Assembly (NCBI GenBank): GCA_963798975.1
Contig: CAWCVU010000013.1
Span: 232-64,231, forward strand
DNA: 64,000 bases
Direction: 5' to 3'
Origin: an uncultured Gammaproteobacteria bacterium
GTDB lineage: Bacteria; Pseudomonadota; Gammaproteobacteria; JABCZS01
Made by a program: the position numbers and the translations under genes. Under the pieces are notes generated by a model, which was not told where the DNA came from, made no database searches, and worked only from the letters and a program-made list of their open reading frames with translations. How positions within the stretch are numbered: position 1 is the stretch's first letter; the number at the start of each line of letters is the position of its first letter. This document shows, in pieces, positions 1-64,000 of the stretch.

Positions 1-40
1 GCGCTTTAGCGCCTAACCCTGGGTTAAACCTTAAACATTA

Positions 41-1992
41 CTCCGATTTTGGGGACCTGATTGTGGATTATTACCACCACCACCGCGACGTGGGGAAATA
101 ACGATCATTGGCTATTACGTCTGGGATTATGAGTTTAGTATGTTCGCGATCTCCTGTAGCTGTTGGCGTTGATGTGCCGTGAGCTCTGGGGGACGATTTC
201 GATTATTCATATTGCGACGATGATGGTGATGACCTCTGCGATGAGAGTGGTATTTTTTATCTTTATCTTTGCTGTTACCAAATAAAGCATTCCATAGTTT
301 CTTCCACCAACTTACTTTTGCAGCGGGTTTTGAAGGTTCAATACCCATACTGGCCGGACGGGTTGGGGTAATGGCCATATGATCGATGGCTGCTGCAACC
401 GGTACCGGTGCAGACAGTGCCGTTTCTACTTCTGCTTCTTTTTCTTTTAACAGTAGTCATTATATCCAGTTGATAACTGGTGTGCGCTTGTGTGCTCACA
501 TCATCTTTTGCGATACGACGAATTTCATAATTGGGACGATTGATTTCACGATTAGGCAAAATATATAGTTTTAACACCGTGAGAAGTTCAATATGGGTTA
601 GGCTATTGCGCTTTTCATTGGTTAAGAAAGTTCGCAACTTCAATCGGAACAATAGTATGAATTTCCGAAGTATTTTCTTTCATCGCATCTTCTTCAATGA
701 GACGAATAATCGATAAAGCCAAGATTCAATGCTGCGAATTGTGTCCTTGACCTTCACAGCGTGGGCAAACTTCTTGTATGGCTTCACCTAGCGAAGGACG
801 CAAGCGTTGACGTGACATTTCTAATAAACCAAAGCGAGAAATGCGACCAATTTGAACACGTGCACGATCCATATTCTAGTGCTTCGCGTAAGCGATCTTC
901 CACTTCACGTTGATTGCGAATAGGGGTCATATCGATAAAATCAATGACGATCAAGCCGCCAATATCACGTAAGCGCAATTGTCTGGCAATTTCATCTGCT
1001 GCTTCAAGATTAGTATTAAGCGCAGTTTCTTCAATATCACCGCCTTTGGTTGAGCGTAGCGGAGTTAATATCAATAGAAACCAAAGCTTCGGTATGATCA
1101 ATGACTGATAGAACCACCAGAAGGCAGGGCCACTTCACGTTGAAAGGCAGATTCAATTTGGCTTTCAATTTGAAAGCGGCGTAAATAGCGGCATTGCATC
1201 TTTATAAAATTTAACTCGATTAACAAAATCAGGACGTAATAGTTCAATATATTGGCAGGCTTTTCATAATACGCATTTTGATCATCAATGAAAATTTCAT
1301 CTATATCTTTACGTAAATAATCGCGTATCGCGCGTGATAATCACATCGCCTTCTTGATGAATTAAAACAGGTGCAGGCGATTCACTGAAACAGCGTTTGA
1401 ATGGCTTGCCAAAGATTGAGCAAGACTTCTAAATCCCATTGTAATTCTTCTGTGAGCGACCTACCACCTGCGGTGCGAACGATCAATGCCCATGCCTTCT
1501 GGCAACTTGCAGTGATTAAGTACTGCACGTAATTCGTTCACGATCTTCGCCTTCAATTCGGCGTGAAATACCACCAGCATCTGGATTATTAGGCATTAAT
1601 ACTAAATAACATCCTGCTAGAGTTATATAAGTAGTCAGTGCAGCGCCTTTATTGCCACGTTCTTCTTTATCCACTTGAACAAGTAATTCTTGGCCTTCAT
1701 GTAACACATCGGTAATGTGTACTTTATGCGGTGCAGTTTCACCTTCAACAGGTTTGGGGAAGAACTGTGGGGCAATTTCTTTTAGTGGTAAGAAACCATG
1801 GCGCTCAGAGCCATAATTCACAAAAGCAGCTTCAAGGCTGGGTTCAATCCGGGTAATGCGGCCTAAATAAACATTCGATTTTTTTTGTTCACGGCCTTTG
1901 CTTTCTAAATCTAAATCTAATAACTTCTGACCATCGACTATCGCAACCCGCAACTCTTCGAGCTGCGTTGCATTAATTAACATTCTCTTCAT
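41..1992 (-). pseudogene. rne: Ribonuclease E, reading frame broken by many single-base indels (pseudogene or sequence errors)
   Basis: ORF 1516..1992(-) is a canonical RNase E N-terminus ([10 protein letters not shown]..., [38 protein letters not shown]). Downstream, the conserved RNase E peptide path can only be read by hopping between all three minus-strand frames. The path is [14 protein letters not shown] / LIVRTAG..LQWDLEVLLNLWQAIQ / SESPAPVLIHQEGDVII / RAIRDYLRKDIDEIFIDDQNAYYEK / ACQYIELLRPDFVNRVKFYKDAMPLFT / [24 protein letters not shown] / [16 protein letters not shown] / [61 protein letters not shown] / [42 protein letters not shown] / IRSIESLALSIIRLIEEDAMKENT / FLTNEKRNS. An Arg/His-rich tail continues to about nt 41. 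Confidence 0.8.
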
Positions 1993-2343
1993 CGTGCAAC
2001 CTTATTATTTTTAACGGTAAGGTTACCGAACGCATCATTTAGGCTAGAATTGAATCACACGTTGTTTGTGCGCACTTTTTCATGCCAATCCTCATTTAAA
2101 TTGGCCTTTATGATTATCGGAAACCTTTGTTTACATTCCTGGTATATATACCAGCCTTAACATGTCGGCATTGGATATTTAGTGTGTTAGCTATATAAAA
2201 TAAAATCCAAGCAGAATAACTTAATATGTTTCGCCTAGCATAGCATTTCTTATTAGGCTCAGCAATGGTGTTTTTATTTAAACAGTTGTCTCGAAGACCA
2301 ACAAATGTTATAAAGGTGGCTTATAAGCAGCAAGGAGTAAGTG

Positions 2344-2718
2344 ATGAAAACGCATATCATCGGTAATAAGACGAATGCAATAGCGATAGTCAATGTTGAG
2401 TCTAAAGACACTTTTATTGAAGTGCAAGAAGCTTTGCGAGCACTACGCAAGGTGGGTAGGACTCAAATTATCCTAAATTTATCCGCTTTAGATGCGTCAG
2501 ATTGGGAAAACTATGAAGAAGAACAAAGAGCTATAAACTTAAATAGTATAAGTAAACTGAGCGCCGATAAAATAATTCTACCCGTTTTACCTCCAAAACT
2601 GACTGATGCATTTGGCCAGACACCTGTCTTTGTAAACAAGTTTGTGGTTAAAGATCAAGAGAAAACAGCGCCTCTAGACCATCACCCCAATAGTTTTGTC
2701 CCTGTTAAAAAGCAATAG
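2344..2718 (+). CDS. Hypothetical protein (124 aa), no recognisable motif
   Basis: Intact ORF with a strong RBS (AAGGAG at 2332-2337, 6 nt before the ATG at 2344). It lies between the divergent rne and rluC genes. Confidence 0.6.
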   Translation: MKTHIIGNKTNAIAIVNVESKDTFIEVQEALRALRKVGRTQIILNLSALDASDWENYEEEQRAINLNSISKLSADKIILPVLPPKLTDAFGQTPVFVNKFVVKDQEKTAPLDHHPNSFVPVKKQ

Positions 2719-2745
2719 GTTGGCATTTCATGGTATGATAGCGCC

Positions 2746-3669
2746 ATGGAAAAAGTTACAGTTGAAATGCGGGAAATTACCGAACAAGAAGCCGGACAGC
2801 GGATTGATAATTATCTGCTGCGTATTTTAAAAGGCGTGCCCAGAACGCGTATATATCGTGCCGTGCGTAGCGGTGAGGTGAGAATTAATAAAAAGCGGGC
2901 GGATGCGAGCGATCGTATTCAAGCGGGTGATATTGTGCGCATTCCGCCAATACGTACGGCAGCACGTCCTATTGTTAAACTAGAACCTCATTTAAGCCAA
3001 GTGTTAAAAGATCGTATTATTTATGAAGACGATACCCTTATAGTATTGGATAAACCTTCGGGTTTAGCCGTCCATGGCGGCAGTGGTTTAACCTTGGGCG
3101 TGATTGAAGCGCTGCGCTTAATGTATCCTAAAGCGCAATTAGAATTAGTTCATCGTTTAGATAGGGATACTTCAGGTTGTTTAATGGTTGCGAAAAAGCG
3201 TAGTCAATTGTTATTTTTACATGAAGCCTTACGCGAAGGTCGAGTAGCTAAAAAATACATTACCTTATTAATCGGTCGCTGGCCAGCCTCGCAGACTGAA
3301 GTCGATTTACCTTTGCAAAAAAATATTTTAAGCTCGGGCGAGCGCATGGTTAAAGTTAGCGCAGAAGGCAAAGCTTCTAAAACCCTATTTCATTTAATAA
3401 AACATATCGGAACCATGAGTTTGATGGAAGTGACCTTAATGACAGGACGCACCCATCAAATTCGCGCGCATGCGGCGTATAAAGGTCATCCCGTTGCCGG
3501 CGATGAAAAATACGGTGATAAAATAGCCAATCAAGTCTTACGCGCAAAAGGTTTAAGGCGATTATTCTTACATGCCGCAGAATTAGTCATTCCAACGCCT
3601 GAGGGTAGTACCATTACCGTGAAAGCGGATTTAGATGAGAAATTATTAAAATTTCTAGATCATATTTAA
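2746..3669 (+). CDS. rluC: 23S rRNA pseudouridine synthase, RluC/RluA family
   Basis: N-terminal S4-like region (RIDNYLLRILKGVPRTRIYRAVRSGEVRINKKR) and catalytic motif HRLDRDTSGCLMVAKK. Divergent from rne, as in E. coli. Confidence 0.9.
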   Translation: MEKVTVEMREITEQEAGQRIDNYLLRILKGVPRTRIYRAVRSGEVRINKKRADASDRIQAGDIVRIPPIRTAARPIVKLEPHLSQVLKDRIIYEDDTLIVLDKPSGLAVHGGSGLTLGVIEALRLMYPKAQLELVHRLDRDTSGCLMVAKKRSQLLFLHEALREGRVAKKYITLLIGRWPASQTEVDLPLQKNILSSGERMVKVSAEGKASKTLFHLIKHIGTMSLMEVTLMTGRTHQIRAHAAYKGHPVAGDEKYGDKIANQVLRAKGLRRLFLHAAELVIPTPEGSTITVKADLDEKLLKFLDHI

Positions 3670-3727
3670 TATAAATTGCAGTCATAGGCCACAGGCCTTA
3701 TATTGCGCGTTTATTTGGACTAATAAT

Positions 3728-4210
3728 ATGGCACTTAAAACATTACCTTTTAAACTATTAATTTTCGATTGGGAAGGTACTCTGGCTGACCCGAGTCATG
3801 TGTATCCTACCCAATTATTCCCTAACACCTTATCGGTGTTAAATGCGCTGCATAAGGAGGGTTATTTGTTGGCTATTGCCACTGCTAAATCTAAAGAAGG
3901 TTTAGCTGCCGATCTGGTCCATATGGGACTTAAAGAGATCATTAGCGCGACTTGTACCGCACAAGAAAGTGAACCTAAACCTCATCCGGCCATGTTATTT
4001 AATATCTTGGACAAGTTGGCAATCAGCCCACAAACTGCTTTAATGATAGGGGATACGATTTACGATCTATCGATGGCGCAGCAAGCCAACATGTCTGCAT
4101 TGGCAGTAACTTATGGTGTGCAAACACGAGAAGAATTGCTAGAATACAAGCCGCTTGCCTTCATCGACACGATCACAGAATTACCAGTTTGGCTAACTCA
4201 CAGGAAATAA
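3728..4210 (+). CDS. HAD-superfamily hydrolase, short (160 aa), phosphoglycolate-phosphatase-like
   Basis: Motif I is LLIFDWEGTL (the second Asp is replaced by Glu), motif II is AIATAKS, and KPHP and the motif IV GDTIYD are present. The spacing between motifs I and II is too short for a normal cap domain. Confidence 0.75.
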   Translation: MALKTLPFKLLIFDWEGTLADPSHVYPTQLFPNTLSVLNALHKEGYLLAIATAKSKEGLAADLVHMGLKEIISATCTAQESEPKPHPAMLFNILDKLAISPQTALMIGDTIYDLSMAQQANMSALAVTYGVQTREELLEYKPLAFIDTITELPVWLTHRK

Positions 4211-4212
4211 TC

Positions 4213-5151
4213 ATGCAAGATTCTACACAAAATACGCTTTGGGAACGTGAAGTATTAGAAAAGACCTTAATGGCCAGCGTTACGGAACAACGTCGCGCCA
4301 GACGTTGGGGTATCTTTTTTAAATTGATATTTTTAACGCTGTTTTTATTAATTTTATTTGCATCTTGCTCTGATAGTGTCTCACACAAACCTTTAAAATC
4401 GCACACAGCTGTGATTAATGTGGATGGTTTAATTGATTCAGAAATCAATAATGCGGAATTAATCACTGAGGGTCTACGCGCAGCATTTGAAGAAAAACAA
4501 GCGCAAGGGATTATTTTAAAGTTAAACAGTCCTGGCGGTAGCCCCGTACAATCTAATGAAGTGTTTGATGAAATTATGCGCCTTCGTGCCTTGCATCCCG
4601 ATAAAAAAGTATATGCAGTCATGGAAGATATCTGTGCGTCTGGTTGTTATTATATGGCGGTTGGGGCCCATAAAATTTATGCCAATCAAGCCAGTTTAGT
4701 CGGATCCATCGGTGTTTTATTTGATGGCTTTGGCTTTGTAGATACTTTAAATAAATTAGGTGTGCAACGTCGTTTATTAACTGCTGGCAAAAATAAAGGT
4801 TTTATGGACCCCTTTTCACCCAGTACACCTGAAATGGAAGCCTTTGTGCAAGACATGTTGAATGATATTCATCAGCAATTTATTACCGCAGTTGAACAAG
4901 GTCGTGGCGATCGTTTAGTGAAAAATGATCTCACGTTCAGTGGTTTAGCATGGACAGGTCATCAAGCACTAGAACTGGGTTTGGTTGATGGTTTAGGCAG
5001 TGCTGCTTATGTGGCGCGCGAAGTCATCGGTGCAGAAACCTTAATTGATTACACCGCCAAACCCAATTGGTTAGAACGCTTCAGTCAGCAGATGGGTGCA
5101 AGTTTTGCTCACGCCTTACGTTCTGAAGTTTATACGCAACATCTGCTTTAA
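4213..5151 (+). CDS. Signal peptide peptidase SppA (36K type) / S49 family peptidase
   Basis: N-terminal TM segment, then S49 motifs (LKLNSPGGSPVQS, CASGCYYMAVGA, SLVGSIGV). RBS AGGAAA precedes the ATG at 4213. The ORF-track start at 4189 overlaps the HAD gene. Confidence 0.85.
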   Translation: MQDSTQNTLWEREVLEKTLMASVTEQRRARRWGIFFKLIFLTLFLLILFASCSDSVSHKPLKSHTAVINVDGLIDSEINNAELITEGLRAAFEEKQAQGIILKLNSPGGSPVQSNEVFDEIMRLRALHPDKKVYAVMEDICASGCYYMAVGAHKIYANQASLVGSIGVLFDGFGFVDTLNKLGVQRRLLTAGKNKGFMDPFSPSTPEMEAFVQDMLNDIHQQFITAVEQGRGDRLVKNDLTFSGLAWTGHQALELGLVDGLGSAAYVAREVIGAETLIDYTAKPNWLERFSQQMGASFAHALRSEVYTQHLL

Positions 5152-5162
5152 GAGGTAGTACT

Positions 5163-6320
5163 TTGACACAAAAATCTTCCTGGATCACAGGCTTTTCGCT
5201 ATTTGCTATGTTTTTTGGTGCTGGGAATGTGATATTCCCGCTACTGGTTGGGCAATATGCAGGGCAGCATTTTTTCTTAGCCATGTTAGGATTATTGGTC
5301 ACAGCCGTTGCCGTGCCTGTTTTATGTTTACTGAGCATGGTGATGTTTAATGCCGATTACCGGACATTTTTTGGCCGTGTAGGCCGTTGGCCCGGTTGGT
5401 CCTTGATCATCTTAAGTCTATTATTATTAGGGCCGTTTTTTGCACTGCCGCGGGTCATTACTGTAGCCCACGGCGCATTAACTTATCATGTATTGGATAT
5501 TTCTCTGCCGTGGTTTGCATTTATCTTTTGTTTACTCACTTTATTTTTTACTTTAAAAAATACTATTTTCACTCATGTACTGGGCTATATATTAACACCT
5601 TTACTATTAATATTTTGTATCGCCTTAGTTGGATTTGGTCTGGCCACGCCGCCGATAGCTGACAATATTCAAGACGAAGAAAAGCGGTTTCTAATTTATG
5701 GCCTGATAGAAGGTTATTTTACCCTCGATGCTGTAGCTGCCTTATTTTTTGCTGGTATTTTAATCAAAAGTGTTAAAGGCCTATTAGCTAAACACGAACA
5801 TAATCAACATCAAGTATTTAAAGCCGTATTGGGCGCCAGTGCCATCGGTGGGGGATTATTAGCGCTCGTTTATCTAGGTTTAGGTTATGTATCCGCTAAG
5901 CATGGACAATTTTTATACCAAGGCAATGTAGATGCCTCGCAAATTTTAACAGCGCTATCTTATCATGTCTTCCCCGGGGGTGATGCCCTGTCTGCCGGTT
6001 TAGTATTTTTAGCTTGCCTAACAACTGCATTAGCATTAGCTGCATTATTTGCAGATTTTTTACAAGAAGAATTACATGCCAGAAAAATAAATATAAATTA
6101 TGCATACCCCTTAGGTATTACCCTATTAATCGCTTTTTTAATGAGCACCCTAGGTTTTACCGGCTTAATGAGTTGGATAGGCCCAGTAATCGTATTTTGC
6201 TACCCCTTATTTATCGTCTTAAGCATATGCAACTTAGCCAATAAATTATGGCATTGGCAATGGGTTAAAATACCCATGCTAATCACCTTAGGTTTGATGT
6301 TGTGGTTTAGTGTGGTTTAA
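5163..6320 (+). CDS. brnQ: Branched-chain amino acid transport system II carrier (LIVCS family)
   Basis: N-terminus TGFSLFAMFFGAGNVIFPLLVGQ is typical of BrnQ. Polytopic membrane protein with a TTG start. Confidence 0.85.
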   Translation: MTQKSSWITGFSLFAMFFGAGNVIFPLLVGQYAGQHFFLAMLGLLVTAVAVPVLCLLSMVMFNADYRTFFGRVGRWPGWSLIILSLLLLGPFFALPRVITVAHGALTYHVLDISLPWFAFIFCLLTLFFTLKNTIFTHVLGYILTPLLLIFCIALVGFGLATPPIADNIQDEEKRFLIYGLIEGYFTLDAVAALFFAGILIKSVKGLLAKHEHNQHQVFKAVLGASAIGGGLLALVYLGLGYVSAKHGQFLYQGNVDASQILTALSYHVFPGGDALSAGLVFLACLTTALALAALFADFLQEELHARKININYAYPLGITLLIAFLMSTLGFTGLMSWIGPVIVFCYPLFIVLSICNLANKLWHWQWVKIPMLITLGLMLWFSVV

Positions 6321-6379
6321 AAATAAAGCTCCGGCTCAATATTGCATATTACATCGAGCCTATTTATCAGGAGTGTATT

Positions 6380-8260
6380 ATGGGGAAGTCAATTCAATCA
6401 CTTCTAGCCTACGCTTCAGTTGCAGAACTTATTAAAGAGCTAGCTGATAATTTTAATGAATATGATTTTGAAAATACAGACAAGAGCATTACAGTTGAAT
6501 CTAAAAATCCTTTAATTAAGCATTTTATTGATCTTTTGATCCCCTATTTGACAAACAAAATATCTGAAGGGTTGGAAGCTCAACCTTTTTCTCCGCGTTT
6601 CATTAATGTAAATGATCTGTGGCATGGAAATAATAAATCAGCCCCAGCGGAGCTTACTCAATTTTATGAGTTATTGCGTGATTATTTTACCAATAGCAGC
6701 TTTAGCGCTCAGTTAATTGATAATAAAAAATTAATGCATCCCGATATATTAGAAATCTTTCAAGAATTTCTTGTTGTAGAAATGTTTCACAATATGAAAG
6801 GAAATGATTTTTTAAAGATGCTGGATCGTGTAGATCAAATGTCGAATGAACTTAAGTCATTGCTAGACACCCAGCATTTATCAAAAATTCTCCAAGATAA
6901 CATTACAATTCTTTTAACTGGTTTTTTTTCAAAATTACATGGATTTGTCAAAGAAGGTGGTTTAACTTACTTTATTAAAATATTTAATCAAACAAAACCT
7001 TTGCACAAAGTTGATTATGACCTTCGTTTAAAATATATACGAGAAAAAATCTTTAGAGTTTGTTTAACGCAACTGCTTTTATTAATAAAAAACTTACAAG
7101 ATTTAGTAGATGTTTTAAATATTTTAGAGAATAATGAAGCGCAACAGCTCTTTGACGCTATTCCAGCAGAACAGTATATTGACTGGCTACAAACGGTCGA
7201 TCCATTAATTTGGGTTTCAGAAAAATTAAGCATGCTCGATGAACGCCTAATGCAATTGTGTAACGCTATTCCCAAAACACATTATGCATCATTATTTTCA
7301 TCAATCGAACAATTTATAAAATACTTTAGTGTATTAAACGCTTTGTTACAACAGTGGTGGTTGAAAGCGCTTATACAGAATGATGGTGCATTTTGTGATA
7401 AGTTATGTTCTACTATTGAACAGTCTAGTCTCATTCTGGAAGTTATAAAAAACAGGTCTGATAAAATTTACTTTATAAGCACTATTTCAGCAGCACACCT
7501 TGTTTTGTTAGCATCCACTAGACAAAAATTTATAAAAATCCTCGCGGTATTAACTCATCAGGAAGCATTTGCTACAAGGAATGAACTTTTGACTTTAATT
7601 CCACAAGAGACTTACACGGCCTTTATACAAACGATAGATGATCTCACAACAGTCTGTCATGTACAATCTGGCTCGGCACTGAGGCAACAGGTGCTGTCTG
7701 TAATTTCCAAGGAACATTATAATCGTTTACTCCCACAAACTATTACAGCATTTTTGAATGAGACTGAAGAAAACAAGAAGATGATTCTACTTTTTATATT
7801 GTCACCGCAGTGGTGCATAATGACTACTTCCCTGCATGAGTATTATAAATTTTGTGACTATCTTGTGCAGGCGAGGCAGGGATACTTGGAAACCGATTAC
7901 AAACTATTTATGCAACCTATCTTAAAAAAATACTCTGCAATTAGCGCATGCTATACTTCATCAAATAATTCATGGAGCAAGGCGTTCACAAAAGGCGATG
8001 TTGATTCTCAAGCCATTTGGGATTTAGCAAAATGTGAAGATAATGTAAATTCTATTATAACCGCAATTCAATTGAAGTATAAAAAATCTTCGTCATCATC
8101 AGCTACAGAAAAAACTGATCATCTGATTGGTTGGTCAGCTGCGCAATTGACCCTTAGTTTTAATGCTGTAAAATATGACGAAGTAACGCCTTTGGTGGAA
8201 CTGGATGAAAATAATTTAAGCGCACAAGCCAAAAACTTGGTGCGTAGTTTGGGATTATAA
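6380..8260 (+). CDS. Orphan 626-aa protein with four copies of an IP-x-E-x-Y helical repeat; effector-like
   Basis: Long intact ORF with no enzymatic motif I recognise. Internal repeats: AIPAEQYIDWLQTV, AIPKTHYASLFSSI, LIPQETYTAFIQTI, VISKEHYNRLLPQT. Confidence 0.7.
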   Translation: MGKSIQSLLAYASVAELIKELADNFNEYDFENTDKSITVESKNPLIKHFIDLLIPYLTNKISEGLEAQPFSPRFINVNDLWHGNNKSAPAELTQFYELLRDYFTNSSFSAQLIDNKKLMHPDILEIFQEFLVVEMFHNMKGNDFLKMLDRVDQMSNELKSLLDTQHLSKILQDNITILLTGFFSKLHGFVKEGGLTYFIKIFNQTKPLHKVDYDLRLKYIREKIFRVCLTQLLLLIKNLQDLVDVLNILENNEAQQLFDAIPAEQYIDWLQTVDPLIWVSEKLSMLDERLMQLCNAIPKTHYASLFSSIEQFIKYFSVLNALLQQWWLKALIQNDGAFCDKLCSTIEQSSLILEVIKNRSDKIYFISTISAAHLVLLASTRQKFIKILAVLTHQEAFATRNELLTLIPQETYTAFIQTIDDLTTVCHVQSGSALRQQVLSVISKEHYNRLLPQTITAFLNETEENKKMILLFILSPQWCIMTTSLHEYYKFCDYLVQARQGYLETDYKLFMQPILKKYSAISACYTSSNNSWSKAFTKGDVDSQAIWDLAKCEDNVNSIITAIQLKYKKSSSSSATEKTDHLIGWSAAQLTLSFNAVKYDEVTPLVELDENNLSAQAKNLVRSLGL

Positions 8261-8509
8261 TTTAATATAAATGAAAAAATATTTCTTAGCACTATGACTC
8301 TTATCGGAATTGTTTTTTATAATTATTTAAGTTTTGTCTCGTAGAATATTTTTTAACTACCGGCTGAGGCGCGATAGGTGGTTTAAATTTATTTAAGTTT
8401 AAGGCCTCGCATTATACCGTGAAAGTGCTCATCTTGTTGAATTTAATCGTAATACTTGGATATTATGTATTGAGTTGACATAAGTTTGTTGCTTTGTTAA
8501 GCTGGCTTA

Positions 8510-16445: not shown

Positions 16446-19254
16446 AGAGACTCTAAATTTACCGCAAACCGACTTTCCTATGAAAGGTAATTTGCCAGAA
16501 CGTGAACCCGTGCAACTGGCGCAATGGCAAGACATGCATTTATATCAACGCTTGCGTGAACACAATCAAGGCCAAGAAAAGTTTATTTTGCATGATGGCC
16601 CACCCTATGCCAATGGCGATATTCATATCGGTCATGCGGTCAATAAAATTTTAAAAGACATGATTATGAAATCAAAAACCCTACAAGGTTTTGATACGCC
16701 TTATGTTCCTGGTTGGGATTGTCACGGTTTACCCATAGAATTAAACGTTGAAAAAAATGTCGGCAAAGTCGGTGATAAAATTTCAGCTGAAGCATTTCGT
16801 GCTGCCTGTCGTGCTTACGCTCATGAACAATATCAAAAACAACGCGACGATTTTATTCGCTTAGGTGTTTTAGGTGATTGGCAACACCCATATTTAACCA
16901 TGGATTATGGCTTTGAAGCGGAAATTATTCGCGTCTTGGCCAAGCTGATTGAAAATGGTCACCTTCACCAAGGTTATAAACCTGTTTATTGGTGTATGGA
17001 TTGTCGATCTGCACTGGCTGAAGCTGAAGTGGAATACCACGAAAAAACTTCACCCAGCATTGATGTGCTATTTCCTTTTACGGATATTGAAGAATTAGTA
17101 AAACGCATCCCGCAGGTTAAACCTGAATATTTAAAAAATGCAGCCATCGTCATATGGACAACCACGCCCTGGACTTTGCCAGCCAATCAAGCTGTAGCCC
17201 TACATCCTGATTTAGATTACGCTTTGGTGCAAATAAAACATCAAGATAAAACTTTATCCGTAGTTTTATTACATGAACTTGTTCCCCAAATTATGTCCCG
17301 CTGGCAAATCAGTGATTATCATATTATAGATATTGTAAAAGGGCGTGTGTTTGAACATTTAAACTTACAACATCCTTGGTTTGATAGAACGACCCCTGTG
17401 GTCTTAGGTGAACATGTCACCACAGATGCGGGAACAGGTTGTGTGCACACAGCGCCCGCTCACGGTGAAGAAGATTACCGCTTAGGTCTTGCCTATCATT
17501 TGCCACTGGATCACGCGGTAGATGCCCGTGGTTGTTTTGCGCAAGATGTACTAGGCGTTGGTGGATTATTTATTTTTAAAGCCAATCCGGTGATTATCGA
17601 GACGTTAAAACAACAACAGCGTTTAATGCATGAAGAGAATTTGCAACATCAATATCCCCATTGCTGGCGCCATAAAACCCCAGTTATCTATCGCGCAACG
17701 CCGCAATGGTTTATTAGCATGGACCAAGCGAATCTTCGCGAGCAAGCTTTAAAAGAAATTAATCTTAAGAAATTTTTACCCGATTGGGGACAAGCACGTA
17801 TCTATAACATGGTTGAAAAACGTCCTGATTGGTGTATTTCACGCCAGCGGACTTGGTGTACACCCATCGTCGGATTTGTCGATAATAAAACTGGCGATTT
17901 ACACCCCGATAACGTAAAGCTGATGCACAAAGTTGCAGAACTTGTTGAACAACAGGGCATAGAAGCTTGGTATGCCTTAGATACCGAATCAGTATTAGGT
18001 GTTAATCCTGAACAATACGACAAAATAAAAGATGGCTTAGATGTTTGGTTTGATGCGGGCAGCAGTCATGCTGCGGTATTAGCTAAACGTCCTGAATTAC
18101 ATTGGCCAGCAGATGTGTATATTGAAGGATCAGATCAACACCGCGGTTGGTTTCAATCTTCTTTATTAACTGGCGTTGGCATGCGTGGTGAAGCGCCATT
18201 TAAAGAAATTGTTACTCACGGCTTCGTGGTGGATGCCAAAGGTCATAAAATGTCTAAATCTTTGGGTAATGTTATTTCCCCACAAAAAATCATTAAGCAA
18301 TTAGGTGCTGATGTTTTACGTTTATGGGTGGCCTCAACTGATTATCGTGGCGAGATGACGATTTCAGATGAGGTATTAAAACGCTCAACTGATGCATATC
18401 GTCGCATGCGTAATACAGCGCGATTTTTGCTCGGTAATTTGCATGAATTTGATCCTAAAAAAGATAAACTAGACATTGATCGCTGTGTCGCGTTAGATCG
18501 TTATATGATTAATTTTACTAAAGAATTACAAAAGAATATCATTACAGATTATGAAAATTATGCGTTTCATTTAGCTTTTCAAAAAATCCTACATTTTTGC
18601 AGTAATGATTTGGGTGGCTTTTATTTAGATGTGCTAAAGGATCGCTTATATACTGCCAAAAAAACCAGTCAAGCTTACCGTAGTGCGCAAACGGCAATTT
18701 ATTATATTTTACAAGCCTTAACACGTTGGCTAGCGCCGGTATTAAGTTTTACCGCAGAAGAAATTTGGCAATACCTGCCGGGTGATAAAACCGATTCGGT
18801 ATTTTTAAACCGCTGGTTTACTGATTTTCCTGAATATGAACATGAAAAATTTGATACTGCGTTTTGGCAGCACATGTTGGCTGTGCGTGATGCAGTCAAT
18901 AAAGCGCTTGAAAAAGCCCGTGATGAAGCCGTCATCGGTGGTGCTTTGGATGCGAATGTGGTTATTTATGCGCATCAGGAGTTGCATCAACAATTAAATA
19001 AAATTGCGTCTGAATTGCGCTTTTTATTGCTGACTTCAAATGTGGCGTTAATTTTATCTGATACACCACCTATCGATGCCATCGCAAGTGATATAGTAGG
19101 TTTGTCTATTAGGATAGATGCGGCGAGTGCGCCTAAATGCATACGTTGTTGGCAAAAACGTGAAGACGTCGGTAGCCATCCTGAACATCCAGAAATTTGT
19201 GAGCGTTGTATTGAAAATGTCTCAGGCGCAGGGGAGCAGCGTTTATATGTTTAA
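16432..19254 (+). CDS. ileS: Isoleucine--tRNA ligase
   Basis: HIGH (PYANGDIHIGH) and KMSKS motifs, and a C-terminal zinc-binding Cys cluster (CIRCW...CERC). 940 aa. Confidence 0.95.
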   Translation: MMNYKETLNLPQTDFPMKGNLPEREPVQLAQWQDMHLYQRLREHNQGQEKFILHDGPPYANGDIHIGHAVNKILKDMIMKSKTLQGFDTPYVPGWDCHGLPIELNVEKNVGKVGDKISAEAFRAACRAYAHEQYQKQRDDFIRLGVLGDWQHPYLTMDYGFEAEIIRVLAKLIENGHLHQGYKPVYWCMDCRSALAEAEVEYHEKTSPSIDVLFPFTDIEELVKRIPQVKPEYLKNAAIVIWTTTPWTLPANQAVALHPDLDYALVQIKHQDKTLSVVLLHELVPQIMSRWQISDYHIIDIVKGRVFEHLNLQHPWFDRTTPVVLGEHVTTDAGTGCVHTAPAHGEEDYRLGLAYHLPLDHAVDARGCFAQDVLGVGGLFIFKANPVIIETLKQQQRLMHEENLQHQYPHCWRHKTPVIYRATPQWFISMDQANLREQALKEINLKKFLPDWGQARIYNMVEKRPDWCISRQRTWCTPIVGFVDNKTGDLHPDNVKLMHKVAELVEQQGIEAWYALDTESVLGVNPEQYDKIKDGLDVWFDAGSSHAAVLAKRPELHWPADVYIEGSDQHRGWFQSSLLTGVGMRGEAPFKEIVTHGFVVDAKGHKMSKSLGNVISPQKIIKQLGADVLRLWVASTDYRGEMTISDEVLKRSTDAYRRMRNTARFLLGNLHEFDPKKDKLDIDRCVALDRYMINFTKELQKNIITDYENYAFHLAFQKILHFCSNDLGGFYLDVLKDRLYTAKKTSQAYRSAQTAIYYILQALTRWLAPVLSFTAEEIWQYLPGDKTDSVFLNRWFTDFPEYEHEKFDTAFWQHMLAVRDAVNKALEKARDEAVIGGALDANVVIYAHQELHQQLNKIASELRFLLLTSNVALILSDTPPIDAIASDIVGLSIRIDAASAPKCIRCWQKREDVGSHPEHPEICERCIENVSGAGEQRLYV

Positions 19255-19726
19255 TATGACTAAGAAATCTAATTTAAATTGGATCTGGTTATCATTGTTT
19301 ATACTGATAGCAGATTTTTTTACTAAATGGTTAGCTTTAGCCCACTTGACTATATATGAACGCGTGCCTGTATTGCCAATATTTAATTTAACCTTGGTTT
19401 ACAACCAAGGTGCTGCCTTTAGTATGTTAAGTACAGAAGGTGGTTGGCAGCGTTGGTTTTTAAGTCTAGTGGCCATCTTTGTCAGTGTGATGATCGTATT
19501 TTGGCTAAAACAAGTCAAAGATATACCGACTGTGCATAAAATAGGTTTAGCGCTGATTCTAGGCGGCGCTTTAGGTAATTTAATTGATCGGCTACGTTTT
19601 GGTTATGTTGTCGATTTTTTAGATTTTTATTATGGTGCTTGGCATTTCCCTGTATTTAATATTGCCGATAGCGCGATTACTTGTGGTGCTATTTTATTGT
19701 TGTTGACTCTGCGTCAACAACGCTAG
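19247..19726 (+). CDS. lspA: Lipoprotein signal peptidase (signal peptidase II)
   Basis: Motifs NQGAAFS, GGALGNLIDR, VVDFLDF, FNIADS. The ATG at 19247 (or 19256) overlaps the ileS stop. The ORF-track start at 19118 lies inside ileS and is rejected. Confidence 0.9.
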   Translation: MFNMTKKSNLNWIWLSLFILIADFFTKWLALAHLTIYERVPVLPIFNLTLVYNQGAAFSMLSTEGGWQRWFLSLVAIFVSVMIVFWLKQVKDIPTVHKIGLALILGGALGNLIDRLRFGYVVDFLDFYYGAWHFPVFNIADSAITCGAILLLLTLRQQR

Positions 19727-20891
19727 TCACACAAGCATCAGACCATACGTTAATCGTTGTTTCCAACATATCTAAAAATGTATAAAACGGCAGAATAATA
19801 AACATCAGTGTTAAAGGCACATTCATCGTGCTCAATAAGGCGAGGGCTAAGAAATAACAACCCATGGGCACGCCGGCATTGCCTATGGCCGCTAAGGTTG
19901 CAATCAATACCCAAGCCACCATTTCTAACATCGAAAATTCTATGCCATTACTCATGGCAACAAATAAAACGGTAATAATAATAAATCCGGCGCAGGCATT
20001 CATATTAATAGCGGTACATAAGGGCAGGGAAAAGCCGGCCGTTTTCTCGCTAATGCCTAAACGCTCTTTTGCACATTGTAAAGTAAGGGGGAGCGTAGCA
20101 GCAGAGGACTTAGACCAAAACGCAACATTAAGCGCAGGCGCCATCGCGCGAAAGACTTTTATAGGGCTAATGCCTTTATATTTTAATAAACCGGGTAGAA
20201 TAATCAGGGCTTGAATTAAATTGGCGGCGAGTACGCAAATTAAATACAAACCTATGGTGGTTAATGATTCCATGGTATCTAAGGTTGCGACAAATTCAGT
20301 GACAAAGGCCCAGATTGCGATGGGGATAAATAATAAGATGGTTTTGGCAATTTCTAAAACTGCAGCAAATAGTGCAGTGAAGACATCAGAGAGCAAGGTT
20401 TTTTGAGCACTGGGGAGAACTAAAATGGCAAAGCTCATCATTAAGGCCAGCACTAAAACAGCAATAACATTGCCTTCACTAAAGGGTGTGACAATATTGG
20501 CGGGGATGCCTTTGATTAAATAATCCCAATAGGAGCCAGCAGGTGTTTGGGGTGTTTGTGTTAATTCCAGTACGGTGGCACTTTGCACAGGGTTAATGAT
20601 TAAAAATAAAATAAGGCCGATAAATGCGGCCAGTATGGTCGTAAGTATTGTATATTTAAAGACTTGCACGCCTAATATGCGAAATTCCTTTAAGTTATTC
20701 ATTTTGGTAATCGTTGAGACGATAGCTAGAAAAATCAATGGGATGCTGATGAGCTTTAATAAATTGACGAAGACGGTTGCGACAAAGGCAGCCAGAGCAA
20801 TGAGGCTATCGATTTGGCAATATCCAGTAATTATGCCTAAGAGTAGCGCGAAAATATAATGGGTTGAGCGTTGCTTAAGGATGGATATCAT
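19689..20891 (-). CDS. Dicarboxylate/amino acid:cation symporter (DAACS family)
   Basis: Polytopic membrane protein with the family motif SSAATLPLT and downstream reentrant-loop region. Its 3' end overlaps lspA by 38 nt (convergent). Confidence 0.85.
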   Translation of the reverse strand: MISILKQRSTHYIFALLLGIITGYCQIDSLIALAAFVATVFVNLLKLISIPLIFLAIVSTITKMNNLKEFRILGVQVFKYTILTTILAAFIGLILFLIINPVQSATVLELTQTPQTPAGSYWDYLIKGIPANIVTPFSEGNVIAVLVLALMMSFAILVLPSAQKTLLSDVFTALFAAVLEIAKTILLFIPIAIWAFVTEFVATLDTMESLTTIGLYLICVLAANLIQALIILPGLLKYKGISPIKVFRAMAPALNVAFWSKSSAATLPLTLQCAKERLGISEKTAGFSLPLCTAINMNACAGFIIITVLFVAMSNGIEFSMLEMVAWVLIATLAAIGNAGVPMGCYFLALALLSTMNVPLTLMFIILPFYTFLDMLETTINVWSDACVTSVVDAESTTIK

Positions 20892-20988
20892 GATTATTAC
20901 CTCTTGATGGATTATTGTACTGTAGAATGAATAGTACAGATTTGCAATATGTTGTATTATTAGCCAAAGTTATTGAAGGATGTTAAAT

Positions 20989-21852
20989 ATGAGTTGGTTT
21001 ACTAAGCTATTACCCTCAAAAATTCGTAAAACCATTACCGAAAAAAAGGTGCAGGTTCCTGAAGGGATCTGGAGTAATTGCCCGCAATGTCACCATATTT
21101 TATATACCATCGATTTAGCGCGCAATTTAGATGTGTGCCCTAAATGCGATTATCATTTACGTATTAATGCGCGTAAACGTTTAGCTTACTTTCTTGATGA
21201 AAACAGTTGGCAAGAAGTCGGTGCAGATATAGAACCTGTGGATCGCTTAAAATTTCGCGACAGTAAAAAATATAAAGATAGACTGGTCGCTGCGCAAAAA
21301 GCGACGGGTGAAAAAGATGCTTTAGTCGTTTACCAAGGCACGGTTAAAAAAGTGCCGATAATCGCTTGTGCCTTTGAATTTAGTTTTATTGGTGGTTCTA
21401 TGGGCGCAGTGGTCGGTCAAAAATTTGTGATGGCTGTGGATGCCGCACTTGCAAAAAATTGTGCGCTGGTTTGTTTTGCCACCAGTGGTGGTGCACGTAT
21501 GCAAGAGTCTGTATTTTCCTTATTACAAATGGCAAAAACCAGCGCAGCTTTAGGTAAATTAGCTGAAGCCGGTTTACCCTTTATATCTGTGATGACTGAT
21601 CCCACTTACGGTGGCGTCTCTGCAAGTTTAGCGATGCTAGGTGATGTCAATATTGCTGAACCGCGTGCGATGATAGGCTTTGCCGGCCCTCGTGTAATTG
21701 AACAAACCGTACGTGAAACCTTGCCTGAAGGTTTTCAGCAAAGTGAATTTTTATTAGCACATGGATTTTTAGATTGCGTTTTAGACAGACGTGAATTACG
21801 TGATCGCATCACTGCCATTGTGCAAAAATTTATGCATCAAAAAGTGGCATAA
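20989..21852 (+). CDS. accD: Acetyl-CoA carboxylase carboxyltransferase beta subunit
   Basis: [10 protein letters not shown]-terminus, zinc ribbon CPQC...CPKC, and carboxyltransferase core FIGGSMG. The RBS GAAGGA favours the ATG at 20989 over 20980. Confidence 0.9.
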
Positions 21853-23088
21853 ATGTTACCTAATACTTTACCAGATTGGTTAAAATTATTAGAAGCAACC
21901 CATGTACAATATATAGATTTAACTTTAACGCGCATGAAGAATGCTGTGTATGCACTTGATTTATATAAATTTGAAGCGCCTATTATTACCGTTGCGGGTA
22001 CCAACGGTAAAGGCTCGACAGTCTGTGCCTTAGAAAATATTTATCATGCGGCCGGTTATAAAACCGGTAGCACTATTTCTCCACATTTATTCAAATTTAA
22101 CGAGCGCGTTAAACTGAATACGCAAGCGGTTAATGACGAAACTTTATGTGCAGCGTTTGCAGCTGTATATGAAACCGCTCAAACGTTTAATTTAACTTAT
22201 TTTGAAGTGATTACTTTAGCCGCATTTTGGATATTTAAACAAGCCAAGCTTGATATTATTATTCTAGAAATAGGCCTAGGCGGGCGCATGGATGCGGTTA
22301 ATGTGATTGACCCTAATGTGGCTGTGATTACCAGTATTGATTTAGATCATACAGATCGTTTAGGCCATACGCGCATTGCCATCGCTAAAGAAAAAGCCGG
22401 TATTTTTCGAAAAAATATTCCTGTTGTTTGCGGCGATCAAAATCCGCCTGAAGTTTTAAAAGAAATAGCTGATAGTTTGGGCGCAAATTTTATTCAAGTG
22501 CTGCCCTCATTCCCAAGCGATGATGATGACGGGGTTTTACCTGATAATGGTTTGCTTCCCGAAAACATGCATACAGCAGTAACAACGGTTATGCAATTAC
22601 AACACATTTTACCTGTGAGCAAAGCAACTATTGATCAAGGTCTAAAACTATGCCACTTACCGGGGCGGCAACAAGTCATTTATAATAAATGCAAAGAAAT
22701 ATTTGATGTCGCCCATAATCCTGCGGGCTTAAGAAAGCTGGCCCAGCGTTTGCAAATTGAACGTAAAACAGGAAAAATATTATTAGTCATTAGCCTGTTC
22801 AAAGATAAAGATTTATTAAATGGTTTTGCAGAGTTAAAAAACAGCGTCGATCATTGGTTTGTCGCGCCCATCAATAGCGAACGAGCAGCAAGTCTTAACC
22901 AGTTAAAATCTGTATTAGAAGAATTAAAAATTAACGATGTATTTTATGCAGACGATTTACCCAGTGCTTATCAAGCAGCACAAAACCGGGCAAGTACTCA
23001 TGATACGATAGCCATCGCGGGGTCTTTTTATACAGTAGCTGAACTATTTTTAGGTAATGTTACTGTAAAACAAGCACCACCTGTTTGA
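21853..23088 (+). CDS. folC: Bifunctional dihydrofolate synthase / folylpolyglutamate synthase
   Basis: P-loop VAGTNGKGST and the Mur-ligase fold pattern. Starts immediately after the accD stop (accD-folC synteny). Confidence 0.9.
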   Translation: MLPNTLPDWLKLLEATHVQYIDLTLTRMKNAVYALDLYKFEAPIITVAGTNGKGSTVCALENIYHAAGYKTGSTISPHLFKFNERVKLNTQAVNDETLCAAFAAVYETAQTFNLTYFEVITLAAFWIFKQAKLDIIILEIGLGGRMDAVNVIDPNVAVITSIDLDHTDRLGHTRIAIAKEKAGIFRKNIPVVCGDQNPPEVLKEIADSLGANFIQVLPSFPSDDDDGVLPDNGLLPENMHTAVTTVMQLQHILPVSKATIDQGLKLCHLPGRQQVIYNKCKEIFDVAHNPAGLRKLAQRLQIERKTGKILLVISLFKDKDLLNGFAELKNSVDHWFVAPINSERAASLNQLKSVLEELKINDVFYADDLPSAYQAAQNRASTHDTIAIAGSFYTVAELFLGNVTVKQAPPV

Positions 23089-24179
23089 GGATTCATGGCC
23101 GATAAACTGCCGTGATGATTTTCGCTCACTATATAATGTGATACCGCTAAACCCAAGCCCGTACCTTGTTCTTTAGATTTAGTGGTAAAAAATGGTTTAA
23201 ATAAATTCGGTAATAAATGTGCCGGGATGCCCAAACCATTGTCACTGATTTTAATGATCACCGTATTATTTTCTTCATAAGCTAGAATCTTAAGTTCTGG
23301 ATGCGGCAGACCTTGTAAGGCTTGCATGCCATTTTTAATTAAATTAAATAATACTTGTGTTATTTGAGTGCTAGAGCAGATGGCGGATATGACAGGTTCT
23401 TTGAAATCACGAATGATTTTTATTTTAGCCGTGTCGCTACTTTGTAATAAATCAAAATCTTGTTCGGCAAAGCTTAAGGCATTGTCTATTAAGCTTATTA
23501 TATTTTCTTCTTTCATGTTAATTGGATTTTGCGTGCCAAAATTAAGCATGGTGGCGATGATTTGCAAGGCACGATCGATAGCCAAGCGAATATTATCCAT
23601 AAATTTAATGATTTGGCGCTGCTCTAAATATAAATGAATACTTTCTAGGGAAATATTTAATTCTTGCGCGAGCATTTGATTTTTTTCAGAAGTTTTGTCT
23701 AAGCGACATAAAATATTTTGAATATTTTGTAAAATGATACCTAATGGGTTTTTAATCTCATGGGCCATGCCGGCGGCCAGTCCACCAATGGTAATCATTT
23801 TCTCAGATTGAATCACCATATCATCAAGTAGGGTTTGGTGTGATAAGTCTTCTATTTTAACTAATAAGCCGGCTTCTTCTAATAAAGGGTATAAGGTGAC
23901 ATAACAGGGGTGAGTACGGGTGTTATAGTCCAGCATTTGTTGGCTTAATGAGAGCTTTTTACGTTCATTTTGAGCTTGTAAGATAGTGTCTTGGTGAGTC
24001 AAAAGGGCTGGGAATAGGTTAAAAAGCGATTTCCCCAGCGCAAGATCTTGATTTTGCACCAGAAGATGTCTGGCCATGAGGTTTAATTCGGTTATATTCA
24101 TCTTTGAGTCAACCCAGATGAGCATGACGGGTAAGTCATTAATAAACTCATGGAGTTGTGGTTTATCGAGTACGGGCAT
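23028..24179 (-). CDS. Cytoplasmic PAS-domain sensor histidine kinase (orphan, no adjacent response regulator)
   Basis: H-box AAGMAHEIKNPL, N-box NLIKNGMQAL, G1 DNGLGI, G2 GTGLGL. No TM segments. Its 3' end overlaps the folC 3' end by 61 nt. Confidence 0.85.
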   Translation of the reverse strand: MPVLDKPQLHEFINDLPVMLIWVDSKMNITELNLMARHLLVQNQDLALGKSLFNLFPALLTHQDTILQAQNERKKLSLSQQMLDYNTRTHPCYVTLYPLLEEAGLLVKIEDLSHQTLLDDMVIQSEKMITIGGLAAGMAHEIKNPLGIILQNIQNILCRLDKTSEKNQMLAQELNISLESIHLYLEQRQIIKFMDNIRLAIDRALQIIATMLNFGTQNPINMKEENIISLIDNALSFAEQDFDLLQSSDTAKIKIIRDFKEPVISAICSSTQITQVLFNLIKNGMQALQGLPHPELKILAYEENNTVIIKISDNGLGIPAHLLPNLFKPFFTTKSKEQGTGLGLAVSHYIVSENHHGSLSAMNPQTGGACFTVTLPKNSSATV

Positions 24180-24261
24180 AAAGTATCCTGATTAAAGGTT
24201 GATCCTAATACTACTTGAGGGAAAACTCAAATTTCTTTGTATGAAGTACGCAAAATTGCAG

Positions 24262-24362
24262 GTTTTCCGTCCAAACGGGGCCTGTCTCTGCGTCTTTTCT
24301 CATGCTCACGGCGCCTTGCGCCGCTGCGCGTGTGAACAACTCCGGGCCACCCGTTTGGATTG
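24262..24362. other. GC-rich structured element in an AT-rich intergenic region (candidate sRNA, extragenic repeat or mini-ORF)
   Basis: TCCAAACGGG (24270-24279) pairs perfectly with CCCGTTTGGA (24350-24359) and extends with GCC/GGC. An internal hairpin GGCGC-CTT-GCGCC lies at 24310-24322. A 40-codon ORF at 24241-24363 (MKYAKLQVFRPNGACLCVFSHAHGALRRCACEQLRATRLD) spans it exactly. It has no obvious RBS. Confidence 0.3.
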
Positions 24363-24492
24363 AGTGACAAGGAGTTTTGCCTACGCTTAATTTACATTAA
24401 GTTAACGAGCTTTTGCTGATATTTGTAATATAAATTAGGGTTTTTTAACAAGATATTTTTCAATGCATTGATTTATATTAGAATAAAAAATA

Positions 24493-24558
24493 TTTGTAAG
24501 CCATATCGCACAGAACAAAGCTCTAATCCCTGATTGTGTTACCTGTTTGACTATGGTA
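24493..24558 (+). promoter_or_regulatory. Conserved non-coding block upstream of TetR paralog 1 (shared with paralog 2)
   Basis: TTTGTAAGCCATATCGCACA (24493-24512), ATTGTGTTA (24533-24541) and TTTGACTATGGTA (24546-24558) recur in the same order upstream of the second TetR gene. The reverse complements there lie at 57040-57059, 57011-57019 and 56994-57006. Confidence 0.4.
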
Positions 24559-24760
24559 TTTATATTATCTCGCTGACTACTGAAGCTTAATGATCACATA
24601 ATCAGCAAGAAAGTGTTAAAAGTGGGAGAAAAGAGCAGACTATTTAGCTAAAAAGCTTGCATTTGTTTGAAATTTAGCTTATTATGGTCAAAATGCTTTA
24701 AATAAGGGAAGGTGCTACGAAAGTAGTGAGTTTTTAATTTAATAAAGATCGGAAAATACT

Positions 24761-25372
24761 ATGCCACGGAAAACAGATAAACGCGTTCGTTTAGTCGACG
24801 CAGCAAAAGCCTTGATACACAGACAAGGGTTTAATTTAACAACCTTAGCTGACATCGCACAAGAAGCGGATGTTCCCTTAGGTAACGTTTACTATTACTT
24901 TAAAACTAAAGAAGCCATTGGTGAAGCGGTTATTACAAATCGTGGACGTGAGTTGCACGAAGCACTGCAAACCTTTGAAAAAGCAGCAAATGTTAAAGAT
25001 CGCTTATTGGCATATGTTCAATATGAAGTTGATAATGCTGATGAAACAGCTAAAAGTGGTTGTCCAGTCGGCGGATTGTGTCAAGAACTGGCCAAACAAG
25101 GTGGTTCATTGGCTGACGCAGCTGCAAAACTGCTTAATGATACGATGTTATGGGTTGAAAAACAATTTCATGGCATGGGCATGGGCGATGCTTCTCGTGG
25201 TTTGGCGGTACAATTTGTTGCGGCTGTACAAGGTAATGCCTTGTTAACCAACACATTTAAAGACCCTCAAATTTTGGCTCAGCTAAAATCTTCTTTGAGC
25301 AAATGGCTAGATAAAGTCGTAACTACAAAGAATGTGACTGCGCCGATTGAGAAAGCGGAAGAATTTGCATAA
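24761..25372 (+). CDS. TetR/AcrR family transcriptional regulator (paralog 1)
   Basis: N-terminal HTH (GFNLTTLADIAQEADVPLGNVYYYFKTKEAI). About three quarters of residues are identical by eye to the ORF at 56348..56956(-). Confidence 0.9.
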   Translation: MPRKTDKRVRLVDAAKALIHRQGFNLTTLADIAQEADVPLGNVYYYFKTKEAIGEAVITNRGRELHEALQTFEKAANVKDRLLAYVQYEVDNADETAKSGCPVGGLCQELAKQGGSLADAAAKLLNDTMLWVEKQFHGMGMGDASRGLAVQFVAAVQGNALLTNTFKDPQILAQLKSSLSKWLDKVVTTKNVTAPIEKAEEFA

Positions 25373-25403
25373 CGTTTTGATTTTGTTGTGTTTTTATAAA
25401 ATA

Positions 25404-25441
25404 AAAACCACCCGTATTGTTTAATACGGGTGGTTTTTTTT
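25404..25441 (+). terminator. Rho-independent terminator after TetR paralog 1
   Basis: Stem CCACCCGTATT / AATACGGGTGG with a GTTT loop, followed by a T-run of 8 or more and preceded by an A-run. Confidence 0.8.
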
Positions 25442-25507
25442 AATCTTTGGCTATAGTATTAGGGCCCGATTGGGTAATATTTTAATACATACTTAAGGAG
25501 ATTTTAA

Positions 25508-26080
25508 ATGTTACATCATTATAAAATAAGTTTGCTCGCTTTAGCAGCTTTTATTTCTACTGCAGTTTTTGCAGAAACCGGTCCAGAAGAAGACACACAA
25601 GGTCGCGGTTTAAAACATGGCTTTTATGTGGAGTTTGACCAAGGTGGTTATGGTGAAGATTTAGACGATGAATCTACTGTTTTTGCTCAATTTTGCTCAG
25701 ATTTTCGTTTTGATGAAGATGCTTCCAAATGTAAATGGGTTAAACTTGATAATGAAAACCCCACTTTTGTTAAATTTTTTACCAATCACACTGTTTATTT
25801 GAGCTCCTTGAAAATCAAAAAAGGCTGGAGCAATGATGAATCAGAAGAAACTCTTGCCACTTTGGATTCGGCTGTTTGGGCAAATGTAATTAATTTCAGT
25901 GGTCCATATGATGATTGTACCGAAGATCTGGGTGTCAGGTTTTATTCTACGGCTAATGGCGTAGGGTATCCTTTCTTAGTCATTACCTATGACAATGAAT
26001 ATGGCGCAGCCAATCACGGCAGCACTGTGCTTAATTGCGATAATGGCAATGTGATTTGGGCAGGAAAGCGTAGTCTTTAG
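25508..26080 (+). CDS. Secreted hypothetical protein (190 aa)
   Basis: Signal peptide MLHHYKISLLALAAFISTAVFA-ETG and an acidic mature region with 5 Cys. No recognisable family. Confidence 0.65.
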   Translation: MLHHYKISLLALAAFISTAVFAETGPEEDTQGRGLKHGFYVEFDQGGYGEDLDDESTVFAQFCSDFRFDEDASKCKWVKLDNENPTFVKFFTNHTVYLSSLKIKKGWSNDESEETLATLDSAVWANVINFSGPYDDCTEDLGVRFYSTANGVGYPFLVITYDNEYGAANHGSTVLNCDNGNVIWAGKRSL

Positions 26081-26137
26081 TAGTCTTATCCCCAGGTATT
26101 CCGCTGGCTACTTAGCTGGCGGACAGGGGTTTGATCT

Positions 26138-26596
26138 TTACTTAAGAGGCAACGCAGTTTTTTCAATAATATGATTTAAGACAAAACTAGACTGCACGTT
26201 ACTGACGCCTTCAAGCCGGGTTAATTTATTTAATAAAAAAGCCTGATAATCATCAAGATTACTGGCAACCACCTTAAGTAAATAATCAGCCAAATGCCCC
26301 GCGATTAAATAGCACTGTATCACTTCTGGATAAGCAGCTATGGCCTGCTCAAAGCCTTGCATGGTTTTTGAGTCATGATTATTTAAGCTCACTAATACCA
26401 TGATGGTTAAGTCTAAACCCAGCTTTTTAGGGTTAAGCAGGGCCACGTAATTTTTGATATATCCATCGTCCTCAAGCTGTTTTACCCGGCGTAAGCAGGA
26501 AGAGGGCGATAAAGCCACCTTTTCAGCCAAGTCTTGATTGCTGATCTGGCTATTAGTTTGTAAAAGCTCAAGAATTTTCTTATCCGTACGGTCCAT
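26138..26596 (-). CDS. lrp: Lrp/AsnC family transcriptional regulator
   Basis: HTH DKKILELLQTNSQISNQDLAEKVALSPSSCLRRVKQLEDDGYI plus a C-terminal RAM/AsnC_trans_reg domain. Divergent from leuA. Confidence 0.9.
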   Translation of the reverse strand: MDRTDKKILELLQTNSQISNQDLAEKVALSPSSCLRRVKQLEDDGYIKNYVALLNPKKLGLDLTIMVLVSLNNHDSKTMQGFEQAIAAYPEVIQCYLIAGHLADYLLKVVASNLDDYQAFLLNKLTRLEGVSNVQSSFVLNHIIEKTALPLK

Positions 26597-26621
26597 GGTT
26601 TTCTCCTGTTAAGCCAAATTA

Positions 26622-26667
26622 TAAAATATTATTCTATAAAATACAATATATATAAAATATTATTCTA
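26622..26667 (+). promoter_or_regulatory. Two direct copies of an Lrp-consensus-like box in the lrp-leuA intergenic region
   Basis: TAAAATATTATTCTA occurs at 26622-26636 and again at 26653-26667, spaced 31 bp apart. Each matches 14 of 15 positions of the E. coli Lrp SELEX consensus YAGHAWATTWTDCTR. Confidence 0.45.
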
Positions 26668-26751
26668 AAATATATAAAATATAACCAATATTTGCAATCA
26701 TTCGTATCCGATACCCGATAGACTAATTAAATAGACTTAGGAGCTAGGGTC

Positions 26752-28342
26752 ATGAAAACACAAGAACGCGTTTATATATTTGATACAACATTACGCGATG
26801 GTCAGCAATCGCCAGGCGCAGGCATGTCTTTTGCTGATAATTTACAATATGCTGAATATGCCGATGAATTAAAAATTGATATTTTAGAGGCTGGATTTCC
26901 TGGCGGCCACTAAAACGGATTTTTCGATAGTACAAGCCATTTCACAATTAATGGCAGATAAAAATTCAAATATGCGCATTGCAGGTCTTTGTCAATTACG
27001 TGAAGAACAATGCATTAAAACCATGGAAGCGCTTGCACCCTCGCAAAAGATCGCTAGGGCCAGAGTGCACACTTATGTGCCCGTTTCACCGCATTTAATG
27101 CAGGCATCATTAGGTGATTTAGCCCATCAGCCAGCACAAATAATTGAAACGCTTTATCATATTATTGCTATGGCACATCAAGCAGGTTATGAAGTCGAGT
27201 TTAGCCCTGAAGGTTATTCGCGTATGCAAAACAATTTTGATTTTACAACAGATTTGATTCGTGCAGCAGTAACTGCAGGTGTGAACGTTATAAATTGTCC
27301 GGATACCATAGGGGGTGCTTCAAAATACGAAGGCGAAAATTATTTTGTAAAAAATATGCAACGTCATGCGGATATTATTAAACGTGAATTTCCTGATAAA
27401 TCGATTATTTGGTCTGCACACTGTCATAATGATTTTGGTTTAGCCTTAGATAATACCATGAACGCTGTTTTTGAAGGACCTGCGCGACAGATAGAAGGTT
27501 GTATTAATGGGGTGGGAGAGCGAGCCGGCAATGTGGCCTTAGAGCAATGCATTATGTATATTAAACAGTTTGGCAATCAAGTCAATGAACGAGAGAATTT
27601 TTATACGGGTATTAATCCAACCCTGTTGCAGCGCATTTCCAATTTGATAAATGATAAAATGTTAAGCCGTCAACCACATTTTCCTATTGTAGGTAGCAAT
27701 GCTGCAAAACATACCTCAGGCGGTCATACCAATGCGATATTAAAAAACCCAATCGCCTATCAACCTTTTGATCCCAAAGAAATCGGTAATGAAATTAGTT
27801 TTGCCTTTGGACCCTTAAGTGGCAGTAATCATGCAAAAAAAATCATAGAACACTTTGGTTATCGTTGTGATACACATGAAAAAGTAAATATAGCGCAAGC
27901 GATTAAAGATTATTATAGTGATAGGCGTAAAGGCGTGACAGATGAAGAACTTATTCATGCTTATCTTGAATATAGAAAACCCATACAAATTACAGATTTT
28001 TCCTATGGTAAAAAAAATAATGATCATGTATTAGAGTTGCAGGGTAATTTTTTTGAACATAAAGAATATTTTAAAATAAATTATCAAGGCAGCGGTTCAG
28101 CCTTGTCAGCGCTCGAGCAAGCCATTTGTGCTAAAATGGGACCTATACATATAGAAAGCTACCAAAGTAAGGCCAAGGGTAAAAACATTACTGCTGTCAG
28201 TTTAAGCACTATAGTGATATCCACCCTTGATGAAAAAACATTTGAAGGCAGTGCAGAAGATCCGAATATTGAGATTTCAGCTTTAAAAGCATTGATTGAT
28301 GCAGCCAATAAAGCGTATATCGATAAACATTATATTTTGTAG
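26752..28342 (+). pseudogene. leuA: 2-isopropylmalate synthase, split by a +1 frameshift near nt 26901-26903
   Basis: ATG 26752 encodes MKTQERVYIFDTTLRDGQQSPGAGMSF...ILEAGFPGGH-stop (26911-26913). The continuation AATKTDFSIVQAISQLMADKNS... is in the +1 frame and joins ORF 26951..28342. Removing one G from CCTGGCGGCC restores GFPAA. Confidence 0.85.
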
Positions 28343-28352
28343 GAGTATATAA

Positions 28353-29752
28353 GTGAGCGGAAAAAATATTATTGATAAAATATGGGACACACATATCGTT
28401 GTTCAAGAACCAGGACATCCGGCCGTTTTTGCCATAGATTTAATGTTATTACATGAAGTCACTAGTGCTCAAGCTTTTCAACTTCTTAAAGAACGCAATT
28501 TGCCCGTATATCAACCCAAGCGTTGCATTGCGACTATTGATCACAGTGTACCCACGCGTAAAGATAGACAGATCTTTTATGATAACAGTGCAAAAAATCA
28601 AGTTGAACGTCTGCGCAGTGATGCTCAAAAACATGGCATAACGCTTTATGATTATGACAGTGGCCAACAAGGGATAGTGCATATTATCGGTCCTGAGCTT
28701 GGCGCAACGCAACCGGGTTTAACCATTATTTGTGGCGATTCTCACACCTCAACCCACGGTGCATTTGGTGCGCTCGCTTTTGGTGTAGGCTCATCTGAAA
28801 TTGGACACGCACTTGCCAGTGGCTGTTTATTATTAGATAAACCAAAAACCATGCGCGTGACTTTTAAAGGTGCACTTAAAAAAGGCGTTTATTCTAAAGA
28901 TATGATTATGAAATTAATTGCTAGCATCGGTATTGGTGGTGCTAATGGTCATATTATTGAATATACGGGCGAAGCAATTGAACGTATGTCGATGGAAGAG
29001 CGCATGACTATTTGTAATATGAGCATAGAATGTGGTGCGCGTGCGGGTTTAATTCAACCTGATGAAACGACCTTTGCTTATATAAAATCAAGACCCTATG
29101 CGCCCAAGCCAGAAGTGTGGGACAGTGCAGTTAATTATTGGAAAAGTTTAAGCAGTGATCAAGATGCTCATTATGATAAAGAAATAATAATCGATATTGA
29201 TTTACTAGAGCCCATGGTCACTTGGGGCACTAATCCTGCACAAGCCATAGCCATAAATGAGCGCATTCCAAAATTAATAGATTTGCCAATAGGCATGCAA
29301 GAATCGCACAGCAATGCTTTAAATTATGTGGCTTTAAAAGAGGGCGATCCGATAGTAGATACACCCATCGATTGGGCATTTGTAGGTTCTTGTACCAACG
29401 CGCGGATAGAAGATATGCGCATCGTTGCTAAAATTTTAGAAGGTAAAAAAATTAATCCAGAGGTAACCTTTTTCATAGTGCCTGGATCAGAGGCCGTATT
29501 AAAGCAAGTTAAAAATGAAGGCTTAGACAAAATCTTTGAAAATGCAGGCGCACAATTTAGAATGCCCGGATGCTCGCTCTGTATCGGCATGAATGATGAT
29601 AAAGTACCTCCGGGTAAACGTTGTATCTCTTCGTCGAATCGTAATTTGTTGGCCGACAAGGACCAGGCAGCAGAACACATTTGGCTTCACCTGCAACAGT
29701 TACTGCAAGTGCGCTAGCAGGTAAAATTGTCTCGCCTGTCAATTATATATAA
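28353..29752 (+). pseudogene. leuC: 3-isopropylmalate dehydratase large subunit, C-terminus frameshifted near nt 29644-29650
   Basis: Aconitase-family motifs are present (GDSHT, CTNARIED, PGCSLCIGMN). After SSSNRN the annotated frame reads [13 protein letters not shown]. Adding one T to AATTTG gives [34 protein letters not shown], the canonical LeuC end, stopping at 29750-29752. The observed length of 1400 nt is one short of a multiple of 3. Confidence 0.85.
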
Positions 29753-29762
29753 AGGAGCTGGC

Positions 29763-30335
29763 ATGAAAAAAATAACACAAATTTCCGGAAAAGTTATCCC
29801 TTTAGCGATGAATGATGTGGATACCGATTTAATTATTCCCGCACAATTTTTAACTAGCACGAGCATGTCCGGCTATGGTGAAAATGTATTTCGTCGCCTG
29901 CGCGATAGCGATCCTAATTTTGTATTTAATCAAGAAAAATATTCAGGCGCTAATATCATGGTGACACAAGATAACTTTGGTTGTGGTTCCTCAAGAGAGC
30001 ATGCGGTGTGGGCTTTATTAAATGCAGGTGTCAATGCCATTATTGCAGAATCATTCGCCGATATATTTTTTAATAATGCAGGAAAAAATGGTTTAATTTT
30101 AATTAAACAACCCGCGCATATTATCGAAAAATTGATTCATTTGGCCGATGGTCAATACAGTTTGACGATAGACATCACTAAGCAAATGCTCATAACAGCA
30201 GATAAACAATATCCATTTGAAATGGATCCCTTCTATCAACATTGCTTGGTCAATGGCCTAGATCATTTAGATTATTTATTAGCGCATAAAGCACAAATTT
30301 TGCAATGGAGTGAAAAAAATCATTATGCGACTTGA
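29763..30335 (+). CDS. leuD: 3-isopropylmalate dehydratase small subunit
   Basis: MKKITQISGKVIPLAMNDVDTDLIIPAQFL and GCGSSREHA. RBS AGGAG at 29753-29757. Confidence 0.9.
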   Translation: MKKITQISGKVIPLAMNDVDTDLIIPAQFLTSTSMSGYGENVFRRLRDSDPNFVFNQEKYSGANIMVTQDNFGCGSSREHAVWALLNAGVNAIIAESFADIFFNNAGKNGLILIKQPAHIIEKLIHLADGQYSLTIDITKQMLITADKQYPFEMDPFYQHCLVNGLDHLDYLLAHKAQILQWSEKNHYAT

Positions 30336-31410
30336 GAAAAAAATAGCAGTACTGGCAGGTGATGGCATAGGCCCGGAAGTGATGGCCCAAACCCTTAGGG
30401 TCTTAGATGCTGTTGCTCAAAAATTTGATTATCAATTTAATTATATTGAAGGCATGATAGGTGGGCAAGCCTATGATCATTATCAACAACATTGCCCTGA
30501 TGAGACTTTAGCGATTTGCCAACAAGCTGATGCCATATTATTCGGCTCTGTAGGCGGTCCGCTTAATGCACAGCACTTGCCTAAATGGCAAGGTTGCGAA
30601 ACCAATAGTATTTTAAAATTACGAAAGTATTTTAATTTTAATGTGAATATAAGGCCCTTTCAGGTTTACTCTGAATTACTTCATCATTGCCCCTTAAAAC
30701 CGGAAGTGATAGGTGAAGGTGTGGATTTCTTGGTTTTTCGTGAATTATTAGGCGGGATATATTTTGGTAAACACGAGCGATTAGTACAGAATAATCAACG
30801 CGCAAGTATTGACGAATGTACCTATGATGAATCGCAAATTGCAAATATAGCTCATGCTGCTTTTAAAGCAGCACAATTACGAAATAAAAGTCTATGCAGT
30901 GTCGATAAAGCCAATGTGCTGGCCACTTCAAAACTCTGGCGCGAAGTGGTTACCGAAGTAGGACAAGCCTACCCCGAGGTAAAACTTTCACATATGTTAG
31001 TCGATAATTGTGCCATGCAATTAGTTATTAATCCTAGACAATTTGATGTAATCCTCACCGAAAATATGTTCGGCGATATACTCTCAGATTTAGCCGCAGC
31101 GCTACCTGGATCTTTAGGACTTATTCCCTCAGCCAGTTTAAATGCACAGGGTAAAGGATTATTCGAACCTTCAGGTGGCTCAGCCCCAGATATCGAAGGT
31201 TTAGGCATCGCAAACCCCAGCGCACAAATTTTATCCGCAAGCATGATGCTTCGCTATTCATTCAATCTAGCAGAAGCAGCAAATGGAATAGAAAATTCCG
31301 TTAAAAACGTAATCAAACAAGGTATCATCACAAAAGATTTAGCAACAACAAACAGCGTTTCAACAAAAACATTTGTAGATGCTGTGATCGATAATATGAA
31401 AATACAATAA
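30325..31410 (+). CDS. leuB: 3-isopropylmalate dehydrogenase
   Basis: IAVLAGDGIGPEV, NMFGDILSD, GSAPDI motifs. The ATG at 30325 overlaps the leuD end by 11 nt. Confidence 0.9.
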   Translation: MRLEKKIAVLAGDGIGPEVMAQTLRVLDAVAQKFDYQFNYIEGMIGGQAYDHYQQHCPDETLAICQQADAILFGSVGGPLNAQHLPKWQGCETNSILKLRKYFNFNVNIRPFQVYSELLHHCPLKPEVIGEGVDFLVFRELLGGIYFGKHERLVQNNQRASIDECTYDESQIANIAHAAFKAAQLRNKSLCSVDKANVLATSKLWREVVTEVGQAYPEVKLSHMLVDNCAMQLVINPRQFDVILTENMFGDILSDLAAALPGSLGLIPSASLNAQGKGLFEPSGGSAPDIEGLGIANPSAQILSASMMLRYSFNLAEAANGIENSVKNVIKQGIITKDLATTNSVSTKTFVDAVIDNMKIQ

Positions 31411-31423
31411 TATTCCGAAGGGC

Positions 31424-33478
31424 TTATTTCATCGTAAGATCAATCTGTAAATTCTGTTGCGGATTTATATTAGCAGTATTAAATAATGCTTCCAATTTGC
31501 ATTCAAGTTTATTCCAGATATTATTGCTGTCTTGAAGATAAAATTTGCTTAATTCAGTTTGCATAAAGACAGCGAGATCTTTTTTATCATTTTCAGTCAT
31601 GCCTTGCGAAGGCATTGCTAATTTTTCATTTAATCTTGTTATAGAGCTTGAATCGCCATGTCGAATTATATTTTGCAATGGGCGTGTTGAGCTTGCCCCA
31701 TTACTATTTTTTTCAAAAGAAACGGTTTGTAGCTGCTGTACTAATGCATACCCCCATATTTTAAGGACGGATGCATCGCACTGTGGTGATAATTGATTGA
31801 GCCAGAAATTGCCTTGTTCACTCATCAATTTTAAGAAATCAAAACTTGCACCCTTTTCAATGAGCATACAGGCAATGTCTGCATGGCCATGGATAAGCAC
31901 ATCTTGCAGTGCACAAGTGCTGGCCAGTAAATTTCTATATTTAGTTATCGTTGCAGTATCATAATATTCTTTGCGTTCTAAATTACTGATAAGACCAGAT
32001 AGTTGTTCGGAATCAATGGTGCTTTTAGTATTGAGGATCTCTTTGGTCAAATCTTTACTATCGAGCAAACGTTTTATAATTGACCGCCACCGTGGCCCAT
32101 GATTATACTGAGGATTATTGCAATAATTGAGTACTGCAACCCTAATAAGTGGTAGGTTAACTACTATAATACTAGTGCCATAAGTGCCATTTTTAGCGGA
32201 TATAACAAATTCCATTGTGCCTGAATATAATTCACCTATAGATAAAAATAAATCTTTATTCGTTTCTAGCAATGCTGATAATTCTTGGTCATTACTTCGT
32301 TTTAATAAATTTTTAATAAGATAAGTACAGAGCGCTTGATACAATTCCCCCCAGCCATTTTTATCTTTATATTGACCTGATAGCAGTAATAGACCATACA
32401 TTTTTTTTGCTATTTCTGCTGAATCATTGTTTGTGATTAACAAACCTTGCGAAATCATCAGTTGCGCGTAGAGGGGAATCATGAATTCATCTTTAAATAA
32501 ATCAACGGGGGATATGCCAAACAGCTTGCTCATAACACTTCCATCTTCTGATGAATGCGACATTTGTTCGCTGACTTCTCCTTTAGAGCGTTTCATGATT
32601 CCGCCTAATTGTGCGATCATGGCTATTAGTGCAGGATTTTTCTTTCTGATAGCGACATCTAAGGCACTCTCACTTGTGGCTTTAAGTTCTAGATCAATAT
32701 CTACACCACGAAAGATTAAGCACTCAGAAATAACAGTCATATCGCTTAACAGTTCATGATGAAATGCACAAGGTTCTTCATCACTGCTGTGTGTATAGCT
32801 TGCTATGCCGAAAAGACGTTCTCTTAGCACATAGATTAATACGTCTGCCCATTTTTTCTTCTTCTCGTCTTGGGCGCTTACCATTAATAGTGCTAGTGCT
32901 TGAACAAGGTATGCATTCTTTAGTTCTTTATTATTGGGTAATTGAATGACCTCTAACAGTGCAGTGGTATATGCGCCTTGTTGGAAAAGCGTCAACACTG
33001 CATCGGGATCATCTCTTAGCATAGCCGCTTGCATGGATTGAGTATTCGCATCAAAATTTACTGATTTTGGAACATTAGCAGCATAAGCATTTATTTTTTC
33101 GATTAACTTTGTCCGATCATCTTTATTAAAAAATGCTATATAGTAATTTTTAATAAATCCTAATACGGATTTACGCGCATGCGGATTCGATAGATCCGCA
33201 ACAAAACAATACAAATCGTTGGTAATTTCTATAGCGGCTCGAACATTATAGAGATCATTGGCTGTGCGGCTTTTAACAAAAACCATTGGCGGCGGTCCTT
33301 GGTATTCAAGCGTTAATATGTCACCTTTTATTTTAGGGATATAGCCGCTGGGCGTATTTTTCTGCCCTTGAAGATCAGGCGAAAAATGTTTCAAATTTTT
33401 TATTATTGTCTTTATCTGGGTACATCCTATTCCCTTTATGCGTAATCGATTTGTTATGTTACCTATGTTATATGTCAA
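31424..33478 (-). CDS. Orphan 684-aa protein with ankyrin-like repeats; effector-like
   Basis: ANK-like segments: CALQDVLIHGHADIACMLIEKGASFDF, SALDVAIRKKNPALIAMIAQLGG and MQAAMLRDDPDAVLTLFQQGAYT. The TTG start is uncertain. Confidence 0.7.
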   Translation of the reverse strand: MTYNIGNITNRLRIKGIGCTQIKTIIKNLKHFSPDLQGQKNTPSGYIPKIKGDILTLEYQGPPPMVFVKSRTANDLYNVRAAIEITNDLYCFVADLSNPHARKSVLGFIKNYYIAFFNKDDRTKLIEKINAYAANVPKSVNFDANTQSMQAAMLRDDPDAVLTLFQQGAYTTALLEVIQLPNNKELKNAYLVQALALLMVSAQDEKKKKWADVLIYVLRERLFGIASYTHSSDEEPCAFHHELLSDMTVISECLIFRGVDIDLELKATSESALDVAIRKKNPALIAMIAQLGGIMKRSKGEVSEQMSHSSEDGSVMSKLFGISPVDLFKDEFMIPLYAQLMISQGLLITNNDSAEIAKKMYGLLLLSGQYKDKNGWGELYQALCTYLIKNLLKRSNDQELSALLETNKDLFLSIGELYSGTMEFVISAKNGTYGTSIIVVNLPLIRVAVLNYCNNPQYNHGPRWRSIIKRLLDSKDLTKEILNTKSTIDSEQLSGLISNLERKEYYDTATITKYRNLLASTCALQDVLIHGHADIACMLIEKGASFDFLKLMSEQGNFWLNQLSPQCDASVLKIWGYALVQQLQTVSFEKNSNGASSTRPLQNIIRHGDSSSITRLNEKLAMPSQGMTENDKKDLAVFMQTELSKFYLQDSNNIWNKLECKLEALFNTANINPQQNLQIDLTMK

Positions 33479-33566
33479 AAGTCAAAAATCATCACCCCTT
33501 GATTTGGTATGGGTTGACTTCATGGCTTATAATATAAGTTTATGATTACAACCTTAAGGGAACACT

Positions 33567-34551
33567 ATGCATATAAATAACCTAGTTAAGTTACTAAGTA
33601 AGCTATGTTTATTTAGCGTATTGCTTGTGGGCTGTGATCTCCTGCCTAATTCCTCTACTAAACCTATCTATACGGTAGCCCTTACTCAGTTTGCCGATAC
33701 CGCTGCATTAGTTGATTCCCATACGGGCATTATTGCTGGATTAAAAGCAAATGGTTATTCTGAAGGTATAAATTTAAAAATTATTTTTAAAAATGCGCAA
33801 GGGGATCTGCAAAATGCTGATAAAATTGCAGAGGATTTTATAAAACTTAAACCTAATTTAATCATTTCACTTTCAACACCTTCGACGCTTGCGGTGGTTA
33901 AAGCGGATCAACAAGCACAGATACCGATCGTTTTCTCAACGGTCACAGATCCAATTGCAGCTAAGATAGTACCGAATTTGACTCGATTCGGGTGGCCATA
34001 TCACAGGTGTGTATGATCTCCCGCCCGTAGCGCAACAGGTCAAGATGATCCGCATGATGATGCCTAGTTTGCAAACGATAGGTGTGGTGTATAACCCCAA
34101 TGAGGTCAATTCTATGCGCGTTATTGAACTCTTTAAAAATGTACCCAAAACTTTTAAAATTCTGATAGCGCAGGTGAGTATAGCAACAGAGGTTCCAGCC
34201 GCAGTAAATTCTTTAATGGGTAAAGTGGATGCGCTTTATATTCCCCAAGATAATACGGTGCAATCCTCAATAGACGCCGTGTTAAACATTACGCGTAATA
34301 ATCGCATACCTGTTTTTGCCAGTGATAATGGCTCTGTTCGTCTAGGTGCGCTGGCAGCAATAGCTGATAATCAATATGACGTGGGCTATCTCTCAGGTAG
34401 AATGGCCGCCTCAGTATTATCTGGAAAAGATCCCGGGCAAATGGATGTCGTTAGAATCCCTCACCCCAGTTTGTTTATTAATATCAAAACAGCAGATAAA
34501 TTAAATATAAAAGTCCCAGAAGTTTTATTTAATAAAGCCATTAAATACTAA
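33567..34551 (+). pseudogene. ABC-transporter substrate-binding protein (ABC_sub_bind/BMP-like), frameshifted near nt 33981
   Basis: ORFs 33567..34016 and 34009..34551 together are colinear with the intact paralog at 58298..59284. TVTDPIAAKIVPNL and then GGHITGVYDLPPVAQQVKM match AITDPVAAKLVPSLIQPGGHVTGVYDFPPIVEQVKLM. A single extra base around TTGACTC breaks the frame. Confidence 0.75.
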
Positions 34552-34623
34552 ATAACAGCGTTTTACCTGAATTAAGATCCCTTTTTATAATTACATCGTC
34601 AATATGGTGGTCATGTTAATCAA

Positions 34624-34669
34624 AGCTCTTGACTTGAAGTATGTAATGGTATAGCATTACATCAGTACA
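34624..34669 (+). promoter_or_regulatory. Promoter plus candidate TrpR operator upstream of trpBA (copy 1)
   Basis: AGCTCTTGACTTGAAGTATGTAATGGTATAGCATTACATCAGTACA. The -35 is TTGACT (34629-34634) and the -10 candidate TAGCAT follows a 17-bp spacer. The 20-bp palindrome TGTAATGGTATAGCATTACA (34642-34661) is self-complementary at 18 of 20 positions. It is nearly identical to the block at 36702-36748. Confidence 0.55.
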
Positions 34670-34699
34670 GCCTTTGCTGCAAAATAATATAGAGGTTTT

Positions 34700-35872
34700 A
34701 TGAAATTAAACAGCCGATTCGGTCAATATGGTGGTGTGTATGCTCCGGAAAGTTTAATCTCTATTCTCACAGAAGTAGAGCGTGGGTTTATTGATATTCA
34801 AAAAGATGCTGCGTTTCAAACGCGGCTGACAGCTCTTTTGCAAAACTATGCTGGACGTGAAACACCCATCACGCATTGTGAGCGCTTATCCAAAGAGTAT
34901 GGCCGCAAGATTTATTTAAAACGCGAAGATTTATTGCATGGCGGTGCCCATAAAACCAATAACGCCCTAGGTCAATTATTATTGGCGCAATATCTGGGTA
35001 AAACACGCATTATTGCCGAAACGGGCGCGGGGATGCATGGTGTAGCGACTGCGATGATAGGGGCAAAATTAGGAATGGATGTGACGGTATACATGGGTGC
35101 AGTTGATATTGCCCGTCAAGCGCCTAATGTGGCCCGGATGAAGTTATTTGGTGCCAAAGTGATCCCAGTTGAGTCTGGTGGTGCAACGCTCAAAGATGCG
35201 GTGAATGATGCCATGCGTGATTGGATTACACATCCAGATGATACGTATTATTGTTTTGGCACTGCGGCAGGACCGCATCCTTTTCCCGTGTTGGTTCGGT
35301 ATTTTCAATCAGTGATTGGACGCGAAGCGCGTGCGCAAATGATCGAACAAACCGGCAGTTTACCCGATGCGGTGTTTGCCTGTGTGGGTGGTGGCAGCAA
35401 TGCTATTGGGATTTTTTCTGGATTTTTAGACGATGCTGCTGTCAAAATTTATGGGGCAGAAGCGGCCGGATTCGGTATTGATTCTGGTCAACACGCAGCT
35501 ACTTTGCAAAAAGGAACTTCGGCGGTATTTCATGGCATGCATTCTTTATTTTTACAAAACGAAGATGGGCAAATTACTGAGCCTCATTCCATTTCAGCTG
35601 GGTTAGATTATCCTGGGATTGGTCCAGAGCACGCTCATTTGCATGATAATAAGCGCGTCATTTATTTAGGAGCAACTGATGATGAAGCCTTGGATGCCTT
35701 TGAAATTTTATCCAAAAAAGAAGGGATTATTCCGGCATTTGAATCCGCACATGCTGTGGCCTTAGCATTAAAAATGGCGAATACTTTCCCTGAAAATGCA
35801 AAATTATTGATTAATTTATCTGGGCGTGGCGATAAAGATTTAGACGCTTATATGAAATTGCGAGGTGTATAA
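34700..35872 (+). CDS. trpB: Tryptophan synthase beta chain
   Basis: LLHGGAHKTNN (PLP lysine), GAETGAGMHG-like and GGGSNAIG motifs. Confidence 0.95.
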   Translation: MKLNSRFGQYGGVYAPESLISILTEVERGFIDIQKDAAFQTRLTALLQNYAGRETPITHCERLSKEYGRKIYLKREDLLHGGAHKTNNALGQLLLAQYLGKTRIIAETGAGMHGVATAMIGAKLGMDVTVYMGAVDIARQAPNVARMKLFGAKVIPVESGGATLKDAVNDAMRDWITHPDDTYYCFGTAAGPHPFPVLVRYFQSVIGREARAQMIEQTGSLPDAVFACVGGGSNAIGIFSGFLDDAAVKIYGAEAAGFGIDSGQHAATLQKGTSAVFHGMHSLFLQNEDGQITEPHSISAGLDYPGIGPEHAHLHDNKRVIYLGATDDEALDAFEILSKKEGIIPAFESAHAVALALKMANTFPENAKLLINLSGRGDKDLDAYMKLRGV

Positions 35873-36663
35873 TGAACCGTTTTGAAATCTTATTTGCCTC
35901 TCCCACACAAAAAGCTTTTTTACCATTTTTTACTTTGGGTGACCCAACGATGTCTCAAAATCTGGACATTATTAAAGCCGTTATTGATGCGGGTGCCGAT
36001 GCACTTGAATTAGGCATTCCGTTTTCAGACCCCGTGGCTGATGGCCCAACGAATCAACGCTCGATGGCAAGAGCTTTAAAAGCAGGGGCGACGTTTGATA
36101 ACTGTTTGGAAGGCTTGCATCATTTACGAGCGTATGCGCCAAAATTGCCTATCGGATTGTTGCTGTATTACAATTTGATTCACCGCCGAGGAATGGACAA
36201 AGCCCATCGAGATTTAGCGCAAGCTGGGGTAGATGCCATTGTTTCGGCCGATTTGCCGATAGAGGAATCTTACGCCCATGAAGCCTCTTTAAAAAAACAC
36301 GGCATAGGCGCCATTCAAATGGTCGCACCCAATACACCGGATGCGCGTGCCATAGAACTCTTTGAGCGCTCCAGTGCGTTTACCTATGTTTTGAGTGGTT
36401 TTGGTGCCACAGGGGCCAAACAAAATGTCGATCCCAAAACCATTTTGCGCATCAAACAGTTACGTACCTTAACGCAAAAACCAATGGTTATCGGCTTTGG
36501 TATCAGCGCGCCGGATCATGTTCATACCGTCTGGGAAGCCGGTGCCAATGGCGCGATAGTCGGTAGTAAATTCACCAGTTTTATTGAAGCCAATTTGCAA
36601 AATCTTATAGTGGCTAAACAGCAAATTGTAGAATTTACCCAACAGGTGAAAAAGACTGTGTAA
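35872..36663 (+). CDS. trpA: Tryptophan synthase alpha chain
   Basis: LELGIPFSDPVADGPTNQ motif. The start overlaps the trpB stop. Confidence 0.95.
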   Translation: MNRFEILFASPTQKAFLPFFTLGDPTMSQNLDIIKAVIDAGADALELGIPFSDPVADGPTNQRSMARALKAGATFDNCLEGLHHLRAYAPKLPIGLLLYYNLIHRRGMDKAHRDLAQAGVDAIVSADLPIEESYAHEASLKKHGIGAIQMVAPNTPDARAIELFERSSAFTYVLSGFGATGAKQNVDPKTILRIKQLRTLTQKPMVIGFGISAPDHVHTVWEAGANGAIVGSKFTSFIEANLQNLIVAKQQIVEFTQQVKKTV

Positions 36664-36701
36664 CAAACGTTTTCTTACGAGATACCACTCTTATTAGCCA
36701 G

Positions 36702-36748
36702 AGCTCTTGACTTAACATCTGTAATTGTATAGCATTACATCAGTACAA
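36702..36748 (+). promoter_or_regulatory. Promoter plus candidate TrpR operator upstream of trpR-trpE... (copy 2)
   Basis: AGCTCTTGACTTAACATCTGTAATTGTATAGCATTACATCAGTACA. The -35 is TTGACT (36707-36712) and the palindrome TGTAATTGTATAGCATTACA lies at 36720-36739. It has the same architecture as copy 1. Confidence 0.55.
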
Positions 36749-36762
36749 CAAAGAGGGTATAT

Positions 36763-37059
36763 ATGACATCTTATAGCGAACAAACAGGTTGGAAAGAGTT
36801 TCTAGCGCTTTGCCTTAAGGCTAAGTCTATTAAAAGCCTAGATAAATTGTTACGCTTGCATTTGACCCAAGAAGAGCAGCAGGCAGTTGCGATGCGTTAT
36901 TTAATAGTTCGGGAATTGTTAAAGGGTGAAAAGACACAGCGGGATATGGCTAAGACCCTACATGTGAGCATAGCCAAGATCACCCGTGGCTCTAATAGTT
37001 TAAAAATAATTGATGAAGAATTAAAAGTCTTATTGAAACAAGGCCAAGATGATGTTTAA
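36763..37059 (+). CDS. trpR: Trp operon repressor
   Basis: [50 protein letters not shown] aligns with E. coli TrpR ([50 protein letters not shown]). Confidence 0.85.
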   Translation: [98 protein letters not shown]

Positions 37060-38491
37060 AGTATTAACACAAGATGAATTTTTAAAGCAGGCAAAAACAC
37101 ACCCGCGTGTGACTGTATATAAAGAAATCTTAGGCGATCAAATGACGCCGGTAGGCGTTTATTTGGCTTTGCAAACCTATATGAAAGGTGCGACTTTATT
37201 AGAGTCAAGTCCCAAAGAAAAAAATGCGGGTCGTTATTCGTTTTTAGGTTTTACACCTATTGCACAGTTAAGTATTAAAGAAAATAGTAATGGTAATATT
37301 TTAGATAGTCTGCGTGAATTTTATCTTGCGCAGCGTGCAGCAAATTCTCATGAATTAACGGGCTTTGCAGGTGGCATAGTGGGTTTTTTTGCTTATGATT
37401 GCGCACGTTTGTTTGAAGAAACTTTAAAAAATAATAAATCCGAAACTGACTTTCCTGATCTATTGTTCAAAGCCTATCGTGATCATGTTATGTTTGATCA
37501 AAAAACTGGACATGTAGTCTTGGCTACTGTCGTAGAAATTAACGATCATTTACCTGATCTTTACCAAGCGGCTATTGATCGACTTAATGATTTTCATGAA
37601 AAAATAAACAATGCAGATACCCGAGCAGGAAAAGAAGAAACCCAAGATGAAACGATGCATGCACAAGTCGAGAGTGTAGATGATGCAGCCTATATCGCAG
37701 CAGGGGAGATAGCGAAACAACATATTTTAATGGGCGATGCATTTCAAATTGTCCTGGCTCGTACGTTTACTAAAAAGTTTAGCGCAAAACCTTTTGATAT
37801 TTATCGCATCTTACGTTATCGCAATCCATCACCTTATATGTTCTATTTAGACAATGAGGATTATATTATTTGTGGCGCATCACCTGAGAAAATGATCAGT
37901 GTTAAAGATAATATTGTGCAATCTTGTCCCTTGGCAGGTACCCGGCCGCGTGGCGATGGTTATGATGATGCCAATCAAGCCGCTGATTTATTAGCTGATA
38001 CTAAAGAAGTATCAGAACACATGATGTTGGTTGATTTAGCACGCAATGATATTGGTGCAGTGGCCAAGCCTGGTAGCGTGAGCGTGAGCCAATTAAAACA
38101 AATACAATTGTTTTCTCATGTGATGCATATTTCATCGACTGTTGAAGCACCCTTGCAAGTAGGCAAAGATGCACTGGATGCCTTTAGTGCTGCATTTCCT
38201 GCGGGTACTTTAAGTGGTGCACCGAAAATTCGCGCCATGCAAATTATTGATGAATTAGAGCCTTATAGCCGAAAACTGTATGGCGGTGCGATTGGGTTTT
38301 TAAATGCCCATGGTGATTTTGATAGTTGTATTGCCATACGTATGGCAATACTCAAAGAAGGTAATGCTTTTGTGAGTGCGGGCGCAGGCATAGTGGCTGA
38401 TTCTGATTTACAAAAAGAAGCAGATGAAACGCGTCATAAAGCACGCGCAGTATTGGAAGCGATTGATTATGCCCAGCGAGGATTAGTATGA
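37049..38491 (+). CDS. trpE: Anthranilate synthase component I
   Basis: Chorismate-binding motifs (LARNDIG, GTLSGAPK, YGGAIGF). Overlaps trpR by 11 nt. Confidence 0.95.
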   Translation: MMFKVLTQDEFLKQAKTHPRVTVYKEILGDQMTPVGVYLALQTYMKGATLLESSPKEKNAGRYSFLGFTPIAQLSIKENSNGNILDSLREFYLAQRAANSHELTGFAGGIVGFFAYDCARLFEETLKNNKSETDFPDLLFKAYRDHVMFDQKTGHVVLATVVEINDHLPDLYQAAIDRLNDFHEKINNADTRAGKEETQDETMHAQVESVDDAAYIAAGEIAKQHILMGDAFQIVLARTFTKKFSAKPFDIYRILRYRNPSPYMFYLDNEDYIICGASPEKMISVKDNIVQSCPLAGTRPRGDGYDDANQAADLLADTKEVSEHMMLVDLARNDIGAVAKPGSVSVSQLKQIQLFSHVMHISSTVEAPLQVGKDALDAFSAAFPAGTLSGAPKIRAMQIIDELEPYSRKLYGGAIGFLNAHGDFDSCIAIRMAILKEGNAFVSAGAGIVADSDLQKEADETRHKARAVLEAIDYAQRGLV

Positions 38492-39069
38492 TTTTGTTGA
38501 TCGATAATTACGATAGTTTTACTTACAATTTGTATCAAATGGTAGCGCAATATGATAATACTGTTCAGGTTGTACGTAATGATAAAATTTCTTTGAATAA
38601 AATAAATGAATTAAAGCCCCAAGCTATTATTTTGTCACCTGGACCTGGGCATCCTAAAGATGCGGGTATTTGTATTGAAGTCATTAAAAATCTTTCAGGA
38701 GTCATTCCCATTTTGGGCGTATGCCTAGGCCATCAAGCCATCGTTCATGCGTTTGGCGGCAATGTGATTCAAGCAGGCGAGATTATTCATGGTAAAGCCA
38801 GCCCAGTATTTCATGACAATCAAGGCCTATTTGCTCATTTACCTATGCCTTTTATGGCGGGACGTTATCATTCTTTAATCGCAGAGCGCTCAAGTTTACC
38901 AGAAATATTACGTGTTGATGCTTACACTAAGCCTGATATGATTATGGGAATCAAGCATAAACAACATTTAACCTTTGGCGTCCAGTTTCACCCCGAATCG
39001 ATATTAACACCCGATGGGTATGACTTGATAAGTAATTTTTTAAAATTAGCAGGCATAGAATCATGTTAA
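38488..39069 (+). CDS. trpG: Anthranilate synthase component II (glutamine amidotransferase)
   Basis: GVCLGHQ catalytic Cys and FHPES. ATGA overlap with trpE. Confidence 0.9.
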   Translation: MILLIDNYDSFTYNLYQMVAQYDNTVQVVRNDKISLNKINELKPQAIILSPGPGHPKDAGICIEVIKNLSGVIPILGVCLGHQAIVHAFGGNVIQAGEIIHGKASPVFHDNQGLFAHLPMPFMAGRYHSLIAERSSLPEILRVDAYTKPDMIMGIKHKQHLTFGVQFHPESILTPDGYDLISNFLKLAGIESC

Positions 39070-40055
39070 CCGCTTGTTTAAAAAAATTAATTAAGCGGGA
39101 AAATTTAAGTTATGAGGACGCTTTTCAAGCATTAACAGCGATCATAACTTTAAAAAATCCTGCTCAAATTTCTGCATTTTTAGTCTTAATGCGTGCTAAA
39201 GGTGAAACCGCTGAAGAAATGACAGCGTTTGTTCAGTGCATGCAACAACAGCAGGTGAATGTGAATATAGACTTTCCTGTTTTAGACATAGTCGGAACCG
39301 GTGGTGATGCGGTTAATACAGCCAATATTTCTACTGCAGCCAGTATACTTGCAGCCAGTTGTGGCGTGCCGGTACTTAAACACGGTAATCGCGCAGTTTC
39401 ATCTCAATCAGGTGCTGCCGATGTATTGCAAGCTTTAGGTTTGACTCTTGAAAAATCGCCACAACAAGTAGCCAAATCTCTGATACAACACCAAATAGGC
39501 TTTTGTTTTGCGCCAATTTTTCATCCTGTACTTTTAGCTTTAAAACCTATACGAAGTGAGCTAAAGGTACCTACTTTTTTTAATCTATTAGGACCCTTAT
39601 TAAATCCGGGTAAAGCACAGTATTTGATATTGGGGGTTTTTAGCGCGTCTTTACAAGATCTTATGGCAGACATAGTATTAAAACTAGGTGTAAAACGTGC
39701 ATTAATCGTGCATGGTAATGGTCTTGACGAGCTGAATTGTTTGGGTCCTTGCCAGGTCATTGAAATTAATGAAGGACAAAAGCACTGTTATCAAATCGAT
39801 GCTCTTGAATTAGGCTTGCCTAGATGCCAATTGGATGATTTAATCGGTGGTGATGCGTTTTATAATGCCAAGCTTTTGCAAGCTATTATAGAAAACAAGA
39901 AAAGTCACTTGGCTAATACGGTAATGCTCAATGCCGCTGCAGCGGTTTATATTTATGGTAGAGCGCAGACGATGAAGGCCAGTCTTGCCCTCGTGCAAGA
40001 AAATATGGCCAATGGCAATGCAAAAAATACTTTAGAGAGTTTTATACATGCATGA
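39063..40055 (+). CDS. trpD: Anthranilate phosphoribosyltransferase
   Basis: DIVGTGGD, KHGNRAVSS and GPLLNP motifs. Confidence 0.9.
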   Translation: MLTACLKKLIKRENLSYEDAFQALTAIITLKNPAQISAFLVLMRAKGETAEEMTAFVQCMQQQQVNVNIDFPVLDIVGTGGDAVNTANISTAASILAASCGVPVLKHGNRAVSSQSGAADVLQALGLTLEKSPQQVAKSLIQHQIGFCFAPIFHPVLLALKPIRSELKVPTFFNLLGPLLNPGKAQYLILGVFSASLQDLMADIVLKLGVKRALIVHGNGLDELNCLGPCQVIEINEGQKHCYQIDALELGLPRCQLDDLIGGDAFYNAKLLQAIIENKKSHLANTVMLNAAAAVYIYGRAQTMKASLALVQENMANGNAKNTLESFIHA

Positions 40056-40866
40056 TACTTTAAAAAAAATTATTATCCAAAAAGAGCTAGAAGTTTCATT
40101 GCTCAAACAATCGATATTGGAAAATCCCGATAGTCATTTGGCCAATTTTATGCGTGGCAAATTGGGCCAACGTAAAATTAAATCATTGCAAAAAGCATTA
40201 AGCAAGCCTTGCGCCCTTATTGCTGAAATTAAACGTGCTTCGCCCGCAAATGGGCAGTTAGCCGAGATACCCGATCCTGTGATTTTAGCGCAACACTATC
40301 AGCAGGCCGGCGCTGCAGCAATATCCGTTTTAACAGATGAATTGTTTTTCAAGGGATCGTTAAGAGACTTAGAACAAGTGGCGCATGCTTTACAAGAAAC
40401 AACTTGTGCTGTTTTGCGCAAAGAATTTATTATCGATGAATTGCAAATTGCTCAAGCTGCGCAATATGGTGCTGACGCCATATTATTAATTGTTGCCGTC
40501 ACACAAGAAAAAACTCAAGAGTTATTGGACTATGCCTATTATTTAGGTTTAGAAGTATTAGTAGAAGTGCACACAGAAGAAGAACTCGAATTGGCTCTAG
40601 ATACGCAAGCAAAAATTATAGGTGTAAACAATCGTGATTTACGCACCCTAAGTGTAGATGTGAATACTTCTTTTGATTTAATTGAGTATATTCCAAGTAA
40701 TATTATCACCGTCTCAGAGTCAGGTATTCATGACGTCAAAACAGCTCAGGATTTATTTGCTGCAGGTTTTAATGCCTTATTAGTCGGGGAAGCTTTAGTA
40801 AAATCAAAAGATCCTAAAGCTTTAATTAAAGCCATGCGGGGAGAAAATTATGACCACAGCCATTAA
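40048..40866 (+). CDS. trpC: Indole-3-glycerol phosphate synthase
   Basis: IAEIKRASP, GVNNRDL and ESGI motifs. Confidence 0.9.
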   Translation: MHDTLKKIIIQKELEVSLLKQSILENPDSHLANFMRGKLGQRKIKSLQKALSKPCALIAEIKRASPANGQLAEIPDPVILAQHYQQAGAAAISVLTDELFFKGSLRDLEQVAHALQETTCAVLRKEFIIDELQIAQAAQYGADAILLIVAVTQEKTQELLDYAYYLGLEVLVEVHTEEELELALDTQAKIIGVNNRDLRTLSVDVNTSFDLIEYIPSNIITVSESGIHDVKTAQDLFAAGFNALLVGEALVKSKDPKALIKAMRGENYDHSH

Positions 40867-41455
40867 AATTTGTGGTATTAAAACACCCGAAATGGCTCGC
40901 ATTTGTGCAAGTGCAGGTGCAGATTACATTGGGATAGTTTTTTGCAAAAAATCACCACGGTTTGTAAGTAGTGCAATTGCACAGTCTATAGCAAGCGCCG
41001 CGCAAGATGCGGATATTATTCCTGTGGCTGTTTTTAGCGAATCAAATGCAAACGAAATCATTTCTATTTGTGAAATGACTCGTATTACTCATGTGCAATT
41101 ACACGGTGAAGTTTCAAAAAAGGCTTTATATAACTTACCAGAGCATTTACATAAAATTTATGTCAATCCCAAAGACAATGAACATTTAGCCTATTTGCGA
41201 CCTAAAACAGACTATGTACTTTATGATGGTGAACAAGCAGGTAGTGGTCAAGTGATTAATTGGTCTCTTATAAATCCACAAAGCACTATGCGACATTTTC
41301 TAGCTGGTGGTTTAACTGTAGATAATGTTCATGCTGCCATAACCAGTACGCATCCTTTTGGTGTAGACCTGTCCAGTGGAGTTGAAATAACCCGTGGTGA
41401 AAAATCCGAAACTTTAATTAATGAATTTATAAAACTTGTAAAAGAAATAAACTAG
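40850..41455 (+). CDS. trpF: Phosphoribosylanthranilate isomerase
   Basis: IKICGI N-terminus, VQLHG and the C-terminal GVDLSSGVE. Confidence 0.9.
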   Translation: MTTAIKICGIKTPEMARICASAGADYIGIVFCKKSPRFVSSAIAQSIASAAQDADIIPVAVFSESNANEIISICEMTRITHVQLHGEVSKKALYNLPEHLHKIYVNPKDNEHLAYLRPKTDYVLYDGEQAGSGQVINWSLINPQSTMRHFLAGGLTVDNVHAAITSTHPFGVDLSSGVEITRGEKSETLINEFIKLVKEIN

Positions 41456-41465
41456 GAAAACGATC

Positions 41466-42524
41466 ATGTTAACAACTGATGATATACGCATAAGTCATTT
41501 AGAACCTATTACTTCACCGGCATTATTAATATCACAGCTGCCCTTGCACGCGCAGCAAGTGCAAGAAATAATTGAATATCGCAAAACCGCGAGCGATATT
41601 ATTCATGGCTTAGATGATAGGCTCTTAGTGGTAGTAGGGCCTTGCTCTATACATGATGTGGATGCTGCACTTGAATATGGAAAAAAGCTGGCATTGATAC
41701 GTGAAGAATTAAAACAAGATTTACATATTATTATGCGTGTTTATTTTGAAAAACCGCGTACCACCGTGGGCTGGAAAGGTTTGATTAATGATCCAAAGTT
41801 AGACGGTAGTTTTGATATTAATCAGGGTCTTGCTGTCGCTAGAAAACTATTGATCGATTTAACCCAAATGAAATTACCCGTGGGCACTGAGTTTTTAGAT
41901 GTGATTATTCCACAATACATTAGTGATGTTGTTTCTTGGGGGGCAATTGGTGCAAGAACCACTGAGAGCCAAGTGCATCGTGAATTAGCTTCTGGTTTAT
42001 CGATGCCCGTAGGATTTAAAAATGGTACCGATGGTAATATTAAAATTGCCATTGATGCAATGCGCTCATCGCAGGGATCTCATCATTTTTTAAGTGTGAG
42101 TAAATTGGGCGTGCCTGTTATCGTGGGTACCAAAGGTAACACTGATACCCATGTGATTTTACGTGGCTCGAGCAGTGGTCCTAATTATGAAGTCCAACAT
42201 ATCGAGCAAGTTGTAAAATTATTGCAAGAAAATAATTTAGCTCAAAAGATCATGATAGATTGTAGTCATGGCAATAGTCAAAAAGATCACAATAAACAAG
42301 CGCTCGTGGTTGACAGTATTGCAAAACAATTAGCAGATGGACAAAATGCACTTTGTGGCGTTATGATTGAAAGTAATTTAGTAGCAGGTAATCAAGCTTT
42401 GGTTGATAAATCAAAACTCACTTATGGACAAAGTATTACCGATGCCTGTATTGATTGGGAAGCAACAGTCCCGATTTTACATCAGCTTGCAAAAGCAGTT
42501 AATGATCGAAGGAGAGTTTCATGA
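41466..42524 (+). CDS. 3-deoxy-7-phosphoheptulonate (DAHP) synthase, class I (AroF/G/H type; isozyme not assignable)
   Basis: LLVVVGPCSIHD, VYFEKPRTTVGWKGLINDP, GLSMPVGFKNGTDG and DCSHGNSQK. Residues are mixed between the E. coli AroF and AroH signatures. Confidence 0.9.
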   Translation: MLTTDDIRISHLEPITSPALLISQLPLHAQQVQEIIEYRKTASDIIHGLDDRLLVVVGPCSIHDVDAALEYGKKLALIREELKQDLHIIMRVYFEKPRTTVGWKGLINDPKLDGSFDINQGLAVARKLLIDLTQMKLPVGTEFLDVIIPQYISDVVSWGAIGARTTESQVHRELASGLSMPVGFKNGTDGNIKIAIDAMRSSQGSHHFLSVSKLGVPVIVGTKGNTDTHVILRGSSSGPNYEVQHIEQVVKLLQENNLAQKIMIDCSHGNSQKDHNKQALVVDSIAKQLADGQNALCGVMIESNLVAGNQALVDKSKLTYGQSITDACIDWEATVPILHQLAKAVNDRRRVS

Positions 42525-43603
42525 ATAATCAGGAACCCTTACAAAATATACGTGAAAAAATAGATGTCCTTGATAAAGATATTTGCGATCTCATTGAAGC
42601 TAGAGCTAACCTTGCGCTTGAAGTTTCTAAAATTAAAGCAAATGCTAGTGATCCCCTGTATTATCGCCCTGAACGAGAGGCTGAAATATTACGTCGCATT
42701 ATGCACGATTATCACGGTGTTTTAAACAAAGAAGACGTGGCTCGTATTTTTCAAGAAATAATGCGAGTTTGTTTGGCCTTGCAACAACAACAAAAAATTG
42801 CATTTTTAGGCCCCATTGGTACATTTTCACATGCTTGTGCATTACGTCACTTTGGTCAACAAATTGATATACTCCCCCTGGATACTTTAGAAGAAGTATT
42901 TGCCAGTATTGAAAATGATGAAGCGCATTATGGTCTTATTCCTTTTGAAAATTCCATTGCAGGCGTAGTGACACCTGCACTGGATTTATTAATCAATTCA
43001 TCGCTATTTATCTGTGGCGAGCATATCTTGCCCGTGCATCAAAATCTATTACGAAACCCAGAAGATAAAGAGCAGATTACAAGGATCTATTCGCACTCAC
43101 ACTCATTTGAGCAATGTAAAGAATGGCTCAATGTACATTTACCAAATGCACAACGTATCGCTGTTAAAAGTAATGCAGCCGGTGCTCAGATTGCACAAAC
43201 AGAAAAAGGTGTGGCCTGCATAGCAGGGGAGTTGGCTGCAAATATTTATAAACTAGAAACTATAAAAGCTAAGATAGAAACAAATAACCACAATGCCACA
43301 CGATTTCTGGTGTTAGGTAAACAAAAGGTGCGTCCCAGTGGTAAGGATAAAACTTCTTTACTGTTTGCGACCCCGCACACACCTGGTGCATTAATAGAAT
43401 TAATTTTACCTTTTCACGAGTGTGGTGTAAATTTAACAGCCATCACCTCTAGACCTTTTAAAAGTCGTAATTGGAGTTATGTATTTTTTATTGATATTGA
43501 AGGTCATCAAGAAGATGACAATGTAAAAAATGCTTTAAAACAATTAGAAGGTAGGGCAGGCATGGTGACTGTATTGGGTTCCTATCCAGTTGCAATTTTA
43601 TAA
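42521..43603 (+). CDS. pheA: Bifunctional chorismate mutase / prephenate dehydratase (P-protein)
   Basis: N-terminal chorismate mutase helix (LQNIREKIDVLDKDICDLIEARANLA), a PDT domain (IAFLGPIGTFSH) and a C-terminal ACT domain (ATRFLVLG, ITSRP). Confidence 0.9.
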   Translation: MNNQEPLQNIREKIDVLDKDICDLIEARANLALEVSKIKANASDPLYYRPEREAEILRRIMHDYHGVLNKEDVARIFQEIMRVCLALQQQQKIAFLGPIGTFSHACALRHFGQQIDILPLDTLEEVFASIENDEAHYGLIPFENSIAGVVTPALDLLINSSLFICGEHILPVHQNLLRNPEDKEQITRIYSHSHSFEQCKEWLNVHLPNAQRIAVKSNAAGAQIAQTEKGVACIAGELAANIYKLETIKAKIETNNHNATRFLVLGKQKVRPSGKDKTSLLFATPHTPGALIELILPFHECGVNLTAITSRPFKSRNWSYVFFIDIEGHQEDDNVKNALKQLEGRAGMVTVLGSYPVAIL

Positions 43604-43612
43604 GGGTGTATC

Positions 43613-44896
43613 ATGTCTTTATTTAAAGTGAAGCCTTCAATGTTAAGCGGTAGCATCAAAGCTTCGCCTTCAAAATCACATACCTTACGTGCCATATTAT
43701 TTGCTGCCTTAGCAAAAGGTAAAAGTACTATTTATGATTATTTGCCATCCCCTGATGCAGCAGCGATGATCAATGCCTGTAGACTTTTGGGTGCTGAAAT
43801 TACTCAAGAAGAAAATTCAATTATTATTACAGGTAATGCAGGCATTTTGAAAAATCCGGATAATATAATAGATTGCGGTAATTCAGGACAAGTGTTACGT
43901 TTTGTGGCAGCCCTATCTAGTCTTATGAAAAATTATGTTGTATTTACTGGCGATGAATCCATACGCCACAATAGACCCGCACAACCCTTAATAGAAGGTC
44001 TAACGCAATTAGATGTATTTTGTGTTTCAACAAAAAATGATGGCCATGCACCTTTGATAGTTAAAGGACCTTTAAAGCCTGGCAAAACACAATTACATGG
44101 TCAAGATTCACAACCTGTTTCAGCCCTTTTAATCGCCTGTGCATTTGCCAATGGTGCTTCAGAAATTTCTGTTTTAGAACCCGGTGAAAAACCTTGGATT
44201 GATCTAACCTTGGATTGGTTTGATCGCCTAGGCATAGTTTATAAAAACGATAATTATAATCGTTATACCGTAGCAGGTCATGCAAAATTAAATGCTTTCG
44301 ATTATCAAGTCCCTGGGGATTTTAGTTCCCTTGCATTTCCAATCGTTGCAGCTGTTATTACGCAATCTGAAATTACCATTAACAATGTTGATATGTCAGA
44401 TGTGCAAGGCGATAAAAAAATTATTATGAGCTTGCAGCAGATGGGTGCAAATATTATTTTTGATCAAGCGCAACGTATTTTAAAGATTAATAAATCACCT
44501 GTTCTAATCGGGATAACGATAGATGTCAATGATATGATTGATGCTTTGCCCATATTAGCCGTTGTGGGTTGTTATGCTCAAGGCACAACGATTATTGAAG
44601 GTGCAAAAATTGCGCGTGAAAAAGAGTGTGATCGCTTAAGTGCCATTACCCAAGAGCTTAGAAAAATGGGTGCAGATATTACTGAAAATCCTGATGGATT
44701 AGTGATTAATCATTCTAAACTATCAGGCTGTAGCTTAGAATCTCATCATGATCATCGTATTGTTATGTCCTTGGTTGTAGCGGCTTTAGCCGCACAAGGC
44801 GAGTCAGCTATTGAAGGCGTTGAATGGGTTAAAAAAAGCTACCCTAATTTTTTTGCTGATATGACAGCCTTACATGTAAAAGTGAGTATCGAATGA
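43613..44896 (+). CDS. aroA: 3-phosphoshikimate 1-carboxyvinyltransferase (EPSP synthase)
   Basis: PSKSHTLRAILFAALA, GNSGQVLRF, REKECDR and HHDHRIVMS motifs. Confidence 0.95.
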   Translation: MSLFKVKPSMLSGSIKASPSKSHTLRAILFAALAKGKSTIYDYLPSPDAAAMINACRLLGAEITQEENSIIITGNAGILKNPDNIIDCGNSGQVLRFVAALSSLMKNYVVFTGDESIRHNRPAQPLIEGLTQLDVFCVSTKNDGHAPLIVKGPLKPGKTQLHGQDSQPVSALLIACAFANGASEISVLEPGEKPWIDLTLDWFDRLGIVYKNDNYNRYTVAGHAKLNAFDYQVPGDFSSLAFPIVAAVITQSEITINNVDMSDVQGDKKIIMSLQQMGANIIFDQAQRILKINKSPVLIGITIDVNDMIDALPILAVVGCYAQGTTIIEGAKIAREKECDRLSAITQELRKMGADITENPDGLVINHSKLSGCSLESHHDHRIVMSLVVAALAAQGESAIEGVEWVKKSYPNFFADMTALHVKVSIE

Positions 44897-45408
44897 ATAT
44901 TATTTTATGCGGTTTTAAAAGTTGTGGTAAATCTACTGTAGGCAAAGCGCTAGCGCAGGCCTTGGATTATCGTTTTGATGATACAGATGCTTTATTGGAA
45001 GAATATTATCGCAGTGCTAATAATGAAGTACTCGGCGCAGCCCAAATATATACAAAGCATGGTCAGGATATTTTTAGACAACTAGAGTCTGATGTAGTCC
45101 ACAAACTTGAAAAACTAGACGATCGCGTAATAGCTTTAGGTGGCGGCACGGTTTTAAATCCTGAAAATGTTAAACATTTGCATCATATTGGTAAAATCAT
45201 TTATTTACGTGCGAGTAAGGATTTATTAAAAAATAGAATGTTACAAAGTCGTATACCGGGTTTTATTGATCAAAATGATCCTGATACGTCTTTTGAAAAA
45301 ATGTATCAAGAGCGCTATAAACTATATGAACAGCTTGCAGATGTTATTATCGATGTCGATGGTAAGACCCAAGACCAAATTGCAAAGGAGATAATTAATG
45401 GCCAGTAA
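44893..45408 (+). CDS. aroK: Shikimate kinase
   Basis: P-loop GFKSCGKST, DTD and LGGG motifs. ATGA overlap with aroA. Confidence 0.9.
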   Translation: MNIILCGFKSCGKSTVGKALAQALDYRFDDTDALLEEYYRSANNEVLGAAQIYTKHGQDIFRQLESDVVHKLEKLDDRVIALGGGTVLNPENVKHLHHIGKIIYLRASKDLLKNRMLQSRIPGFIDQNDPDTSFEKMYQERYKLYEQLADVIIDVDGKTQDQIAKEIINGQ

Positions 45409-46483
45409 TTCTTTTGGTGAACTATTTAGAATCACCACCTGGGGCGAATCTCATGGTAAAGCCATAGGCGTTGTCATAGACGGATGTCCTGCAGGCCTAG
45501 AAATTAATGAAGATGAAATCAATATTGTCTTAGCACGCCGTGCACCAGGCAAAGCTTATACCACCCCACGTGTGGAAACTGATCTTGCAGAAATTTATTC
45601 CGGTGTTTTTGAAGGCAAAACCACGGGCACGCCTATATCAATTATTATTCGCAATAAAGACGCTGATTCCTCACAATATGCGACAATAAAAAACCTACTC
45701 CGTCCAGGGCATGCCAATTATACTTATATTGAAAAATACGGCATTTTTGATTACCGCGGTGGCGGTAGGGCGTCAGCACGTGAAACTGCTTGTCGCGTTG
45801 CCGCAGGCGCTATCGCCACTAAAATTTTAAATCATTTTGGCATCCAAATTGCTGGCTACATTAAATCTGTAGGCGATATTACAGCAAATAACATTCCTGA
45901 ATTATTAAACGACTTACAAACAGCAACTCTCAATAGTCCTTTATTTTGCCCTGATCTTAAAGCCTGTGAAAATATGCGTGCAGCCATACAAAAAGCAAGT
46001 GAAGAAGGTGATTCTTTAGGTGGTATTATCGAATTTAGAGTAGAAGGTTTACCTGCAGGTTTAGGTGATCCTGTGTATGAAAAACTAGAAGCAAATTTAG
46101 CAAAAGCCATGTTGGGCTTGCCCGCCACCAAAGGTTTTGAAATCGGTGAAGGATTTGCTGCAGCACACATGCAAGGTTCAACACATAACGATGCCTTTAT
46201 TAATGATAATGGTGTACGCACCCAAACCAATCGTGCCGGCGGCACTTTAGGCGGTATTTCAACCGGCATGCCTTTATTAGGACGCGTCGCTTTTAAACCT
46301 ACTTCTAGCATTAAGAAAGCGCAACAAACTGTTGATTTATCAGGTAAAGCCGCAACCTTTCAATTGCCTGAAACTGCACGTCATGACCCCTGTGTTGCTA
46401 TACGCGCAGTGCCTATAGTAGAAGCCATGTGTGCTTTAGTTTTAGTGGATGCTTTACTGCGCAATCGCTGCACGCAATTATAA
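45398..46483 (+). CDS. aroC: Chorismate synthase
   Basis: FRITTWGESHG, RPGHANYTY, GGGRASARETA and GGISTG motifs. Confidence 0.95.
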   Translation: MASNSFGELFRITTWGESHGKAIGVVIDGCPAGLEINEDEINIVLARRAPGKAYTTPRVETDLAEIYSGVFEGKTTGTPISIIIRNKDADSSQYATIKNLLRPGHANYTYIEKYGIFDYRGGGRASARETACRVAAGAIATKILNHFGIQIAGYIKSVGDITANNIPELLNDLQTATLNSPLFCPDLKACENMRAAIQKASEEGDSLGGIIEFRVEGLPAGLGDPVYEKLEANLAKAMLGLPATKGFEIGEGFAAAHMQGSTHNDAFINDNGVRTQTNRAGGTLGGISTGMPLLGRVAFKPTSSIKKAQQTVDLSGKAATFQLPETARHDPCVAIRAVPIVEAMCALVLVDALLRNRCTQL

Positions 46484-46495
46484 AAGGTAAACAAC

Positions 46496-55118: not shown

Positions 55119-55757
55119 ATGATTGAAATATCTTTAATACAAAAAATTGCCATTAGCATTATCCCCGTGTTATTCGCAATTACCGTACATGAAGTGGCGC
55201 ATGGTTTTGTTGCTGATCGTTTGGGCGATCCAACAGCGCGTATGCTAGGGCGTTTGACCTTAAATCCCATTAAGCATATTGATCCGATAGGTACCCTTTT
55301 GGTTCCTGCGCTTTTACTCTATTTTGGTGGATTTATTTTTGGTTGGGCTAAGCCTGTGCCGATCACCTGGCAAAATTTACGGCATAAAAATAGAGATATT
55401 GCGCTCGTTTCGCTTGCTGGGCCCTTTGTTAATTTACTCATGGCGATCTTCTGGGCGCTGGTATATAAAATTTCTTTAAGCCTAAATCCCCAGCCGATTA
55501 ATTATGCTTATGCTTTGTTAGTGATGAGTCAAATCGGTGTGGTGATTAATATTATTTTAATGGTATTGAATTTAATTCCAATACCACCGCTTGATGGGTC
55601 TCGTGTTGTGAGTAGTTTATTACCGAGTAAAACAGCTTATCAATATGATCGTATAGAACCCTATGGCTTTTTAATATTATTAGCATTAATGGCAACAGGG
55701 CTCTTAAGTTCGATTATGGGTCCATTCGTCGATTTTTTTATTCATTTATTGATCTGA
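55119..55757 (+). CDS. Site-2 protease family (peptidase M50) integral membrane metalloprotease
   Basis: HEVAHGFVA (HExxH) in TM1 and the NLIPIPPLDGSRV motif. Multi-pass membrane protein. Confidence 0.85.
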   Translation: MIEISLIQKIAISIIPVLFAITVHEVAHGFVADRLGDPTARMLGRLTLNPIKHIDPIGTLLVPALLLYFGGFIFGWAKPVPITWQNLRHKNRDIALVSLAGPFVNLLMAIFWALVYKISLSLNPQPINYAYALLVMSQIGVVINIILMVLNLIPIPPLDGSRVVSSLLPSKTAYQYDRIEPYGFLILLALMATGLLSSIMGPFVDFFIHLLI

Positions 55758-55760
55758 GTA

Positions 55761-56258
55761 TTAATGGTGATGGAAGCCGCCGCCGCCGCCGCCATGATAG
55801 CCACCACCGCCGTGATAGCCGCCACTGTGATAGCCACCACCATGATAATGACCGTTATGATAATTTTCATTACCAAAAAAGAATACGCCACCTGGATAAA
55901 AGCCGGGATCGTAATAATAAGGCTCATAGTAATAAGGTTCATTTTCAGGCACGACAACTACATTTGTTCCATTATTTGTAGATGAATAACCCGAGGTAGA
56001 TAGCGAGCTGTATTGAAATACTGCGCCACAATTGTTATCGACCCAAAGGCCGGTGCTGTCTCTACCCCAAGCGCCATTTGCATTACAGTCGCCTTTGACG
56101 GGTTTATTAATACTAATATTACGTTGATCCGCATGCGATAAATTACACCGAGTAAATGCATTGTTTTCTGAAATACAGGTAATCGTTTGATAGGCAAGGG
56201 CGGGCATAGTCGCTAGGCATAATGAGGCCAAAGTAATAGGTTTGAGAATGTTCATCAA
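55761..56258 (-). CDS. Secreted DUF3011-like protein with a Gly/His/Tyr-rich C-terminal tail
   Basis: Signal peptide MMNILKPITLASLCLATMPALA. Cys pattern C-x9-C...C-x5-WG..TGLWVDNNCGAVF is typical of DUF3011. The tail reads YYYEPYYYDPGFYPGG...NGHYHGGGYHSGGYHGGGGYHGGGGGGFHHH. Confidence 0.75.
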   Translation of the reverse strand: MMNILKPITLASLCLATMPALAYQTITCISENNAFTRCNLSHADQRNISINKPVKGDCNANGAWGRDSTGLWVDNNCGAVFQYSSLSTSGYSSTNNGTNVVVVPENEPYYYEPYYYDPGFYPGGVFFFGNENYHNGHYHGGGYHSGGYHGGGGYHGGGGGGFHHH

Positions 56259-56310
56259 TCGCTCCTTAAGCTTTTAGCCTAATTATAGTACATTTTATAA
56301 CTAAATCCAG

Positions 56311-56339
56311 GTAATGCCGCGGTTGATCCGCGGCATTAC
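56311..56339 (-). terminator. GC-rich hairpin after TetR paralog 2
   Basis: GTAATGCCGCGG / CCGCGGCATTAC 12-bp perfect stem with a 5-nt loop, 9 nt past the TetR stop. The U-tract is weak. Confidence 0.5.
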
Positions 56340-56347
56340 AACAGGTC

Positions 56348-56956
56348 TTAGGCAATTTCTTCAAGTTTCACTGGAGCGCTGGCTTTTTGAGTTTGTGCTA
56401 TTTTATCAAGCCATACACTTACAGTTGCTTTTAATTGCACAAGGATTTTGGGATCCTTAAAGGTATGGGTTAATAAAGCGTTACCTTGAATCATCGCCAC
56501 AAATTGTATAGCCAGATTGCGCGAAGCATCCTTCATGCCCATGGCAGCAAATTGTTTTTCAACCCAAAGTAAAGTATCACTCATTAATTTTGCTGCGCCA
56601 TCTGCTAAAGATCCACCTTGTTTGGCTAATTCTTGACATAATCCACCTACAGGGCAGCCACTGTCTACGATAGGCTGAGCACCGTCAATTTGCGCTTGTA
56701 CATAAGCCAGCAAACGATCTTTAACTTGGGCTGTCTTTTCAAAGTCTTGTAAGGCTTCATGCAACTCGCGTGAACGATTTGCAATAACAGCTTCAGCAAT
56801 AGATTCTTTAGTTTTAAAATAATAATAAACATTACCCAATGGCACATCTGCTTCTTGCGCAATATCGGCTAGAGTGCTTAAATTAAAACCTTGTTTATGA
56901 ATTAATGCCTTTGCGGCGTCTACTAAACGAACACGTTTATCTGATGTGCGGGCCAT
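56348..56956 (-). CDS. TetR/AcrR family transcriptional regulator (paralog 2)
   Basis: The same HTH and overall sequence as 24761..25372. Divergent from the enolase-superfamily gene. Confidence 0.9.
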   Translation of the reverse strand: MARTSDKRVRLVDAAKALIHKQGFNLSTLADIAQEADVPLGNVYYYFKTKESIAEAVIANRSRELHEALQDFEKTAQVKDRLLAYVQAQIDGAQPIVDSGCPVGGLCQELAKQGGSLADGAAKLMSDTLLWVEKQFAAMGMKDASRNLAIQFVAMIQGNALLTHTFKDPKILVQLKATVSVWLDKIAQTQKASAPVKLEEIA

Positions 56957-56993
56957 AATTGTATCCTCTTTTATTGTTATGGAAAATACAATT

Positions 56994-57059
56994 TACCAGA
57001 GTCAAATGAATAACACAATGGCGAAATTGCGTGACTTTTTGTGAGATATGGCTTACAAA
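56994..57059 (-). promoter_or_regulatory. Conserved non-coding block upstream of TetR paralog 2 (shared with paralog 1), in the divergent promoter region
   Basis: The reverse complement reads TTTGTAAGCCATATCTCACA ... ATTGTGTTA ... TTTGACTCTGGTA, colinear with 24493-24558. Confidence 0.4.
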
Positions 57060-57119
57060 GGGGTGTAATAACGATACAATTAAGTTAAAATAAATAGTTA
57101 TAAAAATATTAGGAATATA

Positions 57120-58298
57120 ATGCACATCACCTACGTTGAAATATTTGATATAGAATGTCCAAAACGACCTAAATGGCATCCAGTATTTGTGCGCATTCAT
57201 ACCGATGAAGGTATCAGTGGTGTGGGTGAAGCAGGGCTTGCTTATGATTGGGGACACAGCGCCGCTGCCCATTTAATTAAAGAAATTGCATCGGCGATGT
57301 TGATGGGTTTTGATCCTTTTAAAACTGAATTATTATGGTCACGCATGTTACGTGAAAGTTTTTGGGGTTTAGGCGGAGGTCCGGTGATTTATGCCGCGAT
57401 GAGTGCGATAGATACGGCATTATGGGATATTAAAGGCAAAGCACTTAATGTACCGGTTTATCAATTATTGGGCGGAAAAACTACAGATCGTTTGCGCACC
57501 TATGCAAGTCAATTACAATTTGATTGGGACAACGAAACACGCGCGCTTATTGATCCTGACGATTATGCAAAAGCAGCACAAAAGGCAATAAAAGAAGGCT
57601 ATGATTGCGTTAAAGTGAATCCCATGTTTTATGATAAAGACGGGAAAACACAATTCAATCTGACTAATATTTTTAAACAAGAAGAATTACGTTTATACAA
57701 AAATCGCTTGCAAGCCATAAGAGATGCCGTGGGTCCCGATGTGGATATTTTGATTGAATGTCATAGTTTACTTAGCCCAACGTCGGCCATTCAATTTGCA
57801 CAAGTGGCTGAAGAATTAAATTGTATGTTTTATGAAGAACCGGTTAATTATTTAAATCCTGCTTTGCATCAACAGGTGGCTCATAAAATTCGTATTCCTA
57901 CCGCTGCAGGTGAGCGTTTATACACTCGCAATGGCGTGCGGCCCTATTTAGAATCACAAAGTGTCGCAGTCTTGCAACCCGATATTGGTTTGTGTGGCGG
58001 ATTTACAGAAACTAAAAAAGTATGTGATTATGCGGATTTATATAATGTTTCTATTCAAGCACATGTCTGTGGCGGACCGATAGCCACTGCAGCTGCGCTG
58101 CATTTAGAAGCTGCGATTCCTAATTTTTTAATACACGAACATCATACTTATGCGACCAAAGATTGGAATAGAGAATTATGTATACCTGATCTTCAACCTA
58201 CACAAGGCTATTTTCAAGTGCCCGATACGATAGGCTTGGGCATAGAATTAAATGACCCGATAGTTAACCGATCTCACGTAATGACAGTAAGGAAATAA
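57120..58298 (+). CDS. Enolase-superfamily enzyme (mandelate racemase / muconate lactonizing family, acid-sugar dehydratase-like)
   Basis: N-terminal capping domain (VFVRIHTDEGISGVGEA), AIDTALWDIKGK, and barrel-domain acidic ligands in DILIECH, YEEP and AAGER. 392 aa. Confidence 0.85.
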   Translation: MHITYVEIFDIECPKRPKWHPVFVRIHTDEGISGVGEAGLAYDWGHSAAAHLIKEIASAMLMGFDPFKTELLWSRMLRESFWGLGGGPVIYAAMSAIDTALWDIKGKALNVPVYQLLGGKTTDRLRTYASQLQFDWDNETRALIDPDDYAKAAQKAIKEGYDCVKVNPMFYDKDGKTQFNLTNIFKQEELRLYKNRLQAIRDAVGPDVDILIECHSLLSPTSAIQFAQVAEELNCMFYEEPVNYLNPALHQQVAHKIRIPTAAGERLYTRNGVRPYLESQSVAVLQPDIGLCGGFTETKKVCDYADLYNVSIQAHVCGGPIATAAALHLEAAIPNFLIHEHHTYATKDWNRELCIPDLQPTQGYFQVPDTIGLGIELNDPIVNRSHVMTVRK

Positions 58299-59284
58299 TG
58301 ATGAACTTAAAAAAAATATTTATTATAGGATTAGGTCTTTGTTTATCCATGATGGCACAAGCTGATCCTGTGCATTATATGGAAATGCATAAAAAACCTT
58401 CTACCGTAGCGATTACCATGATGGTAGAACGTTTAGAATTAACTCAAGCCTATGAGGGTATTATCGCCGGTTTGAAAGCAGAAGGCTATCAAGAGAGTGA
58501 AAATTTAAAAATTATTTATAAAAATGCTAATGGCGATCTTAAAATGGCGGATCAAATCGCAGAAGATTTTGTAACCCTAAAACCCGACTTGATGATACCC
58601 ATTTCAACAGCCTCCGCACAAGCCATAATTAATGCAGATAAAAAGGCACAAATTCCTGTGGTTTTTACCGCCATTACTGATCCCGTTGCAGCAAAATTAG
58701 TGCCTTCATTAATACAACCTGGCGGTCATGTCACAGGTGTTTATGACTTCCCGCCCATTGTGGAACAAGTTAAATTAATGTATGAAATTTCACCTCAAAT
58801 TAAAAATTTAGGCATTATCTATAATACCCGTGAAATCAACTCGATCCGCATGGTTGAGGAGCTCATTAAAGCCCTTCCTGCATCAATAAATATTGTAAAA
58901 GCACGGGTAGATTCAAGTAAAGATGTGACCACAGCTACCGATTATTTATTAGGGAAAGTCGATGCGATTTATATCCCATCTGATAATACCGTAGTGGCTA
59001 ATATCAAAGAGGTATTAAATGTAACCATGGAACATAAAATACCCGTATACACCAGCGAGCAGGGCACTGTAGAGCTGGGTGCACTTGCCGCAATTGCCTT
59101 TGATCAATATGAAGTCGGGTATATGGCGGGCAGAATGGCCGGGCAAATCTTGTATGGTAAAAAAGCAGGAACCCTCGATGTAGTCAAACCCTTGCATGCC
59201 TTTACTTATATTAATACGCAGACGGCTGCGAAATTAGCTATTCAGCTTCCAGAACATATATTAAAGTCAGCTGTCCTGATGTAA
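58298..59284 (+). CDS. ABC-transporter substrate-binding protein (ABC_sub_bind/BMP-like), intact paralog; no permease or ATPase adjacent
   Basis: Signal peptide, then a periplasmic-binding fold colinear with the split gene at 33567..34551. The start overlaps the enolase-family stop (TAATG). Confidence 0.8.
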   Translation: MMNLKKIFIIGLGLCLSMMAQADPVHYMEMHKKPSTVAITMMVERLELTQAYEGIIAGLKAEGYQESENLKIIYKNANGDLKMADQIAEDFVTLKPDLMIPISTASAQAIINADKKAQIPVVFTAITDPVAAKLVPSLIQPGGHVTGVYDFPPIVEQVKLMYEISPQIKNLGIIYNTREINSIRMVEELIKALPASINIVKARVDSSKDVTTATDYLLGKVDAIYIPSDNTVVANIKEVLNVTMEHKIPVYTSEQGTVELGALAAIAFDQYEVGYMAGRMAGQILYGKKAGTLDVVKPLHAFTYINTQTAAKLAIQLPEHILKSAVLM

Positions 59285-59335
59285 AAAACAGACCTTATTG
59301 TAAAAATACTTATAATTCAATAAGTTACAAATAAA

Positions 59336-59364
59336 TTGACTATTTGTTAGTTTGCTGGTAAAAT
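59336..59364 (+). promoter_or_regulatory. Sigma-70-type promoter for the 575-aa orphan ORF
   Basis: TTGACT (59336-59341), a 17-bp spacer, then TAAAAT (59359-59364). Confidence 0.5.
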
Positions 59365-59380
59365 CGAGTCATTATTATTT

Positions 59381-61108
59381 GTGGAAATAGAAATGAAGTT
59401 TCTTGAGCGATTAGCAAAACAAAAAAACACCTCATCCAACGTAATTGTCAATTCAAGGAATCGGCACGCTATTGTCCTTGGTATTTTAGAAAATAAAGAC
59501 AAAGACCAAGTAAAAGCAATGATTGAATCAGACAACTATGATTTTATACGCCGTTTAATTATCAGTGATGACGTTCAAGTTTTTGATAAAACATTAATAT
59601 TTATTAAAGAAAACAACATGAATATTGTTTCACTACTTCCTGCTATGATCGCACAAGCCACTGTACTGCGCAAATCAAAAATTTTATTTAGTTTATTTTT
59701 CTTATGCGCGGAAGCTGATATAGATTTTTGGAGTGTTTTTGATCAAGATTTAATAAAAAATGATTCTGACTCTGTTGTTTTCTTAGTATCCTTTTATTTT
59801 TATATCGTTTATAAGTGCGATAATGTCAAAAGAATATCAGAAGCAGAAGAGTATCTTGATTCGCAGTTAACACAAATAGATAAATTTTCTGAAACCTTCT
59901 GTGATAATCCACATGCAAACTCAAATTTTTTACATTCAAGGGGAATGGGTCGGGAATTTATAAAGGGCGTGAATGACGCTTTTGCAAAATGTAGAAAAGT
60001 AATTACTGCAACGGATGGCTTTATAAAAGATCAGCTTGCCAATAAAGATCCTAGAGAAAACTTTGAAAAATTTATGGCTGATGAAGATCAAAAAATCAGT
60101 TTAAATCGGTGGCTAAACGTTGAAAACAAAACTAGAATAGAAAACTTTATGAGGCATGACAATTATAGATTTATGCGTTTTGTTGTTTTAAGCGGAAATG
60201 TTGAGCTTCTTGTAGGTATAAAAAATGTGCTTACTGAGGATGAATATGAAAAGGCGATCCCTGTTATTTTGAGCACTGCTTGCGAGCGCAGCAATAGTGA
60301 AATGGTGGAAGAAATAATTAAAGATAACAATCTGCCCCTTTTTCAGTGTCTTTTAGAAAATAACGGTGCGCTGGCAACAGCCCTATATGAAAAACAAGAA
60401 GTTGAAATACTGATGTTTTTTCTTAAATACGCTGCTTATAACGGATTGAGTTCCACAGAGGATACAGAGAAATTTAGTTTGTTTTTAAAAGAGAACCCAA
60501 AAATAAGTGATTTTTTTACATTCTGTGTTGCTTTGTATAAAATTTATGATGCTGGGGCCTATCGTGAAAATCTCATCACATCAATTCGTACCCAAGCAGA
60601 AACTAGACTTGATGGTCCAGCGATGCTGCGTGCCATTGACTATTATCAACAAGAGTTAACCAGAGCTTGTGAATCTAAAGATAAAAATAAAGTAGAGAAA
60701 ATATTAATAGGGCGAACGCCGTCTATTATTTTAAACGATTTTTTAGTAAATGACTATGCACTCTTAAGACTTGTTTGTAAAAATCAAACATATTTTATAC
60801 TTGAACTATTACTTCGCGCAGCTTATGAACAAGAGAACATCGATGCGGCTTGTCATCAATTATTAGCAGATCCTAAGCTTAAAGAAGAATCTGTAGTTAA
60901 AGCACTGGTGGTTTGTCAATATGTTCAACAGTTTCAATACGCTAAAGCCCAAAGCCCAGAAACTTTAAAATCAAAACTAGAAGCAGCAAAGCAAGCCAAA
61001 AATGCACTTGAAAATAAAGAATTATCTATAGCGCATTTACCAGATTCAGCAAGAGAAGGCTGGATTGAAGGAATAGATCTGGCTATTGGTAGATATAACT
61101 TAGCGTAA
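59381..61108 (+). CDS. Orphan 575-aa protein with three degenerate ankyrin-like modules; effector-like
   Basis: Repeats about 200 aa apart: SDNYDFIRRLIISDDVQVF, HDNYRFMRFVVLSGNVELLVGI and VNDYALLRLVCKNQTYFILELLL. The start is GTG 59381 or ATG 59393. Confidence 0.7.
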   Translation: MEIEMKFLERLAKQKNTSSNVIVNSRNRHAIVLGILENKDKDQVKAMIESDNYDFIRRLIISDDVQVFDKTLIFIKENNMNIVSLLPAMIAQATVLRKSKILFSLFFLCAEADIDFWSVFDQDLIKNDSDSVVFLVSFYFYIVYKCDNVKRISEAEEYLDSQLTQIDKFSETFCDNPHANSNFLHSRGMGREFIKGVNDAFAKCRKVITATDGFIKDQLANKDPRENFEKFMADEDQKISLNRWLNVENKTRIENFMRHDNYRFMRFVVLSGNVELLVGIKNVLTEDEYEKAIPVILSTACERSNSEMVEEIIKDNNLPLFQCLLENNGALATALYEKQEVEILMFFLKYAAYNGLSSTEDTEKFSLFLKENPKISDFFTFCVALYKIYDAGAYRENLITSIRTQAETRLDGPAMLRAIDYYQQELTRACESKDKNKVEKILIGRTPSIILNDFLVNDYALLRLVCKNQTYFILELLLRAAYEQENIDAACHQLLADPKLKEESVVKALVVCQYVQQFQYAKAQSPETLKSKLEAAKQAKNALENKELSIAHLPDSAREGWIEGIDLAIGRYNLA

Positions 61109-61124
61109 TCGTGATGTAAAAACA

Positions 61125-61157
61125 AATAACCCCAATCGTTAAACCATTGGGGTTATT
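61125..61157. terminator. Bidirectional rho-independent terminator between convergent genes
   Basis: AATAACCCCAAT / ATTGGGGTTATT 12-bp stem with a 9-nt loop. A T-run follows on the plus strand and an A-rich run precedes it. Confidence 0.75.
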
Positions 61158-61172
61158 TTTAGGCACTTGTTG

Positions 61173-61644
61173 TTATTCAAATAGGCTGGTTGAGGGTGCC
61201 AATACCACGGTTGTAATGGTTTCACATGAAAAATGAACATGACCATTTTCCACCACATGACGAAGTTCAAGCATAGGGTTTCCAGTCCATACTTCATCTG
61301 CTACACCAACGCCAGCTCTTGCGATATGCACAGCATCAATCTGACATGCTTCTTTATTTAAAAACGAAATATAAAAAGTTTCATCGCCTTTTTCTATTTC
61401 AACAGTTTTTAAATGAACAGCGCCACCTTGAATATTGACAGGAATACTTACTGGAGTATTCGCCTACGCTTGGATAATCTAAACAGACATCATCTTGGCA
61501 GACTTCAAAGGTATAATCGTACCCGACATCTCCGCCAGGTGCGCCTACATAATAAGTAGTCCCGGGAATGGTTTCTTCAGCATGCGCGCTCATCGTAAAC
61601 AAAGCTGCAAGTGTTAATAAACTTAAGTTTGATTTTTTTGACAT
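61173..61644 (-). pseudogene. Small secreted protein (about 157 aa) split by a frameshift near 61455-61470
   Basis: ORF 61399..61644 gives signal peptide MSKKSNLSLLTLAALFTMSAHA and then ...DYPSVGEY, before running into nonsense. The next frame reads TPVSIPVNIQGGAVHLKTVEIEKGDETFYISFLNKEACQIDAVHIARAGVGVADEVWTGNPMLELRHVVENGHVHFSCETITTVVLAPSTSLFE and stops at 61173-61175. Confidence 0.55.
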
Positions 61645-61681
61645 TTTGATTTTCCTTGTTAGTTAAAATTGATTATGAATG

Positions 61682-63097
61682 TTATTGAAGGTCAGCACTT
61701 ATCAAACTGTCTGTAAACGTGCTAGATAATAGACAGGTCATGCCTTGCAGGTATGCACTATTACTGCTGCCATTAGCACCGGCATCAAAGAAACAGCCAG
61801 ACGCGGGTAGGGTCAGTGTAGAAGGTGTAGACCAAGTATTGGTATTCACACTATCTAGATTTTCAAAGACGATAGGTTCATAATTATAGGTTGTTATATC
61901 AAATCCCATGCCAGTAGCACTGCAAGACAGTGTTGTGTCTGAAGATGTGCAACTGGTTCCCACTAGTACTGCAACAGCATAGTTGCTTGTTACAGTTTCA
62001 AGTGTCCAAGTTTGACCATTGTCTAAGCTCTTTAATATGAGGGGATCACCGCTGGTTGTATCTTCTCCCACCGCAACACATACCGATTCGGTGTCATTGC
62101 TTGCGCAGTCAACGCTAAAAAGTTGTGCCGTCAAATTTTCAGGGATACGGGTAGGCACTGCCCAATCAGACAAAGTAGTTGCACTTAGATTTGAATTAAC
62201 ATAAATCATGGGTAGGGACGGACTATCATTTGTCGTTCCCACAGCTATGCAAAGTAAGTTATTGCTTGTAGCATTGCAGGTGGCTCCCAAAAACGCATAA
62301 GTATTGTCACCCCAATCGGCACTGCTATAAATTTCATCACTGCTTTGCCAGTAATTGCTGCTAGCCGTTAAAAAAGCACCGTCATCATTGACCCCTATAG
62401 CGATACAGCTATCATTAGCACAGGCAGAATTTAAGAATACGACATCGAAAAAATTATCCGGGCTCATGATGGTATTATCAGCAACGATAAAACCAAAAGG
62501 TTTAATAGCACCATAATTAAATCCTGCGCTGATACAATTATTACCGCAAGCTGTAGTAAATAAACTAGAATATTTTGAAGGGTAAGGATTGCTAGCTGTC
62601 CAAGTATTCCCACCATCAGTAGTTTCTAAAATAAGTGCACCGGCTGTTAAGCTGCCTACTGCACTATCAAGTTCGCCCACCACCCAACAATTGGCGCTAG
62701 CACCATCACCTGTACAGGCAACGCTGATTAAATTGCCTGCGCTGGGTAAACCTACAGCACTTAAATCGGGTTCTGCCCAAGTGACACCACCGTCTTGGCT
62801 GATAAATAATAAAGTATTAGAACTGCCAGAAGAGGTATCATTGCCCACAGCAAGGCAGACTGAAGTTGTTGTATCGCCACTGCAGGTGCCCGCGCTAAAT
62901 GATCGATCAGTGACGTTAGGTACAGTTTGTGTGGTCCAGTTGTCTGCACCATCATTAATAGCAAGTAAGGGTAGGGTTGAAGTAGGGGCAGTGCCATCAC
63001 TAGGTATGACGACTTGTTGTCCAGTCAGCACGTAGGCTTGACTTAGGCTAATGCAGGCTAAGAATACAGCTAAGATACGAAAAATCTGTTTAAACAT
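61682..63097 (-). CDS. Secreted beta-propeller protein with BNR/Asp-box repeats and a paired-cysteine motif in each blade
   Basis: Signal peptide MFKQIFRILAVFLACISLSQA. Asp-boxes SQDGGVTWAEP, TTDGGNTWTAS and SLDNGQTWTLE. Recurring C-x(2-8)-C-[IVLW]-[AV]-[AIV]-G units include CSGDTTTSVCLAVG, CTGDGASANCWVVG, CANDSCIAIG, CNATSNNLLCIAVG and CASNDTESVCVAVG. Confidence 0.75.
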   Translation of the reverse strand: MFKQIFRILAVFLACISLSQAYVLTGQQVVIPSDGTAPTSTLPLLAINDGADNWTTQTVPNVTDRSFSAGTCSGDTTTSVCLAVGNDTSSGSSNTLLFISQDGGVTWAEPDLSAVGLPSAGNLISVACTGDGASANCWVVGELDSAVGSLTAGALILETTDGGNTWTASNPYPSKYSSLFTTACGNNCISAGFNYGAIKPFGFIVADNTIMSPDNFFDVVFLNSACANDSCIAIGVNDDGAFLTASSNYWQSSDEIYSSADWGDNTYAFLGATCNATSNNLLCIAVGTTNDSPSLPMIYVNSNLSATTLSDWAVPTRIPENLTAQLFSVDCASNDTESVCVAVGEDTTSGDPLILKSLDNGQTWTLETVTSNYAVAVLVGTSCTSSDTTLSCSATGMGFDITTYNYEPIVFENLDSVNTNTWSTPSTLTLPASGCFFDAGANGSSNSAYLQGMTCLLSSTFTDSLISADLQ

Positions 63098-63196
63098 TTC
63101 AATACTCCTATGTTAACGAATGCATAATCGCATCATAAGAGTCGGCCCAATGATTTGAAATCTTAAATGTATCTTAAAAAGCTGTTAGTTTTTTGA

Positions 63197-63394
63197 CTAT
63201 ATGAAATTATTTTTCATTGGCATAGCCGTTGGCTTGATCGGCTTCCATTTCCAATAAATGCTGTTCTTTATCAGTAATGTATTGCGTGTCAGCGACTTCG
63301 CTGTCGTGTAAATCTTCATTACTATCGTATATTGGGGAACGCCACAGGCCGCTAATAACAAGCTAGAGAGAGAAATAAAAATTATATTTTTCAT
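63197..63394 (-). CDS. Small lipoprotein (possible frameshift at a C-run just after the lipobox)
   Basis: RBS AAGGAAAA. MKNIIFISLSSLLLAAC contains the lipobox LAAC. After CGVP, an alternative frame reads PIYDSNEDLHDSEVADTQYITDKEQHLLEMEADQANGYANEK, stops at 63207-63209, and looks more protein-like than the annotated frame. The run GGGG lies at 63334-63337 on the plus strand. Confidence 0.5.
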   Translation of the reverse strand: MKNIIFISLSSLLLAACGVPQYTIVMKIYTTAKSLTRNTLLIKNSIYWKWKPIKPTAMPMKNNFI

Positions 63395-63479
63395 AATGTA
63401 GATTTTCCTTAAATAAATAAGTATAACAGGGTTTTACAAATTCCATATAATATGTTAGTGTTCGTGTCGTAGTAATAGG

Positions 63480-64000: not shown

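Follow-up and report, generated by a model that had tools for sequence, protein, structure and literature searches.

The rne gene (RNase E) of the uncultured gammaproteobacterium analysed here is broken by at least 19 single-base frame changes, and these are probably read errors left uncorrected in the draft genome, which was assembled from a metagenome, instead of mutations of the organism. The fragmentation of rne is judged not to be a real biological feature, and the living organism would most likely carry rne intact and of ordinary form, with about 645 codons, as its same-genus relatives do. The same type of damage affects indispensable single-copy genes throughout the assembly, such as rpoB, rpoC, groEL, alaS and metG, and is tied to the structure of the assembly, with noisy sequence enriched at contig ends and the rne patch starting 324 nt from one of them.

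Reading path and frame changes of rne

The window, i.e., the whole stretch of 64,000 nucleotides that was analysed, corresponds to positions 232-64231 of contig C13 of assembly G000 (2.16 Mb in 34 contigs, completeness score of 73.6%). The rne gene is located at the very start of this contig, within its first 2.2 kb. In window coordinates, the gene and its neighbour show the following features:

31..1992, minus strand: full coding path of rne, with the ATG at 1992 and the stop codon at 33-31; at least 19 frame switches are needed
1537..1992, minus strand: codons 1-152 of rne, the clean 5' part, which reads in a single frame (ortholog DNA alignment and frameshift-aware alignment)
94..1536, minus strand: noisy patch of single-base indels, 14 of them insertions and 5 deletions (frameshift-aware alignment, ortholog DNA alignment and patch table)
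1517-1500 and 1471-1445 (within 1445..1517), minus strand: two hidden compensating -1/+1 pairs in apparently in-frame stretches
1138..1538, minus strand: divergent block, codons 152-285, with about 30 residues unlike those of same-genus relatives
2746..3669, plus strand: rluC, the intact divergent neighbour of rne, through which independent short-read contigs from this organism were retrieved

The first ORF of rne (1516..1992, 158 aa) is the only one open by itself, and the remainder of the gene is scattered over all three minus-strand frames. Read through the frame changes, rne gives 649 codons without any stop, whose product is 82.5% identical to the closest ortholog and collinear with the intact same-genus orthologs (82-83% identity). 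This read-through contains an N-terminal S1 region, the RNase E/G catalytic region, a CPRCxGxG motif and a basic His/Arg-rich tail. It matches TIGR00757 with 540.2 bits (cut-off 326) and the NCBIfam ribonuclease E model NF008074 with 855.6 bits, just below the equivalog cut-off of 908 because it is shorter than the 1061-aa E. coli protein. Both matches hold for the read-through and for no single open frame, and pieces of PF10150 are detected in three frames. RNase E is short in this Legionellales genus, about 645 aa (window 31-560 and relatives L008-L011), and its basic, His/Arg/Asn-rich tail replaces the long scaffold region of the much longer E. coli protein. Unlike other gammaproteobacterial RNase E genes, among which it belongs to the short Legionellales type, the gene of the window is untranslatable as deposited. 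An Rfam scan of the window gave zero matches.

The 19 frame changes were located by aligning the DNA, with frameshifts allowed, to intact RNase E proteins from the same genus (L010 and L009). There is one base too many near positions 1536, 1484, 1399, 1338, 1179, 1106, 1057, 870, 740, 632, 566, 448, 113 and 94, and one base too few near 1264, 723, 585, 185 and 132, which gives 14 insertions against five deletions. A MAFFT alignment of the DNA with four intact orthologs placed single extra bases at 1535, 1486, 1399, 1338, 1181, 1106, 1058, 872, 741, 633 and 574, and single missing bases at 723 and 587, plus a few longer differences. Most of these indels sit in columns where all four orthologs agree and the window alone deviates. 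The hidden compensating pairs, at least two in number, come on top of the 19 frame changes and mimic substitutions, with NHCKLP in place of DQLQLP and AGGRSLTEE in place of AGVGRSSED. No motif is common to the insertion contexts, and of the 11 single-base insertions located by MAFFT, only two lie next to a base of the same kind. On the contig the patch covers C13:325-1767. Zero frame changes were seen in the terminal 205 nt of the contig, where the convergent neighbour gene has its C-terminus; about 2.6 would be expected there at the density of the patch (chance of none about 0.08), a point against read error. On the other side of rne, rluC is clean.

A preliminary description of this DNA had reported a gene riddled with frame changes, which is borne out by at least 19 of them between 1536 and 94, a denser set than was claimed. 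Eleven of its 13 positions lie within about 20 nt of an event located here (127 corresponds to 132, 1050 to 1057 and 860 to 870). However, no event was found at 378, the nearest one being at 448, and six events (723, 585, 566, 185, 113 and 94) were absent from its list. With the hidden pairs included, an indel occurs about every 65-80 nt, and not every 150 bp as had been estimated.

Conservation and selection along the reading path

An intact rne of 643-652 codons was found in all four same-genus genomes compared in full (G001, G002, G003 and G005), with 78-80% nucleotide identity. Codons 286-480 hold eight frame changes. Of the codons that differ there, a share of 0.09-0.19 is non-synonymous, compared with 0.09-0.16 among intact orthologs, and because these values match, purifying selection on the rne path is undiminished. 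The weakly conserved C-terminal tail is as distant from the same-genus relatives as these are from each other.

These results bear on the possibility that rne is a true pseudogene, RNase E having been lost through many small indels in an organism that relies on RNase G or other nucleases, which we regard as very unlikely. In its favour, an intact rng is present on C11 (509 aa; NF008689, 659.6 bits with a cut-off of 594), and the detectable frame changes end before the neighbouring gene. The preliminary description had proposed a search for a second intact rne or rng copy. RNase G proved to be intact, while no second rne was obtained, the rng paralog being the only match to the rne region within G000. 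Nevertheless, at least 19 indels without a stop, together with selection like that on intact orthologs, are incompatible with neutral decay, and rne is intact in every one of the four relatives.

The encoded peptide had been called nearly perfect, and this stands for its freedom from stops and its overall identity but not for codons 152-285, which carry about 30 lineage-specific replacements. In this block the nucleotide identity to the relatives falls to 0.68-0.73, compared with 0.84-0.86 among the relatives, and there is a surplus of amino-acid differences without a surplus of synonymous differences. Thirteen of the 37 window-specific positions in codons 1-500 have the commonest residue of 52 more distant RNase E proteins, and several other window-specific residues are by-products of the hidden indel pairs. 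Random decay therefore does not account for the lineage-specific residues either. Derived residues (e.g., EFAFMRKV) are common to all 12 same-genus RNase E proteins, whereas the window has the pan-gammaproteobacterial ESAFQREV-type consensus at 13 positions. The block suggests either a burst of replacements in the common ancestor of the relatives or a mosaic origin.

The divergence of this block would also be explained by a different artefact, in which reads from at least two related strains or species present together were merged into one consensus at the contig end, or the end is chimeric, so that both the indels and the divergent codons 152-285 arise from mixed sequence. This explanation is unlikely, although it deserves some weight. 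Its support in the gene itself comes from the excess of amino-acid differences and the lowered identity of codons 152-285 described above. Against it, the C-terminal tail of rne shows no extra distance from the relatives, synteny is as in the relatives on both sides, and 13 of the divergent residues are coherent ancestral states and no scramble.

Frame changes across the assembly

To map frame changes in the whole assembly, 2013 ORF proteins from the 20 largest contigs of the same-genus genome G001 (2.21 Mb, nearly all of it) were located in G000 by tblastn and then aligned with the frameshift-aware aligner. At least one frame change was found in 449 of the 1165 orthologous genes (about 39%). 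In total, G000 shows 1638 frame-change events (947 insertions and 672 deletions), or 1.5 per kb. The reverse control, in which long ORFs of G000 were aligned to G001 DNA, still gave 0.33 events per kb, a background from the aligner or from G001 itself. The control events may be frameshift errors of G001's own, or compensated error pairs of G000 read as G001 events. A scan of ORF length as a proxy for noise had also flagged the rRNA operon on C24 and was replaced by this ortholog-based map.

The events are gathered in 87 dense patches with at least five events each, a median length of 947 nt and about 90 nt per event. Examples of these noisy patches are:

C4:108532-111378: sucA
C9:23475-31877: rpoBC
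C26:1-2600: noisy patch at the start of the contig

Patch length has an interquartile range of 635-1450 nt, and the indel rate within patches, about 1.1%, is like raw-read accuracy. The patches would fit stretches backed by a single long read. Noisy sequence was found at 13 of the 38 assessable contig ends and in 54 of the 499 interior windows (odds ratio 4.3, p = 2.5e-4). Among the patches, that of rne is a typical one, with 15 events at the stricter penalty, and the gene ranks 20th by number of events. Elsewhere on C13, the coding sequence that was aligned amounts to about 35 kb and contains four events. The contrast between rne and the rest of the window that was described before is thus confirmed, but the clustering is peculiar to rne only within the window, since such patches recur across the genome.

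Among the damaged genes are rpoB with 29 events, rpoC with 18, groEL with 19, alaS with 20, metG with 19, aceE with 20, sucA with 49 and uvrA with 32, and rpoB was found in G000 as one broken locus only. Because no cell survives with rpoB, rpoC, groEL and others like them destroyed, the damage lies in the sequence record. The reasoning that makes rne a pseudogene would make pseudogenes of rpoB, rpoC, groEL, alaS and metG as well, and a very recent inactivation of an essential gene, which was one of the three options of the preliminary description, does not agree with genes of this kind being damaged alike. As regards a mixed or chimeric consensus, noise that follows gene conservation through cross-species recruitment of reads was considered and rejected: genome-wide noise is unrelated to conservation, the median identity being 0.785 in noisy and 0.781 in clean genes (p = 0.53).

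A further reading takes the frame changes as real and supposes that expression gets past them, through programmed ribosomal frameshifting, transcriptional slippage or RNA editing. In the endosymbionts Buchnera and Blochmannia, frameshifted genes are rescued by transcriptional slippage at poly(A) tracts, and rne resembles those cases in that an essential gene is frameshifted while the protein path is conserved, free of stops across every frame change. However, the endosymbiont cases involve long A/T homopolymers and one site per gene, whereas rne shows about 20 non-homopolymer sites of both signs, some of which compensate each other in pairs within a few nucleotides. Neither a slippery motif nor a homopolymer is common to the insertion sites, which also speaks against the rescue by slippage that had been suggested earlier, and about 1600 recoding sites would be needed genome-wide. 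Recoding is therefore extremely unlikely. That the indels are truly in the DNA and that a Legionellales-like bacterium expresses rne, rpoB, rpoC, groEL and hundreds more genes through a motif-free, genome-wide frame correction, e.g., single-base editing at the RNA level, is less credible still, to the point of being barely conceivable.

Independent sequence of the same organism and origin of the frame changes

Exact-protein look-ups with the intact neighbours of rne led to short-read Logan contigs from ERR11718638, ERR12035940 and ERR11561019. The contig ERR11718638_7049544 (L017/L023) is 100.000% identical to window 1890-14210 without gaps. Positions 1890-1992 of rne are therefore identical in this contig, which stops at 1890, about 100 nt into the gene. 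Other short-read contigs show 100.000% identity to window 2348-8438 and 3246-7198, and the identity is 99.93-99.95% over window 24782-33122, where three positions are informative for indels:

25434, plus strand: extra A in an A-run, not in a third short-read contig
26902, plus strand: extra base that breaks leuA, missing from two short-read contigs, in which leuA is complete (529 aa)
29645, plus strand: lost base that truncates leuC, present in a short-read contig, in which leuC is complete (466 aa)

All the indel differences, three of three isolated ones and all of them outside the rne patch, go against the window. The DNA is accordingly not frameshifted at the sites tested, which stands against recoding, against a pseudogene and against recent inactivation. 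Three substitutions, at 28688, 32674 and 32692, also separate the window from the same-strain short-read contigs.

A sister assembly in ENA (ERZ25039590) has a contig with a Flye-style name, contig_60546, from the same organism at 99.4% identity, in which different genes are broken. Its end (L024:1-1065) consists of 1065 nt of foreign high-GC DNA fused inside rluC at window position ~3600; this stretch looks methyltransferase- or metW-like and then tRNA-like, and makes the contig end chimeric. Two independent assemblies break no more than about 450 nt away from the start of rne, at 1890 (ERR11718638) and 2348 (ERR11561019), and two more breaks or joins lie farther in, inside rluC, at 3246 (ERR12035940) and at ~3600 in the ENA contig. 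Both the breaks and the foreign terminus of the sister contig are in favour of a mixed or chimeric consensus at this locus. The Flye-style name and the chimeric end are also hints of an error-prone platform or thin coverage.

Walking into rne from RluC, a HAD hydrolase and a 124-aa protein, every contig ended at or before window position 1890. In a collection of 5.8 billion proteins, no same-species RNase E was found among the top 120 matches listed for the full read-through (best 83%) and for codons 141-400 (best 76%), a search that short same-species fragments could escape. This is a point for the pseudogene, as an intact same-species copy was not found among the matches listed. A protein search with the 254 genus-specific C-terminal residues gave a best match of 43% and no same-species RNase E. 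Exact look-ups of the broken 158-aa and 105-aa ORFs found none on record elsewhere, a result that is uninformative on whether the breaks are shared.

Uncorrected read error remains the reading preferred here, and from the genome-wide pattern the rne indels are most likely absent from the organism. The assembly alternates between long clean stretches and patches of roughly 1 kb in which an indel occurs about every 90 nt, a rate that would correspond to the errors in one or two raw long reads. Such errors would be expected where consensus support is thinnest, contig ends above all, and the rne patch would be one of these places; we infer thin long-read coverage as the cause. Of the three options offered by the preliminary description, which chose none, the evidence favours the first one, a low-quality, low-coverage end of the sequence.

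Frameshifting indels that fragment gene calls persist in long-read bins with less than about 40-fold coverage (PMC9262707), and dedicated frame-repair tools exist (proovframe preprint, 10.1101/2021.08.23.457338; Kastor, PMC12007338). G000 resembles the errors described in these works in that single-base indels split conserved genes, are absent from short reads of the same organism (as tested outside the rne patch), go with lowered marker completeness and affect essential genes indiscriminately. It differs in being strongly patchy: indels reach about 1% within patches of about 1 kb, and the stretches in between are perfectly clean. A point against read error is that in rne insertions exceed deletions and avoid homopolymers, unlike the homopolymer deletions of the classic nanopore consensus error, yet such mostly non-homopolymer insertions fit raw-read noise. 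The assembly, at 2.16 Mb, has about the size of a 94%-complete relative of 2.2 Mb, yet scores 73.6% complete, and this shortfall probably comes from frameshift-broken marker genes and not from missing DNA.

Were the indels real, a gammaproteobacterium that has lost or recodes RNase E would be a remarkable case, but the evidence is to the contrary. A public taxonomy set uses G000 as the representative of its species, and consensus errors break about 39% of the genes that could be compared. Pseudogene counts, claims of genome reduction, metabolic reconstructions and the completeness value drawn from G000 would be wrong, and other findings of frameshifted essential genes in this assembly are to be discounted unless accurate reads back them.
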